Source: an uncultured archaeon A07HR60
Lineage (GTDB): Archaea > Halobacteriota > Halobacteria > Halobacteriales > Haloferacaceae
NCBI GenBank assembly: GCA_000496235.1
Contig: KI543222.1
Location: forward strand, 26,942-90,941
Reading direction: 5' to 3'
Length of the DNA: 64,000 nt
The notes under the pieces are model-generated. The model did no database searches. It was not told the origin of the DNA and worked only from the letters and a program-made list of their open reading frames with translations. Position numbers and translations under genes: made by a program. Positions 1 to 64,000 of this stretch are shown here, piece by piece. Positions within the stretch are counted from its first letter, which is position 1. Each line of letters begins with the position of its first letter.

Positions 1-63
1 TCCGTGAGTGTGCTGACTGGCACGGTACAGCCACAGATGGCTGAAATGGGAACAGCCATCTTA

Positions 64-102
64 GATATCCTCCCCGCCCTGAAGCGCGGAGCATCCGCTC
101 GC
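64..102 (+). repeat. hairpin module, type A2
   Basis: GATATCCTCCCCGCCCTGAAGCGCGGAGCATCCGCTCGC. Confidence 0.5.
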
Positions 103-215
103 TATCTGTCTGCCCACACAGCCAGGCTGATCGAGAAGATTGCGGCGCTATCGATCAGCGGCGTATTTCCCTGCGGGGGAAACGTATTTTTGAGCCCTCA
201 ACGTAACGTGAGAAA

Positions 216-667
216 ATGAAATACGTCGTAGCCACAGACGGCTCACCACAAAGCGACGAGGCGGTGCGACACGCCACCAGCCACGCGCTCGCGTTCGACG
301 CCACGCTGGAATTAGTCAACGTGATCACTCCCGGTACGGGGACGGTCGAGGGGAAGCCGATATTCGAGGGCGAAGATGTTGCTGCCGATGATGGCCGGCG
401 AATTCTCGATCGTGCGCGAGACGTCGCCCGTGACGCTTCGACGGACGAAGCGATGAGAGCGATGGAGGATCCGCCGTGCCCGAAATGAAAGGCGAATTAC
501 TCACGGGACGACCGGCACACGCCATCTCAAGCCATGCCGTCGAAACTGGTGCAGATGGGATTTACGTCGGCCACCGTGGTCTCTCCAGCGACCGCGAGAA
601 GGTCGTCGGGAGCGTGGCTAAAGGGATCCTCGACGAAGCCGAAGTGCCGGTGACGGTTGTTCGCTGA
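216..667 (+). pseudogene. universal stress protein (UspA family), reading frame split into 216-488 and 476-667
   Basis: N-half MKYVVATDGSPQSDEAVRHA and C-half GADGIYVGHRGLSSDREKVVGSVAKGILDEAEVPVTVV together make one ~150-aa Usp fold. The frame switch lies between ~430 and 476. Confidence 0.7.
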
Positions 668-731
668 TCACTGTCACCTCGGCTGGCACTCCTCTATCGG
701 TCCATAATCAGTCTCTTCCGTCTGTGACGGT

Positions 732-760
732 TCCCACGCGGGGAATCGTGGGACTTTCTC
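732..760 (+). repeat. hairpin module, degenerate type B
   Basis: TCCCACGCGGGGAATCGTGGGACTTTCTC (stem TCCCACG/CGTGGGA, 3' flank like GCTTTCTCC). Confidence 0.35.
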
Positions 761-1025
761 TGCTCTCGTGTGAGTGGTGTCTCTAAGAGACCACTGGCAT
801 TGATCGCCGACCAGACACTACAGCGGACGGGGAGCCTGACCATATGAGTCCCGCTCCGGCCGTGACCGAGGCCACACCAGACACAGGTGATAAAAACATG
901 AGTGGCTGGTGAAATAGAGATTCATTCGGGACTCGCCAGCTCGGGAGTGCACCTCAAACGGAGTGTCACCCGACCGGCTTCGTGTTCGCGCGGTGGTCGC
1001 CAGCCAGTGTGTGGCCGAGTCGGGC

Positions 1026-1060
1026 CGAGTCGAGTCGAGTCGAGTCAAGTCAAGTCAAGT
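1026..1060. repeat. pentanucleotide microsatellite (CGAGT)x4 (CAAGT)x3
   Basis: Read directly in the sequence, in the convergent intergenic region between usp and the siroheme decarboxylase gene. Confidence 0.9.
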
Positions 1061-1197
1061 CACAGTCGCTCACCTGTGGGCGATGCTGCCCAGGAGGTGG
1101 CAGAACGAGATTGGTCGGCAGACCCGCGATTCAGCTGAAGTGTAGTCAAGTCACACTCTCGTCTTCTCAAGTCGTGTTCACGGAGATACTCTGCGAA

Positions 1198-2274
1198 TCA
1201 CTCAGAGGGTGGTGACTCGGTGGCTGTGGCTGCGGGTTCTGGCGTGAGAAGGTCGTCATACTGTGCCCCAGTCTGTTTCAGCGTCTCTGTCGAGTAGAGC
1301 CGCTCGTGAGGCGAGGTGATGTAGTCGTTCGCGAGTTCGTCTATCTTCGCCTCTACAGCCGAGGCCTCTCGGCCGTGGATCATCGTGAACAGATTGTACG
1401 GCCAGTCCTGTTGAGGCCGACGCGGACGATGATAACACAGTGTCACGTACGGTAGCGTTCCGACTCGCTCGCCAACGGTATCGAGTTGCTCGTCCGGCAC
1501 GTCCCACACGATCATACAGTTGTTACGAAACCCGGTTACGACGTGGTTGACGACACAGCCAATCCGTTTGATGCATCCGTCATCGCGGAGCCTGTCTATC
1601 GCGGCGGTGACCTCGCTCACTGACGCGTTTACCGCCTCGGCGATTGCTCGATAAGGAGTCTTCACCAGGGGGAACCCGCCTTGTATCTCCATGAGGATTC
1701 TCGCGTCCAGTCCCGAGAGCCCCCCCGTTGCCTCTTCACTGATCCGCGTGGCCGTCACCGACGTTTCAGTGACCGACTCGCGCGCAAACCGGTCATCGTT
1801 TACAACCGGGAACTCAAGATCGATGTAGTAGTCGGTGTGCATCGGCAAGTTCAGCACGTCATAGCCGGTATCAGTCTCGATTTCGGCGAGAATCGCGTCA
1901 CGCCGGTCTCGAGAGGCTGCCGTGACGACGAACCACATATTCCACTCGTGATCCCGGCGGTAGTTGTGATTCACCTGCCGATATCCGTTGATCGTCTTGG
2001 CGACGGCGTCGAACTCTGAATCAGGGGCACTCACGGCCGCCAGCGTCGAGGACCCGATCACTGGTGGATTGAGGACAGCCCCGAACCGGCGGAACACCGA
2101 CGCGTCCCGAAGTGCCCGCGTTCTGTCCAGTGTTTCAGCTTCGTCGATACCGAGTTCCTCTGCTACGTGTGCGAAGGGTCGCTCACGGACGGGGAATCCG
2201 CTCTGGTAGTCGTCGATCAACGCAGCATCTGTCGCGTCGATCTTCGCGAGCCAATCCGCGTCTGTGCCCATCAT
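1198..2274 (-). CDS. siroheme decarboxylase, fused AhbA/AhbB-like (NirDL/GH, Lrp/AsnC-type) protein
   Basis: Two tandem AsnC-like halves (DDYQSGFPVRERPFAHVAEELGIDEAE; MEIQGGFPLVKTPYRAIAEAVNASVSE). Start chosen at the MMGTDADW methionines because the longer ORF N-terminus runs through a repeat hairpin. Confidence 0.7.
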   Translation of the reverse strand: MMGTDADWLAKIDATDAALIDDYQSGFPVRERPFAHVAEELGIDEAETLDRTRALRDASVFRRFGAVLNPPVIGSSTLAAVSAPDSEFDAVAKTINGYRQVNHNYRRDHEWNMWFVVTAASRDRRDAILAEIETDTGYDVLNLPMHTDYYIDLEFPVVNDDRFARESVTETSVTATRISEEATGGLSGLDARILMEIQGGFPLVKTPYRAIAEAVNASVSEVTAAIDRLRDDGCIKRIGCVVNHVVTGFRNNCMIVWDVPDEQLDTVGERVGTLPYVTLCYHRPRRPQQDWPYNLFTMIHGREASAVEAKIDELANDYITSPHERLYSTETLKQTGAQYDDLLTPEPAATATESPPSE

Positions 2275-2388
2275 TTGATATTTGATCGCAACGGTTCTAT
2301 GAGTTTCGGGTTGAGTCAAGGGGTGACTCTCGAAGGTCGTGTGCCGACCGCGCTTCAAGACGACCCGTGAGAGTGATGGATAACAAGC

Positions 2389-2420
2389 GGAATTCCCGAC
2401 TTCAGGGCGGGGAAGATGTC
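2389..2420 (-). repeat. hairpin module, type A
   Basis: Minus-sense GACATCTTCCCCGCCCTGAAGTCGGGAATTCC, then GCTTGTTATCCATCACT as in the copy at 10696. Confidence 0.55.
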
Positions 2421-2620
2421 AAGCGGTCCCGAGTAGCCGCCGGTATGAGAGAGTCTCCGGCACAGTGTCGGACTCGCCGGATCCATCGGTCTGGAACATG
2501 CTGTTTTGTCCGACCACGAATCCCGTGTCTCAGCAGTCCCATTAGGAACTCTCAAAACCGAAGCCAGAGCCGGAGACGGGGACACCTGACGGGCCAAAGC
2601 TTAGGCCCGTGTAGCAATTC

Positions 2621-3793
2621 ATGCTATCAATGCCCAACCGCATTCGGACAGCACTCGACAGAGGCCTCGGGCGTGTTCGAGGGTTTCTCGTGTGGTCTGT
2701 CCGCTCGTATGCATTGTTCGTCGTCATCGGTCTGGCAATCGGGTTGACACTGGCTCCGATGGCAATCCAGTATTCTGCCCAACCCGACGGCAAGGTCGCG
2801 GTAGTTTCGGTGGACGGGTCGATTGACGGCCAGCAGGCGGCTTCGTACGCGTCCATGATGACACAGGCTCGAGCTCAGGCCGACGCCGTGGTGATCGTCG
2901 CGAACAGCGGCGGCGGGTCGGCGTCTGCGAGTGAAGCCATGTACATCCAGACAAAGCGGACAAGTGAGCAGATCCCAGTAGTGACGACTATCGGCGGCGC
3001 AGCGGCGTCCGGGGCTTACTACACAATTGCCCCGTCAGACCGGATCTACACCAAGCCAGCCTCCGTCGTCGGAAGTATTGGTGTCAGAGCACCCACACCG
3101 ACTGATATCGAGCCACAAAACCTCGAGGGGACAACCGGCCCTGACAAGGTCTCGTCGTTCGGCGGAGACCGGCAGTTCTTCCACGCGCTTGAAACGCTCA
3201 AACGAGCCTTCCTTGGAGCCGTGGTGACACACCGCGGAGACCGGCTCGAGATCTCTGAAAACGAGGTCGCGACTGCGCGGACGTGGACAGGTGCTTCGGC
3301 CGTTCAGGTGGGTCTTGCAGACGAGATCGGCGACCAACAGGCCGCAATTGAATTTGCTGCCGCCGAGGCTGGGCTCAACAACCCAGAGGTGGTCGTGTTG
3401 ACGCCCGAAGAACGCGCGCCCAGCTTCATGCTCCGGAGCACATATCTTGCGTCTGCCGCCGACGAGCGACAGTTCACCGGCGGCCAGCAGTTCGCTGTAT
3501 CCGATCCCGGCGGGTTGCCGACGTTTCTGATGGTCCCAGGCGGTGTGGTCGGGACCGCTGACGAGCCGCTACTCTCGGCGACAACGGCCAGTCAGATCTC
3601 AGAATCTGAGGAGGTGATAACCGACGACACCACCACCGGAGAGGAAACAGCGAGAAACGCGACAGACACCACCGATGATCAACAAGCTCTCTCCAGAAGT
3701 GGCGCCCAACGGTTCGATGCTCACGCTTCCAGTCTCGCCGGGAGACCGCCGACAGATCTGAGTTCTACCGTTGTGAGAGGTGAAGCTACATGA
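2621..3793 (+). CDS. sppA: signal peptide peptidase SppA (S49 family)
   Basis: N-terminal TM segment, VAVVSVDGSIDG, ANSGGGSASASE and GGAAASGAYY serine motif. Confidence 0.75.
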   Translation: MLSMPNRIRTALDRGLGRVRGFLVWSVRSYALFVVIGLAIGLTLAPMAIQYSAQPDGKVAVVSVDGSIDGQQAASYASMMTQARAQADAVVIVANSGGGSASASEAMYIQTKRTSEQIPVVTTIGGAAASGAYYTIAPSDRIYTKPASVVGSIGVRAPTPTDIEPQNLEGTTGPDKVSSFGGDRQFFHALETLKRAFLGAVVTHRGDRLEISENEVATARTWTGASAVQVGLADEIGDQQAAIEFAAAEAGLNNPEVVVLTPEERAPSFMLRSTYLASAADERQFTGGQQFAVSDPGGLPTFLMVPGGVVGTADEPLLSATTASQISESEEVITDDTTTGEETARNATDTTDDQQALSRSGAQRFDAHASSLAGRPPTDLSSTVVRGEAT

Positions 3794-4833
3794 CTCGACT
3801 GGGAAAGCTCGCCAATGGGCTCATTCTGACCGCTCTAGTGGCGGGGTTGGTCGTGGCCGGGGCTGGAGCTCTTCCGGTGGTGTTGTCGCCAGTAGACCAG
3901 AGCAGCGAACAAACGACGTATGAAGAGTTCGAGCCAGAGACGATCGTTTCAGAGCCGCTTGCGTCGACTGGCACGATCACGCCAGACAAGAGTCTCACGG
4001 ATACCACCGGTGAGGTCTTGATCGACACGTCTGCGTCGAACCGGTTCGGGCGGACCGATATTCAGCCGATGGTAACAGCGTTCAACGAGGTTGGATACGA
4101 TACGACACTGGATGCGGAGTCTGACTTCGAAGAGAAGCTCACAACTGCCGATGCGCTAGTGATCATCGACCCGGGATCGGCGTACTCCGAAGATCAACTC
4201 GACGAGATCGAGTCGTTCCTGAACAGCGGTGGCCGGGTGGTCGTCCTGGGTGAGCCGAATCGTGTCAGCGTGAGTGTTGGGCTGTTCGGCTCATCGCTCC
4301 AGGAGACACAAAGCGACCTCACCTCGTTCGAGTCTAAATTCGGTCTTCAGTTCAATACGGAGTATGTCTACGACCAGAGTAACAACGACGGAAACTACCG
4401 GCGACCGATCGTCTCACCACACGATGACGCGAGTCTATCGCCGGCGGATACCCTCGGAGACGCCGAAGATATCGTCTTATACACACCGACCGAGGTGCAA
4501 TCGACCAACGACGCCGAACCGGTACTGGTCACTTCACCGTCGGCCAAACAGTCTGGGACAGATCGCACCGGGTCGCGAACAGTCGCAGTTCGTGACGGGA
4601 ACCTTCTCGCGGTCGGCGACTCATCGTTCATCGGAGCCGAACGTCACAACGTTGGTGATAATGACATCTTCCTGGCTGCAGTCGTCGAATTTCTGGTCTC
4701 CGGTGACCGCACGCTAGATATCCCCACCGTCGACGAGTCTGATGGAGACTCTGCCGACGCGCCCGCTAACGAGACTGACGACAACTCCGGCGACGCGGCC
4801 GCCGTCGGGAGCGTTCGGATTCAGAGTTACTGA
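3790..4833 (+). CDS. secreted/membrane-anchored DUF4350 (GldG-like) domain protein
   Basis: Signal/TM segment LILTALVAGLVVAGAGA and ALVIIDPGSAYSEDQLDEIESFLNSGGRVVVLGEPN. A 4-nt ATGA overlap with sppA suggests an operon. Confidence 0.5.
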   Translation: MTRLGKLANGLILTALVAGLVVAGAGALPVVLSPVDQSSEQTTYEEFEPETIVSEPLASTGTITPDKSLTDTTGEVLIDTSASNRFGRTDIQPMVTAFNEVGYDTTLDAESDFEEKLTTADALVIIDPGSAYSEDQLDEIESFLNSGGRVVVLGEPNRVSVSVGLFGSSLQETQSDLTSFESKFGLQFNTEYVYDQSNNDGNYRRPIVSPHDDASLSPADTLGDAEDIVLYTPTEVQSTNDAEPVLVTSPSAKQSGTDRTGSRTVAVRDGNLLAVGDSSFIGAERHNVGDNDIFLAAVVEFLVSGDRTLDIPTVDESDGDSADAPANETDDNSGDAAAVGSVRIQSY

Positions 4834-5047
4834 ACGGTTCTGAGCGGTTCACGTAGCTTCGAGTGGACTTGTCTGGGAGAGTGTTCACGGGGCGACAGAT
4901 TCGATTACAGATTAAAAGAAGATCGCTCCTTCCTCTGGTGCAAGAATCATACGAAGGCTGTACGGAAGAATGAGTGAGGTAGTCGAGAGTGGATGCGGAC
5001 GATTAAACAACAAACAAGTTATGACGTTACGCGACTAAATTTTCCTC

Positions 5048-6133
5048 ATGTCCGAAGCGACGCAGCAGTTTGGTGACTGGCCACTGAAGCGGCTCATGAC
5101 AGAGGTGTGCGGATCAGGCCCGAAATCGGCGGCCGATCTGAGCTACGATCAGGCGACAGAGGCGTTCACTCGGATCCTCGCTGGAGAGCCAGATCAGACT
5201 ACCCTCGGCGCATTCTGGCTGTCGAACCGCTGGAAACGAAACGTGGCCGAGGAACTAGCCGCATACACTGACGTGATGTGTGACCGGGTAGAGCAGGCCG
5301 AACCGGACGTCGACCCAGTCGACTGTGGGGCCAACTACGACGGGAAAGCCGAGACAGCGATCCTCGGGGTGGCTGCAGGGATTGTCGCCGCGGCCGCTGG
5401 AACCCCAGTCGTGGCCCACTCTGGTGACCGTGTCCCGACACAAAAGCAGGACTCCTACAAACACGTCCTCGACGAGCTCGGTGTGAGCACGGAGTTAGCG
5501 CCGCAAGATTCTGCGGACATGGTCGACGAAACTGGATTCGGCTTTTATTACCAACCGGCATTCAACCCGGCCATCGACGGCCTGTCCGGGCGCCGCGACC
5601 AGATGGGCGTCAGATCCTTTGTCAACACGGTCGAGACCCTGGCAAATCCCGCTAATGCGGCGGTCCACCTGGGCTCGTTTTATCACTTGGCGTTCGCGAA
5701 GAAAGTGTGTGACACGTTCCAGCAGTCTGAAAGCCACGACATGGACCGGGTAATCATGTTCCAAGGGATGGAAGGCTACGATGATATCCGGCCAGGATAC
5801 ACCAAAGTTGCAGAGTGGCAGGCGGACGGTGACAGCGACGATGACGGGTCGAGTTTCGACGACTACGAGATCGAAACCGAAGAGTACGGGATGGACTTCG
5901 AGAGCGAGGATCTCGAAGTCGGGGACGTAGCTGCCGATTCGGCGACAATCACCCGCGAGGTTGTCGCCGGCAACCGGGATGACCAATTCCACGACGCGGT
6001 GGCGCTCAATGCTGCGTTCCGAATTTACGCGCGGGATGATGCGGCGTCGCTGAGTGCTGGCCTCGAAGACGCGCGCCAGGCGATCGAGTCCGGAGCTGCG
6101 GCCGCCGTTCTCGAGGATCTCCAGCAGTTCTGA
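5048..6133 (+). CDS. anthranilate phosphoribosyltransferase-like (glycosyl transferase family 3, TrpD paralog)
   Basis: N-terminal helical domain (SYDQATEAFTRILAGEPDQTTLGAFWLSNRWK) followed by a GT3-type core. Confidence 0.55.
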   Translation: MSEATQQFGDWPLKRLMTEVCGSGPKSAADLSYDQATEAFTRILAGEPDQTTLGAFWLSNRWKRNVAEELAAYTDVMCDRVEQAEPDVDPVDCGANYDGKAETAILGVAAGIVAAAAGTPVVAHSGDRVPTQKQDSYKHVLDELGVSTELAPQDSADMVDETGFGFYYQPAFNPAIDGLSGRRDQMGVRSFVNTVETLANPANAAVHLGSFYHLAFAKKVCDTFQQSESHDMDRVIMFQGMEGYDDIRPGYTKVAEWQADGDSDDDGSSFDDYEIETEEYGMDFESEDLEVGDVAADSATITREVVAGNRDDQFHDAVALNAAFRIYARDDAASLSAGLEDARQAIESGAAAAVLEDLQQF

Positions 6134-6452
6134 CACTCCTGGCGAATCCCCGCCGGCACAGCGCTGCAAGAGAAATTCTTGGTTTTGCGCCGCGGGCCAT
6201 CGAAGCCGCATCCTCGTGTCACGCGTTCCAGCGAGCCCGTCGACTTCGCCCTCACATCTCCTTGACTTGCTTTTGCCCCTGATAAGGCGAGATTCCTCTG
6301 TAGGTGATCTGGCCGGGAGATTACTCTAGGTGTGAACTCCCAGGATCGCTGGTTCTGATGAGTTCTCCATGGCCGGGGATGATGATTCACACAGCCACTC
6401 AACAGAACCCTCTTATTCGAGTCACCTCCAGGAGTGTGTTACATCCGGAAGC

Positions 6453-7463
6453 TCACTCGAATCGCTCGGCCACGCCGACGAGGGTACTCCCGGTGGTGAC
6501 AGACGCCTCTCGAGTAATCGAGTACAGAATACCGTCACGGTCCGCGCGGACCTCTTGGAGCCGCTCGTAGGTCGTCGGGTCATAGACATCACCGAGGAAC
6601 TGGCCTTCTTGCACATCGGCACCGACTTCGATGCCCGCGGCAGGCCGGAATAACCCCGAATCGGTGGCCCCGACACGTCCCAGGTGGTTTCGTGCGACGG
6701 TCCCCTCCCACGGTGAGGCGTTCCCGTCGAGTAGCCCCCACTCGGCGAGAACGGCCTCAAGACCCTCGACTCCGGTTTCGATGGCCGGTTCGACGAGCTG
6801 TTTGTTGTGTGCGAGTTCCGGGGTAATCGACGGGATACCGTGACGGGTCGCTACGACACGGAGTTTCCGTCCGAAGCCGCGTTCTGACCACTCCGTGGCA
6901 GCCTCATCACCTGCGGCCTCTGCTAGCAAGAGATCCGTCCCAAACGCCTCCGCAAGGCGTCTACACTCTGTGTCACCCTGGAGATACACTGCGTGTGTGA
7001 GCATCGAGAGCGAGCCGGTGTGAAGGTCGACTATCGCGTCTGCCTGTTCGATGTACTCCCACAGGCGGGCGGCCATGCGTTCGTGGAGGCTCCCCTTGAG
7101 ACTCCCTGGCCAGCATCGATTCATATTTGGGTTCACCGAGTCGAGTGCCTCCGGCGTCGTGTACGAGACTCGGTCGAACGTGAGCGGGTCCGCAATCGGG
7201 ACCGCGATGAGGGTTCCATCAAGATCTGGTCCGCCGGTGAGTCGGTCGTGGAGCCGGCGCAAAACCTCCGCCCCGTTGACTTCCTGACCGTGTTGGGCTG
7301 CTTGGGTGTAGATCGTCGGTGACCCCGACCCATACACGTGGACCGTCGTCCGAATCGGGACTCCCGAGGGAAGACGAGCGAGCGTGACTTCCTCCGTCGT
7401 GTGCATGCCCGAGACAACACCCCTGGCGGCTTGTAGCCACGGGTCGAAAGCGTCGCCTGACAC
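6453..7463 (-). CDS. succinylglutamate desuccinylase/aspartoacylase family (M14-like) zinc hydrolase
   Basis: AQHGQEVNGAEVLRRLHDRL, DLHTGS and ITPELAH motifs. Confidence 0.6.
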   Translation of the reverse strand: MSGDAFDPWLQAARGVVSGMHTTEEVTLARLPSGVPIRTTVHVYGSGSPTIYTQAAQHGQEVNGAEVLRRLHDRLTGGPDLDGTLIAVPIADPLTFDRVSYTTPEALDSVNPNMNRCWPGSLKGSLHERMAARLWEYIEQADAIVDLHTGSLSMLTHAVYLQGDTECRRLAEAFGTDLLLAEAAGDEAATEWSERGFGRKLRVVATRHGIPSITPELAHNKQLVEPAIETGVEGLEAVLAEWGLLDGNASPWEGTVARNHLGRVGATDSGLFRPAAGIEVGADVQEGQFLGDVYDPTTYERLQEVRADRDGILYSITREASVTTGSTLVGVAERFE

Positions 7464-7936
7464 GTGAGTGTCTCTGTCCCGAGAGTCTGTCGAAAGACTG
7501 GTTGGGGGGTTAATCTTCAGCAGCGCGTCGGTCGGGAACGCGACGGAACATCCCGTCGGTCGACCGACTGCGGTGGAGACCCCGGAAACGACGACCGCAG
7601 TGGAGACGATGGCAGCACTCGCGACGCAGCCTAGATATTGCTCTCATAAACCATATGCGGCGATATGAATTCTCCGGGATCTCGTGTCTGATCCGACAGG
7701 CTACTGACGACCATCGGCCATCGGCCATCCGAGGTGGACCGAACGGGTCGACATCGGGTCCCAGAGTGCCGACAGCGACTATTCCCGACTGAGTGTTCGC
7801 TCTACTTCCAGCGGGTGCTGGTCATCAACTGCGTATGACTGAGTCGTCTGGCCTGCTGCGAGAAACCCGGGTATCGACGGGATTCAATGAGGATGCGAGT
7901 CAACATCCTTTTGCGCTGCCTGACAAATTATCATCC

Positions 7937-8503
7937 ATGGCAAGCCCGGAAAACCCCGAGAATCCGACGGCGACTCTCCACACGAACCACGGAGACATTG
8001 TGGTTGAGTTGTTCGAAGATCGAGTTCCACAGACCGTAGGGAATTTCGTCGGACTGGCGACAGATACTGACGCTGATGGAGACGCTGAGCCCGGTCGGGG
8101 GACTGGTGCCTGGGAAGACCCAGATACCGGAGAAGTCCACACCGGGGCAATGTACGAAGACATCGAAATACACCGAGTGATCGATGACTTCATGATCCAG
8201 ACCGGTGATCCGACCGGGACCGGCAGAGGTGGTCCTGGCTACACGTTCGACGACGAATTTCACGACGACCTGAGCCACGACGGAGCCGGAACGCTCTCGA
8301 TGGCCAACCGCGGCCCAGACACGAACGGCTCCCAATTCTTCATCACCCTGGCCGCGCAGCCGCATCTCGACGACCGTCACGCTGTGTTCGGATCGGTGAT
8401 CGACGGTATGGATGTGGTCGAAGAAATCGGCAACCTCCCGACGGATGGAGATGATACGCCACAAGAACGCAGCGTCGTGGAATCAATCGGCATCGAACAC
8501 TAA
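7937..8503 (+). CDS. peptidyl-prolyl cis-trans isomerase, cyclophilin type
   Basis: TLHTNHGDIVVELFEDRVPQTVGNFV, HRVIDDFMIQTGDPTGTGRGGPGY, MANRGPDTNGSQFFI. Start moved to the MASPEN methionine. Confidence 0.9.
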   Translation: MASPENPENPTATLHTNHGDIVVELFEDRVPQTVGNFVGLATDTDADGDAEPGRGTGAWEDPDTGEVHTGAMYEDIEIHRVIDDFMIQTGDPTGTGRGGPGYTFDDEFHDDLSHDGAGTLSMANRGPDTNGSQFFITLAAQPHLDDRHAVFGSVIDGMDVVEEIGNLPTDGDDTPQERSVVESIGIEH

Positions 8504-8776
8504 TCTAAGACGGTTATTCCGCTTGACGTGGACTCTTCGCTGGGGGGCTAAGCGTCATAATACGCTGGGATTGAGGCTGAGCGACACCTCGGTCTTGTGT
8601 AAGCCCCAACCGCCGAAAACTGAAGACCGACTGACTGCTGTAGACCCGGCGGCCGGACAACCGGCCTCTGTATCCGTGATCCGGATAGTACTAATAATCC
8701 TGACACTTTTTCACGTCTAAAAGCCCGTCGTGATAAAACTTATCGCCAACGGTTATGCCGCATCCCGGGTGAGCAT

Positions 8777-9142
8777 GTGGCGCACAGCATGTTCGAACAG
8801 TTTTCGAGCGGATACTACGTCGGGGAAGTGTACATCGAGCCGGGCAAGGGTGATCGGGGAGCAATCCAAACGGTCGCTCACGAGCGGCTAAACAAACAAC
8901 TCTATGTCGGAGACGAAGGCGGAAAGGGGCTCTCGCGGCTCGACGCACCGCTAGTGATGAAAATTGAAGGGACTCACTTTCCGGTGGTCGCGAGCGAAGA
9001 CACGCCGGCAGGAACGCTCGAGCTGCCGCCAGAATACACTGATAAGCGGCTTCCTACTCGCAGTGCGGTGTTTCTCGCGAAAGGCGACCGCGCGGTAGAC
9101 CTGCTGCGGTACTCTGGGTGGGACCTGGCGAGTGGTGCCTGA
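8777..9142 (+). CDS. conserved hypothetical protein
   Basis: Acidic 121-aa ORF with coding-like composition. No recognisable motif. Confidence 0.4.
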   Translation: MAHSMFEQFSSGYYVGEVYIEPGKGDRGAIQTVAHERLNKQLYVGDEGGKGLSRLDAPLVMKIEGTHFPVVASEDTPAGTLELPPEYTDKRLPTRSAVFLAKGDRAVDLLRYSGWDLASGA

Positions 9143-9250
9143 CTCCACCCCGATCACGATTCCTCCGACTGACAGACGACGGCGTGTGACCGACCCAGGT
9201 TGGTGAGACGGTGTCACTAGTTTCAAGTCACGTCGTCTCCCGGTAATTGT

Positions 9251-10150
9251 ATGCTTGACAGGCTGCTCGGGCGCGCCGAGCTCAAAGAGCAGATCGAGGA
9301 GCTCACGAAGCAAAAGGATCACCTCCAGCGGCAAGTCGAGGCCGAACAGCGCCGTCGTGCTGACGCGGTCGCAGACAAACAGCGGGCCGAAGAGCGGATT
9401 AATCGGCTCGAAGATCGGATCGAGCAGCTCGAAGACCGGGTCAGGCGGGAGACCGCTGACGGGCAGACAGCCCCGGAGTATCGGGTGATGCGAGAGGTTG
9501 GCCCGGACCGGGCTGGTGAACTCTACGGACGCCTGGCTACGATCCAGTCTGATTCTGACGGACTGTTGACCGCCGCAGTTACCGATTCAGACTCGATCCC
9601 GACGACGGTCAGTGACCGACTAGGCGACCGGACAGCACTGGTCCGGCGTGCTGCCCCAGCACTGGTCGTCATCGACGACGCCGGCCTCGTCGCGGCCGCG
9701 CTGAATCTCCCGGTAATGCCGGACCCGTTCGACGGGTGGGCGGATAGCTTTCGGCTGCAACCGTCGTGGTTTCAGCCGACCAGCCGATTCGCGTTTGGGC
9801 TCCTGCGGTCGGACACGTTCGCGCTGGGGATCTACGAGGGACGCGAACGAGAATCCCTCACCGCCTTCAAGAGTGAGGTGAAATCCCAGCACTCCAAAGG
9901 TGGTTTCTCACAGGACCGGTTCGAGCGACGCCGAGACGGGCAGATCGAGGATCACCTCGAGAAAGCTCGCGACGAGATTCGAGACGCCGACGAGGTCGAT
10001 CAGATTATTCTGGTTGGTGAACGGACTGTCCTGTCGGAACTGCGAGAGCTAGCCGACACCACAGACGTGGCAGACGCCAGTGGCGACCCGGAGACGGCAC
10101 TCAAGCAAGCGTTCCACGATTTCTGGACTGTCCGGGTTCGCGGACTGTGA
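9251..10150 (+). CDS. eRF1-like / Vms1-VLRF1-type putative peptidyl-tRNA hydrolase with N-terminal coiled coil
   Basis: Heptad-rich N-terminus. KGGFSQDRFERRRDGQIEDHLEKA parallels the KGGQSAQRFARLRLEAIDNFYQEV loop of the aRF1 encoded at 60679-61926. Confidence 0.5.
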   Translation: MLDRLLGRAELKEQIEELTKQKDHLQRQVEAEQRRRADAVADKQRAEERINRLEDRIEQLEDRVRRETADGQTAPEYRVMREVGPDRAGELYGRLATIQSDSDGLLTAAVTDSDSIPTTVSDRLGDRTALVRRAAPALVVIDDAGLVAAALNLPVMPDPFDGWADSFRLQPSWFQPTSRFAFGLLRSDTFALGIYEGRERESLTAFKSEVKSQHSKGGFSQDRFERRRDGQIEDHLEKARDEIRDADEVDQIILVGERTVLSELRELADTTDVADASGDPETALKQAFHDFWTVRVRGL

Positions 10151-10225
10151 GTCCTGACCTCTCGGGTGCAGGCGGCCGGTATAGACGTTCCGATGCGGGT
10201 GAACTACCCTACCCTACCCTACTCG

Positions 10226-10741
10226 CTTACAGTGGTTTGAGGCGAAAGCCCACGGCTTCAGCCGCGGGATGAGGCCGACAACGGAGAACCACACACGCTA
10301 TTCCTGCACGCTGTTATCCGATACAGTCAATCACAAAGAGTCCCTACATCCAGACAGATATGCGATGTGCTGCTGCGGGGAACCCGCTCACGCTCAAGAC
10401 GGTCACGAGTGGGTCTCACCTACTCACACACCACCGCGGCCCACCCAGCAGCAAACACTGTCGCCCCTCAGAACTCTCCACGAGTGGCTGCAACGGAGAG
10501 GAGAGTTGGGCTGATGGCCCAGCCTGCTGCTCACGCGACTGGACGCCCGTGAGTGCCACGCTCTCAATGAGAGCGGGCAACAGCGAACGGATACACAAAA
10601 ACACCACACCACACCCTCGTTCGAGGGCCGAAGTTGCATCAGCGAACCCGCACGGTCACAGCCGTAGTTATCAGCAGTGACGGATAACTGACGGAGGAAT
10701 CCCACCCTACCCCACCCCTTCAGGGGTGGGAGGAGGTCAAG
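10226..10741 (-). other. hairpin-bounded non-coding module T directly 3' of the TnpB fragment (type-A hairpin 10696-10741, type-B hairpin plus tail 10226-10277)
   Basis: Minus-sense GACCTCCTCCCACCCCTGAAGGGGTGGGGTAGGGTGGGATTCC starts 15 nt after the tnpB stop. It ends with CGGCCTCATCCCGCGGCTGAAGCCGTGGGCTTTCGCCTCAAACCACTGTAAG, followed by (GTAGGG)x3. Confidence 0.5.
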
Positions 10742-10755
10742 GCTGACGCCGTTCG

Positions 10756-11355
10756 CTACTTGAGGGCAGGGCTTCCTGTTTCCACGACGCGCTTTGCAGA
10801 TACGGACGTATCCACAGCGAGCGCAGTCTCCACAGGCGGTGATTCGGAGTGTCCCACTCCTATTTCTTCGAGGCCGCGAGAAAGAATGTTCCACGCCGCG
10901 TTCGCGTCCCTGTCCAATTCAAACCCGCAAACTGGACAGGAGTGTTCACGGACCCACAACGGCTTGCCCGTCGAGACACCGCAGGACGCGCACTCTTTGC
11001 TCGTCCCTCTCGGGTTGACCGCGACGAAGTGCGTCCCCTCTCGCTTACACTTGTATTCGAGCAACGAGAGAAACGTTCGCCATGCGGCAGAGGCGGTGTT
11101 GCGGCTGTTCGATGGCGACTCCACCATCCCCTTCACGTTCAGGTCTTCGACCGCTACGCGGTCGTATTCTCTGGCGTAGTACGCTGAGAGTTTGTGGAGG
11201 AAGTCGCGGCGCTTCCGTTGGAGGTCGGCGTGACACTCCGCTACGCGCCGCCGTTGCTTCTCGTAGTTGCTCGACCCGTGCTGTTTGCGCGAGAGTTTTG
11301 TATATGAGAACCGTTCGGCGCTCGCTGAGGAAAGGGGCTTAGCGCCTCGGTACAG
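10756..11355 (-). pseudogene. tnpB: 5'-truncated TnpB (IS200/IS605 family, IS1341-type RNA-guided nuclease), C-terminal ~200 codons only
   Basis: Open frame reads ERFSYTKLSRKQHGSSNYEKQRRRVAECHADLQRKRRDFLHKLSAYYAREYDRVAVEDLNVKGM...GTSKECASCGV...CPVCGFELDRDANAAWNI...VVETGSPALK. There is no start codon or N-terminal half, and a TAG sits where full-length homologs continue KERTASAVSE. Confidence 0.8.
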
Positions 11356-11383
11356 CTAAGCGTCGGGCAGTTCAAACGGGCAC

Positions 11384-12016
11384 GTGCTCAGATACGTGAC
11401 GACGAACGAGGGGAAGATTCGCGAGGCCCGAGAGTATCTCGGGGAGGAGACGATCGAGCAGCGAGACTTCGATTACACGGAGATACAGGCCCCGGAACTG
11501 GAACCGATTGCGGCAGCGGGCGCCCGAGAAGCGTACCAGCGGATGGCTGGCCCCGTGATCGTTGACGACGCCGGCCTATTCATTGATGACTTCGAAGGGT
11601 TTCCAGGGCCGTATTCGTCGTTCGTAGAAAACACCATAGGCGTCGAACGGGTGTGGGAGCTCGCTCAGCAGATCGATTCAGCCCAGGCTTCTTTCAGGTG
11701 TGTCTTGGCTTACTGTGACGGGAAGCCGGTCGAAGCGTCGCCAGACCCCATCGACCGGACCGAGCGGGCCGCAACCGTGGCTCACGGCGATTTTGAGGAG
11801 GCTGATCAGGACACTTTGCTGCCGGTCAAACTGTTTGCAGGGGCCGTTCCAGGGACGATCGTCGCCCCAAGAGGAGACGGGGGGTTCGGGTACGACCCGA
11901 TATTCGAACACGATGGCGAGACACTCGCCGAGATGTCGACAGAACAGAAGAATTCGCTTTCTCATCGGGGTCGTGCCCTCTCGGAGTTTGCAGAGTGGTA
12001 TTCACAACGGGACTGA
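11384..12016 (+). CDS. non-canonical purine NTP pyrophosphatase (Ham1/RdgB, XTP/dITP diphosphatase)
   Basis: YVTTNEGKIREAREYL, VDDAGLFIDDFEGFPGPYSS, GFGYDPIF, SHRGRAL. GTG start. Confidence 0.85.
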   Translation: MLRYVTTNEGKIREAREYLGEETIEQRDFDYTEIQAPELEPIAAAGAREAYQRMAGPVIVDDAGLFIDDFEGFPGPYSSFVENTIGVERVWELAQQIDSAQASFRCVLAYCDGKPVEASPDPIDRTERAATVAHGDFEEADQDTLLPVKLFAGAVPGTIVAPRGDGGFGYDPIFEHDGETLAEMSTEQKNSLSHRGRALSEFAEWYSQRD

Positions 12017-12235
12017 CGAATCATGTGACCGTGGTCTGAGCAAGCAGAAGCCACCGGAAGCAGTACATATCAGTTGTAGCCGAGGACCACGTCTGACGGT
12101 CATCAGATTGGGTTGTAGCTCAAACACCCGCTCCCAAGCCGACGACATCATCATCCAGGTTCGTGTGAGTATACAGTAACCGATTGATATCGATTCTCTG
12201 TGACGGCCAGCCCGACACGTGACACTCAATAGCCG

Positions 12236-12709
12236 CTACGAACGCGGGTCACGATCAGGACCGGGATAGTCACCGCCGACGACGGTGGGGTAGAGTCGTT
12301 CGGGATTGAATATCGCTGCGAAGGCATCGGGCTCGCGGATACTCACCGGAAACGTCTCTTGGAGTGACGTCCCCGCTCCGACCGTCGTCAGCGAAGACTC
12401 GAACGAGATCACGTGCATTGCCCCCCCGCGATACGCCGACGCGACTGCCGGGTGATCGCCTTCGGGATGCTCGACCGGCTCGCGCCACTGGTTGATCCGA
12501 TTATGCCACCCCGCCGCGAGTTCCTCGGAAGCAACTGCCGTGATGATGTCCGTCGCTTCTGCGAGGAGTGCATCACTGGCGACGAGAGACGTCCAGGAGT
12601 GACTCCGCAACTCGTCAAGACTGCGTCGAGCCGCTCCGTCGACCAGCAGATCGGCCGCAAGTACGTCCGCGTCGGCCACAACCCGAGCTGGACTCGGGTC
12701 GATCGTCAT
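12236..12709 (-). CDS. conserved hypothetical protein, weakly PIN-like N-terminus
   Basis: RVVADADVLAADLLVDG resembles the first acidic strand of PIN domains. Acidic 157-aa ORF. Confidence 0.4.
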   Translation of the reverse strand: MTIDPSPARVVADADVLAADLLVDGAARRSLDELRSHSWTSLVASDALLAEATDIITAVASEELAAGWHNRINQWREPVEHPEGDHPAVASAYRGGAMHVISFESSLTTVGAGTSLQETFPVSIREPDAFAAIFNPERLYPTVVGGDYPGPDRDPRS

Positions 12710-12810
12710 TCATCGCGCAGCTCTTCAAGTCTGGCCCGGACACGGTCGATTGTCTCATCCGGATCGACGCGATACTCTTGGGCCTGCTCGAACAGATTAT
12801 CCCAGTTCAC
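12706..12810 (-). CDS. candidate unannotated small ORF (35 aa from GTG 12810, or 43 aa from GTG 12834), stop overlaps the start of 12236-12709 (ATGA)
   Basis: Hand translation gives V-NWDNLFEQAQEYRVDPDETIDRVRARLEELRDE-stop. It has no ATG, so it is absent from the ORF track. Acidic, helical-looking. Confidence 0.3.
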   Translation of the reverse strand: MNWDNLFEQAQEYRVDPDETIDRVRARLEELRDE

Positions 12811-13096
12811 ACAATTAGTTGCTCCGCCCGGCACATTGGGTTTACGACTATAGTGTGGCCAGTAAGATCGGCTGTCAGTCTCAGCCCAGAAGCGGAGGCC
12901 GTGAGAAACGAGTGTGGTCGCCAGGCTGGAAGTGGTTTGAAGACGCCGCTGTCACACGCTCGTCTGACGAGGTTTTAATCCACCGCCGTCAGGTGACATA
13001 CACAGACGCGCACCGACCCTCAGTTCCCATCCACCCGTGTGCGCGTCTATACTTCTGAGACTGGCAAAAACCGCTTCGGGGAGAGTCGGTGACCGG

Positions 13097-13771
13097 TTAG
13101 GCGCTGGCCGGGGAATCAGTGCCAAACAGTTGCGCACGGACTTCTGCTTCGACACCGGACTGCATAATGACGGCCAGACGGTCATCTGCTTCAACGAGTG
13201 TGCCAGGCAGTGGGATCGTCAGATCCGCGTTGTCGTGCCCGTGTGCGTATACTCTACCTCGTTCTCCGAGGTCGATCTCGTTGACGTATCCCCCGACGAT
13301 GGGGGCGCTCTCGGGCACGTCTAGCACGGTGATTGCCAACTCCTGCGTAAGATCTGCGATGGCGCCGAAGTCACCGCCCAGGAGAGCTGTTTTCGCGCCG
13401 GCTGCGCCGAGTTGTTCCGGATAGATTACGTCGTCGGCGTCCGTGGTGTACTCCTGATACAGGGCGGCGCTGACGTCCTCACTGATCCGCATGACAGTTC
13501 GGGCGCCGTGACGGGCTGCCACCGTGCATATCTCATCATTCACGTCTGGATCGCCGGTGAATCCGCCGACCGCGTCCGCCGTTTCGACGCCGACCTCACT
13601 GAGTACCACCTCCCGAGTGCCGTCTCCGAGGGCCGCGGTAAAACCCTGCTCGCGGGCCCGGTTGACCTTCTGTTGAACCGTATCGACGACTGCCATCTCG
13701 TGGCCTTCTCTATCGAGAACTTGTGCAGTCTGTGAGCCGACCCGACCGTACCCGACAATTACAATTTTCAT
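13097..13771 (-). CDS. trkA: TrkA-type NAD-binding K+ transport regulatory protein (TrkA-N plus TrkA-C)
   Basis: MKIVIVGYGRVGSQTAQVL Rossmann motif. Start moved to this methionine. Confidence 0.75.
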   Translation of the reverse strand: MKIVIVGYGRVGSQTAQVLDREGHEMAVVDTVQQKVNRAREQGFTAALGDGTREVVLSEVGVETADAVGGFTGDPDVNDEICTVAARHGARTVMRISEDVSAALYQEYTTDADDVIYPEQLGAAGAKTALLGGDFGAIADLTQELAITVLDVPESAPIVGGYVNEIDLGERGRVYAHGHDNADLTIPLPGTLVEADDRLAVIMQSGVEAEVRAQLFGTDSPASA

Positions 13772-13902
13772 GTCACCGGATACCACGGCATTTGGAATAA
13801 ATCTATGCGCCTGAGTCTGCCGGCACGCCGTGTCGGACATGATCGGTGTCCGTCAGTTTCACACCCGGACAGTGGGGTCTGAGTGCGACAGATGCAGACA
13901 GA

Positions 13903-15087
13903 TTACCAGAAAAACCGGAACAAGACAGTGAACATCACGTACGCGCCGGTCGTCGAAATCATCGGGACAACATTCTGTAACACAATCACGCGGCCGGTGG
14001 TAGTTGGGTCAAACAGGTCAGACGCCGCGGGAATCGCGTCTGGGTCTTCCTTACCGATCGGGGGGGCCGGATCTGGCTCGTCTCCCGCACCATCAGAGAC
14101 CAGCGCATCAACCGACACGTCCGGAGCTTTCTCTCCGCGAACGACCTCCGAAATGGTCGCGACCCGGGTTGCCCGACCCCATCCGAGGCCGACGATCGAC
14201 ATTGTGGCGATGATGACGAACGACGCGGGGATGCCGATAGCAGACAGCCCAGTGACGATCGACGAGGAAACGACCGCGACGACGATTGCTGCCGTCAGCG
14301 GGAGGTCAGTAATGTCGCTGCCAATCGTATCTAACGTTCGGCGGGCGATAGTGAATGCGCCGATTGCGACGGCGCCACAGCCCAACAGCAACATGAGATT
14401 GAGGTCCGCGCCGGCACCGACGAGCGGGGCAATCGCGTTGGCGATATTCGAGGTCCCCGAGGAGAATGCCATCAGACACCCAATCGACACGATGGTGACG
14501 ACACCGACGAGTTCCCGCCGGGTCGTATTGGGCCCACTCGTGACCTGAGGGAGCCGGCCGGAGCGGTCGACCTCAACCAGTGGGCCTGGCGTTTGCTCGA
14601 TGGCGATCAGCCGCTCGATCGAGGGATAAAAATATCGCCCGAGCATTCCAGAAATCCAGAATCCAACGATAGGCGCAACGATCCACCAGATAGCGATTTC
14701 CCCCATTACAGCCCAGTCGAGTTCGCCGGTCGCGATCCCGAGTCCTGCAATCGCTCCGACGGCCGTCATTGAGGTGGACGCGGGAACCCCGTAGAAGTTT
14801 CCGATGAACAGCGCCGCACCAATAAAGAACAAAACGACGATACTGGACTCGACGGTGAACACGCCCGTATCAGTGACCAGTTCCGTCCCGAGCGTCTCCA
14901 CCACACGTCGGCCGATAGTCCAGCCGCCAATGAAGAAAAACACCGCCATCAGCGCCGCTGCCGCCGTCTTCGACATTACCTTGGCCCCGACGGCTGGGCC
15001 GAAGGCTGGGCCTGTTGTCGCACCACCAATATTGAACCCGACAAACAGCGAAACGACAATCCCAACCAGAAGAAGCGGTTCTACCAC
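13903..15087 (-). CDS. inorganic phosphate transporter, PiT (PHO4) family
   Basis: FNIGGATTGPAFGPAVG and GTSNIANAIAPLVG duplicated PiT signatures, polytopic. Confidence 0.85.
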   Translation of the reverse strand: MVEPLLLVGIVVSLFVGFNIGGATTGPAFGPAVGAKVMSKTAAAALMAVFFFIGGWTIGRRVVETLGTELVTDTGVFTVESSIVVLFFIGAALFIGNFYGVPASTSMTAVGAIAGLGIATGELDWAVMGEIAIWWIVAPIVGFWISGMLGRYFYPSIERLIAIEQTPGPLVEVDRSGRLPQVTSGPNTTRRELVGVVTIVSIGCLMAFSSGTSNIANAIAPLVGAGADLNLMLLLGCGAVAIGAFTIARRTLDTIGSDITDLPLTAAIVVAVVSSSIVTGLSAIGIPASFVIIATMSIVGLGWGRATRVATISEVVRGEKAPDVSVDALVSDGAGDEPDPAPPIGKEDPDAIPAASDLFDPTTTGRVIVLQNVVPMISTTGAYVMFTVLFRFFW

Positions 15088-15339
15088 ATGCGAATGAGAC
15101 TCCCGACCCGGTTAACACTACCTGGTCCGACCGCGGGGACAGGCCCAGACGATCTGCCAGGCCGACCCGACTCGGACCGGACTGGACTGTCTCGTCTGAA
15201 CCGGGGTTCGGCCCGATTGGCACTGCAGTGTCACCTCTGTAACCACCCAGTCTGAGACAGGTGAATATACCAGGCTGCCGATTGTAGATATGATAATGCA
15301 CGCTGAGAAACCCTCCGTGATGCGGCGTCCGAGGCAGCC

Positions 15340-16643
15340 GTGAAACCGAGTCGGGTCGATTTTGTCACCGATATCCTGTATGGGGTGTTGTTGATTGTTG
15401 GTATCGCGCTTATTCTGCTGGGTGACACTGCGGCCGGCGTCGCCTTCGGCCTGGGCTCGTTGTCAGCGTATGTCGTCCACGTCGGGTGGAAGATGGCCCG
15501 ATTTGACCCACAGTGGATGACCGATCGGGTCGCAGAGCAGGTGGAAGAGACCGTGACTGAGCAGGTCGAGGAATCTGTCGATCAGGCTGTGAGCAAAGAG
15601 ATTGGTGTGGTCGCCGGGGCAGACGGCGGCACCGGGCCCGGTCCAGAAGAGATGGGCTTCGAGCGAACAGTGTCTCAACAGGTCAGCCGATCCGTCGACC
15701 AGGCCATCGCCGACGAAGTCGACGAGACGGTCGGCTCGGGGATGAATCAGGAGGTACAAACGATGCTTGAAGATACCGTCGAGAAAACTGTCGAAGACAC
15801 CGTCGAAGGGTCCGTCGACAACACCGTCGAAGATGCTGTTGAAGATACCGTCGAGAAAACTGTCGAAGACGCTGTCGAGGATACTGTAGAGAAAACCGTC
15901 GAAGACGCTGTCGAGGATACTGTAGAGAAAACCGTCGAAGATGCTGTCGAGGATACTGTGGAGAAGACCGTCGAAGATGCTGTTGAAGATACTGTGGAGA
16001 AAACTGTCGAAGATACCGTCGAAGGGTCCGTCGACAACACCGTCGAAGACGCTGTTGAAGATACCGTCGAGAAAACTGTCGAAGATACCGTTGAAGGGTC
16101 CGTCGACAACACCGTCGAAGATGCTGTTGAAGATACCGTCGAGAAGACTGTCGAAGACGCTGTTGAGGATACTGTGGAGAAGACCGTCGAAGATGCTGTT
16201 GAAGATACTGTGGAGAAGACTGTCGAAGATACCGTCGAAGGGTCCGTCGACAACACCGTCGAAGACGCTGTTGAAGATACCGTCGAGAAGACTGTCGAAG
16301 ACGCTGTTGAGGATACTGTAGAGAAAACCGTCGAAGATGCTGTCGAGGATACTGTGGAGAAGACCGTCGAAGATGCTGTTGAAGATACTGTGGAGAAACT
16401 GTCGAAGATACCGTCGAAGGGTCCGTCGACAACACCGTCGAAGACGCTGTTGAAGATACCGTCGAGAAAACTGTCGAAGATACCGTTGAAAAGACGGTGG
16501 AAGATGCTGTCGAGGACACCGTCGAAAAGACGGTGGAAGATACTGTCGAGGACAGTGTCGAGAAGGCCGTCAAAGAAACCGTCGAGAAGACAGTCGAAGA
16601 GAAGATGGAAGAATCCGATGCCGACTCCGGAGACGAGGATTGA
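15340..16643 (+). pseudogene. membrane-tethered polyacidic tandem-repeat protein. Frame broken by a 1-nt deficit at 16396-16398 (AAA where sister repeats have AAAA). The corrected frame stops at 16641-16643.
   Basis: Two N-terminal TM helices, then about 23 units of VEDAVEDTVEKT / VEDTVEGSVDNT. After 16398 the listed ORF turns basic (LSKIPSKGPSTT...), while the adjacent frame continues the acidic repeat to ...EEKMEESDADSGDED-stop. Confidence 0.65.
15769..16600 (+). repeat. coding tandem repeat array, 12-nt sub-period nested in 36-nt units, arranged X Y5 X Y X Y3 X Y4 X Y...
   Basis: Read directly: repeated gtcgaagacgctgtcgaggatactgtagagaaaacc-type units with synonymous variation. Confidence 0.95.
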
Positions 16644-16692
16644 GATCCTCCCCGCCCTGAAGGGCGAGGCTTTCGCCTTGTTGCTCAGTAAT
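16644..16692 (+). repeat. hairpin module, hybrid (type-A 5' flank, type-B 3' flank and tail)
   Basis: GATCCTCCCCGCCCTGAAGGGCGAGGCTTTCGCCTTGTTGCTCAGTAAT, directly after the corrected stop of the repeat protein. Confidence 0.6.
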
Positions 16693-16781
16693 CGGCTATC
16701 TCGACCGGAACCGATTGACCGCCGCACAGACGCTCTTTGATGATGGAGAATTGGGGGGATCGATCAGCATGAGCGCGGACC

Positions 16782-18401
16782 CTACGGCCGGATACGTCGA
16801 CCGAACGCGATGTCGGCATCGACCGGATTCGCGAGAAGGTCATCCAGTGGCGACGGAAGGTCAGCAGACATCACAACAGACAGCGGCGTAAGGAGACTTT
16901 CGCCGAGTGCGCTCGAGGCTGGTGAAGGCGTCTGATCTGCCATCCTCAGTTGTGGGCCACCGGATTCAGCCGCGGCGATAGCTGCCTCTGCGTCGACGAT
17001 ACCGGAGCCGAATCTCGTGTCACGGTCGGTCGTGTCGTCGGCCGCCTCGGCGGGCTTTCGAGCGGACGCCTCTAACACCTGTTCGACCTCACCTGGTCCC
17101 GCTTCTGTTGCTCCGATCACCAGGGCCGCGAGTCCGGCGACATGTGGGGTGGCCATCGAGGTGCCACTCAGTTCCCCGTAGCCGTCGGTTCCTTGCGCGC
17201 TCTTCACATCGACTCCGGGAGCGGTGACCGTTGGGACGACGTACTCGTCAGGCCATTCTTCTGGGGGCGACGACCACTCGTTTTTATTGACGCGTTCGCC
17301 GCCGGAAAAGTCGGCAACAGAGCCGTCATCGTTGACCGCTCCGACCGCCACTGTGTCGTAGACGTTGCCTGGAGACCCACTTGTCCCCTCGCCAGCGTTG
17401 CCGGCAGCGGCCACGACGAGCGTCCCGGCGGCTCTGGCGTTGCGGACCGGTTCGACCATCCGGTCCGTTTTACCGGGGGCTCCAAGACTCATGCTGAGTA
17501 CGTCTGCGTTCACGTCTGCCACAGCCCACTCCATCCCGGCGATGATCTGCTCGAACGTCCCGCTACAGCCGGTTCGACCGCAGTCGTTTAGGACACTTCC
17601 GACCGCAAGATCGGCATCAGGGGCCACCCCGATTGCAGTCCCGCTCGCATTCCCACCGACGATTGTTCCCGACACGTGAGTTCCGTGACTCTGCGGTGAG
17701 GGGTCGGTCGGTTCACCCTCAATCGGACTCCCGTCAGAGCCGAACGCCTGGAATCGTTCCACATCGATATCAGGGTGTTCTGCCTCGACACCCGAGTCCA
17801 GCACTGCCACGGTCGCACCCGCTCCGCGAGCGCCGAACCGCTCGCGCGCGTCCGGGACCGATATCTGGTCAAGCCCTGCAGTGACGTCCTGCTCAGCCGG
17901 TGCTACGGTGTCGGCCGAATCGACTGTCTCGACGGGTTGTGACTGAGTGATACTGAACGTCTCATGAACCGCTTCGACGGTATCGAACGTGTCGAGTGTG
18001 TCGAGTTCTGCCTCTGGAGACACGGACAACGTAACCGCGTTGACCAGCCAGAAACTGTTCCGAACTTCCACTCCTTCGGTACGTTCGGCCCACTCGATCA
18101 CCCCCGTCTGGGTGCGATCGGCATGCGTTTGCAGCGCGTCGACCGAGGCACCTTGTGTGCCGAGGCCCTCTTCGGGTTGCTGTGCGCTCCGGTATGTGTC
18201 GAGCCGGACGACAATCGTCCCGTCGATTTCGTCGGGATTTCCGTCGAGCCACTCGACATCATCAGTTGCATCTCCGTCGTCGTGAGCCGCAGTCGCCACC
18301 CCCACCCCGGGTGACACGACTGGTAGTAAGACGACCACCGAGACGACGACCGTGAGCGACTGTCGAACGATATGTGACACGTACAGGGTCCTCCTATGCA
18401 A
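16782..18401 (-). CDS. secreted subtilisin-like serine protease (S8 family, halolysin-like)
   Basis: Catalytic triad contexts [42 protein letters not shown]-terminal signal with RR. Confidence 0.85.
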
Positions 18402-18715
18402 CGGAATATCGACCAGACGAGTAGCTGAGGGACGCGTTCGTCTCTCTCACTACACGCCGACCGATCCGTACATATCATGATGTGTATCTGGACAGGTTTG
18501 TGTATTACTCCAGACTGGAGTTCCTGTGTCGGTGTGACCGCGTGTACCTCGGGTGGAGTTGTCGTCCGACGATAGGCGAGGAGGGAATTCACGGCCGGCG
18601 CTGAACCGTCTCGGGGTTACGCACAGAACTGCTCGTCTCGCTCGTCAGTGGCCCCGCCTGCGCCAGTCGTTATCCTTTCGATGGAGGGCTTCTTTGTCGT
18701 GACCAGGAACGCTCA

Positions 18716-19528
18716 ATGCACACACATCCACCGCTCAAGAGTCTGGATGCGGCTCCGGGGGCGCTATTCGACGGCCACCTGTGGATCATGGAATTGATAG
18801 ACGGACTGGCCTTCCGGTTTCGGATGCAGGAGTCGGGGCTTTTGGAGTTCGGCGGCCCAGATCGCGTGTTCGAGTCCGACCGCGTCCCGCTGGAGTACCG
18901 CCACGCGGTCCGCATGGTCCAGGATAGGTTCGAGCGGGATCGATTCCGCGATGCAGTCGAAACTGTCGATGCAGTCACGTTCCTGGCCGTTGCAGTCGGT
19001 GCCGGCGAGACGCCTTACGACTGGGCGCAGACTCCCTCGGTTTTCGGAACAGACGTATGGAACGACGACACCGGTGAGTACCTCTCGATCGACACTGCGA
19101 GACGCGTGTTCAAGCGAGTTGAGATTCCCCCGATCAACACCATCGCGAGAGAAGTTCGGGGGAGAGACTTCGATCCAGATACGTATGACATACCCCTGTC
19201 CGAGTGGCGAGACGGCCCAGCCGTTGGAGTGGTCTTGCGGGACAAAACCGGCTCCAGAGCAGCACTGCGGTCCGGCCAGTCGGCATCGCCCGACCCCCGC
19301 CCCACGACAGTCGACGAGATTGGGAGCCACATCTCGGACCCCTGGCTCGAGCGAGTCGTTGAAGCCGTCGCCACCGAATCGGACGGCAACAGTACCAAAA
19401 CAATCGTCACGCGGGCTCTTGAGCGGCTCGCCCGGGAAGGACGTCTTCCAGACAACTCCGGAAGTGCAGCAGAATCAGAGTTCCGGGCAGCCGTTACCGA
19501 TCGCGTGAATCAGTACCTCCGCGAGTGA
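18716..19528 (+). CDS. conserved hypothetical protein (possible nucleotidyltransferase/RNA-ligase-like fold, unverified)
   Basis: WIMELIDGLAFRF resembles a ligase motif I (KxDG) but lacks the lysine. Function not supported beyond this. Confidence 0.3.
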   Translation: MHTHPPLKSLDAAPGALFDGHLWIMELIDGLAFRFRMQESGLLEFGGPDRVFESDRVPLEYRHAVRMVQDRFERDRFRDAVETVDAVTFLAVAVGAGETPYDWAQTPSVFGTDVWNDDTGEYLSIDTARRVFKRVEIPPINTIAREVRGRDFDPDTYDIPLSEWRDGPAVGVVLRDKTGSRAALRSGQSASPDPRPTTVDEIGSHISDPWLERVVEAVATESDGNSTKTIVTRALERLAREGRLPDNSGSAAESEFRAAVTDRVNQYLRE

Positions 19529-19749
19529 CTCCGGCAGCAGTGAGTCGCCGGGTGACCCACTGTCAGCCCACCCTCAGCTCCGTTCGTGGCCGTGATCTTT
19601 TGCTCTGGCCAGTTTCTCTGTCTGTCCTCAATCACAGAACGAGCATTCACAGTACCACCAATCCGGGTCAACATCCGGAAGTCTGGCCAGGCTCCGACTC
19701 AGACGAACCGATCGTTGAAAATGGCAAGACCGTCTGCGAGGCGAGCAGT

Positions 19750-20721
19750 TCAGTCGGCGCGTGGGACGGAGATTTCAGGCAGTTCCGCTTCGATCTGTTC
19801 ACGACGGTCACCGAATTCCCCCGGTAATACGAGCTGCTCGCCCAGTTCGGCCATAGGTTCGTCAGACCCGTAACCCGGACCGTTAGTCGCGAGTTCAAAC
19901 AGGATGTCTCCGTGTTCTCGGAAGTACACAGAACGGAACCAGTGACGGTCGATCTGGCCGGTTGGTCTGAGGCCGTCAGTCTGCGCGATCTCACGCACTG
20001 CCGATTGGACCTCGTCGGTCGGTGTTTGGAAGGCGACGTGATGGACGGTGCCATGGCCCTGGCGGCCGCCCTCGATCGCCGGCACAACATCCACGTAGGT
20101 CCCCACCGGGCCCGCAGCCGCAAACCGGGTGCGGTCCCCGCTCGATGTATTGCTGTCTGCTGGTTCAGAGCCGGCTTCTTCGAGTCCCATCTTCTCGAGT
20201 AGAGTCTGTGTGGGCATCGGGTCAGCGAGCCACAGCGTCACCGAGTGGAACCCACGGATAGCCGCACGCTCAGGAACGAACTGCGTCCACGGCGTGGTCG
20301 GGTCATCATCCGGAATCGATGTGGCAACGAGCTCTACAGGGAGGCCGTCCGGGTCGCGGAAAGGGAGTACAGTCTCTTCGAAACGCTCGGTCCGGCCGTC
20401 GTACTCGACACCGTGCTCGTCGAAGCGAGCCTCCCAGAAGTCCAGACTCCCTTCCGGGACACGAAACGCCGTCCGAGAAACCTGTCCAGAGCCGATCTTG
20501 CCGTCGGCGATGTCTTCCCACGGGAAGAACGTCATACTCGTGCCTGGCGTCCCCTCGGCGTCGGCGAAAAAGAAGTGATAGGTGCTCGGGTCGTCCTGGT
20601 TGATCGAGCGCTTCACCAGCCGAAGACCGAGTGTCTCTGCCCAAAAATCTACATTCTGCTGGGGGTCACCAGCCACACACGTCACGTGATGAATACCGGG
20701 GGTCGAAGCCGTCTCTGTCAT
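19750..20721 (-). CDS. ring-cleaving dioxygenase, VOC (glyoxalase/bleomycin resistance) superfamily
   Basis: GIHHVTCVAGDPQQNVDFWAETLGLRLVKRSINQDDPSTYHFFFAD and a second VOC repeat GTVHHVAFQ. Confidence 0.75.
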   Translation of the reverse strand: MTETASTPGIHHVTCVAGDPQQNVDFWAETLGLRLVKRSINQDDPSTYHFFFADAEGTPGTSMTFFPWEDIADGKIGSGQVSRTAFRVPEGSLDFWEARFDEHGVEYDGRTERFEETVLPFRDPDGLPVELVATSIPDDDPTTPWTQFVPERAAIRGFHSVTLWLADPMPTQTLLEKMGLEEAGSEPADSNTSSGDRTRFAAAGPVGTYVDVVPAIEGGRQGHGTVHHVAFQTPTDEVQSAVREIAQTDGLRPTGQIDRHWFRSVYFREHGDILFELATNGPGYGSDEPMAELGEQLVLPGEFGDRREQIEAELPEISVPRAD

Positions 20722-20840
20722 AACTCATTGTATGACGCCAACCTACTTCAATTGGCGTTCGTTGGCTGGGATTCGATCGTCGGTGTTCTGGCCCCGCTCG
20801 AGTGAGTGTCCTGCCACGTCTTGATGCCAGCCCGTGGTTG

Positions 20841-20878
20841 ACCACCGTTTCCGCCTGAAGACGGGGATATGCGCTCGC
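20841..20878 (+). repeat. hairpin module, type A2
   Basis: ACCACCGTTTCCGCCTGAAGACGGGGATATGCGCTCGC. Confidence 0.5.
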
Positions 20879-20964
20879 AGTTTTGTGCCATCACGAGCGC
20901 AGATGCTTCTGAGTGTCTCGGATTGAGACCCCACTGGAGGGAGCCGTTACAGACCGCCAATATT

Positions 20965-20980
20965 TTTAGGTTAGCCTAAA
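20965..20980. promoter_or_regulatory. palindromic operator candidate TTTAGG-TTAG-CCTAAA, at -29 to -14 of the RGP-like gene start
   Basis: The 19-mer TTTTTAGGTTAGCCTAAAG is identical to the one at 26496-26514. Confidence 0.55.
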
Positions 20981-20993
20981 GACCCGGTGTACG

Positions 20994-22220
20994 ATGGGAG
21001 CGGAACGACCACAGCCGACAGAAGACATCTGTGTGATCGTGCCGACGGTCAGAGAGTACGACTGCCTCAGATCGTACGTCGCGAACGCCCGTGCCCAGGG
21101 GTTCGACACGTCGCGGCTGTATTTCCTGCTAGTCACCGAGAACTTCTGTGACACTGCGGCGATGCGCACCATGCTCGAAGAGCTAGACGTTGCGGGTGCG
21201 GTATTCGACGGATCACGCCGCCAACAGTGGTATCACGACAATGGCATCGGAGAGTACAGCCACGTCGTGCCCGCAGCCAGTCACGCAGAGACCAGCTTCG
21301 GGCTGTTATACATGTGGACCAACAGTCGATTCGAGTACGGTCTTTTCCTTGACGACGACACTCTCCCGCAGGAGGGGCGGGACTTCTTTGGTCGACATCT
21401 GCGGAATCTCGGCTTCACAGGCGATATTGAGTGTGTCACGTCTGACGAACACTGGGTGAACGTTCTGTACGATAGCGCCGACGACCACGGTCTCTACCCG
21501 CGTGGGTACCCGTACTCGGCTATGGGCGAGTCCGTAAAGACAGGGACGGCGACTCTCGGGACAGGAGACGTGGTCGCCTCGCAGGGATTGTGGACGAACG
21601 TGCCAGATCTCGATGCCGTCCGCATCCTCATGGACGGCGACCTCCAAGGGCAAGCGCAAACGCGGACGGCCGAGACGGACTACGGGTCCGACTTCGTCGC
21701 CGGCCAGGGCAACTATCTCACCGTCTGCTCGATGAACCTGGCTTTCCGGCGAGCCGTGATCCCGGCGTTTTACCAGCTCCCGATGGACGACAACGAGTGG
21801 GATGTCGGGCGGTTCGACGATATCTGGAGCGGGGTATTTCTCAAGCGGGCCTGCGACGTCGTGGGGGGCCGCATCTACACCGGCGAACCCCTCTGTCAGC
21901 ACAACAAGGCCGCTCGTTCGACGTTCGACGATCTTGCCAACGAGGCTGCGGGGCTAGAATTAAACGAACACCTGTGGAAACTGATCGATGATGTCGGCAG
22001 CGAGGCGACCGACTACGCCGGAGTGTTTCTGGCGATGGCGGACCGCCTCGCGGACGGAGACTTCGACAACTACCGGAACGGTGCGTTCCTGAACTACGTG
22101 GGCGAGCACATGCACGATTGGCTGGCGTGTCTGGATGCACTGGCCGGGCTCGACACGCTCGACAGCCAGGACACCCAACACCGGTCACCGCGGGCGGTCT
22201 CGTCGGCTGCAGACGACTGA
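20994..22220 (+). CDS. reversibly-glycosylated-polypeptide (RGP, GT75) family protein, UDP-sugar pyranose/furanose mutase-like
   Basis: ICVIVPTVRE, LFLDDDT, YPRGYPYS, GLWTNVPDLDA, CSMNLAFRR, GRFDDIWSGVFLKRACD and CQHNKAARSTFDDL are collinear with plant RGP1 motifs (recalled from memory). Confidence 0.7.
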   Translation: MGAERPQPTEDICVIVPTVREYDCLRSYVANARAQGFDTSRLYFLLVTENFCDTAAMRTMLEELDVAGAVFDGSRRQQWYHDNGIGEYSHVVPAASHAETSFGLLYMWTNSRFEYGLFLDDDTLPQEGRDFFGRHLRNLGFTGDIECVTSDEHWVNVLYDSADDHGLYPRGYPYSAMGESVKTGTATLGTGDVVASQGLWTNVPDLDAVRILMDGDLQGQAQTRTAETDYGSDFVAGQGNYLTVCSMNLAFRRAVIPAFYQLPMDDNEWDVGRFDDIWSGVFLKRACDVVGGRIYTGEPLCQHNKAARSTFDDLANEAAGLELNEHLWKLIDDVGSEATDYAGVFLAMADRLADGDFDNYRNGAFLNYVGEHMHDWLACLDALAGLDTLDSQDTQHRSPRAVSSAADD

Positions 22221-22251
22221 ATCGCTTGCTCACTGCCACGACACACAACAG

Positions 22252-23379
22252 ATGGACGACAATCAAACACCTAACGGACGGCATCGACGACAGATACTCG
22301 CGGCGACGGGTGCTGCGAGCGCGTTCGGACTCGCGGGCTGTCTGGGGTCGGTTCTCGACAGCGGCGAAGAAACAACCACCGACGTGACAATCGGGCAGAT
22401 CGGGTCCGGCCGGGACGGACGCGACGCCCCCGGCGGAACGCCGATGGGTGAAATGCCCGCTCTCGAGGGAGAACTCACCGTCTATTCAGGGCGGGGAGAG
22501 TTTCTCGTCGGCGATCTCTTGACCTATATCGATGAGTTGTACGACGATTTCACTCTGGTCCGGCGGTACGGCGGATCGACGGATCTGGTCAATCAGATTC
22601 TCAACGAGGGTAGTGGCTCTCCAGCAGACGTATTCTTCTCTGTCAACGCTGGGGCTCTCGGCACCCTCACCGACGAAGGCCGGACCCAGTCGCTCCCAGA
22701 CGACGTTCTGGAGACGGTCCGAGCGGAGTTCCGCACAGACGAGTGGATCGGGATCTCAGGCCGCGCTCGGGCAGTGCCGTTCAACACTGACGCGTATAAC
22801 CGCGCAGAAATGCCTGACAGCATCATGACGTATCCCGACTTCGCGGGCGATATTGGGTGGGCACCGTCTTACGGATCAGTACAAGCGTTCGTCACGGCCA
22901 TGCGCACGATCGAGGGCGAAGCGGCGACTCGAGAGTGGGTGCGCGGGATTGCCGATGGCGCGAAGACCTACCCCGACGAGTTGGCAGCCTGTCAGGCGAT
23001 TGCCGACGGGAGCATCGACGCGGCGTTCACGAATCACTACTACGTGCAACGCGTCCGTGACGCGAACCCTGGCGCTCCTCTCGCGACCCACTTCACCCAG
23101 GGCGACGCCGGAGCCGTCTTCAACGTGGCCGGTGCGGCGATTGTCGACGCGGCCGCCGACAGCGAACTGGCAGCCACCTTCGTACGTCACTTGTTATCGG
23201 CCGAAGCACAGGATTACTTCGCCCGGCGAAACTTCGAGTATCCCCTGATTCCGGGCGTCGAGCCCGTTGGAGATATTCCAACAATCGACGAACTGGACGT
23301 GCCGGATCTCGATTTGACCGTATTGTCAGACCTGGAACCGACAATCGATCTCATGCGGGACGAGGGCGTAGAGATTTAA
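22252..23379 (+). CDS. ABC transporter substrate-binding lipoprotein, Fe(III)/thiamine-type (FbpA-like), Tat signal
   Basis: RHRRQILAATGAASAFGLAGC Tat plus lipobox, and family-1 SBP core (LTVYSGRGEFLV, ADVFFSVNAG). Start moved to MDDNQT. Confidence 0.65.
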   Translation: MDDNQTPNGRHRRQILAATGAASAFGLAGCLGSVLDSGEETTTDVTIGQIGSGRDGRDAPGGTPMGEMPALEGELTVYSGRGEFLVGDLLTYIDELYDDFTLVRRYGGSTDLVNQILNEGSGSPADVFFSVNAGALGTLTDEGRTQSLPDDVLETVRAEFRTDEWIGISGRARAVPFNTDAYNRAEMPDSIMTYPDFAGDIGWAPSYGSVQAFVTAMRTIEGEAATREWVRGIADGAKTYPDELAACQAIADGSIDAAFTNHYYVQRVRDANPGAPLATHFTQGDAGAVFNVAGAAIVDAAADSELAATFVRHLLSAEAQDYFARRNFEYPLIPGVEPVGDIPTIDELDVPDLDLTVLSDLEPTIDLMRDEGVEI

Positions 23380-23400
23380 TCGCTCTTCCGGGCACATGAC

Positions 23401-25614
23401 ATGATCCGGACTGTCTTGTGGGCAACAATCGAGACGGTGACAGCGGCGCTGACTGCGGTGACGGCGGTGTTCCGGGGGTCAGGCCATGGCCGCGGAAAGC
23501 CAGCGCCACTGGCGATTGTAGCGGCGCTGGTCGCGGGGCTAGCCGGTGTCGCAGTGTTTGGACTCGCGGTCAGTGTGTTCCCGTATCACTCCAGTAACCA
23601 CGACGAAGCGGTCTATCTGATGCAAGCGGCGATGCTACTGGAAGGGCAGTTGGAACTGCACGTCGACAGTCTCACGGGCGCATTCCAGCCGTGGTTTTTC
23701 GTCGCGGACGGCGAACGGCTGTACCCGAAGTACACCCCCGTGCCCGCGGCTATGTTCGCCGGAGCGATGGCGTTGTTCGGAGAGCCACGCGTCACGTTAG
23801 CCGTCGTCACGGCGGCCAACACCGGGCTGGTCTACCTACTCGGCGTCATGGCATTTGACCGTCGTGTCGGCGTCTTAGCTGCGATACTGTTCGGGGCCGC
23901 ACCGCTCACCCTCGTGACCTCTTCAGTGTTTTTGCCGTACGCTCCGACGACGGCGCTCAATCTCGTGTTCGCCGTCGCCTATCTCCGCGGTGTACGCGAC
24001 GAATCTGTGGCAGCGGCGGCTGTCGCTGGCGTCGCAATCGGGGTGGCGTTTTTCGCGCGCCCGTACACAGCAGTGCTGTTTGCCGCTCCGTTCATTTTCC
24101 ACGCCGTCTATCGGGTCGTGAGCGCCGGCGACGGCTCACTCCAGCCAGTGCCAGACGCGATTCGCCGGAACGGGGTCACTGCGGCCATCGGGCTGCTATT
24201 CGTCGGGATCACACTGGCGTACAATCTCCGGATGACCGGGTCGGCCATGCTGTTCCCGTACGAAGCCTTCGCTCCGGCAGACGGCCCCGGATTCGGGCGC
24301 CGGCGCATCCTGGGTCACTCGATTGTGTACTCACCGGCCGTGGCACTCCGGGCGAACGCGCACGTGGTGTGGTACTTCGCGACTCGGTGGTTCACCGCTG
24401 GCCCCCTCGGCACGGGGCTGGCAGCGGTCGGCCTTGTGGCCACGATTCGCCGGTGGCATCACGGGAGTCTCACGGGCCAGCGAGGGGCCTCGGACCACCC
24501 GGTCGAGGGGGTCACTCGATTCCTGCTGGCGGGACTGTTCGTCAGCGTGATTGTCGGGAACCTGTTTTTCTGGGGCAATTACAATCTACTGGCCACGGTG
24601 ACAGATCCGACTGACGGGCTCATCTCTCAGTTCGGACCAGTCTATCACTTCGACCTTCTCGCCCCGCTGGCGGTGTTCGGAGCGGTCGGACTCGTCACCT
24701 GTCGAGAGCTGGTCTCACGGGCACGAGCAGCGCTCGGGCGACGACTCTCGCCGCAGGCCGCGAGAGCGGCGGTGATAGTGGTGATTCTGGCGGGCGTGCT
24801 AGTGGGTGGGGCAGCCAGTGCGGCGGTCGTCGCCGAACCACTTGAGCGGAACGGCGAGCACACGGCCAGATACGAGACGGCCTACGAACCTATTGAGAGT
24901 GGTTCCTTCGAGAAAGCACTGATTTTCGTTCCGACACCCTACGGCGACTGGCACGGCCATCCGTTCCAGTCGTTACGCAACGACCCCGGTTTCGACGGAT
25001 CTGCTGTCTACGCGCTTGACCGTGATGCAGCCGACGACTTTGCGGTCGTGGATGAGTTTCCCGAGCGCACGCCGTACCGATACACCTACCAGGGCGAGTG
25101 GACTCCTGAAGCTGCCCAACAGGTCGATCCCAAACTCGAACCGCTAGCGGTGAAGCGCGGGTCTAAACAGCGTTTCACCACCACGGTCGGAGTTCCAGAC
25201 CGGGTCGACCACGCTCGGGTCCGGCTGGAAACGACCAGTGGCGACGGCACAGTAAAACGGGCAATCGGCGAACCGGGCGACTCGCTGGCGATCGAGTGGA
25301 CCGCAGACGCCGACACCGTTCGCATGCCCGCAGCCGACGGGGACGACTCTCTGGAGTTGGTGGGGACCCAGACGGTCGTCCTCCAGGTGACACTCGTCCA
25401 GCCGGAGGGCGGAACACTCACCTACCGGCAAGAGGTGGCTCTCAGAAGTGGCTCGGCAACGTCAGGAGAGACGGTGGAGGTGGTGTGGCCGCCCGACCGG
25501 TACGTCTGCACTCTCGTGACAGACTGTGGGAACCGGGGAACATATCTCCCGGACGAACCGGATGCTCACCGCGACGGGGTTGAGTTCCGTACGCGCGTCG
25601 ACACTGTGGAGTGA
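23401..25614 (+). CDS. GT-C superfamily (PMT_2/ArnT-like) polyprenyl-phosphate-sugar-dependent glycosyltransferase with ~250-aa C-terminal extracytoplasmic domain
   Basis: About 12 TM segments. The first loop HSSNHDEAVYLMQAAML carries the acidic GT-C motif. Confidence 0.6.
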   Translation: MIRTVLWATIETVTAALTAVTAVFRGSGHGRGKPAPLAIVAALVAGLAGVAVFGLAVSVFPYHSSNHDEAVYLMQAAMLLEGQLELHVDSLTGAFQPWFFVADGERLYPKYTPVPAAMFAGAMALFGEPRVTLAVVTAANTGLVYLLGVMAFDRRVGVLAAILFGAAPLTLVTSSVFLPYAPTTALNLVFAVAYLRGVRDESVAAAAVAGVAIGVAFFARPYTAVLFAAPFIFHAVYRVVSAGDGSLQPVPDAIRRNGVTAAIGLLFVGITLAYNLRMTGSAMLFPYEAFAPADGPGFGRRRILGHSIVYSPAVALRANAHVVWYFATRWFTAGPLGTGLAAVGLVATIRRWHHGSLTGQRGASDHPVEGVTRFLLAGLFVSVIVGNLFFWGNYNLLATVTDPTDGLISQFGPVYHFDLLAPLAVFGAVGLVTCRELVSRARAALGRRLSPQAARAAVIVVILAGVLVGGAASAAVVAEPLERNGEHTARYETAYEPIESGSFEKALIFVPTPYGDWHGHPFQSLRNDPGFDGSAVYALDRDAADDFAVVDEFPERTPYRYTYQGEWTPEAAQQVDPKLEPLAVKRGSKQRFTTTVGVPDRVDHARVRLETTSGDGTVKRAIGEPGDSLAIEWTADADTVRMPAADGDDSLELVGTQTVVLQVTLVQPEGGTLTYRQEVALRSGSATSGETVEVVWPPDRYVCTLVTDCGNRGTYLPDEPDAHRDGVEFRTRVDTVE

Positions 25615-25698
25615 TGATGGCAACGGTAGTCAGACAACCACCGATTCGGCACTGTTTAAGTTAGATTCAGGAGTGCTGGCAAGCCAGCAAAGCAGCTG

Positions 25699-26490
25699 TC
25701 ACCGGAGCTGCTCGCGGAGAGAGACCGTCAGAATCGACTTTGCGATTGCGGCTCCACCCCGAATAGGAGCGAGTTTGGTCTCGCCGGCCCGCTCACGATA
25801 TTCGATCGGTTGTTCACGGACCGAGTAGCCGCGAATCAGCGGCCGAAGTAACAGCTCCGCAGAGAGCCCGGTGTTTTCGGTCCACTCGATGGACTCGATC
25901 ACTTCGCGACGATACGCGCGCATCCCGGTGGTCGTGTCGTGAACCCGACGGCCCACCAGAGCACTCGCCAGCACTGCGAACAATCGGTTCCCCAGGCGAT
26001 TGAGCGCCGGCATCGCGTCCGGACTCTGAGAGAGTCGGTCGCCACTGACGACATCAGCGCCGTCGTTGATTGCATCGAGAAACTCCGGCAACTGCTCCAT
26101 GGGATACGTATCGTCACAGTCGGTGGTCACAATCACGGGCCGATCGGCAGCCAGAATCGCTTCCCGGACCGCGACGCCGTAGCCTTGTGGTGATTGCTCG
26201 ATGACTCGGGCGCCGTGGTCGCGGGCGATTGCTGGCGTCTGGTCCGACGAGCCGTCCACGCAGACGACCTCCGCCTGGCCGCCGGTAACCGTCTCGATGT
26301 CTGACAACACCGTGTCGATAGCCGCCTCCTCGTTGTACGTCCCCATGACGACACTCAGGTCCTCGAAGCTGTAGTGGGGCGTCTCGGCTGCACTGGCAGT
26401 CTCTCCGTCCGGAGCCGCTCGTGCCGGCGGGTCTGCCGTGGCCGAGGAGGGTTCACCACTCATCACTACCCCTGTATCGACCGCCGCCAC
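25699..26490 (-). CDS. GT2 family dolichyl-phosphate sugar synthase (DPM1/AglD-like)
   Basis: VVMGTYNEEAAIDTVLSDI, VVCVDGSSDQT, TTDCDDTYP. GTG start at 26490 is favoured because it places the palindrome at the same offset as at 28796. Confidence 0.75.
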   Translation of the reverse strand: MAAVDTGVVMSGEPSSATADPPARAAPDGETASAAETPHYSFEDLSVVMGTYNEEAAIDTVLSDIETVTGGQAEVVCVDGSSDQTPAIARDHGARVIEQSPQGYGVAVREAILAADRPVIVTTDCDDTYPMEQLPEFLDAINDGADVVSGDRLSQSPDAMPALNRLGNRLFAVLASALVGRRVHDTTTGMRAYRREVIESIEWTENTGLSAELLLRPLIRGYSVREQPIEYRERAGETKLAPIRGGAAIAKSILTVSLREQLR

Positions 26491-26497
26491 TTGAGTT

Positions 26498-26513
26498 TTT
26501 AGGTTAGCCTAAA
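26498..26513. promoter_or_regulatory. palindromic operator candidate TTTAGG-TTAG-CCTAAA, at -23 to -8 of the GT2 gene start
   Basis: Lies in the 39-nt gap between the GMC stop and the GT2 start. 19/19 identical to site 1. Confidence 0.55.
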
Positions 26514-26529
26514 GCACTGTCGACTACGG

Positions 26530-28224
26530 TCACAGGGACCGTTCGATGGCGTTGGCAGCACGCAGTGCAAGCGCGGCGATCGTCAGTGTGGGGTTCATCG
26601 CCCCGGCAGCGGGAAAGACACTGCTGGAAACGACCCAACAGTTCTGCAGGTCGTGGGTGCTGAGTTGAGGGTCAACGACGCTCGCGGTGGGGTCGGTCCC
26701 CATTCGGGTGGTCCCCATGTGATGGTACGCAGGCCCGGTGTTGTCGGGGCCTACCTGCCAGGTGATCTCGACGCCGAGTTCCTCGAGAATCTGCCGCTGG
26801 ATTTCGTTCGCGCGTTCGAGCGTTCGTAACGCGCGGTCGTCGACGCTCCAGTGGACATCTGGCACTGGGTTGCCGTGGTCGTCGGTGCGGTCAGGATCCA
26901 GCCCAATGTAGCTGTCTTTGCGGGGCAGTTGTTCGACGAGCGCGCCCATACCGATGGCGGTCCCGTACTCGCCCTGCAGCCGCTCGAGTAACGCGTCACC
27001 CCAGTCGTCGCCCCGGAGGGCAGACTCCACCGGCGAGGGGCCGTCGTAGTTGAAAAACTCGAGTTTGAACGGCGCAATATTCGTGTCCGCCTCGTCGTAG
27101 AACTGGTCAGAACCGCTCGTGTAGAAGCCGACGTGATTCTGTCGGGTGGGTTCGTCCAATTCACCACCCATACCCGCGAACAGGTGGTCCATGAAGAACT
27201 TTCCAACCAGTCCGCTGGAGTTGGCCAACCCATCGGGGTGGCTATCCGACGCCGACAACAGGAGGAGCCGCGGCGTCTCGACGCCACCACAGGCGACGAC
27301 GAACGTCTCTGCTTTCTGGCGGTGGGTGGTGCCGTCGGGTGTGACGTATCTGGCAGCTGTGACCCGGCTGTCGGTGTGTTCGAGCCGCTGGACGGGCGCG
27401 CTACTGATCACCGTTGCCCCTCGAGACTCGGCGCGGTCGATGTGTACCGTAGCGTCGTACTTCGCGCCGGACGGGCAGACTGGCTGACAGGTCCCGTATC
27501 CCGCACAGGCAGCCCGATCGTCGTAGGCTTCTGAGTTGCGCGCGTTCGGGACCGAGTGCATGTCGATTTCGAGTTCCTCACACGCTTCGGCGAACAGCGA
27601 ATCACTGTAAGACGGCTCGAACGCCGTCATCGGATACGGCTCCTCGCGGGAAGGACCGTACGGATTGTCGGCTGCGCCGGCCACGCCCAGCTCGCGCTCG
27701 GCCGCCGCGTAGTGGGGACGAAGTTCCTCGTAGTCGATTGGCCAGTCGACACCGACACCCCGCTGGCTCGCGGAGTTGAAGTCGGCTTCGTGGAGCCGCA
27801 TCACCATCCCCTGCCAGTGTAGTGTCGACCCCCCGATTCCCTTCACCCGGGCGTGGTTCAGCGGGTACTCTCGCTCTCCAGACGCCGAGTGTGCGTCACG
27901 CTGGCCACCCATGTCCCAGACGTCAGGCTGCCCGAATGCGGGTCTGAGTGCCCGCTCCTGACGGGTGAGCCGGCTTGCCGAGTCGAAGCGAGGACCGGCG
28001 TCCAGTACCACCACCTCGTGGGTTTCCGCCAGTCGATCGGCTATCAGTCCGCCGGCTGGGCCTGCCCCGATCACGCAGACGTCCGTACCCGATACCGGTG
28101 TACGGTCCAGGTTCGCGGGCTCGTCTCGCAGCGGGATCTGTTGACCTCCGGTGGAGGGTCCTGACCCAGGCCTGGAAGATTCGGTCTGGGAACGTGACTC
28201 CGGACCGAATTCGTAGTTGCTCAT
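26530..28224 (-). CDS. GMC family FAD-dependent oxidoreductase (large flavoprotein subunit)
   Basis: DVCVIGAGPAGGLIADRL FAD motif and C-terminal GMC signature HHMGTTRMG. Confidence 0.8.
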   Translation of the reverse strand: MSNYEFGPESRSQTESSRPGSGPSTGGQQIPLRDEPANLDRTPVSGTDVCVIGAGPAGGLIADRLAETHEVVVLDAGPRFDSASRLTRQERALRPAFGQPDVWDMGGQRDAHSASGEREYPLNHARVKGIGGSTLHWQGMVMRLHEADFNSASQRGVGVDWPIDYEELRPHYAAAERELGVAGAADNPYGPSREEPYPMTAFEPSYSDSLFAEACEELEIDMHSVPNARNSEAYDDRAACAGYGTCQPVCPSGAKYDATVHIDRAESRGATVISSAPVQRLEHTDSRVTAARYVTPDGTTHRQKAETFVVACGGVETPRLLLLSASDSHPDGLANSSGLVGKFFMDHLFAGMGGELDEPTRQNHVGFYTSGSDQFYDEADTNIAPFKLEFFNYDGPSPVESALRGDDWGDALLERLQGEYGTAIGMGALVEQLPRKDSYIGLDPDRTDDHGNPVPDVHWSVDDRALRTLERANEIQRQILEELGVEITWQVGPDNTGPAYHHMGTTRMGTDPTASVVDPQLSTHDLQNCWVVSSSVFPAAGAMNPTLTIAALALRAANAIERSL

Positions 28225-28796
28225 TGCGGGCCTGTTGTGTAACTCTCGGTCCCGCCTGGGTGTCCGCGGGGGTTCTCCAGGCCGACCAACTCACCGCCGG
28301 TGGGGGATGCGTACAACGCTATCAACAGCTCGTTGATCAGGAAGTAGCGCACTCGTTCGGCAGTGGTGCCGTCCGGATTTTCTTCTGCAGTGTCGGCCCC
28401 GACATCCCGAAGTAAGCGATTCCGGGTCCCCGGCGAGAGTTCTGACACTCGATTTCCATGCCAGGCTTGACCTCGGTCGTCGAGTTCCACAACCGTCTCA
28501 CGGATCCCCCGCGCGTGATCCGTGCCAGTCAAGCGACCGGCGAGAAACCCCTCGACGAACGCTTCGATTCCGGTCACCTCCGAGGGGTAAACGACCTCTG
28601 CAAGCGCCGTCAGCGTCGCGTACACCCGCTCGTCGTCCGGGAGCCCATCGCCGCCGCCCTCACCGCCGGTAACGGTAGGCGTCGCGTCTGTGTTGTCGTC
28701 GTCGTGGTCGCGGAGACGCCGGCCTGCCAGCACGGCCCCCCCAGAGGCGCCGACCGCCGCGAGTGCGGCCGCGGCATCGCGTCTCGTCAACTCCAT
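28221..28796 (-). CDS. gluconate 2-dehydrogenase subunit 3-like small subunit with twin-arginine signal
   Basis: MELTRRDAAAALAAVGASGG. ATGA overlap with the GMC gene. Confidence 0.6.
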   Translation of the reverse strand: MELTRRDAAAALAAVGASGGAVLAGRRLRDHDDDNTDATPTVTGGEGGGDGLPDDERVYATLTALAEVVYPSEVTGIEAFVEGFLAGRLTGTDHARGIRETVVELDDRGQAWHGNRVSELSPGTRNRLLRDVGADTAEENPDGTTAERVRYFLINELLIALYASPTGGELVGLENPRGHPGGTESYTTGPQ

Positions 28797-28803
28797 ACAG
28801 TGT

Positions 28804-28819
28804 TTTAGGCAAACCTAAA
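28804..28819. promoter_or_regulatory. palindromic operator candidate TTTAGG-CAAA-CCTAAA in a 40-nt divergent promoter region, at -23 to -8 of the small-subunit gene
   Basis: Same arms and same offset as site 2. A TTATAT TATA-like element sits at 28823-28828. Confidence 0.5.
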
Positions 28820-28836
28820 TCCTTATATCCGTCGGA

Positions 28837-30492
28837 GTGGTGACTCCGGATACGATACTTGCTCGCTCAGAGCGAGCGTTTCGACCCATGAGTTGGACAC
28901 GTGATATCGCTGATTCTGTCTCCGACGGAGAGTACCCGCTCGGATTAACCCTGATCAGCGGCGCGATCGCCGCAACACTCGTGTTCCCGCTATCTTGGCT
29001 GGTCATCGAGGCTGTCACCGTCGACAAGGGCCGAGCCTGGGAGTTACTGTTCAGCGTGCGAACCGCGGACGTATTGGCGAACAGTCTCTGGCTGATGATC
29101 GGTGTGACCGTGAGTTCAGTTCTCCTTGGGGTTCCGTTGGCGTATCTCACGGCTCGCACGGATCTGCCATTTCGCCGGTTCTGGTCGGTCGTCGCTGCAC
29201 TCCCGCTGGTCGTGCCCAGTTATGTCGGCGCGTTCGCGTTCGTGTCTGCGTTCGGTCCGCAGGGAGAGTTTCACACTCTCTTGGCTCCGCTCGGAGTCGG
29301 GCGGGTCCCGGAGATGTCCGGGCTGGCTGGCGCGGTGTTCGTTATCACACTGTACACATATCCGTACGTGTATCTGACAACGCGGGCAGCACTGTTGTCC
29401 TTCGACACGCAGCTGATCGAAGCTGCCCGGACTCTCAATCACGGACGCTGGGACGTATTCCGGCGAGTGACACTGCCACAGACGCGGCCGGCGATCGCTG
29501 CCGGGGCGCTATTGACAGCACTGTACGCCGTTTCCGACTTCGGAACACCCTCGATCATGCGGGTCCCGGTGTTCACCCGGCAGATATTTGTCGAGTACAA
29601 TGCCTTCGGGCAAGATTATGCGGCCCTCTTATCGCTCCAACTCCTGGCGGTCGTGTTGGTGGTGTTAGCGCTGGAGCGACAGATTCGGCCCGACCAGACC
29701 GTGCAGGGTGATGATGCTGACCAGGGAGCCAATCGGGTTCAGTTAGGCGGTTGGCGGTGGCCAGCCACGCTCCTGCCCGCAGCCGTGTCGGCAGTCGCAC
29801 TGGCCGTCCCGGTGTGGATCCTGTCGCTGTGGCTCCGACGAAGCACCGTCGCCCGGCGACCGTCAATGGCGTTCGAGTGGATTCAGGTCGCTAATTCCGT
29901 CTCGGTCGCGCTGGCGGCCGCCACCGTCGCGTCGGTAGTGGCGATTCCAATCGCGTATTTCGCCGCCAATCACGACTCCCGGCTGGCGGCGCTGTTCGAA
30001 CGGACGACCTACGTCGGCTTTGCCGTCCCAGGAATCGTCCTTGCGCTGGCGCTTGTCTACTTCGGCGCCGGCTATCTCCCGTGGATTTACCAGACGCTGC
30101 CTTTACTCGTGTTTGCGTACGTAGTCCGATTCGTCCCTCAGGTGGTCGGCTCGGCCCGGACATCAATCCTTCAGGTGGATCCGCAACTCGTCGAGGCAAG
30201 CCGGACGCTTGGCCAGTCATCACTGGGTGCGTTCAGACGGGTGACACTGCCACTCGTCCGGTCTGGCATCATCGCGGGCGCCGCACTCGTGTTCTTGACG
30301 ACGATGAAAGAGCTGCCAGCGACACTCGTGTTACGCCCCTCAGGGTTCGACACTATTGTCACGCAGATCTGGCGAGCCCAAGAAACGGCCCTGTATCAGT
30401 ACGCCGCCGTTCCTGCGCTCCTCTTGCTGGGCATTTCTGGAATCTCTATGGCTGTGCTCCTCGCTCAAGAAGGCGGAGAGCGGGGACTGTGA
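28837..30492 (+). CDS. ABC transporter permease, fused two-domain Fe(III)-type (FbpB-like)
   Basis: Two 6-TM halves each with an EAA-like loop (TLPQTRPAIAAGALL; TLPLVRSGIIAGAAL). Start is GTG 28837 or ATG 28888. Confidence 0.7.
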   Translation: MVTPDTILARSERAFRPMSWTRDIADSVSDGEYPLGLTLISGAIAATLVFPLSWLVIEAVTVDKGRAWELLFSVRTADVLANSLWLMIGVTVSSVLLGVPLAYLTARTDLPFRRFWSVVAALPLVVPSYVGAFAFVSAFGPQGEFHTLLAPLGVGRVPEMSGLAGAVFVITLYTYPYVYLTTRAALLSFDTQLIEAARTLNHGRWDVFRRVTLPQTRPAIAAGALLTALYAVSDFGTPSIMRVPVFTRQIFVEYNAFGQDYAALLSLQLLAVVLVVLALERQIRPDQTVQGDDADQGANRVQLGGWRWPATLLPAAVSAVALAVPVWILSLWLRRSTVARRPSMAFEWIQVANSVSVALAAATVASVVAIPIAYFAANHDSRLAALFERTTYVGFAVPGIVLALALVYFGAGYLPWIYQTLPLLVFAYVVRFVPQVVGSARTSILQVDPQLVEASRTLGQSSLGAFRRVTLPLVRSGIIAGAALVFLTTMKELPATLVLRPSGFDTIVTQIWRAQETALYQYAAVPALLLLGISGISMAVLLAQEGGERGL

Positions 30493-30662
30493 CCGCGTCC
30501 AGATCAACGAGAGGATATTCTCAGACCGGTTGGTCTTCGCTCTGAACTACTTAATTCAGTTCAAATCAGATTCAGGACAGGACACGACACGGCACGGCAC
30601 GGCACAGCAGTGCGACAGTGGTGAAAGACGCTCGAGGCGTTCAGGCTCGTCTTCGAGGGTTA

Positions 30663-30986
30663 TCAGGGATAGCGATCGATAATGACCCTGATGCTTGGTC
30701 CATACAGGACGACTACTCGGCACCCCTGGAAGTTGAACTCGACTGACGGGCGGAAGGTGCTGTCATCGTTGGCTTTGGTTTTGAATAGCCCGTCCAGTTT
30801 GTCGGCGTCGACAAATTCCCAGAGCGGTGGAGACGTCGACAGTTCAGACCACTGGTCGATTGCCTCCGTCACCGTCGACGTGACAGCGTCTGACACCTTG
30901 ACCGGACGGTCGTACCGTCTCACAAGCTCTGTTTCAGTCGTGTACCCAGGGGTTTTCTCTAGCTCGTTGTCTTGATGTTGGCTCAT
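30663..30986 (-). CDS. HalOD1 output-domain protein
   Basis: PPLWEFVDADKLDGLF ... VEFNFQGCRVVVLYGPSIRVI, typical HalOD1 pattern. Confidence 0.6.
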   Translation of the reverse strand: MSQHQDNELEKTPGYTTETELVRRYDRPVKVSDAVTSTVTEAIDQWSELSTSPPLWEFVDADKLDGLFKTKANDDSTFRPSVEFNFQGCRVVVLYGPSIRVIIDRYP

Positions 30987-31067
30987 ACAATCTATACAGA
31001 CCTAAGCGAGTTAATATCATATATTATTTTATATGTGTACACAGGAAAGGGGCCGCAGGCCAATTTT

Positions 31068-31465
31068 GACCTCCTCCCACGACTTCAGTCGTGGGATTCC
31101 CACGGCACCGCACCGCTTGGTTGGGAGTGTCAGGGTTACAGATCAGTCGATATGACCGACCTCCTGGCGGGGCCAAACCGCCGTTACTCCTCTCCCCGGC
31201 ATGGCATGGGGATTCGGAGTTCCCGTCTTGTCTGAAATCCACACCAGCGGTCCACAGGGGATTCGTTCAGACGGAGCGGGAGCCGAATCCCCGAGATTAT
31301 CCGGTTCCACTGGGCGGCTGAACCGCCTCGGTGGGTCACAAAATAAGTACGAGACAATTATAACACTCCTGTATCAAGAGGCAATACGTGGGGGGCGTCA
31401 GAAGTGTCGGCTTCATCCCACGGCTGAAGCCATGATGTGGGCTTTCGCCTCGCTACCGCTGTAAT
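31068..31465 (+). other. hairpin-bounded non-coding module E (type-A hairpin 31068-31100, degenerate type-B hairpin plus tail 31408-31465)
   Basis: GACCTCCTCCCACGACTTCAGTCGTGGGATTCC ... CGGCTTCATCCCACGGCTGAAGCC(ATGA)TGTGGGCTTTCGCCTCGCTACCGCTGTAAT. No credible ORF. Strong internal stems, e.g. GGGGATTCG/CGAATCCCC. Confidence 0.5.
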
Positions 31466-31500
31466 CTCAGCCGTGCAGCTAGCGATCATTGGGCCACTCA

Positions 31501-31572
31501 AGCCTAGGCCGGAATTTGAATCCGGGGTCTCGTCCTTACCAAGGACGCGCTTTACCACTAAGCTACCCAGGC
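31501..31572 (-). tRNA. tRNA-Thr (anticodon GGU)
   Basis: Hand-folded cloverleaf: acceptor GCCTGGG/CCTAGGC, anticodon arm CGTCC-TTGGTAA-GGACG, T arm CCGGA-TTCAAAT-TCCGG. Confidence 0.85.
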
Positions 31573-31737
31573 ACGTATGAATAATCAGTTCGGATTCGTC
31601 TATATGGGTTACGATTCAGCGACTCCTCCCGGACAGCACTCGTAACTCGTTGCTTGCTGGACATTCACAGCCAGCACCCCCGACTCTCGATCGAACTCGA
31701 CAAGATCAAGCGCCACGACGAGATTGCGGGTCGCTAG

Positions 31738-32394
31738 TCACGGGTCAGTGGCCGACACCCGGTCTTTCGACAGTGAGACGATCCGAGTGGTGGCCGCCTC
31801 TGAGAGTGTCTGACCGGACGGGGGCAGTTGTCCGTCATGGTCGGCTGCCAGTTGTCGTGCATACGACAGCAGTGCTGTCGGTGGGTCGGTTCCGGCGATA
31901 GCGGTGCCAACGACGACCGCCAACTCGAAAACAGTCTTCTCGAGATGGCAATCGAGCGCTTCAGTGTCGGTGTCATCGCGGCCACGAAGGGTCTGATCCC
32001 GCCCAAACGTCCGGACCACCTCGACGGCCGCAGACGCGGCGTCAGTGTCGGCTAACACGGTAAATCCGCGGGCGACGAGCACATCTGCCGCCAGCACGCT
32101 CAGGTCGGCATCTTCGAACGTCGCCGAGCTGGCAGTGTCTGCCCACGGCTCATCGGCGGCCAGTGACCGGGTGAGACGGAGCCCCTCGTAGATGAGCTGC
32201 ACACCGGCTGCCTGTTTGGCGGTCGCGTTGGTATCGATATCGGCGTCGATCCCCCGGGCAGTCAACAACGCGAGAACTGCAGGGGTCATCGACGCCGCTG
32301 CGAGGCGATCCTCGATAGACGTACGGAGTTCCGGAGGCTCGATATCCGCGATGGCCTCCTGTGCCGCCTCCCGTGCCCGGACGGCGTCGTCCAT
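31738..32394 (-). CDS. conserved hypothetical protein (219 aa)
   Basis: Acidic coding-like region from MDDAVRAREAAQEA. The 133-codon upstream extension in the ORF track is TnpB-remnant read-through. Confidence 0.45.
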   Translation of the reverse strand: MDDAVRAREAAQEAIADIEPPELRTSIEDRLAAASMTPAVLALLTARGIDADIDTNATAKQAAGVQLIYEGLRLTRSLAADEPWADTASSATFEDADLSVLAADVLVARGFTVLADTDAASAAVEVVRTFGRDQTLRGRDDTDTEALDCHLEKTVFELAVVVGTAIAGTDPPTALLSYARQLAADHDGQLPPSGQTLSEAATTRIVSLSKDRVSATDP

Positions 32395-32454
32395 TGAAGA
32401 GAGGTATCGCGGGCAGGGGCAAAGACCTTTTGACAGTGAGTCGACCGCGGGCAA

Positions 32455-32700
32455 TCCGACTGTTCGCGTCTCGAATCGCACCCACACTGGTCTGTGAACT
32501 ACCCCACCCGACTCGCTCACGGCTCGCGCCGGTCGCTCGGTGAGAGTGGGGCTTCCTGCTTCTCTGACAGCAGTTGGAGAGACAGACGCTGTTTGCCTGG
32601 CTCCACAGCGGTGCCAGTCTCCACGGGCGTGAATGCGGAGTGTCCCACTCCTCCTCGAGAGTGACACACCGAAGATGAGGCGTGACCGCCTTTCTTGTCG
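32455..32700 (-). mobile_element. degenerate remnant of a TnpB 3' end (omega-RNA-overlapping region)
   Basis: The DNA aligns by eye with 10760-10890 (e.g. ggcttcctg, cagtctccac, cggagtgtcccactcct). Frames read GVGHSAFTPVETGTAV and AVREAGSPTLTERPARAVSE. Confidence 0.6.
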
Positions 32701-32823
32701 GGCTCGAAGCCACGCGCACGAACAGTCCGTGTCACCATAGGAAATATTGGCTTGGTTACTCACAAACTGGTCGGGAAGTGTCGGGCGATTCATCCCCTCC
32801 CTGCTCGCTCGGCCGTCGGCCTC

Positions 32824-32846
32824 GCTCCCTGAGGAAGGGGGATTCT
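32824..32846 (+). repeat. hairpin module, degenerate type A
   Basis: GCTCCCTGAGGAAGGGGGATTC. Confidence 0.3.
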
Positions 32847-32959
32847 CTTTCGGCCTGCTAAATGTGACCAGCGAGGAGACGGCTCAGCTCTGGTCTCGCG
32901 AAGCCGCTGGAAAGTCCAACCACACGATATTTCCCATCGGTGTGTGCATAACCGTTCAT

Positions 32960-33760
32960 ATGGATCAACCGGTCCTGCTCACGGGTGCAGGGGGACGGGT
33001 CGGGCGCGCCATCCTCGAGGGATTGGGTGACGCGTACGACTGGCGGCTGTTTGATCGTGAGCCGTTGCTTCCCGAGCGCATCCCCGAGAGCGTCGACGAG
33101 GCCGACATCTATGTCGCCGACATCACCGACGGAGACGCAATCCGGACGGCGATGGATGAGGTGGGGGCAGTGATCCACTTGGCTGGTGACCCACGGAAGA
33201 CGGCGCCCTGGGAGAGTGTGCTCCAGAACAATATCGACGGGGCACGGGCCGTCTTCCAGGCTGCCGTCGACAAAGATGTCACCAAGGTTGCGTTCGCGTC
33301 ATCAAACCACGTCGTCAGCGCGTACGAGACTGACGACCGGACGCCAGAGATGTATCGCAAGGGTGGCGACTCCCTCCAGTTGGACGGCTCCGAATCCTCG
33401 CGGCCGGGCAACCTCTATGGCGTCTCGAAGGCGACGGGTGAACTTTTGGGCCGATATTATCACGACACGGCCGAACTATCGGTTGTCTGTGTCCGAATCG
33501 GCAATCTCACTCGGGACCATCCACCCCACGATTACGAACGGGGCCACGCGATGTGGCTGTCCTGGCGGGACTGTGCTCACCTGTTCGAGCGGTGTCTCCG
33601 CGCCGACTACGGGTTCGAAGTTGTCTACGGGATCTCTGACAACGACCGCAGATACTATTCAATCCAGGGAGCCCGGGAGACACTGGGGTACGAGCCTCGA
33701 GACAACTCCGCAGAGTTCAGTCTCGACGGCAGCTCTCGACAGCCGACAGCTGAAGAGTGA
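32960..33760 (+). CDS. NAD(P)-dependent epimerase/dehydratase family oxidoreductase
   Basis: VLLTGAGGRVGRAI Rossmann motif and YGVSKATGE catalytic YxxxK. Start moved to MDQPVLL. Confidence 0.75.
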   Translation: MDQPVLLTGAGGRVGRAILEGLGDAYDWRLFDREPLLPERIPESVDEADIYVADITDGDAIRTAMDEVGAVIHLAGDPRKTAPWESVLQNNIDGARAVFQAAVDKDVTKVAFASSNHVVSAYETDDRTPEMYRKGGDSLQLDGSESSRPGNLYGVSKATGELLGRYYHDTAELSVVCVRIGNLTRDHPPHDYERGHAMWLSWRDCAHLFERCLRADYGFEVVYGISDNDRRYYSIQGARETLGYEPRDNSAEFSLDGSSRQPTAEE

Positions 33761-34093
33761 TCTCAAGAGGCTAGCCGATTCGCTGGTCGGGTGCCGGCCT
33801 TTCTCGTCGCAACCGGTGAACTACCGCGGGGGCCAGGCCCCGAGGCACTCGCCTCGTGTCGCCTGTAGAAATCCTCGAGTATGTGTCAGAGCGGTCTCTT
33901 CTGCCCTCTCTTGTTGTGTTGTCCGAGTCGTGGCTGTCGCGGCGTGGTTGTTTCGCCCGTCTGAACGGGGATTGATCGCTGGTTCGGTCTTTCTAGCCGT
34001 CTCACGCGGGAATGTCTCAACAACGGGAACTGAGTGTGATGGTATGTATCGCCGGAATCCGGGAGAAGACCGTCCAGCTGGACTGTGTCAGCG

Positions 34094-34750
34094 TCACTCG
34101 AATAATCCCTCAACATCGTCGTCTTCCCGCCGCCGGAGGTCGACCTGCCCGACGAGGCGCTGGTGAATCAGATCACGGTCAGCCGCGTTGCTGACGAAGT
34201 CATCAAGAAGCGAGAGAAACGTGGTCCGACCTGTCCCGCGCTGCTCGCCAGCATACCGGATGGCGTCCGCGACTGCATCGGCGTCGTATCGCGGATACTC
34301 TTCAGCGAGGGCTTCCGCAGCCGGTCCCACGGCACCAGGGCTCAAACTCTTAGCTGCTGGCAGCGTTCCGCGGTACGAGAGCCGCGGTGGGGAGGCGCGC
34401 TCGATAACTTCGGGATCGACACGAACTGTGTCGAGATATCGCCGAGCAGTCGCGACATCTACCCCGCGGTCTTCGAGAGGGTGCTCGAGGTACTCCCGCC
34501 CAGACGAGGCGAGCCCTGTAGCACCCGACCAGTTCCGTGACTGTGCGTGAAAGACGGCAGCCGTCAGTTGGATCATCCCCTGGAGGAGTCGGGCAGTATC
34601 GCTGTCGCGGTCGAGACCCAGCCACACAGACTCTAACGGAGCATGCGCAGCGTGGTACTCACCCTCATTGTAAAGCGCCAGCCCAGCCTCGAGCGCGATA
34701 CTCACCGAATCACGACCGTCGCGCCCCGGATCGTCGTCGCGGTCGGTCAT
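34094..34750 (-). CDS. DUF309 domain protein
   Basis: GLALYNEGEYHAAHAPLESVWL ... LQGMIQLTAAVFH. Confidence 0.55.
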   Translation of the reverse strand: MTDRDDDPGRDGRDSVSIALEAGLALYNEGEYHAAHAPLESVWLGLDRDSDTARLLQGMIQLTAAVFHAQSRNWSGATGLASSGREYLEHPLEDRGVDVATARRYLDTVRVDPEVIERASPPRLSYRGTLPAAKSLSPGAVGPAAEALAEEYPRYDADAVADAIRYAGEQRGTGRTTFLSLLDDFVSNAADRDLIHQRLVGQVDLRRREDDDVEGLFE

Positions 34751-34900
34751 ACACTCTTCACGTGTGTCACAGACGAATTTCTTCTGGTCGAGACAATACC
34801 GAATTGAGCGGGTTTCTCCGGATAGCAATTCACGCGCGATTGACATGGACTGCCGGTGAGAACGCACTGAGTAGCGGGGAGTGCCGTGAGGAAAATTGTA

Positions 34901-34973
34901 CGTCCTGACGGAGATTTGAACTCCGGTCCCTGGCTCCGCAAGCCAAGAGGATAGTCCACTACCCTACCAGGAC
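34901..34973 (-). tRNA. tRNA-Arg (anticodon GCG)
   Basis: Hand-folded: acceptor GTCCTGG/TCAGGAC, anticodon arm TTGGC-TTGCGGA-GCCAG, T arm CGGAG-TTCAAAT-CTCCG. Confidence 0.8.
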
Positions 34974-35196
34974 ACAATATCACCTATCTTGGAGCGACGT
35001 AAGACCGTTACGGTATGACCGATGGGGAACGGAGACGACTGCATCGTCGGAGAGACCGTCGCGTCTCTCAGCCGGACCGGTGGGGCAGACGCCGACGCCA
35101 GCGCCGGTCGTAATGTGTCAAAAACCACGGGACAAAGCGACGGGAGTTAACCAAGGACAACGCTTATGCGCTGCGTAATCTTGTGTTCGTCCTAGC

Positions 35197-36805
35197 ATGG
35201 GAGTGATCGAAGACGTCTACGAAGATATCGAGACGGACGTCTCGTTCGAGCGGTTCGAGGAGGCAGTCACGGACAAAGTCGAGAAGATGGGAGGGCTGAC
35301 CGACGAAGAGACGGCAGCGGAGTTGATCAAACACGAGCTCAAAGATCAGGAAGTCGGGTCTATCGCCGACATTGAGCCCGGGATGGACGAGGTGAAGTTT
35401 CTTGGAAAGATTCTCTCTATTGGCGAAACGCGAACATTCGAGCGCGATGATGACGAAGACGCAGACGGAAAGGTCTGCAACGTCGAACTCGCGGACGCGT
35501 CGGGCAACGTGCGGGCCGCCCTCTGGGACAAGATGGCGGATTCGGCGACCGAACAGCTCGACGTGGGTGACGTGCTCCGGGTGAAGGGACGCCCTAAAGA
35601 GGGGTTCAACGGACTCGAAGTCAGTGTCGACCAGGCAGAGCCAGAGTTAGACGCAGATGTCGACGTCAAGATTCAAGACACCTACACGGTCGAAGAGCTG
35701 TCACTTGGGCTGTCAGATGTTAACCTGATGGCGACGGTGCTGGAAACCGAACAGGTCCGGACGTTCGACCGGGATGACGGCAGCGAGGGCCGGGTGTCGA
35801 ATCTCGTGGTGGGTGACGAGACCGACCGTGTCCGCGTGACCCTCTGGGATGGAATGGCCGACCGCGCGACGGAACTCGACACTGGCACCTCGATTGAAGT
35901 GGTCGACGGCTACGTCCGCGAGCGGGACGGCGGTCTAGAACTGCACGTGGGCGAGCGGGGCGCCATAGAGGAGATTGACGATGATATCGAGTACGTCCCC
36001 GACACGACGACAATCGCGGACGTCGAGATCGACGATATCGCAGACATCGGCGGAGGCGTGATCGAGACTGACTCGAAGAACACCTTCGATCGAGACGATG
36101 GCTCGACCGGTCAGGTGCGGAACGTGCGACTCAAAGACGACACCGGCGAGATTCGCGTTGCACTGTGGGGTGACAAAGCTGACCAGAATATCGAGTTGGC
36201 CGACGAAGTCGTCGTGACGGACGCCGAAATTCAGGAGGGCTTTCGAGACGATATCGAAGCATCAGCAGGGTGGCGCTCGACAGTAAGCGTGGTTGGCGAC
36301 AGCGCCGCCACTGACCGGTCGAGTTCGAACGCTTCGCAGGACTCGAGTACGGACGCTAATACGGGCCTGGGAGCATTCAGTGGTGCCGACACCGACGCGA
36401 ATCCAGGAGGCGAACCCACCGACGACACTACCTCGGGAGCGGGAACACAGGAGGCGGCAGCAGGCGGGACAGCCTCTCGGTCTGGAGACACCGAGATGTC
36501 CGGATCTGTCAGGCTCAGGCTCAAGCTCAAGCCCAAGCTCGGGTTCCACGGCCGGGGCGGAAGCGGGACACGGAGCTAGCTCAAGCGCAGACCAGGATGA
36601 TGGACGGGGCGAGCCAACGGCTGATGAGGCGAGCGGAGACGTCGAGTTCACCGGGACGGTCGTCCAAGCGGGTAATCCGGTGGTGCTGGACGATGGGAAA
36701 CAGACGAAAAGCGTCGAAACGGACGCGGAGCTCCGGCTGGGTGAAACAGTGACGGTCCGCGGGAGCGAGCGGGACGGCCGGATCGACGCTGACGACGTGT
36801 TCTGA
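35197..36805 (+). pseudogene. rpa2: replication protein A (three-OB-fold RPA, Rpa2-type), frame broken near 36505-36510
   Basis: Three OB repeats (TFERDDDEDADGKVCNVELADASGNVRAALW; TFDRDDGSEGRVSNLVVGDETDRVRVTLW; TFDRDDGSTGQVRNVRLKDDTGEIRVALW). The conserved C-terminal DVEFTGTVVQAGNPVVLDDGKQTKSVE... lies in the next frame (ORF 36293-36805). Confidence 0.75.
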
Positions 36806-36902
36806 TTAGCCGTCGCCGATTGTTCTCGCGGCATGATATCGGCCGAACGGCCGAATCCACCCGATAAAAAAGGTTATACGACGCACGGACGCCAAAGTGT
36901 GT

Positions 36903-37334
36903 ATGAGTGTCGAGCTGCCGTTCGCCCCCGTCGATCAGGTCATCCGGCGGAATGCGGGGAATCTCCGGGTAAGTGCTGACGCTGCAGAGGAGCTGGCGCG
37001 ACGGATCCAAGCTCACGGCGCGGAGTTGACGAAAGAAGCCGCCGAGCAAGCGACAGGAAATGGCCGCAAAACACTGATGGCGGCCGACTTCGGAGTGGAA
37101 CAGGTGATTGACCGTGAGGAACTGACACTCCCAATCGCACCAGTGGACCGGATAGCCAGACTACGTATCGGTGACCAGTATCGTGTGGGCATGAGTGCCC
37201 GGATCGCGCTGGCTGATATCCTCGAAGACTATGCCGACAGTGTGGCAGCCGCAGCCGCGCGGCTGGCGAGACATGCCGACCGGCGAACGGTCCAGGCGGA
37301 AGACATCGAGACCTACTTTGATCTGTTCCAGTAA
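36903..37334 (+). CDS. hpyA: archaeal histone, fused doublet (two histone folds)
   Basis: ELPFAPVDQVIRR... and LPIAPVDRIARLR... duplicated histone-fold starts. Confidence 0.8.
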   Translation: MSVELPFAPVDQVIRRNAGNLRVSADAAEELARRIQAHGAELTKEAAEQATGNGRKTLMAADFGVEQVIDREELTLPIAPVDRIARLRIGDQYRVGMSARIALADILEDYADSVAAAAARLARHADRRTVQAEDIETYFDLFQ

Positions 37335-38326
37335 TGCAGTTTGGCTACACTGAGCACTGTCTCGAACACGACACCGGTCCCCGGCACCCGGAGACGGCCG
37401 ACCGATTGCAGGCGATTCGTGAAGGGCTTAAGCAACGGTATGAGGTGGTGTATCGCGAGCCAGAGTTATCTTCACGTGAGGCCATCAGACAGGTCCACGA
37501 CCCAAGCTACGTCCAAGATGTAGAATCGTTTTGTCGGGACGGGGGTGGCAAGTGGGACGCTGATACCATCGCCAGCGAGGCGACCTGGGAGGCAGCACTT
37601 GCTGCCGCCGGATTGGCCGAGTGGGCCGCCAAGACCGCCCTTGAGGGGGCAAGCGGCCGGAAAACCCCATTCGCGCTTGGGCGACCACCGGGTCATCACG
37701 CCGTCTTCGACGACGCGATGGGATTTTGCTTTTTCAATAATACTGCTGTCGCCGCAGAATCAGCACTCGAAAGTAGCGCCGACAGTGTGGCAATCATCGA
37801 CTGGGATGTCCACCACGGAAACGGGACTCAGGACCTGTTTTATGACCGGAACGACGTGTTTTACGCCTCGATTCACGAAGAAGGGTTATATCCCGGAACT
37901 GGTGAGGCGAACGAGACAGGCACTGGCGTTGGCGAGGGGGCGAACCTGAACGTTCCTCTCCCATCGGGCGTCCCTGACTCCGGGTACCTGCACGTTATCG
38001 AGGAAGTGATTGTCCCTGCGTTCGACCGATTTGACCCCGACCTACTACTGGTGTCTGCTGGCTTCGACGCCCACCAGCAAGACCCGATCTCTCGGATGCA
38101 TCTGTCGACAGAAGGATACGCACTTCTGACAGACCGGCTTCGACGACTGGGAGTCCCGACGGGCTATGTGCTGGAAGGCGGATATGGCCTGGAAACGCTG
38201 GCGGACGGCGTCGCGATGGTACACGAAACCTTCGACGGTCGTGACCCAATCGTCCCGGACGGTGACCCGAACCGTGACATCGTGGATCTCACCGCAACCC
38301 TCCGTGAGGAGTTTGGGCTCGACTGA
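37334..38326 (+). CDS. hdaI: histone deacetylase family (class II HDAC/acetoin-utilisation type)
   Basis: GRPPGHHA, DWDVHHGNGTQ, GFDAH, EGGY. Start overlaps the histone stop by 1 nt. Confidence 0.85.
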   Translation: MQFGYTEHCLEHDTGPRHPETADRLQAIREGLKQRYEVVYREPELSSREAIRQVHDPSYVQDVESFCRDGGGKWDADTIASEATWEAALAAAGLAEWAAKTALEGASGRKTPFALGRPPGHHAVFDDAMGFCFFNNTAVAAESALESSADSVAIIDWDVHHGNGTQDLFYDRNDVFYASIHEEGLYPGTGEANETGTGVGEGANLNVPLPSGVPDSGYLHVIEEVIVPAFDRFDPDLLLVSAGFDAHQQDPISRMHLSTEGYALLTDRLRRLGVPTGYVLEGGYGLETLADGVAMVHETFDGRDPIVPDGDPNRDIVDLTATLREEFGLD

Positions 38327-38610
38327 GAGTCTCCTGGAGTCGGATGTCGGATCGGACACGGGCTGTTGGCAGATCTGCCCGCCAGTATCTGGACTGGGCT
38401 TCGGCTGGTCGCGCACGTACAGACGACAACACACGAGTGACTGCCGGGGTCGATCAGACTATTATCCGCAAACAGCGCGGATGAATTGACCTCCGCGTCC
38501 GGTTCGTGAGGCTTCTGGAGTGGCACACCAGGCGCGGTCACAAATCGCTCGGGTGAGAAGACGAGATGAGACGAGACGACGACTCAAACTGCGATGTCCC
38601 GGTAGCTGAC

Positions 38611-40056
38611 TCAGGGATATCTGGGCTCGAAGTAGTCGCGAAATTCGGCTCCGAAATCCGTCGCCAACTCGGCCACACCATCTCCAGCAATCACGTCGCG
38701 GTCCTCAACGCAGGCTGTCAGGCTTGCTCCCAGACTGACATCCATTACAGCTGCGCTCTCAAGGAATGAAACGGCGTCCGTGAACTCCCGGGAGCGCTCA
38801 ACGACGTATCGGTCTGCCTGGATGAGCGGGCCGTACGCCCCCGCAGAGCCGGAGACAGGGTCTGCAGCTCTGTTATCACTGTCTGAATCAGCGGTGGGTT
38901 CGCCACCGGTCGCACTGTCGGTACCGTGCGCGGGCGTATCACTCGCGTACGTTTGGTAGAATTCCTGCGCGTGTTCACGAACGGCTACCGGTGGACCTTC
39001 GTGATATTCGATCTGTGGCCGACTGGCGACGCTCAACTCAAAAAACAGGACCGCCTGCTCACCCACCATTGCCCGCGACCGGACCACTTCGAACCCGTGC
39101 GCCTCAAGACCGTCATGGATCCCAGACAGCGACTTCCGCAGCTGTGGCCACAGTTCGTCGGGAACCAGGTCAGGCGGGTCAAGCCGCACGGCGACTGGAG
39201 TCGTCCCCCGGCGCCGCAGGTGTGTCTGGACTGCCGGAGGGTCCAGCGGTGCACGATCTGGCGGGAAGAATCGCTCTGTGGTAGGTGTATCCAGGAACGC
39301 GCGGGCGTGGTGTTGGAGCCGAGCGACGTTGCTGGCGACACAGACGGCTGCCACGTTGCGCTCGGGGTCAGTCGGGTCGATAACGACCAGCGGATCGTTG
39401 AAGCTGGTAGTCCCGTGTGCCTCCGGGTCGAGTCTGATTGGTGGCGTCCAGTCGGCGGCCGCCTCGAGAAGCGAGACGAAGCCGCCGTACTCGAGGGTTA
39501 GCAACTCCGTCAGATACCCCGAGTACCCGCGCGTCTTGAGATCACTCCCGTATGCGCCAATCCCTGTGAGAAACTGCTTAGCGAGACGCACTTCGTTCGC
39601 TATCTCGTCGTCAAGCCGGTCGTGAAGATACGCGGTGTGAAACGGGGTTCGGTCGACGGATGACCGGATCTCTGTGGCCGCTGCCACGTCAAAACAGCCG
39701 ACGAGATCAACGTCAAAACCCGCGTACTCTCCGGTGACGTACGGGTGTTCGGCGTACTCTTCTCGCCCGTCAGGCAGAATCTCGTGGCCCACGGTCAGTC
39801 CATGTCGTTCGAGGGTCTGTGAATCGAGATCAGGTGGGAAGCGCACGAACAGATCGATATCGCGATCGCCCGCCAGCCAGGTGCTGCGGGCAGTCGAGCC
39901 TGCCCGCAAAACGTCAGCATCGACCGGGAGTTCGTCAATCGCCTCGCCGGCTCGTCTTTCGAGTTCGCTGGCAGCCGCTTCAAGTTGTTCACGTTCGTCG
40001 GCATCAGGCTGCACCCGGCCGCGCACAGCCTCCAGAACCGCCGACAGCTGACTCAT
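38611..40056 (-). CDS. cca: CCA-adding tRNA nucleotidyltransferase (archaeal class I)
   Basis: RAGSTARSTWLAGDRDIDLFVRFP nucleotidyltransferase motif and archaeal CCA body. Confidence 0.8.
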   Translation of the reverse strand: MSQLSAVLEAVRGRVQPDADEREQLEAAASELERRAGEAIDELPVDADVLRAGSTARSTWLAGDRDIDLFVRFPPDLDSQTLERHGLTVGHEILPDGREEYAEHPYVTGEYAGFDVDLVGCFDVAAATEIRSSVDRTPFHTAYLHDRLDDEIANEVRLAKQFLTGIGAYGSDLKTRGYSGYLTELLTLEYGGFVSLLEAAADWTPPIRLDPEAHGTTSFNDPLVVIDPTDPERNVAAVCVASNVARLQHHARAFLDTPTTERFFPPDRAPLDPPAVQTHLRRRGTTPVAVRLDPPDLVPDELWPQLRKSLSGIHDGLEAHGFEVVRSRAMVGEQAVLFFELSVASRPQIEYHEGPPVAVREHAQEFYQTYASDTPAHGTDSATGGEPTADSDSDNRAADPVSGSAGAYGPLIQADRYVVERSREFTDAVSFLESAAVMDVSLGASLTACVEDRDVIAGDGVAELATDFGAEFRDYFEPRYP

Positions 40057-40187
40057 AGCCTAAGATTCCCGCCGTTCGGTGGAAAGCGTATCGGTCGGGG
40101 CCCCGTCTCACGGTGCCAAATCGCCAGCCGCACTGGCAGGGGGAAACGAAAGCCATATGAAATTCACTGGAATATCATGATATGGAA

Positions 40188-40260
40188 GCCGGAGTAGCTC
40201 AGTTGGTAGAGCGCCTCGCTGTTAACGAGGCGGTCCCAGGTTCGAGTCCTGGCTCTGGCG
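40188..40260 (+). tRNA. tRNA-Asn (anticodon GUU)
   Basis: Hand-folded: GCCGGAG acceptor, CCTCG-CTGTTAA-CGAGG, CCAGG-TTCGAGT-CCTGG. Confidence 0.85.
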
Positions 40261-40451
40261 CACTCCTTTCCGTACAGCCGCGTAGAACTCGTAGCCGATC
40301 GCTCGTCGTGTCGAGGAACGCAATCATCAAACCGACGCTGACGCAGACTTCGGTCAAGGGTTGGGGCCGAACCCAGACAAGAGGTCAGGCTGTACTCTCA
40401 GCATTTGGAAAACGAAACACCTTCCCCGTCCGGTGTGAAGATTTTCCTAGA

Positions 40452-40555
40452 GGGCCCTTAGCTCAGTCTGGTCCAGAGCACCCGGCTCATATCGGTTCCC
40501 GGACACGGGGCCGTGGGACACCGGGCGGTCGCTGGTTCGAATCCTGCAGGGCCCA
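40452..40555 (+). tRNA. tRNA with CAU anticodon (Met or Ile2) carrying a 28-nt intron at 40492-40519
   Basis: Acceptor GGGCCCT/AGGGCCC. The anticodon stem CCCGG...CCGGG is interrupted after CTCATA. T arm GCTGG-TTCGAAT-CCTGC has one T-T mismatch. Confidence 0.75.
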
Positions 40556-40563
40556 ATTCGGCT

Positions 40564-43020
40564 GTGATTGCACGCATCCGAGGATCGGCAGCTCTTCTTG
40601 TGGTTATGGGGTTGATGATTACGGCTGTCGTCGCGGGTGGGATAGCGGCCGGGCAGCCAGTGTCGACAGTAGATCGGAATTCTACACTCGAGAATGGAGC
40701 CACCGACCAACTCAAAGCAGTCACATCAATAACGAAACCACCGATCCCGGTCACGGCCGCCTCCGATTCGGTAAGCGGAGCCCCCAAGCGACAGACAACG
40801 CCGAGCAACGGGACGGAGACAATTGACCCAGTCGTGTTTGATTCGGCGGCCAGTCTCCTCGGCGAGGACGATCAGCCACTAGACGAGGAGTCGGCCGTCG
40901 TCGTCCGGACGGAACCTACCGCGAGGAACAGAGATGAAGACGGGAACGGCGACGCAGTGTCGTATGCAGAACAGCAGCGACTCCCCGTCGTGGCGGTCGA
41001 TGAGACAGTGGTCGGTGTAACCGGCCCGTTCGTCACGAGCAATACTGATTTTGCGAATTTTGGAAACGAGGAACTCCTGTTGAATATCTACGATGAGCTT
41101 CTGGGCGGGAGTGGCACCATTCTTCACGACGAAGGCCACGGGCAGTATTACACACTCTCAGAAAACAACGGAAACGACTTCCGACAGTTTGCGGACTACG
41201 CTGAGACCAACGGGTACACATATCGATCCACGACCGATTTTCAGGCAGAACTTGGAGACGCCGATGCCGTTGTCATCACATCTCCGAGTCGAGCGTTCAC
41301 CGATACCGAGCTGGCCGCGCTGAAGAAGTTCGTCGCTGACGGCGGGGTGGTCGTGCTTCATCATCAGTCAGACTTTCGCGATTTTGACGAAACGGCCAAT
41401 CTCGACGAGATCGCGGCTGCCGTCGATGTGTCATTCCGGTTCAACGACGACCAGATCTACGACACCGGCAACAATGCCGGCGCGTCGTATCGTCCGGTGA
41501 CCTCGGAGTTCGACCGTGAGGCCGGGAGCTACTTCACAGAGCGAGACGGGCTTGGACTCGAACTGACGGCGGCAGAAACCTACGAAGTAGAGGTGATTGA
41601 TGTCGCCGACGGGGATACGATCGATGTCCGGTTCACGGATGGGACCGTCGAAACGGTGCGTCTCGTCGGGATCGACACACCAGAGACTGGAGACACCGAC
41701 GAGCGGGCTGCAGAATACGAGTGGATCAAGGACGAGACAGCGTTGAAAGCGAAAGGCGAGGCGGCGACCGCTTACGCTGTCGACCGTCTCAAAGGCGAAA
41801 CAGTCACTCTCTCGTTCGACGAGAACGGCAAGCTTCGCGGAGACTTCGGCCGGCTTTTGGGAATTATCGAACTGTCCGACGGGACGACGTACAACGAAGC
41901 TGTCGTCACGGCCGGCCTGGCGCGGGTGTACGACTCGGGATTCAGCAGCCACGATGAATACTGGAGTCTGGAGGCGGAGGCCAGAGCCGCGGGCCGCGGA
42001 ATCTGGGCGTTATCAGACCCAGCCGCAACGGCAGAGATCCGAGACCGGCCCGTAGAGCAACTCGCCTTCCCGACACCCGTCGCCGTAACCGGGTCGACCG
42101 TCCCCGTGCGAGCCGAGACCGGTGAACCGCTCGTCGCGGTAGACACGGACGCGAACGTGGCCGTCATCGGTGGCCCGATTATCGACGAGACTCTCGTGCG
42201 CGAGGAAGGTGGTCCCGGGATCGAGGGCTACGGCAACTACCCATTCTTCACCAACGTGATCGACCATATCCGACGAGAGACTGCAGGAGAGGGACAACCC
42301 CGAACCGGGCCCGTCGTAATCGACGGCGGTCACGGCCAGTTCGCGGCTGGATTCGCAGTCTCCGCGGAGGATAGTGTTCATTACATGCGGTATCTCGAAG
42401 GGCAGTCGGCCGGAAGCGGCCGCATAACCGGGCTCGAAGGAGCAGTCACTCTCACGGGTGAAGCCGGGCCCGCGATCGTCGAGGACGGTGCCCCGGTTGC
42501 ACGGGCGGTGATCGTCTCGACACCCACGGCCGAGTTGACCGCCGAGGAACGAGCTACGTTGGTCAAATTCGCCGACGTCGGTGGGGCGGTCGTCCTCGTG
42601 GGCAGTGCCGTCAATACTGAGCATCTCGACAATTTTGACCCACTGATCGAAGTATTGGGCGCAGACGTCGGCTTCACCACCGTCCCCGTCACCGACGAGG
42701 AGAACAATCTGGCAGGCAATCCGTCCACCCCCACAACATCCAATTTCGAAGACAGCGATTCCGCGCTGTTCGAACCGGTCACACCCGCCGATGAGACCGA
42801 ACACACCACCACACCTGGTGAGGGCGATGAGACTGATATTGGGATGAAGACCGAGACAGAAGCCGGAAGTGAGACTGACGAGACCAGCGAGACGGTCACA
42901 ACCTCCAAATCCACGCCGGCTTCTGAAGATCAGGCTGACAGTATTCCCGGCTTCGGTCCGCCTATCGCCGTGGTCGCCATCGTCACAACAGCTGTGTTGC
43001 TGCGGCGGTTAGACCGCTAA
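40564..43020 (+). CDS. secreted, PGF-CTERM-anchored staphylococcal-nuclease (SNase/thermonuclease) domain protein flanked by two DUF4350-like domains
   Basis: VIDVADGDTIDVRFTDGTVETVRLVGIDTPE ... GRLLG ... RGIWA. C-terminus DSIPGFGPPIAVVAIVTTAVLLRRLDR. Start is GTG 40564 or ATG 40606; the longer ORF overlaps the tRNA. Confidence 0.75.
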   Translation: MIARIRGSAALLVVMGLMITAVVAGGIAAGQPVSTVDRNSTLENGATDQLKAVTSITKPPIPVTAASDSVSGAPKRQTTPSNGTETIDPVVFDSAASLLGEDDQPLDEESAVVVRTEPTARNRDEDGNGDAVSYAEQQRLPVVAVDETVVGVTGPFVTSNTDFANFGNEELLLNIYDELLGGSGTILHDEGHGQYYTLSENNGNDFRQFADYAETNGYTYRSTTDFQAELGDADAVVITSPSRAFTDTELAALKKFVADGGVVVLHHQSDFRDFDETANLDEIAAAVDVSFRFNDDQIYDTGNNAGASYRPVTSEFDREAGSYFTERDGLGLELTAAETYEVEVIDVADGDTIDVRFTDGTVETVRLVGIDTPETGDTDERAAEYEWIKDETALKAKGEAATAYAVDRLKGETVTLSFDENGKLRGDFGRLLGIIELSDGTTYNEAVVTAGLARVYDSGFSSHDEYWSLEAEARAAGRGIWALSDPAATAEIRDRPVEQLAFPTPVAVTGSTVPVRAETGEPLVAVDTDANVAVIGGPIIDETLVREEGGPGIEGYGNYPFFTNVIDHIRRETAGEGQPRTGPVVIDGGHGQFAAGFAVSAEDSVHYMRYLEGQSAGSGRITGLEGAVTLTGEAGPAIVEDGAPVARAVIVSTPTAELTAEERATLVKFADVGGAVVLVGSAVNTEHLDNFDPLIEVLGADVGFTTVPVTDEENNLAGNPSTPTTSNFEDSDSALFEPVTPADETEHTTTPGEGDETDIGMKTETEAGSETDETSETVTTSKSTPASEDQADSIPGFGPPIAVVAIVTTAVLLRRLDR

Positions 43021-43074
43021 GAGAAATTGTGTTCCGACTCCCCGTTCCGGCCACTCGGGACGTCGTCGCACAAA

Positions 43075-44349
43075 TCAGGCGAGATCGTCGCTCTCGGGGA
43101 CAGTGCTGACCTCGGCGGTGAGCCCAGCATCACGGAGGCGGCTCGCGAGTGGTCCGCCGATCCCAGAAGCCGGCGTGAGAACGCCCCCGCTGAACGGAGA
43201 GTCCGTGTCGCCGGTCACCAGCGCCATGGCGGACTCACTGAGCATCCGGGAGGTCGCACCGTATCCCGGATCCAGATCGGCCCCAATCTGGCTTTCGACG
43301 GTAAACGGGCCGTTCGCGGCCATCCCACGGCCCAGGACACGAACGGTGAAATGGCCCTCTTTGGTTTCTGCTTTCGAGGGTCCCTCGCCAGGGTCAGGGA
43401 AGAGATATCGCTGCATCGCCGACCGGACTGGTGCGCGCGCTAATCCCGCGAACACAGCGCCCAGTCCCGCCGCCACTGCCCCCGCGGCCGCTGCGCCGCC
43501 AGGCCCGTCTCCAGTCGGAATCACCTCTGTACAGCGGAAATCGCGTCCCCAGGGGTAGTTCAACAGCGCGTTACTCCGCCGGACGACACGCTCGTTCACA
43601 ACTGCCATCGGTGACGGGGCCGTCCAGCCAGAGCGGAGACTCGCCCGCTGAGGCCGGCGCTGGGCTCCCGAGTCGGGGCCGTGACGCTCTTCGACTGGCG
43701 CCAGCGAGTAGGGGTTACTGAGAGCTTCCCTGGCGCGAGGGTCCGTCGACGCGGCCTCGAACAGTGCTGCCGCACTCGCGAGGGTGCCGCCACTGAAACT
43801 CCCGTTTCCGTCCTCCAGATAGATCTGCACCACGTCACACGGCCCCCCGAACTCGCGGATGGCGTGTGACTGCACCAGAAGCGTCCCGAGATCCGCCGGA
43901 ATCGAGTCGAATCCACAACTGTGGATGATCCGCGCGCCACGATTTGTCGCCCGTTCGTGAAACCGGTCGATCATCTCTCGCACCCAGTTCACCTCGCCGG
44001 TGAGGTCACAGTAGTCCGTTCCCGCCTCGATACACGCCTCTACCAGCGGCGTCCCGTATTCCGTGTACGGGCCGACTGTCGAGCAGATGACACGCGTCTG
44101 TGACGCGATTGCACGGAGCCGCTCGGGATCGGTCGCATCTCCCAGAATGAGTGGGATATCGTCCCACGAGTCTGCCTCGTCGACGGCGTCGGCCTCGACG
44201 GCTCGGAGCCGCTCTTCATTTCGTCCGCCGAGACATACCGACAACTCCTCAGGCGTGTACTGTTCGGTAAGGTAGTCGGCGACCAGTCGCCCGGCGACTC
44301 CGGTCGCCCCCCACACCACGAGATCGTACTGACGGTTCGCACTGGACAC
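43075..44349 (-). CDS. saccharopine dehydrogenase-like NAD(P)-binding oxidoreductase
   Basis: YDLVVWGATGVAGRLVADYL N-terminal Rossmann motif. Confidence 0.6.
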   Translation of the reverse strand: MSSANRQYDLVVWGATGVAGRLVADYLTEQYTPEELSVCLGGRNEERLRAVEADAVDEADSWDDIPLILGDATDPERLRAIASQTRVICSTVGPYTEYGTPLVEACIEAGTDYCDLTGEVNWVREMIDRFHERATNRGARIIHSCGFDSIPADLGTLLVQSHAIREFGGPCDVVQIYLEDGNGSFSGGTLASAAALFEAASTDPRAREALSNPYSLAPVEERHGPDSGAQRRPQRASLRSGWTAPSPMAVVNERVVRRSNALLNYPWGRDFRCTEVIPTGDGPGGAAAAGAVAAGLGAVFAGLARAPVRSAMQRYLFPDPGEGPSKAETKEGHFTVRVLGRGMAANGPFTVESQIGADLDPGYGATSRMLSESAMALVTGDTDSPFSGGVLTPASGIGGPLASRLRDAGLTAEVSTVPESDDLA

Positions 44350-44560
44350 GGATTATTCAGACTCAGGTGCCCGTGATATCAATGGCTTGTGGTGTTGGCT
44401 CGACCAATCAGACCCTGGGTTCTCCTCGTTTCCTGTCGTCGCACCCATGAGTCGGGTGGGCCGCGTTACACTCGCGCGGCCGGTATCGCTCCTGAAAGCG
44501 GCGCCCGCGCTCTCGTCCGGTAGCTGTCAGTGGCTTAAGAATAATCACTCGCAGATAATC

Positions 44561-44610
44561 GACTTCCTTCCCGGGCTGACGCGTGAAGCCTCCGCTCGGT
44601 ATCCGTCACT
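44561..44610 (+). repeat. hairpin module, degenerate A/A2 type
   Basis: GACTTCCTTCCCGGGCTGACGCGTGAAGCCTCCGCTCGGTATCCGTCACTGC. The tail matches GTTATCCGTCACTGC of the copy at 10696-10741. Confidence 0.4.
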
Positions 44611-44633
44611 GCGTCTGGAAGGTTGCTCCGGGC

Positions 44634-44867
44634 TCAGACGGGGGTATCTTCTGCGACTGCACCGGCGTCAGGGATCTGTTCGTGGGTGTGGTGGTAGAAT
44701 TCGACGTGGGCGTGTCCGTCCTGCGAGACGGGATTGAAACACACGCGGTGGAATCGCGGGTTCTTATAGAGGTTTACCATGAGCCCGTCACGATGGACCG
44801 AGACGGACTCATACTCATGCCCGCACGCAGGGCAGCCGTTCCCACTACCATCGTCAAAGTCTGTCAC
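44634..44867 (-). CDS. small CPxCG-type zinc-finger protein
   Basis: CPACGH plus downstream His/Cys. 77 aa, acidic. Confidence 0.45.
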   Translation of the reverse strand: MTDFDDGSGNGCPACGHEYESVSVHRDGLMVNLYKNPRFHRVCFNPVSQDGHAHVEFYHHTHEQIPDAGAVAEDTPV

Positions 44868-45061
44868 AGTATCACCAATGAAACGGCTTTTCTAAACAAT
44901 TGTGATGATAACACGAGATGGGCAGGCCCACGGCGGGTGAGGAATCTCGCAGCGATGGAGACACCGCTGTGTGGTGACTGAGAGCGTACGGGAGTTAGAC
45001 GCCGACAGAGGGCTCTGAGAATTGCTGTCAGTTCGGGCGGTTAGACTGGTACCGAAACCTA

Positions 45062-46291
45062 TTGACGCCCGCACGGCTTGTCAGAAACTGTCCTGTGACA
45101 GAACCCGCCAGTCCCACACCACCGTCTGAGCGGATCGTCAGTCTCGACGCACTGCGGGGGGTCGCCCTCCTCGGGATTCTCATCATCAACGTCCGCGTGT
45201 TCGCGATGCCAGAGGCGACGCTGCTGAACCCGACGGTGTACGGTGACTTCTCCGGAGCGAACTATTGGGTGTGGCTCCTCGGTCACGTGTTCGCGCAGTC
45301 GAAATTCATCACCGTGTTTTCCGCGCTGTTTGGTGCCGGGGTGTTACTGTTCATCGACAGCAAACGCGAGAAAGGCCAGCCGGCTGTCAGACTGCAACTT
45401 CGGCGGACGGCAATCTTGATTGCGATCGGTCTCTTACACGCGTATCTTCTGTGGTACGGTGATGTTCTCGTCGCCTACGGATTCACCGGCTTGTTCCTCG
45501 TCGCAGTCCGTCACCTCGAGGCGAGTCAGCTCGCAAAATTAGGTGTGTTGTTCCTGTGTTTCGTCCCCGTGGTTGAGCTATCGACGGCGCTCACGGTGGG
45601 TGGTGACGCGATTGCGGGACAGTGGGCGCCCGCCGAGGCGGCACTCCAGCAGGAAGTGGCGACCTACCGCGGCGGCTATCTCGAGCAATTCAATCATCGC
45701 GTTCCCACCTCGCTGGCACGACAGACCGCGTCGTTCGTCGGGGCGACGTTCTGGCGGGTCGGCGGCGTGATGCTGTTGGGGATGGCGCTGTACCGGTGGG
45801 GCGTGTTGACCGGCGAGCGATCCCAACAATTGTATCGTCGACTGATCGGCGGTGGCGTACTCGGAGTCGGAATTGTCCTTGCTGGCGTCGTATACATCGA
45901 ACAGAACGACTGGAGCGCTGGAGCAGCGCTGTTTTGGCGGCAATTCAATTATTGGGGGAGTCTTCTCGTCGCTGGCGGCTACGTGGGAGTGGTGACTCTG
46001 TACGCGCGCCGCCGCCCAAACGGGCCGATTACCCGTGGCTTCGCAGCTGTCGGCCGGACGGCGTTCACCAACTACCTCCTCCAGACCGTCGTGGCGACGT
46101 CAGTGTTCTACGGCCATGGGCTGGGACTGTTCGGCTCTGTGAGCCGAGTCGAAACGATGGGATTCGTCGCCGCCGTCTGGATCGCTCAAATCGTGTTGTC
46201 GGTGCTGTGGCTGCGCAAATTCCGGTTCGGGCCCGTCGAGTGGCTCTGGCGAACGCTGACGTACGGGCAACGACAGCCATTGCGGGCCTGA
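45062..46291 (+). CDS. DUF418 (YeiB-like) membrane protein
   Basis: SLDALRGVALLGILIINV, polytopic, C-terminal GPVEWLWRTLTYGQRQPL. The non-ATG start is uncertain. Confidence 0.7.
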   Translation: MTPARLVRNCPVTEPASPTPPSERIVSLDALRGVALLGILIINVRVFAMPEATLLNPTVYGDFSGANYWVWLLGHVFAQSKFITVFSALFGAGVLLFIDSKREKGQPAVRLQLRRTAILIAIGLLHAYLLWYGDVLVAYGFTGLFLVAVRHLEASQLAKLGVLFLCFVPVVELSTALTVGGDAIAGQWAPAEAALQQEVATYRGGYLEQFNHRVPTSLARQTASFVGATFWRVGGVMLLGMALYRWGVLTGERSQQLYRRLIGGGVLGVGIVLAGVVYIEQNDWSAGAALFWRQFNYWGSLLVAGGYVGVVTLYARRRPNGPITRGFAAVGRTAFTNYLLQTVVATSVFYGHGLGLFGSVSRVETMGFVAAVWIAQIVLSVLWLRKFRFGPVEWLWRTLTYGQRQPLRA

Positions 46292-48033
46292 CTCGCCGTG
46301 TCCTTTCAACACTGACGGAGAGATTTGCCAGACTGATGTCGCACTCTTGGACAGAGTCATCTCGGAGCATTTGTCGAGAGGTGTGCCCGCGAGACTGACC
46401 CGTGGCGGTGTCCTCGTGCCTTCTCTTCGTGATTGAAAAACACATTCTCGGGGATTTATTATCCTTTCCAACTATCTGAGGAACACAACTGGGACCGGGC
46501 TTCCGAGTGCCAGCCGACACAAATGTCAGTACAAACATCTTTTCTCGAGGAACTACTCAACACAGATCAGATCTCCTACGGCGACGCAGACCGGGAGGAA
46601 CGGTCGACTGACTGGGGGACCGACGATGCCGACGGAGTGATGCCAGACGTCGTGGTCTGGCCGGAGTCGACGGCAGACGTTGCGGCAGTCGTGACGGCCG
46701 CGAACGAGCACGAAGTGCCAGTAACACCGTACGCGGCCGGGACGAGTCTGGAGGGCAACGCCGTCCCCGTCGACAATGGGATTACTCTGGATGTGTCCCG
46801 GATGGACACAGTGCTCGAGATTCGCCCCGATGATCTACAGGTGGACGTACAGCCGGGCATTCTTGGTGACGATGTCAATGAGGCAGTCGCTGAAGCCGAC
46901 CTCATGCTTCCCTCACTGCCGGCCTCGGGGTCGATCGCGACCATAGGCGGGATGATCGCTAACGACGCGAGCGGGACCAAGACGGTCAAATACGGTGAGG
47001 TGGCGGACTGGGTACTCGAACTTGAGGTTGTCTTGCCGACCGGCGATGTCGTCACACTCGGGAGTAAAGCGGCAAAAACGTCTGCCGGATACAATCTAAA
47101 GAATCTCATCATTGGGAGCGAAGGGACGCTGGGTGTCGTCACTCGGGCGACATTCGAGTTGACCCCTCGTCCGGAGCAGATCCACGGCGGGCGGGCGATG
47201 TTCGACGATATCGGCGCGGCAACTGCCGCTATCGCCGAGGTAATCCAGTCTGGCATCGATGTCGCCAAAATCGAGTTAATCGACGCGTTCAGTGCGACGG
47301 TGTCGAACGAGTATCTCAACACGTCACATCCGGACGTGCCGATGGTCTTCGTCGAATTTCACGCGGATCACGATATCGTCCGAGAGATTGAGCGCTGCCG
47401 GGCTGTGTTCGACGATCACGATGTCCGGTCATTCGACGTGAGCGAAGCCGGGCCAGAAATGGACGAACTATGGGAGGCACGTGGGAAACTCGCGAAGGCG
47501 TTCGAACCGTACGACCCCGATTTGTCCCCGTTAACGCCCGGTGATATCACCGTCCCGATTAGTCGGTATCCGGATATAATCGATTTCGCCAAGACGCTGA
47601 GTGCCGAGTATGACCTTCCGGTCGCTACGTTCGGACACGCTGGCGATGGAAATGTCCACTACTTTGTGATGGTCGATCCAGACGACCCAGCGTCCGTCGC
47701 AGCTGGTGAGACGGTTTCAAAGCGTCTCGTCGAGCGTACGATCGAATTGGGCGGCACTTCAACTGGCGAACACGGCGTCGGAACCGGCAAACGAGAGTAT
47801 CTCATCAGCGAACACGATTCGTCCACACTCGAGACGATGCAGTCGATCAAACAGACACTCGACCCTCGCGGGATCTTCAATCCAGGAAAGATATTCGTCG
47901 ACGAAACGTAGCTGTGACTCTGAAGCGCATTTTCGGAGAGAGTTGGTCGACCGATTGACTGGTGATGACAGGGCTGAGACCCGCAGAATCCGCGTGTTCG
48001 GCGATTGCTGACCGTAACGGTCCGCCGGTCACG
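46172..48033 (+). repeat. tandem duplication unit 1 (DUF418 3' end + intergenic + FAD oxidase + ~120-nt tail)
   Basis: Collinear with 48034-49901. CDS starts are offset by 1865 nt. Confidence 0.85.
46523..47911 (+). CDS. FAD-linked oxidase, GlcD/D-lactate (D-2-hydroxyacid) dehydrogenase family, copy 1
   Basis: PCMH FAD-binding domain (VVWPESTADVAAVVTAANEHEVPVTPYAAGTSLEGN; GGMIANDASGTKTVKYG) and GHAGDGNVH. Start at MSVQTSF. Confidence 0.8.
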   Translation: MSVQTSFLEELLNTDQISYGDADREERSTDWGTDDADGVMPDVVVWPESTADVAAVVTAANEHEVPVTPYAAGTSLEGNAVPVDNGITLDVSRMDTVLEIRPDDLQVDVQPGILGDDVNEAVAEADLMLPSLPASGSIATIGGMIANDASGTKTVKYGEVADWVLELEVVLPTGDVVTLGSKAAKTSAGYNLKNLIIGSEGTLGVVTRATFELTPRPEQIHGGRAMFDDIGAATAAIAEVIQSGIDVAKIELIDAFSATVSNEYLNTSHPDVPMVFVEFHADHDIVREIERCRAVFDDHDVRSFDVSEAGPEMDELWEARGKLAKAFEPYDPDLSPLTPGDITVPISRYPDIIDFAKTLSAEYDLPVATFGHAGDGNVHYFVMVDPDDPASVAAGETVSKRLVERTIELGGTSTGEHGVGTGKREYLISEHDSSTLETMQSIKQTLDPRGIFNPGKIFVDET

Positions 48034-48034
48034 G

Positions 48035-48153
48035 CCGTTTGGATAGCTCAGATCGTGTTGTCGGTGCTGTGGCTGCACAAATTCCGGTTCAGGTCCATCG
48101 AGTGGCTCTGGCGAACGCTGACGTACGGGCAACGACAGCCGTTGCGGGCCTAA
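48035..48153 (+). pseudogene. orphan duplicated 3' fragment of the DUF418 gene
   Basis: AVWIAQIVLSVLWLHKFRFRSIEWLWRTLTYGQRQPLRA compared with the end of 45062-46291. Confidence 0.8.
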
Positions 48154-48387
48154 CCTACTGTGCTCACTCAACACGAACGGGAGATTTGTCTGACTGATAC
48201 CCCGCTCTCGAGCAGAGTCATCTCGGAGTCGTTTGTCGAGACATCTACCTGGAGACGAACCCGCGAAGAGCGGTGTTCTCGTCCCCTCTTCTTGCGATCG
48301 GGCGGGCCATTCTCGGGGTTTTACATACACTTCCACTCTAATACCAATACGATTAGCACTGGACTTCCGAGTGCTAAGCCGACACAA

Positions 48388-49776
48388 ATGTCAGTACAAA
48401 CATCTTTTCTCGAGGAACTGCTCGACACAGATCAGATCTCCTACGGCGACTCGGAGCGAAAAGAGCGGTCGACTGACTGGGGGACCGACGAGGCCGACGG
48501 AGTGATGCCAGACGTCGTGGTCTGGCCGGAGTCGACGGCAGATGTCGCGGCAGTCGTGACGGCCGCGAACGAGCACGAAGTGCCAGTGACGCCGTACGCG
48601 GCCGGAACGAGTTTCGAGGGCAACGCAGTCCCCGTCGATAACGGAATCAGTTTAGACGTGTCCCGGATGGACGCAGTGCTCGAGGTTCGCCCCGATGATC
48701 TCCAGGTGGACGTACAGCCAGGGATCCTCGGTGACGATGTCAACGAGACAGTCGCTGAAGACGACCTCATGCTGCCCTCGCTCCCGGCTTCAGGGTCAAT
48801 TGCGACGATAGGCGGAATGATCGCCAACGACTCAAGCGGGACTAAGACGGTCAAATACGGTGAAGTCGCAGACTGGGTGCTCGAACTCGAAGTCGTCTTA
48901 CCGACCGGCGATGTTGTCACAGTCGGGAGTAAAGCAGCGAAAACGTCGGCTGGCTACAATCTGAAGAATCTCATCATCGGGAGTGAGGGAACTCTGGGAG
49001 TCGTCACTCGGGCGACGTTCAAGTTGACTCCCCGTCCGGAGCAGATCCACGGCGGGCGAGCAATGTTTGAGGATATTGACGCGGCGACCGCCGCTATCGC
49101 CGAGGTGATCCAGTCTGGCATCGATGTCGCCAAAATCGAGTTGATTGATGCGTTCAGCGCGAGAGTGTCGAACGAGTATCTTGATACGTCGCATCCAGAC
49201 GTACCGATGGTCTTCGTCGAATTTCACGCGGATCACAGCATCAGCCGAGAAGTCGAACGCTGTCGGACGGCGTTCGAGGATCACGGTGTCCGATCGTTCG
49301 ACGTGAGTGAGGCCGGCCCTGAGATGGACGAACTGTGGGAAGCACGTAGCAAACTTGGCAAAGCATTCGAACCATATGATCCTGATTTGTCATCATTAGC
49401 GGCTGGTGACATTACGGTCCCAATCAGTCGGTACCCAGAGATAATCGATTTCGCTAAGACGCTCAGTAACGAGCACGACATTCCAGTGGCCACGTTCGGC
49501 CACGCTGGCGATGGAAACGTGCACTATCATATTATGATTGATCCCGACGACCCAGCATCCGTCGCGACCGGTGAGACAATTGCAGAGCGTCTCGTTGAGC
49601 GCACGATCGAACTGGGCGGCACTTCGACTGGTGAACACGGCGTCGGGACCGGCAAGCGGGAATATCTTACTAACGAATATAATCCGGCCACGCTCGAGAC
49701 GATGCAGTCGATTAAACAGACACTCGACCCCAACGGCATACTCAACCCAGGGAAGATATTCGTTGACGAGACGTAG
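48388..49776 (+). CDS. FAD-linked oxidase, GlcD/D-lactate dehydrogenase family, copy 2
   Basis: 462 aa, collinear with copy 1. I count roughly 50 substitutions by eye. Confidence 0.8.
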   Translation: MSVQTSFLEELLDTDQISYGDSERKERSTDWGTDEADGVMPDVVVWPESTADVAAVVTAANEHEVPVTPYAAGTSFEGNAVPVDNGISLDVSRMDAVLEVRPDDLQVDVQPGILGDDVNETVAEDDLMLPSLPASGSIATIGGMIANDSSGTKTVKYGEVADWVLELEVVLPTGDVVTVGSKAAKTSAGYNLKNLIIGSEGTLGVVTRATFKLTPRPEQIHGGRAMFEDIDAATAAIAEVIQSGIDVAKIELIDAFSARVSNEYLDTSHPDVPMVFVEFHADHSISREVERCRTAFEDHGVRSFDVSEAGPEMDELWEARSKLGKAFEPYDPDLSSLAAGDITVPISRYPEIIDFAKTLSNEHDIPVATFGHAGDGNVHYHIMIDPDDPASVATGETIAERLVERTIELGGTSTGEHGVGTGKREYLTNEYNPATLETMQSIKQTLDPNGILNPGKIFVDET

Positions 49777-50054
49777 CTGTGACCCTCAGGCGCATTTTCT
49801 GAGAGACCCAACCGAGCAGTTAATTGGTGGTCACAATGGGGCTGAGACCCGCTGAAGCTGCGTATTCGGCAGTCACTGACCGCGACGGTCTGCTGGTCAC
49901 CGTCGACCGCTGTAGCTGGCACGGCTCGACACAAACCGATACGGTAGCCCGACGGATTACAGAGTTCGTTCCTCTCCATTCCGACTCGACCCGGGTGGCT
50001 CCAGGGTTCGGTGCCGGCGGTAAATTTAATCCCACAGCGAGGGCCAGTTAGACC

Positions 50055-51266
50055 ATGTCAGAGACGTCCGATGGCCCGTTGAATGGGCTGAGTGTCGTCG
50101 ATTTCTCGGGAATGATCAGCGGCGGATTTGCGACCATGACACTCGCGGATTTCGGTGCCGACGTCGTCAAAGTCGAACACCCGGAGTTCACAGACCCACT
50201 GCGCGACTGGGCGCCCACTGAGGGGGAGACGTCGCTGTGGTGGAAGTCGATCGGGCGGAACAAGCGGTGTGTGACCCTCGATCTCGACAGCGATGAGGGT
50301 CGCGAGTTGGCGTTGGGGTTGGTTGAGAAAGCCGACGTGGTCTTTGAGAACTTCCGGCCGGGAAAGATGGAAGAGTGGGGACTCGACTACGAGAAGCTCC
50401 GCGAGGTCAACGAGAGTGTCATTTTCGTTCGAATCTCCGGCTACGGACAGACCGGGCCCAAATCCGCAAAACCGGGATTTGGAACGGTCGCCGAGGGAGT
50501 CGCTGGGTGGGCACAGGTGAACGGGTTCCCGGACCAGGAACCGCTCTTACCGCCGATTAGCCTCGCAGACCTCGTCGCGGCACTGTATGCCGTCCAATCG
50601 ACAATGTTCGCGGTGTTTGAGCGAGACATCGGCGCCGGCGCCAGCGGCGAAGGACAGGTGATCGATGTTAGTCTCTACGAGCCACTGTTCAGACTGTTCG
50701 TTGGCGATGTCGAAGCCTACCACAAGACCGGGGCGGTTCCCGAGCGGACCGGGAACCGGCACCCGAACGCATCCCCACGGGGTGTCTTCGAGACCACCGA
50801 CGGTCACGTGACGCTGTCAGCCTCGACACAGCCGGTGTTTGAGCGCGTCATGGCCGCGATCGATCGCGAGAGCCTGATTTCAGATGAGCGCTTTTCAACC
50901 AATGAAAAGCGCGTGGAAAACGCCGCTGCGATCGAAGAGATCATCGAAGAGTGGACCCGCCAGCAGACCACCGACGAGGCGATTGCGATTCTAGAACAGC
51001 ACGACGCAGTCGCTGGGCCGGTGCACAATCTGACGGAGATCCTCGAAGACGAACAGTTCCAGGCGCGAGACAACGTCGTGGAGATTGACGATCAAGATGT
51101 TGGGACGCTGAAAACGCCCAACGTCGTGCCGAAGTTCTCCCGGACGCCCGGCAGTGTCGACCACGCGGGACCGCGCCACGGTGAACATACCGCGGCAGTG
51201 TTTCGTGAGAAGCTTGGAGTGACCGACGAGGAGCTCGCAGCACTCAGACAGCGAGGGATCATCTGA
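50055..51266 (+). CDS. class III CoA-transferase (CaiB/BaiF family)
   Basis: LSVVDFSGMISGGFATMTLADFGADVVKVEHP. Confidence 0.8.
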   Translation: MSETSDGPLNGLSVVDFSGMISGGFATMTLADFGADVVKVEHPEFTDPLRDWAPTEGETSLWWKSIGRNKRCVTLDLDSDEGRELALGLVEKADVVFENFRPGKMEEWGLDYEKLREVNESVIFVRISGYGQTGPKSAKPGFGTVAEGVAGWAQVNGFPDQEPLLPPISLADLVAALYAVQSTMFAVFERDIGAGASGEGQVIDVSLYEPLFRLFVGDVEAYHKTGAVPERTGNRHPNASPRGVFETTDGHVTLSASTQPVFERVMAAIDRESLISDERFSTNEKRVENAAAIEEIIEEWTRQQTTDEAIAILEQHDAVAGPVHNLTEILEDEQFQARDNVVEIDDQDVGTLKTPNVVPKFSRTPGSVDHAGPRHGEHTAAVFREKLGVTDEELAALRQRGII

Positions 51267-52357
51267 TGCAGCTGACGGATGTCACGCTTCGTGAGGGCGG
51301 GCAACTGCCGGGGCGGTCTTACTCGGCCGACCAGAAGGTCGCTGCCGGATTACAACTGGACCAGCTCGGGGTGTCGAGTATCCAAGTGGGATTCCCGGTG
51401 ACGGGGCAGCGAGACGTGACGGCAACGCGGCGGCTGGCGGGGCAAACTGACGCAGCGGTGGAAGGGATTGCCCGCGCGCTCCCCGGCGATATCGACGCTA
51501 TCGTTGACGCGGACGCCGACCGTGTCGATGTCTTCGCTCCACTGTCGACGGCTCACCTCGACACGGTGATGCAGACTTCCTACCCGGAGATGCTCGATCA
51601 GCTAGAGGTGGCTATCGACCACGCCCGCGATCACGGTCTCCCGATGACGCTCACACTGATGGACGGGTTCCGGACCGATCCGGCCCGACTAATCGAGGCC
51701 TTCGAGAGGTTTGATTACCCCGAACATCTCGGGATTGCCGACACTGTCGGGTCGGAGACGCCGCGGGAAGTCCGACGAACGCTCGACACGCTATCGACCG
51801 CTGGGGTGGATCTCACACGGGTGGGCGTGCACTTCCACGAGGATCTCGGCCTTGCCACGGCAAACACGCTCGCTGCGGGGCGGGCTGGCGTCGGAAAAGC
51901 AGACGTGAGTGTGGCGAGTCTCGGTGAGCGGGCTGGGAACGCTGCGTTAGAAGAAGTGGCCGTCTCCGACATCATCACGGACGGGAACCTCGTCGAGACA
52001 GCGTCGTCAGATATAATCCCGGTTTGTGAGGCCGCGTTAGCCATCCTCGATGAGAAGATCGACCCCCGGAAGCCGATTCTTGGAGCCGACGTTACTCGCC
52101 ACGAGGCTGGAATCCACACGGCCGCGATGCTCGATGAGCCACGTGTGTTCGAGCCGTTCGACCCGGCCACATTCGGCGGGCGTCGAGAACTAGTGTTTGG
52201 CGAGGGGACTGGCCGGGGTGGTGCTCGGAAACTCCTCGAACAAGCCGATACCGACCCCTCCAACGACAACATCACCCAGCTTCTTGACCGTCTCGCCCGC
52301 GACGGCCCAGTCGACCACGTCGAGGCCCAGGCGATAGCCGAGAGGCTCGGCCAATAG
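51266..52357 (+). CDS. HMGL-like (pyruvate carboxyltransferase/LeuA-CimA-type aldolase) domain protein lacking a regulatory domain
   Basis: DVTLREGGQ, HFHEDLGLATANTLAA. Start overlaps the preceding stop (TGATG). Confidence 0.65.
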   Translation: MQLTDVTLREGGQLPGRSYSADQKVAAGLQLDQLGVSSIQVGFPVTGQRDVTATRRLAGQTDAAVEGIARALPGDIDAIVDADADRVDVFAPLSTAHLDTVMQTSYPEMLDQLEVAIDHARDHGLPMTLTLMDGFRTDPARLIEAFERFDYPEHLGIADTVGSETPREVRRTLDTLSTAGVDLTRVGVHFHEDLGLATANTLAAGRAGVGKADVSVASLGERAGNAALEEVAVSDIITDGNLVETASSDIIPVCEAALAILDEKIDPRKPILGADVTRHEAGIHTAAMLDEPRVFEPFDPATFGGRRELVFGEGTGRGGARKLLEQADTDPSNDNITQLLDRLARDGPVDHVEAQAIAERLGQ

Positions 52358-52677
52358 AAGAACTGAACCCGAGAGAGTCAAGACGAGTGAAATGAGAGAC
52401 CATACCTCCTCCAACGTATCGCCACCCACTACCCAGCTCACAGACGCCGGACTCAGATACCCCGATTAGCCGTCTCGGTGGGCGACCATCTGTCGACATC
52501 AATCGGGACTGGAAATCGTGGGTACGCTCACACTCAGAGTGACGCAGATATCTGCTGATTTAAGAGCACTGACAGGCTTCTCCGGCTAGAGTCGGAGTCC
52601 CACCAGCGAAGCACGTGTTCCGAGTCAAGGTCGGATTCAGATTCAGACCCACACTAAACGCAGAATCAGTCGGAAAC

Positions 52678-54045
52678 TCAGAGGTCGACGGTTCCGACCC
52701 CATTGCTGTATTCGATATCGGTGTCGAACCGAGCGGAAAGTTCGTCGACATGGTTGATGATTCGCTGGGCGCGGTCACCAGTCGCTCGGGTGGGTGTGCC
52801 CGTGTACACCGTCGGTGAGGCGCGGAGATACCCTGGGTGGATCGTGACCCGTGCAAGATCGAATTCGTCGTCGAATTCACAGACAGGGACCAGAGTACCG
52901 AGCACGTCGCCAGAGAAGTAGCCCTGAGCTGGGCTTTCGACGGCTCCGCCATAGTCAGCATCAGAGTCGTCAGCATCCTCGTCGAACATACTGGAAATAC
53001 CCCGCTCGGCGAGCACCTGCCCCGGAGCGGCGTCTGCCGAGTGGCCATCGAACCCGTCACTGTAGCGGTCGTAAAACTCGGCCGGAAGCCGCCGCGTAGT
53101 GTCGCTCATCATGAAGAAATCACCTGGGTCGTGCAACACGATCCCACCGCCGTACCGGTCGATCCCACGTAACGGCGTGTGGGACCCCTGGCATAGAACG
53201 ACATCTGCCCCGGCGTCAATACAGTCGCGGGTGAACGCGGGCAGAAACGGCGCCGGGTCACTCAGATCTCCGTCAGTGTCCCACTCGTGTGTGTGGACGT
53301 GCGCGACGGTGATGTCGGCTTGTCGGTCCGCCTCCGCGACTGCCCGCAGGTTACCCTGGCGGTCGGTCGAGTCCAGAACCGGTCGCACCCCGGGCTGTTC
53401 TGAGGCCGTCACGTTGAACACGGTGTTGTGGAGTCCCGGGGGATTGAAGCGATAGCCGTCATCGGTCGGCGTCACCCACTGCCCCATCGCCGCCGCGAGG
53501 CTGCGGTACTGATCGAGTGCGTCCGGTCCCATCTCGAAGTGGTATCCCAGCGGATTGACGCCTGGACGTCCTCCGTGGTCACGACGCGCCCGTCCGGCGC
53601 GGCTCCACGGCGTGAACGAGGTCGTCATCGATACGCACGCGACCCGACCGCCACTCGCTTCCCGGTACACGGGGCCGCGTGCGTCCGCAAGGGTTCGACC
53701 GGTCCCGGTGAAGTCGATATCCTGGTTTTCTAATGCTGCCCACGTAGACGCTAACCCGCCGTACCCGTAATCGAGTGCGTGGTTGGACGCGTGCGACACC
53801 ATCTCAAAGCCGGCCCACGCGAATTCTTCCGCGATTCGTGGCTGTGCGCTCATCCAGGTCCCGCCCGCCTCCGCGGCCGGATAGGCGTGGTCGTCGGCCT
53901 CGTCCAGGAGGTTCATTTCAAGATGGGTGAATCCGATATCAGCCGCGCGGATCTCGTCAATCAGCGAGAGGAATCCCTCGTCATCACAGGCGGAAATACG
54001 CCGATTGACGATGGAATCCCCGGAGAGTGCGACAGTTAGCGTCAT
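52678..54045 (-). CDS. CapA family (PGA_cap metallophosphatase-like) protein
   Basis: LTVALSGDSIV, FEMVSHASNHALDYG, DITVAHVHTHEW. Start moved to MTLTVAL. Confidence 0.65.
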   Translation of the reverse strand: MTLTVALSGDSIVNRRISACDDEGFLSLIDEIRAADIGFTHLEMNLLDEADDHAYPAAEAGGTWMSAQPRIAEEFAWAGFEMVSHASNHALDYGYGGLASTWAALENQDIDFTGTGRTLADARGPVYREASGGRVACVSMTTSFTPWSRAGRARRDHGGRPGVNPLGYHFEMGPDALDQYRSLAAAMGQWVTPTDDGYRFNPPGLHNTVFNVTASEQPGVRPVLDSTDRQGNLRAVAEADRQADITVAHVHTHEWDTDGDLSDPAPFLPAFTRDCIDAGADVVLCQGSHTPLRGIDRYGGGIVLHDPGDFFMMSDTTRRLPAEFYDRYSDGFDGHSADAAPGQVLAERGISSMFDEDADDSDADYGGAVESPAQGYFSGDVLGTLVPVCEFDDEFDLARVTIHPGYLRASPTVYTGTPTRATGDRAQRIINHVDELSARFDTDIEYSNGVGTVDL

Positions 54046-54211
54046 AAAATCACCATGGTTGTAGATAGTATAAATTTCACACCCTTTCTGAGCAAGTGTC
54101 AGCGGTCTCGACACCGGGAGTCAACTCCAGCAATGCCACCAATCTGCAGGAGCGAGCGACCTCCTGGTCGATCCACAGAGGACGTGAAATGCGGTCCTGA
54201 GAGGCTAGCGC

Positions 54212-55432
54212 TCAGCCGACGATATCCTGGTCGCGAAGCCGCTCGATTTCGGCCGGGTCGTACCCGTGACGTTTGAGGAGTGCGTCGGTGCTCTCGCCGA
54301 CTTGCTGTGGGGCCACCGCCAGTTCGGTGGTTAGCTCAGTGAAATTGACGGGATGGTCGATTACTTCTGCATCCTGGCGGCCCTCACGCTCCATGGTCTG
54401 TCGGAGTTGCCGTTGGCGGACGTGGTCGTCTTCCCAGACGGAGACTGTATCGTGGATCGGGCCCGCAGGGACATCGTGTGCCTGGAGGAGATCCAGCCAC
54501 TCGTCGATCGGGTGCTCGCCGAAGACTGCCTCGAGTTCCTCAGTCAAAGCGTCGACGTGTTCCACACGATCGGCTAATTCCTCAAACCGCTCGTCGGCCA
54601 TCAGGTCGGGGCGATCAATCGCCGCACAGAGGTTTGCCCACAGAGAATCCGTCGCCGCGGCCACCACCATCCGCTCGTCAGCGCATTCAAACACCCCGAA
54701 TGGCGCAATCGAGGGGTGACGGACCCCACCCCGGGGGAACGGTTCGTCCAGGCCAAACGAGTGGCCAGCCCGCGAAGTCAGCCAACTGATGAGCGCATCG
54801 AGCATCGGTACTTCGATCCACTCGCCGTCGATGCGGCCGCGCTCGCGTGCAAACAGTGTCGCCAGGACACTCTGCGCGGCGTACATTCCCGCGGTGAGGT
54901 CACCGCTCGGCAGCCCCGACCAGAGTGGGGGGCCGTCGGACTCGCCCGTCATGGACATCACCCCGCTCATCGCTTGGATCAGCATATCCCAGGCTGGGAC
55001 TTCTCTGTAAGGGCTGTCGTGCCCGAAGCCCGCAATCGAGCAGTAGATAATCTCTGGATTCGTCTCCGAGACTGACTCGTAACTGAGGTCATACGTTGCC
55101 GGTCGCCCGAATTTGGTACTCTCGATGAAGACGTCAGCGTCTGCGAGCAGTCGGTGGGCGAACTCCTGGCCATCCTCACTCTTGAGATCAATCGCAACGC
55201 TCCGCTTGTTCCGATTGACAGCATCAAAATACGTCGGTGACGGTCTGAATGATCGGCTCCGATCGCCCCGCCCGACTGGCTCGATTTTGATTACCTCTGC
55301 GCCCATATCGCCGAGCATCATCGTCGCGAACGGCCCCGCGAGAACCTGCGTGAGATCGACTACAGTCACACCCTTCAGTGGGAGGACACCCGAGTCTGCA
55401 TTCACTGGATTCACCACGCGACCACCCCACAC
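54212..55432 (-). CDS. class III CoA-transferase (CaiB/BaiF family), second copy
   Basis: VTVVDLTQVLAGPFATMMLGDMGAEVIKIEP. Exact start uncertain. Confidence 0.8.
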   Translation of the reverse strand: MWGGRVVNPVNADSGVLPLKGVTVVDLTQVLAGPFATMMLGDMGAEVIKIEPVGRGDRSRSFRPSPTYFDAVNRNKRSVAIDLKSEDGQEFAHRLLADADVFIESTKFGRPATYDLSYESVSETNPEIIYCSIAGFGHDSPYREVPAWDMLIQAMSGVMSMTGESDGPPLWSGLPSGDLTAGMYAAQSVLATLFARERGRIDGEWIEVPMLDALISWLTSRAGHSFGLDEPFPRGGVRHPSIAPFGVFECADERMVVAAATDSLWANLCAAIDRPDLMADERFEELADRVEHVDALTEELEAVFGEHPIDEWLDLLQAHDVPAGPIHDTVSVWEDDHVRQRQLRQTMEREGRQDAEVIDHPVNFTELTTELAVAPQQVGESTDALLKRHGYDPAEIERLRDQDIVG

Positions 55433-55617
55433 GGCCGCGCGATAATCTCTCTATCATCACGACTCCAGTGGACGGCCGTGGCACCGTCACACTCGTCGAC
55501 GGCCACGCCCAGAAGGGCCTCACCATGCGGGACGGTCAGGGGGCGGGCGATGCGACTCTGCAGGGCCGCGTCGGCAATCACTCGTATAATCGCGCCGTTT
55601 TGTCGGTCGTGTGTCAT
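55411..55617 (-). CDS. small hypothetical protein overlapping the CoA-transferase start
   Basis: 68-aa ORF bounded by an upstream stop. No motif recognised. Confidence 0.25.
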   Translation of the reverse strand: MTHDRQNGAIIRVIADAALQSRIARPLTVPHGEALLGVAVDECDGATAVHWSRDDREIIARPCGVVAW

Positions 55618-56060
55618 ACTATCTTATCGGCAGAACAGAACCTAAGGGTTCGGGCAGCCCCGGCCCACGGAAGTGGCATCTCCGGTCTAACCGCGGAGTT
55701 CCGCGTGATTAGGGCCCAGTCTGCCCGGCTGGCGGTATTCGGTAGAGTAAACACAGTCGAAGACAGGGCTCAGACCGGGCCAAACGAGGACTGTCTGTGG
55801 GCGGACGGACAGACAATACCCGCTCAATCGGTGGATTAATTCACTCCGTTTGCAGTGGTTGCTAACTGCCGCGGTCGTGCGGGGTGAACATAGCTTACAG
55901 GCTGAGCAGAGCGAGTGTCTCGGGGCTTGACCACAGGATGATTCACAGGTGGATTTGTCCCGCCGGTCGATAGTAGTGCGAGCTGTTCGGTCAGAACGCT
56001 CAGGATGACCGTTTCCGGGGGGACCGCGGATTTCAAGTGACGAGCCGGCTTATATTACGT

Positions 56061-58361
56061 ATGAGTGACGGGGCCGACATCAGACAACTAGACGATGACA
56101 CTATCCGGCGGATCGCCGCCGGCGAGGTGGTTGAGCGGCCCGCTTCGGTGGTCAAGGAACTCGTCGAGAACAGTCTTGACGCAGGAGCGTCGCGTATCGA
56201 AGTGGAAGTCGAGCGAGGAGGAATCGATGGGATTCGGGTCTCGGATGACGGCTCCGGAATCGCTCCGGAGTCACTGCAACTGGCCGTCGGGGAACACGCC
56301 ACCTCAAAAATCGAGGATATCGAGGATTTAGAGGCTGGTGTCGGGACTCTCGGATTCCGCGGGGAAGCGCTCCACACGGTCGGTGCCGTCTCCCGGCTCA
56401 CGATCCGGTCGAAACCTGCGGCAGGAAGCGAGCCCGGTCACGAGATAACCGTCGACGGCGGAGAAATTGGCACCGCAGAGCCGACCGGATGCCCGACCGG
56501 AACCACCGTCGCGGTCGATGACTTGTTCTACAACACACCCGCACGTCGGAAGTTCCTGAAGACCGAAACGACAGAGTTCGACCACGTCAACACCGTCGTT
56601 ACACAGTACGCACTGGCCAACCCCGACGTGGCAGTGTCACTTACTCACGACGGCCGGGAGACGTTCGCCACCGAGGGGACAGGTGAGTTGCGATCCGCGG
56701 TGCTGGCGGTGTACGGACGAGAAGTTGCAGAGGCGATGATCGAGATCGATGTCGTGCCGGAGGGCCCGGTCGACCGGGTGCGGGGTCTGATTTCGCATCC
56801 CGAGACGACCCGCGCAGGGCGTGAGTATCTTGCAACGTTCGTCAACGACCGCTACGTCACGGCTTCGGTACTTAGGGAAGCCGTAGTCGACGCATACGGT
56901 AACCAGTTAGCACCCGACCGATACCCGTTCGCCGTGCTGTTCGTCGACGTTCCACCTGCGGCCGTCGACGTCAACGTCCACCCGCGGAAGATGGAGGTGC
57001 GTTTCGACGCGGAAGTCGAGGTCCAATCTGCGGTACAAAGTGCTGTCCACGACGGGCTGATGGACCACGGTCTCCTCCGATCAACGGCTCCGAGAGGCCG
57101 CTCGGCACCCGATGAAGTTGATCTGTCGACAGCTGCCTCTCAGCAATCGGACGAGAGAGAACCCGACGCACAGTCGGCCGACGACTCGGCTACCGAGCAG
57201 TCAGGATCGGGCGTTACGAGGGAAGCGGCTGAGTCGCCCTCCAGAGCAGACTCCGACGTGACTGACGACCTCCCTAGTGGCGATGGGGCGAATCCCGATC
57301 ACCCCGATTCACCCGATCCAGAGGCGCCCTCAGGTGATGGTGACCCCGTATCGCTGGATGCCGAGACGGTAGATCCAGACGACGAACGAGCGTGGACCGT
57401 CGAGGGCATCGGTGGCGATACGGATGTGCCTGGAGGAAACGGCGTCACCGAGTCCGACGAGAACAGGATTAGCGAAACCAGCAGCTCTGACATGCCTGGG
57501 ACGGCTGACAGAACAGCACCCACCGGCGCGACCGAGGAGAATGGTGAAACGCCGGCTACCGGAACCGGGGGAGAGCTGAACACACCGACTGATACACGGA
57601 GTGAAATCAACACACCGGTGACCGGCTCCGAGAACGACGTCGGGGCTGACCCGCTCGGGACGGACTCCCGAGACACAGGAACGGTCAGTCACGTGACCGA
57701 TCAGGAAACGCTCACCGGCGAGACCACGACCGCCGAGCGTGCCTTCGAGCGACTTCCCTCGCTTCGCCTATTAGGCCAGTTCCAGGACACGTACATCGTC
57801 GCGGAAGCGCCAGAGGGACTCGTCCTGATCGACCAGCACGCAGCCGACGAGCGGGTCGCCTACGAGCGGCTTCGTGAGCAATTTAGCGATGGCACCACCA
57901 CCCAGACCCTTGCGAGCCCGATCACAATTGAACTGACGGCCCGAGAGGCCGCGCTGTTCGATGAGTACGTCGAAGCACTCGAGCGTCTCGGGTTCCAGGC
58001 GTCACGCGCGGACCAGCAGTCAGTCCAGGTTGAGGCCGTTCCGGCCGTCTTCGAGACAGCTCTGGACCCAGAGCTTCTCCGGGACGCTCTCTCAGCGTTC
58101 GTCCGAGACGGAGACGACGCCCCGGAGACTGTCGATGGCGCTGCCGACGATTTACTCGCTGACTTAGCGTGTTACCCGGCCGTCACCGGTAATACGTCGC
58201 TCACGGAGGGGTCGGTAGTCGAACTGCTCGAAACGCTCGATGACTGTGAGAACCCCTACGCCTGTCCGCACGGTCGACCGGTGATTATCGAATTCGACCA
58301 GGACGAACTTGCAGACCGATTCGAACGCGATTATCCCGGTCACGCTGGTCGCCGGCGGTGA
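56061..58361 (+). CDS. mutL: DNA mismatch repair protein MutL with a long acidic low-complexity linker
   Basis: IRRIAAGEVVERPASVVKELVENSLDAGA, GFRGEAL, C-terminal QHAADERV...CPHGRP. Confidence 0.9.
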   Translation: MSDGADIRQLDDDTIRRIAAGEVVERPASVVKELVENSLDAGASRIEVEVERGGIDGIRVSDDGSGIAPESLQLAVGEHATSKIEDIEDLEAGVGTLGFRGEALHTVGAVSRLTIRSKPAAGSEPGHEITVDGGEIGTAEPTGCPTGTTVAVDDLFYNTPARRKFLKTETTEFDHVNTVVTQYALANPDVAVSLTHDGRETFATEGTGELRSAVLAVYGREVAEAMIEIDVVPEGPVDRVRGLISHPETTRAGREYLATFVNDRYVTASVLREAVVDAYGNQLAPDRYPFAVLFVDVPPAAVDVNVHPRKMEVRFDAEVEVQSAVQSAVHDGLMDHGLLRSTAPRGRSAPDEVDLSTAASQQSDEREPDAQSADDSATEQSGSGVTREAAESPSRADSDVTDDLPSGDGANPDHPDSPDPEAPSGDGDPVSLDAETVDPDDERAWTVEGIGGDTDVPGGNGVTESDENRISETSSSDMPGTADRTAPTGATEENGETPATGTGGELNTPTDTRSEINTPVTGSENDVGADPLGTDSRDTGTVSHVTDQETLTGETTTAERAFERLPSLRLLGQFQDTYIVAEAPEGLVLIDQHAADERVAYERLREQFSDGTTTQTLASPITIELTAREAALFDEYVEALERLGFQASRADQQSVQVEAVPAVFETALDPELLRDALSAFVRDGDDAPETVDGAADDLLADLACYPAVTGNTSLTEGSVVELLETLDDCENPYACPHGRPVIIEFDQDELADRFERDYPGHAGRRR

Positions 58362-58532
58362 GTTCGGCTCACCGGACCCGGCGTGTCCAGACACAGCGGC
58401 GATTTCACGCTGCCTCTCGTCAGGCGAGAAACTGGCGTTACCGGCACGAGACGGCACACTCAGTGTTGGGGCGTTCTAGCTTTTGACAAGCAAGCGACCA
58501 ACATTTACCCTCATCCAGTCCGTATTAATTGT

Positions 58533-59931
58533 ATGCATATTGTCGTAATCGGCGCGTACGGGAGCGCTGGATCCGCGGTTGCAGAGGAGCTCCAGTCCCA
58601 CGTCGGCGGCGTCATCGACCAGCTCACGCTGGTGGACGACGGGGACCCGGGGGGAGGGTTGTGTATTCTCGAGGGGTGTATGCCGTCGAAAGAAGTGCTT
58701 TCAGCGGCCGAACATCGATTCCAGGGCCGCACAGACGAGCGCCTCGAGGGGCGCCCTCAGGAGATCAATCTCACGGCGACTGTTGATCGAAAGGACGGTC
58801 ACACTGGCGGGTGGGCGGCCCACCGTCGCGAGGGGGTTCACGAGATTGCCGAGACTGACGGCGTCGAGTTCATTGACGAAACCGCACAGTTCCTCGACGA
58901 CCGCACTCTCCGGGTCGGTGACCAGACCATCGAGGCTGATTACGTGGTGATTGCGACGGGGTCATCGCTCAACGTTCCGAACTTGCCAGGACTCACCGAC
59001 GTGGGATTCACCACGAGCGCAGACGTCTTGGATGCGACACGGCTGCCGGATTCGGGGGTCTCATGGGGTTCGGGCGGTCGGACTGGAGATGGCACCGTAT
59101 CTGGCCGAGGCAGGCGTCGATATCACGGTGATCGAACACGACGAACGGCCGCTTGATGACCACCCGCCCGCCTTCGGCGACGCACTGCTGGAGTTGTACC
59201 GCGAGGAATTCGATATCGACATTCGCACAGAGGTGTATGAAGATCGGGTCGAGTCGACTCCAGAGGGTGTCCGGGTTCATCTCGACTCCGGAGAGTCAGT
59301 CACCGCAGCGGAGCTGTTCTGTTTCACCGGCCGGAATCCCAATCTAGACAGACTCGGCTTGGAGCATACGTCGGTCACACCAGAGAGAGGCTGGGTGGAC
59401 GCGACGATGCAGACGACTGATAACCCACGTGTGTACGTGCCGGGTGACGCGAACGGGCGGGATCCAGTGTTGCACGTCGCCAAAGAACAGGGCCGTCTAG
59501 CCGGGCAGAATATCGTCGCCGCGGCGCAGGATAACCCCGTGGAGCCGTACCAACACATCCCGCACAAGGTGACTTTCGCCGGGGTCGGATTGTACCCGGT
59601 AGTGCAGATTGGTCACACGACACGGAGTGCACACGAGGCTGGCCACGCGACCGTCACAGTCAGCCGAGAGGCGGCCGACGACGGTGTGTTCCGCGCGAAA
59701 GATGTCCCACACGGGTTAGCACAGGTGGTCGTCGACGCCGACGATGGGACCGTGCTCGGCTATCACGCCATGCATTATCACGCTGACGCGATGGCAAAGA
59801 CCATGCAGGTGCTTGTCGAGATGGGACTCGATATTCGAGACGTCCCCGACCGGGCATATCACCCGACGACCCCGGAGATTCTGGACGGGCTCATTCGAGA
59901 AGCGTCTGCACGGGTCGCCGACGCAGAGTGA
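58533..59931 (+). pseudogene. FAD-dependent pyridine nucleotide-disulfide oxidoreductase, frame broken by two 1-nt deficits within ~25 nt (about 59056-59075)
   Basis: MHIVVIGAYGSAGSA, redox CILEGC. LPDSGV (frame 1), MGFG (frame 3) and AVGLEMAPYLAEAGVDITVIE (frame 2) are consecutive pieces of the second Rossmann motif. Confidence 0.7.
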
Positions 59932-60094
59932 CCGGACGAGATAATAGTAGAGCCGAGACAAAACTTCAATTAATCCGGGTCCAATCGACTGGGTCCTGTG
60001 TTGACTCGATATCGCATGCCATGCTATGCTATGGCACGATCCGCTGTGACTCGATGTCAGTCAGGGCCTAACGTGACTTCACCGGACGCGACTT

Positions 60095-60590
60095 GACATC
60101 CTCCCCGCCCTAAAGGGCGAGGATTCCACGAAGTGGAGTTTGAGGTTCCGTGTTTCCTCGGGGTTCAAGTACGCTTTCGCGTGGCCCTTCGACGGTAGTC
60201 GTCCAATTATGACCGAGGACGTGCATTGCGACGGGTGCAGCCCTGTCAACGGGGCCTTCCCATCCAGACTCGCTGGACGTTTCAACGGGAATACCGCTTC
60301 CCTCCACGACAGGGTATTCAGCCTGTTGGGTACCGCCATTCGCGTCTCTATTACGAGGGCGTGACGGAGTGGTTCTGGTTTTATTACCCACCACAGTCAC
60401 TGGTCGAAGACCAGTAGACGGTGAAACCGCCGTGTCGTGAGTGGGGAAGACCATCACCATATAATACGGTTGAACCCCGTATGAATGTTGAGAATCAAAC
60501 TCAAACGGCTATCGACGGTGGATTGTGGCATCGACTGTCGGATTCGTCCCCGCGCTAAATCACGGGGCTTTCTCCTTGAATCTCCGTAAT
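60095..60590 (+). other. hairpin-bounded non-coding module F (type-A hairpin 60095-60127, type-B-like hairpin plus tail 60539-60590)
   Basis: GACATCCTCCCCGCCCTAAAGGGCGAGGATTCC ... TCGTCCCCGCGCTAAATCACGGGGCTTTCTCCTTGAATCTCCGTAAT. No credible ORF. Confidence 0.5.
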
Positions 60591-60678
60591 GTGATGTGTT
60601 TCACCGGCCGACCGGTCACGGAAACGGGGTGGTACCCAGTCGTAGCATACTTACCCCGCGCCCGGCGATTATTGGATA

Positions 60679-61926
60679 ATGAGCGAAGTCGCGGAGGCGA
60701 ACGAAGACCGGCGGAAATACGAATTCCGCAAAGTGATCGAGGAGCTCCAAGACTTCGAAGGGTCCGGGACGCAACTCGTCACCATCTACATTCCCGAGGA
60801 GAAGTTGCTCTCAGATGTCGTCGCTCACGTCACTCAAGAGCACAGCGAGGCATCGAATATCAAGTCCAAGCAAACCCGGACGAACGTCCAGGACGCGCTG
60901 AAGAGCATCAAAGATCGGCTCCGCTACTACGACACCACGCCCTCAAACGGCATGGTTCTGTTCTCGGGGGCTGTCAACACCGGCGGCGGTCGCAGCGATA
61001 TGGTCACACGGGTGTTGGAGTCTCCGCCCACCCCAATCCAGTCATTCCGGTATCACTGTGATTCTGACTTTCTCACCGAACCGCTGGAGGGAATGCTCGA
61101 AGACAAAGGGATGTTCGGGCTGGTGGTGCTGGACCGACGAGAAGCTAACGTCGGCTGGCTGAAAGGCAAACGTGTTGAACCGGTCAAGAGCGCAGAGTCG
61201 CTCGTCCCCGGGAAACAGCGGAAAGGTGGCCAGTCTGCCCAACGGTTCGCGCGGTTGCGGCTGGAAGCGATCGACAACTTCTATCAGGAGGTTGCCGGCA
61301 TGGCAAACGATCTGTTCGTCTCGAAACGTCACGAACTTGACGGAGTGCTCGTCGGCGGGCCGTCGCCGACCAAAGACGAGTTTATCGACGGCGATTATCT
61401 CCACCACGAACTGCAAGACAAGGTTCTCGGCAAGTTCGATGTCGCATACACGGACGAATCAGGACTGAAGGATCTGGTTGACTCCGCCAGTGAGGTGCTT
61501 GCCGATCAGGAAATCGTCGAGGACAAACAGCAGATGGAGGAGTTCTTCGAGAACCTCAACACCGGAAAGAAAGCCACGTACGGGTTCGACCGGACTCGGC
61601 GGAATCTCATCATGGGAGCGGTCGACCGGCTGCTCATCTCGGAGGACCTCCGCGAAGACGTGGTCACCTACGAGTGTGAACAGGGTCACGAGCAGTTCGA
61701 ACTGCTCGACTCCCGGCACGAGGCGGACGACAGTCAGGAGTGTTCAGAGTGTGGGCAATCCGCATCGGCGGCCGACCGGGAAGACGCAATCGAGCACCTG
61801 ATGACGATAGCTGAACAGCGGGGCAGTGAGACAAAATTCATTTCGACTGACTTCGAGAAGGGCGAACAACTGTACGACGCATTCGGGGGGATTGCTGGCA
61901 TTCTCCGATACGATTCGGGTATCTAG
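60679..61926 (+). CDS. prf1: peptide chain release factor aRF1
   Basis: NIKS motif (SEASNIKSKQTR) and GGQ motif (KGGQSAQRFARLR). Confidence 0.95.
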   Translation: MSEVAEANEDRRKYEFRKVIEELQDFEGSGTQLVTIYIPEEKLLSDVVAHVTQEHSEASNIKSKQTRTNVQDALKSIKDRLRYYDTTPSNGMVLFSGAVNTGGGRSDMVTRVLESPPTPIQSFRYHCDSDFLTEPLEGMLEDKGMFGLVVLDRREANVGWLKGKRVEPVKSAESLVPGKQRKGGQSAQRFARLRLEAIDNFYQEVAGMANDLFVSKRHELDGVLVGGPSPTKDEFIDGDYLHHELQDKVLGKFDVAYTDESGLKDLVDSASEVLADQEIVEDKQQMEEFFENLNTGKKATYGFDRTRRNLIMGAVDRLLISEDLREDVVTYECEQGHEQFELLDSRHEADDSQECSECGQSASAADREDAIEHLMTIAEQRGSETKFISTDFEKGEQLYDAFGGIAGILRYDSGI

Positions 61927-62140
61927 TCGAGCCCAATCCACACACGCCCTCGAGAGTGCTAGCCTCACTGGGAGACAATCACGACAATTTGGGTCAGAGG
62001 TGATCTCGTCAAATCGGGGTCGCAGTTCCATAGCCGAAGATATGGTCAGACAGCCGATTAATCGAGAATCTGTGAAACTTGTTGACGGCGGCGGCCGAGA
62101 GCAAAGGCAGCGTTCGGGGCATCAAGTCGCTCGAGAGTGG

Positions 62141-62439
62141 TCAATCGTCAACACCGTGATGTTCTGCTGAAATCAGGAGGTCTTCGATAGCTGACCGATT
62201 GAGTGCTAGTGAGTGAGTTTTCCGAGCGCCAACGCGACGGCAACGCCAGCCTCACCCCGGGGGAAGTCCTGCGAAATAGCCTCAAACTCCGGGTCCGACG
62301 CTGACGAGTCTCCGTCGACTCCGAGCACCTGCAGGCACTCGGGGCAGATTCCCGCCGTATCGTCTGGCGCGTGAGCCCGGTATTCGGATGGAACAGTAAA
62401 CACGACCAGTTGAGAATCCTCACAGTCGGGACAGTCCAT
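62141..62439 (-). pseudogene. small zinc-finger protein, frame broken at about 62206-62215
   Basis: MDCPDCEDS...ICPECLQ ends at TAG after GKLTH. The adjacent frame continues HSLALNRSAIEDLLISAEHHGVDD-stop across a ctcactcac run. Confidence 0.5.
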
Positions 62440-62490
62440 AGCGAAACTTCGGATGGGGGGTTCAAATCCCCACTGGCTTCCAGCGGTATT

Positions 62491-62580
62491 TACCTCCTCG
62501 TCCGCCTGAAGACGGAGGTATGCGCTCGCCTCTCTATCAGTCGAGTCTCCAGGCGGGGTGGGTCAGGTGGCTGAAGCCGC
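62491..62580 (+). repeat. hairpin module type A2 (62491-62530) followed by a small B-like hairpin (62562-62580)
   Basis: TACCTCCTCGTCCGCCTGAAGACGGAGGTATGCGCTCGCC ... GTGGCTGAAGCCGC. Confidence 0.45.
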
Positions 62581-62782
62581 GACCCCGAGACGGTTTATAA
62601 ATGCCTGTACGATTGTCATACCGCGTCACCCATCCAATGTCTCCTCGCCTCACGTCACACCGGACATCCAACATTCGAGACCTGAGACGAGGGGCTCAAA
62701 ATTCGGCACTCAAGGTTCAATGTCTGAAAGCATCGCCAGTGAAAGAGATGAGAAGTAGGTCGGGATACGCGTCCGGAGACAG

Positions 62783-63505
62783 TCAGTCGTCGGCCGTGAC
62801 TCGGTCGTCGGCTTCCTCTTCGTCTTCGTCTTCGTCTTCGTCTTCGGCAGTTTCCTCTGCGGCTTCTTCTGCTTCCTCCTCGGCTTCTTTTTTGGCTTTG
62901 ATCTTTTTGAGACGGAAGATCTCTTCGCGCTCTTGTTCTTCGAGTTTCTGCTCGATATACTCTTGATTTTCGTAGAGATCGGGGAGAAGCTTGAATTCGA
63001 GGGCGTTGACCCGTCGCTTGGTCACTTCGATTTCTTTGAGCATCTTTTTCATCGCCGTTTCCACCTCGGCTGCAAGAATGATACTCTCGATCAGCTCCTC
63101 GTAGGCGTCCGCGGCCTCATCAATCCGGGCAGACGAGCCTAACAGCCCGTAGCCCCGCTCGTCAAGGTCCTTTTTGACCTTCGAAGATTCGATCTGTGGC
63201 ACAACGACCCCCATGATATTTTTCGACCCGGTCGTGATCTCGGGGTGCTCTTTCAGTGCTGACGCGGCTCCCCGGACCGCGACATCTCCTTCCATCGCAC
63301 GAGCCATATCGATCTTCTGTTGGGCAGTGTCATAATCCGACTCCAGGCCCGATCTGATATCCTGCGCCTGATCGAGGATATCCATGAATTCCATGATGAG
63401 GCCGTCGCGCTTCTGTTCAAGCGTATCGTGACCCTGCTCGGAGAATTCGATTCGGTCTTCGATCTCCATCAGATTCTTCCGGGTCGGTTTAACATCCTCT
63501 GCCAT
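62783..63505 (-). CDS. atpD: A-type ATP synthase subunit D with acidic C-terminal tail
   Basis: [36 protein letters not shown]. The tail is encoded by a (CGTCTT)n hexamer run. Confidence 0.9.
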
Positions 63506-63790
63506 TTCTTGTGAGAAACAACCCGGCCGACGCTGTTAACTCTTTTCCGATGCGGCGGCTTTCTCGCGACCTGGCTCTGAATCTGGTCACTTGAGCAGAG
63601 CAAAACGAGACTGGCGACATGACGAGAGCGGCCAGACTAGCAGCAGACACGCCTCAGAAAGCCGGATAACGATCACACCGATCAAAACAGGTAGCCGACG
63701 CAGTTCGGGACGCCCGAACACTCGGACAGACTCAGTGTCACACGGCGGGAGATTCCGCTCTGTGAGTTGTCAAGCAATGCTGGGGGTAGC

Positions 63791-64000
63791 TCAGTCGGCC
63801 GCTCCGATATCGAGCCGCTCGGCCTCCTCGCGATAGAACTCGTCGATGAGATCTTCGTCGATCCGATTGAGCTCCTCTTCTGGCAGCATCGACAGTAGGT
63901 CCCAGCCAACCTCGAGCGTGTCGTCGATCTCTCGGTTCGTCCTGAAACTCTGGTCGACAAATTCAGCCTCGAAGGCGTCCGCGAAGTCGAGGAACCGGTT
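63791..64000 (-). CDS. atpB: A-type ATP synthase subunit B, C-terminal part (runs off the window)
   Basis: Hand translation of the minus strand gives [69 protein letters not shown]-stop. Not in the ORF track because no start lies in the window. Confidence 0.75.

Follow-up and report, generated by a model that had tools for sequence, protein, structure and literature searches.

Which regulator, if any, reads the palindrome that recurs in the promoters of a single haloarchaeal gene cluster? Using the whole 64 kb stretch of DNA analysed here (the window), we observe TTTAGG-N4-CCTAAA at exactly three positions (20965-80, 26498-513 and 28804-19), as an earlier reading made from the sequence alone had reported, compared with a mean of 0.00 in 100 dinucleotide-preserving shuffles. 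In each, both arms (TTTAGG and CCTAAA) are perfect and the spacer is 4 nt; all three are intergenic, at 8-35 nt 5′ of start codons in the promoters of this one cluster. No extra site with 1-2 mismatches or with a spacer of 0-12 nt was found in the 64 kb; allowing 3 mismatches adds one match, at 2541, which is the chance level. Two of the copies, TTTTTAGGTTAGCCTAAAG at 20963-20981 and 26496-26514, agree at 19/19 bases with unlike neighbouring bases on both sides, and the third copy is TTTTAGGCAAACCTAAA (28803-28819). The 19/19 identity emphasized by the sequence-only reading is real but carries no particular significance: between species, conservation is limited to the arms plus the flanking T and A, and the spacer is variable.

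The plus strand of the cluster carries the unit RGP-FbpA-GT-C. Its first gene (20994..22220) encodes a 408-aa RGP-family (arabinopyranose-mutase-like) protein (Pfam PF03214) with ~75% identity to orthologues across Halobacteria and ~76% to the closest named orthologue. It is followed by a 375-aa FbpA-type ferric-iron binding lipoprotein with a Tat signal and lipobox (22252..23379; PDB 7w3w, E=4e-53, and 4elo, E=5e-46; Pfam SBP_bac_8/6/11) and a 737-aa GT-C-type membrane glycosyltransferase (23401..25614; PMT_2 and DUF7846 by Pfam). The minus strand encodes a dolichyl-phosphate hexose transferase (GT2; 25699..26463), which has 254 aa from a conserved ATG in an ORF that reaches GTG 26490 and matches the NCBIfam equivalog NF041391 (390 bits against a cut-off of 375) and Pfam PF00535. 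Also on this strand are the 564-aa large subunit of a GMC-family FAD dehydrogenase (26530..28224; Pfam GMC_oxred_N/C), with PDB matches at E ~1e-77 to the large subunits of FAD glucose dehydrogenase (8hdd) and fructose dehydrogenase (7w2j), and a 191-aa small subunit of the Gluconate_2-dh3 family (28221..28796; Pfam PF13618), whose Tat signal is seen as a twin-arginine N-terminus in the translation. The two subunit genes share a 4-nt overlap. Divergent from them on the plus strand is a 534-aa fused ABC permease of FbpB/ThiP-like architecture with two BPD_transp_1 domains (28888..30492); its NCBIfam matches are PhnU2/ThiP-type, every one under cut-off. The gene content suits an iron regulon because it includes the FbpA-type protein, and the binding protein that the sequence-only reading had called Fe(III)-type is indeed of the FbpA type. 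As had also been noted, the cluster has no regulator gene: a scan of 40 ORFs, those of the cluster and part of the larger ones elsewhere in the window of ~60 genes, gave no DtxR-family domain, and the gene orders seen include no conserved transcription factor gene alongside the cluster. We assume that troR is present in the source genome from its wide distribution in Halobacteria.

Each palindrome has a defined position in its promoter. Operator 1 (TTTAGGTTAGCCTAAA, 20965..20980, by sequence match) lies 5′ of the RGP-like gene, with its core 14-mer ending 14 nt before ATG 20994; this gap is 12-14 nt in 57/85 orthologues. The likely TATA box of the gene is ATATTTTTA (20960-20968), composed of the preceding T-run and the left arm of operator 1. 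Operator 2, again TTTAGGTTAGCCTAAA (26498..26513), falls within the 39 nt that separate the GMC stop codon (26530) from the ORF of the minus-strand GT2 gene. Among GT2 orthologues the site lies 33-34 nt before the first in-frame ATG in 52/61 cases, and the distance in the window is 35 nt; the in-frame GTG is not kept among orthologues, and ATG 26463 is probably the start rather than GTG 26490. The sequence-only reading had placed the sites at -29 to -14 of ATG 20994 and at -23 to -8 of both GTG 26490 and ATG 28796, which is arithmetically right, but the coincidence of a shared -23 to -8 position falls because GT2 probably starts at ATG 26463. Operator 3 (TTTAGGCAAACCTAAA, 28804..28819) is in the promoter region from which the small-subunit gene (-) and the permease gene (+) diverge. 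It is 8 nt from the minus-strand ATG 28796, a distance of 7-9 nt at 44/49 orthologous sites, and 69 nt from the permease start; a divergent permease is found downstream of the same site in 35/66 loci, mostly at ~93-95 nt. Directly upstream of operator 3, at -32 to -27 of the small-subunit start codon, is a putative TATA box (ATATAA on the minus strand, 28823..28828), and the consensus of 35 promoters of this class is GGATATAa.AgT-TTAGG. Three promoter classes (small-subunit, FbpA and flippase-like) conserve a TATA-like element 3-10 nt upstream of the site, and in the RGP and GT2 promoters a palindrome arm probably doubles as the TATA box.

The palindrome is not confined to this window. Our comparison set of 83 orthologous loci (1.58 Mb, ~19 named genera) contains 303 perfect TTAGG-N4-CCTAA sites where 0.4 are expected from base composition, with 278 of these within the cluster and 25 in 810 kb of flanking DNA outside it. 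Allowing ≤1 mismatch, a site is found upstream of 85/85 RGP, 72/84 FbpA, 61/61 GT2, 49/59 small-subunit and 45/45 flippase-like genes, at tightly fixed distances from the start codon in all of these classes; at the same threshold, the internal GMC, GT-C and ATPase genes of the 83 loci have no upstream site. The consensus of a frequency matrix built on 291 distinct orthologous sites is tTTAGGYnnRCCTAAAanA, and its flanking T (258/291), flanking A (282/291) and A-rich tail lay outside the selection criteria. By these sequence comparisons the palindrome is conserved across the class Halobacteria and is far better supported than by the three window sites. In a first partition, 18 sites fell outside the cluster, 8 of them before ORFs of 380-394 aa (two Pfam-confirmed as Peripla_BP_2) and 9 before ORFs of 178-231 aa (two Pfam-confirmed as DUF7547). 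Several of the few out-of-cluster sites are 5′ of iron-siderophore-type Peripla_BP_2 binding proteins.

A protein that binds this sequence is known in Haloferax volcanii. The ChIP-seq motif of the DtxR-family regulator TroR is TTTAGGC-NNN-CCTAAAANAN (MEME id TTTAGGCHDRCCTAAAANAW), and iron-dependent repression of a reporter is gone when both motif copies are mutated (Martinez Pastor et al., Nucleic Acids Res 2024; PMC10783522). The three window sites match TTTAGGCHDRCCTAAAANAW in their arms, 6-4-6 geometry and 4-nt spacer, and the A-rich 3′ tail is shared as well; the TroR motif instance listed at HVO_1464 is TTTAGGTTAGCCTAAA, the exact 16-mer of operators 1 and 2 (PMC10783522). The RGP gene of Hfx. 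volcanii CP001956.1 has exactly the coordinates of HVO_1704, which establishes the orthology, and the counterpart of operator 1, TTTTGGGTTGCCTAAA, lies 13 nt 5′ of HVO_1704 within TroR ChIP peak 23. Of the TroR ChIP peaks, 23 and 24 span the sites 5′ of HVO_1704 and HVO_1705, 22 is at HVO_1613 (GT2; motif TTTTGGTAAACCTAAAAGTT), and 20 is at HVO_1293, a Tat-signal protein beside the GMC oxidoreductase HVO_1294 (PMC10783522). The window FbpA gene differs from HVO_1705, with its site under peak 24, in having lost its own site: no operator is present in the intergenic 22221-22251, compared with a site 3-8 nt before the ATG in 72/84 FbpA orthologues. Upon deletion of troR with iron present, the log2 fold changes are +1.57 for HVO_1704, +1.42 for HVO_1708, +1.21 for HVO_1613 and +1.30 for HVO_1294, and HVO_1294 changes by +2.09 without versus with iron; the high-confidence TroR regulon of the authors includes HVO_1704 and HVO_1613 (PMC10783522). 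The Hfx. volcanii fold changes are modest, at ~2.3- to 3-fold. HVO_1708, annotated GT39, is the gene at the GT-C position. Based on the family match to NF041391, a model that was presumably built on HVO_1613, we infer that HVO_1613 is the orthologue of the window GT2, and HVO_1293/1294 are probable orthologues of the small subunit and GMC gene from their annotation, size and overlapping gene pair. The targets shared with the Hfx. volcanii regulon are then RGP (HVO_1704), the ferric ABC genes from HVO_1705 onward, GT-C (HVO_1708), GT2 (HVO_1613) and probably HVO_1293/1294. The TroR motif in Hfx. volcanii is typically ~100 nt upstream of start codons (PMC10783522), and the cluster sites here are <50 nt from theirs.

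From this match we consider it very probable that the three palindromes are operators for the organism's orthologue of TroR, a DtxR-family iron-sensing transcription factor. Since its palindromes match the published TroR binding site, the cluster adds an instance to a control system already known and does not define a new one. The original proposal of a seven-gene regulon with operators for a DtxR/SirR/Idr-family metalloregulator gains support from the motif match and from the ChIP peaks and de-repression at the Hfx. volcanii orthologues.

Haloarchaea have three or four DtxR paralogues with similar DNA-binding domains, and the motif alone does not discriminate between them in the source organism; another paralogue of the Idr or SirR type could bind and respond mainly to manganese or another metal instead of iron. 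We regard this as improbable, since ChIP in Hfx. volcanii placed TroR at the orthologous promoters, whose genes are de-repressed in the troR deletion, since the SirR peaks, among the rows listed, are at other loci, on pHV4, and since the cluster encodes a ferric-iron binding protein. Among the DtxR paralogues, TroR rather than Idr or SirR has direct evidence, by analogy with Hfx. volcanii. Most cluster genes encode carbohydrate-active enzymes and no nearby regulator gene is present to decide the matter, which could favor a dedicated non-DtxR regulator of glycosylation and dehydrogenase genes, for example a sugar-sensing one, as the reader of the palindrome. This is highly improbable given that the same motif, TroR-bound, controls siderophore synthesis, Fe-hydroxamate transporters, dpsA and idr in Hfx. 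volcanii (PMC10783522) and that, as described above, the cluster travels with no conserved transcription factor gene.

The palindrome might also act as RNA, in the form of a hairpin that signals processing, stability or translation before each gene. A 6-bp stem with a 4-nt loop is possible (-5 to -6 kcal/mol), and read-through transcription is expected at some sites between co-directional genes, such as the flippase-like/RGP gap at locus L001. However, the arms are invariant in sequence without co-variation, and pairable combinations flanking the stem show no excess (182 observed, ~184 expected under independence). The hairpins are weak, with 1/4 standing out from shuffled sequences (z-scores of -1.6 to -3), and have no match in Rfam; the sites are alike on either gene strand and are present before first genes and in divergent promoters. 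Together with the experimentally demonstrated binding of the DNA by TroR in Hfx. volcanii, these observations leave an RNA signal scarcely credible. Equally implausible is a role as a general promoter element of haloarchaea (a TATA/BRE variant) that no specific regulator reads: the TTTAGG arm and T/A-rich flanks do resemble a TATA box, and the arm probably doubles as one at RGP and GT2, but only 3 sites occur in a window of ~60 genes, the motif is not frequent at unrelated promoters (25 sites outside versus 278 inside the cluster of the 83 loci), 8 and 9 of the 18 out-of-cluster sites of the first partition precede ORFs of the two size classes given above, and upstream of the site the small-subunit, FbpA and flippase-like promoters carry a TATA-like element of their own.

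The candidate TroR operators can be compared with the bacterial DtxR/IdeR iron box, whose consensus the sequence-only reading had given correctly as TTAGGTTAGCCTAACCTAA. The regulator family and the recognised units, TTAGG and CCTAA, are common to both. Positions 1-14 of the bacterial box (TTAGG-TTAG-CCTAA) are exactly the core of operators 1 and 2, a 14-nt match that is due to the particular spacer of this genome; operator 3 and the orthologous sites have spacers other than that of the iron box. Positions 15-19 (CCTAA) are unmatched, with operators 1 and 2 reading AGACC and AGCAC. We rejected identity with the 19-bp bacterial box, which fits only over positions 1-14 and only at operators 1 and 2. 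The bacterial box is a 19-bp 9-1-9 palindrome, reportedly occupied by two dimers (White et al. 1998; IdeR-DNA structures), whereas the archaeal site is a 16-bp 6-4-6 palindrome that fits one dimer. The discrepancy between 6-4-6 and 9-1-9 that had been raised as a concern is no objection, since the archaeal TroR site natively has the 6-4-6 form. Judged by its bases, the site seems to work like an iron box without being one.

In the proposed mechanism, under iron sufficiency a metal-loaded TroR dimer would bind TTTAGG-N4-CCTAAA with one helix-turn-helix domain per arm. At the small-subunit promoter, whose transcript is probably leaderless, the site would lie after the TATA box and before the transcript start, and at the RGP-like and GT2 genes it would lie over the TATA-like element itself. 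Because the site is on or just downstream of the TATA element, bound TroR would sterically block assembly of the transcription machinery and silence three or four units: RGP-FbpA-GT-C, GT2, the small subunit with the GMC dehydrogenase, and probably the divergent permease. Under iron scarcity, TroR would leave the DNA and the cluster would be expressed. The promoter geometry, with a conserved TATA-like element just upstream of the site, appears to fit repression. Repression by TroR is not automatic because TroR activates at least one target, dpsA (PMC10783522). The direction of control (repression with iron) is taken to be the same as in Hfx. volcanii; we likewise infer that TroR acts in the source organism, where transcription starts and that repression is steric. 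An archaeal DtxR-family metal-dependent repressor, MDR1 of Archaeoglobus fulgidus, is said to have been studied in vitro by Bell et al. in 1999. It resembles the system proposed here in having operators at or downstream of the TATA box and in preventing polymerase from being recruited to the promoter of an operon for a metal ABC transporter; its operator sequence and lineage are unlike those here.

The module kept under TroR-type sites across Halobacteria comprises an FbpABC-type ferric importer, a dolichyl-phosphate hexose synthase (GT2), a PMT-like GT-C transferase, an RGP-like sugar mutase or transglycosylase, a flippase-like protein and a Tat-exported FAD sugar dehydrogenase without a cytochrome subunit. 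The glycosylation and dehydrogenase targets are part of the regulon data of the TroR paper but are not discussed in its text, nor is an iron-uptake role of the module genes (PMC10783522). The consistency with which a ferric-iron ABC importer shares its regulation with glycosylation enzymes and a Tat-exported sugar dehydrogenase calls for an explanation. It is possible, and we suggest it tentatively, that all parts form one previously uncharacterised iron-acquisition machine. Either a surface glycoconjugate or its oxidised sugar-acid product would capture or reduce Fe(III) for FbpA, or the FbpA lipoprotein would work only once glycosylated by the GT-C enzyme. The window genes of this module form one contiguous cluster, whereas their Hfx. 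volcanii equivalents are spread over three loci.

The palindrome TTTAGG-N4-CCTAAA occurs three times in the window and in none of 100 dinucleotide-preserving shuffles, and the observation is genuine rather than a product of chance. Sites 1 and 2 are the same 19-mer, TTTTTAGGTTAGCCTAAAG, found at 20963-20981 and again at 26496-26514, and site 3 is TTTTAGGCAAACCTAAA at 28803-28819, all at the positions given by the sequence-only reading. Its claim that the window holds no other such palindrome was also borne out, as none was found in the window with up to 2 mismatches or with any spacer of 0-12 nt; a three-mismatch search returned one further match, which is at chance level. Site 1 lies upstream of the RGP gene, site 2 in the gap that separates the GT2 gene from the GMC stop codon, and site 3 in the intergenic DNA from which the small-subunit and permease genes diverge.

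Using Pfam, NCBIfam and PDB sequence searches, we assigned products to the genes of the cluster. The forward strand encodes an RGP-family protein (20994-22220), an FbpA-type ferric-iron binding lipoprotein (22252-23379; PDB 7w3w, E=4e-53) and a GT-C glycosyltransferase (23401-25614; PMT_2 plus DUF7846), the last with no PDB or NCBIfam match. The reverse strand encodes a GT2 protein (25699-26463) that passes the threshold of NCBIfam model NF041391, the haloarchaeal dolichyl-phosphate hexose transferase, a GMC flavoprotein (26530-28224) whose nearest relatives are large subunits of membrane-bound FAD glucose/fructose dehydrogenases (E about 1e-77), and the small subunit of this flavoprotein, with a Tat signal (28221-28796). 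A fused two-domain ABC permease (28888-30492) is again on the forward strand. Neither the RGP-like protein nor the small subunit had an NCBIfam match, and no literature was found on the RGP family in haloarchaea or on a link between this family and iron. The GMC large subunit resembles those of three-subunit FAD glucose/fructose dehydrogenases; we found no cytochrome subunit gene in the cluster, and the Tat-signal small subunit is the sole partner in the window and in related loci. No DtxR-family domain was found in the 40 window ORFs scanned, in keeping with the earlier remark that the cluster contains no regulator gene. Just downstream of the permease gene is a reverse-strand gene for a small HalOD1 (halobacterial output domain) protein (30663-30986), with no evident regulatory partner.

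RGP orthologues are present throughout Halobacteria at about 70-78% identity. The loci of Halorubrum lipolyticum and Haloterrigena alkaliphila contain the same gene cluster, each with five TTAGG-N4-CCTAA sites, one in front of every transcription unit. To these we added 80 loci from a scan of one genome per species and two loci from Haloferax volcanii. Across 83 loci (1.58 Mb) we observed 303 perfect sites, compared with 0.4 expected from base composition, and 278 of them fall within the cluster. Gene order is strongly kept, and that of the window (RGP-FbpA-GT-C / GT2-GMC-small subunit / permease) is one common arrangement. Allowing up to one mismatch, and measuring from the end of the site to the first in-frame ATG, an upstream site was found for RGP in 85 of 85 loci (usual distance 12-14 nt), for GT2 in 61 of 61 (33-34 nt), for FbpA in 72 of 84 (3-8 nt), for the small subunit in 49 of 59 (7-9 nt) and for a flippase-like gene in 45 of 45. 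The internal GMC, GT-C and ATPase genes have no upstream site at this threshold in any locus. Distances in the window of 14, 35 and 8 nt for RGP, GT2 and the small subunit agree with their gene classes. However, the FbpA-type gene here lacks the perfect site that precedes the ATG in those 72 loci; with no operator of its own in the intergenic region (22221-22251), it must rely on the RGP promoter. The flippase-like LPG_synthase_TM gene, which precedes the RGP gene with its own site in 45 loci, is absent from the whole window, and its place (19750-20993) is taken by an opposite-strand glyoxalase-family gene.

The in vivo binding sites of TroR, a DtxR-family iron-sensing regulator, have been determined in Hfx. 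volcanii by Martinez Pastor et al. (PMC10783522). The published motif is the semi-palindrome TTTAGGC-NNN-CCTAAAANAN, with the MEME identifier TTTAGGCHDRCCTAAAANAW in the supplement, and mutation of both copies at one promoter abolished iron-dependent repression of a reporter (PMC10783522). The window motif is the same, down to the A-rich tail, and the 16-mer of sites 1 and 2 equals one listed TroR motif instance (PMC10783522). We reached the Haloferax RGP cluster through a Halogranum query and then fetched the Hfx. volcanii DS2 locus, where the RGP gene (CP001956.1 1565815-1566972) has the exact coordinates of HVO_1704 and is followed by HVO_1705 (FbpA type), a permease, an ATPase and a GT-C gene. 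In the supplement of the preprint version of PMC10783522, TroR ChIP-seq peaks 23 (1565600-1565999) and 24 (1566800-1567399) belong to HVO_1704 and HVO_1705, peak 22 to HVO_1613 (GT2), and peak 20 to HVO_1293, a Tat-signal protein adjoining the GMC oxidoreductase HVO_1294. Peaks 23 and 24 enclose the two sites of the Hfx. volcanii locus, whose distances to the start codons, 13 and 8 nt, are typical of their classes. Judging by annotation, size and the overlapping gene pair, HVO_1293/1294 are probably orthologous to the small-subunit and GMC genes of the window. The log2 fold changes on troR deletion with iron were +1.57 for HVO_1704, +1.42 for HVO_1708, +1.21 for HVO_1613 and +1.30 for HVO_1294; HVO_1294 was also induced by iron starvation in the parent strain (+2.09), and the high-confidence TroR regulon includes HVO_1704 and HVO_1613 as entries 21 and 20 (PMC10783522).

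The TroR motif has already been published, and so has the place of these gene families in the TroR regulon, the latter in supplementary tables alone. No motif is given in the Halobacterium salinarum iron-network paper, and these genes go unmentioned in the Hfx. volcanii iron-starvation proteome paper. The motif match, together with orthologues that are bound and de-repressed in Hfx. volcanii, supports the DtxR/SirR/Idr-type metalloregulator proposed from sequence and sharpens it to TroR. With good confidence, these results place the seven genes of this uncultured haloarchaeon in the iron-starvation response, and they extend the TroR operator from the single model species in which it was defined to the whole class Halobacteria.

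In a set of 291 distinct sites, TTAGG is preceded by T in 258 and CCTAA is followed by A in 282, which makes each arm six bases long. The spacer begins with C or T and mostly ends with G or A, and an A-rich tail follows, giving the consensus tTTAGGYnnRCCTAAAanA. The bacterial iron box, TTAGGTTAGCCTAACCTAA, had been given correctly in the sequence-only reading, and the likeness drawn to it stands for the first 14 bases of sites 1 and 2 and fails for the last five. The spacer varies among haloarchaea, and part of the 14-base identity is therefore fortuitous; the site acts in the manner of an iron box and is not literally one. TTAGG-N4-CCTAA occupies positions 1-14 of the bacterial consensus and a near copy positions 6-19, which is consistent with the binding of the 19-bp bacterial box by two dimers. 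We infer that the archaeal 16-bp site corresponds to the single-dimer unit.

A generic promoter element, the alternative by which the regulon was to be refuted, is rejected on the scarcity of the motif, which occurs only 3 times in the 64-kb window and 25 times in 810 kb of cluster-flanking DNA. A first partition placed 18 sites outside the cluster; of these, 8 precede ORFs of 380-394 aa (two Pfam-confirmed as iron-siderophore-type Peripla_BP_2 binding proteins), 9 precede ORFs of 178-231 aa (two Pfam-confirmed as DUF7547) and 1 precedes a GFO/IDH/MocA oxidoreductase. In Haloarcula, a lipoprotein gene situated about 3 kb from the cluster is preceded at 6-43 nt by TroR-type sites, either single or in tandem (loci L070:6788 and 6823, L074:6822, L076:6785 and 6820, L078:6822, L080:6813, L081:6819). 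The lipoproteins of L070 and L078 are Peripla_BP_2 proteins of iron-siderophore type, which lends independent support to the motif as a mark of iron-uptake genes. In Salinibaculum/Haloarculaceae, the gene for an acidic ~190-aa protein has a conserved TroR-type site, with the extended tail TTAGGcaCCCCTAAAaTTAAAA, 30-126 nt upstream (L062:7041, L068:7048, L069:7025, L071:3429, L073:7616, L074:87, L075:7041, L078:1765, L081:1827). Pfam identifies this protein as DUF7547 in L062 and L074, and it may belong to the iron regulon as a member not yet characterised. An RNA hairpin is rejected because the arms are invariant, the two outer spacer positions show no excess of pairing (182 pairable cases, about 184 expected under independence), predicted hairpins are weak and an Rfam search of the window found four tRNAs and nothing else; arms that neither vary nor co-vary point to a dimeric DNA-binding protein.

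TroR operators are placed in two ways in the oriented consensus of each promoter class. A TATA-like element (ATATAA, TAAAA or TTATATT) lies 3-10 nt upstream of the site at small-subunit, FbpA and flippase-like promoters, and the T/A-rich arm itself occupies the TATA position at RGP and GT2 promoters. Leaderless transcripts are common in haloarchaea, which would place the operator either over the TATA box or in the stretch from there to the transcription start. A repressor that acts by blocking initiation is expected to sit in this way, and such a layout has been described for MDR1, an archaeal DtxR homologue. The cluster would then be repressed by iron-loaded TroR and released when iron is limiting. 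Binding and de-repression are demonstrated in Hfx. volcanii; start sites and a steric mechanism are inferred. The published abstract places the TroR motif about 100 nt upstream of start codons (PMC10783522), whereas at the HVO_1704 and HVO_1705 promoters (9974-9987 and 11259-11272 of the fetched locus, L083) it is only 8-13 nt before the ATG, like the whole gene family.

The longest GT2 open reading frame begins at GTG 26490, the start adopted in the sequence-only reading. Cross-species spacing between site and ATG instead points to ATG 26463, which would put the start codon about 35 nt from the operator. The only TATA-like sequence at this promoter, CCTAAAAA, consists of the gene-proximal arm and its A-run, which implies a short 5′ leader for the GT2 gene.

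In at least 19 genera, a ferric-iron ABC importer is tied by synteny and the shared operator to enzymes of lipid-linked glycosylation and to a secreted sugar dehydrogenase. This coupling suggests that archaeal iron acquisition includes a step so far unexplored, and its class-wide conservation under one iron-responsive operator is what stays interesting. With HVO_1704-1708, HVO_1613, HVO_1293/1294 and genetic tools available in Hfx. volcanii, the step is directly testable.

Elsewhere in the window, tRNA genes lie at 31501-31572, 34901-34973 and 40188-40260, and a further match at 40452-40555 spans 104 nt against a 71-position model, suggesting that this gene contains an intron. At 36897-38326, an archaeal histone gene (two histone-fold matches) is directly followed by a histone-deacetylase-family gene, the stop codon of the first and the start codon of the second having one base in common.
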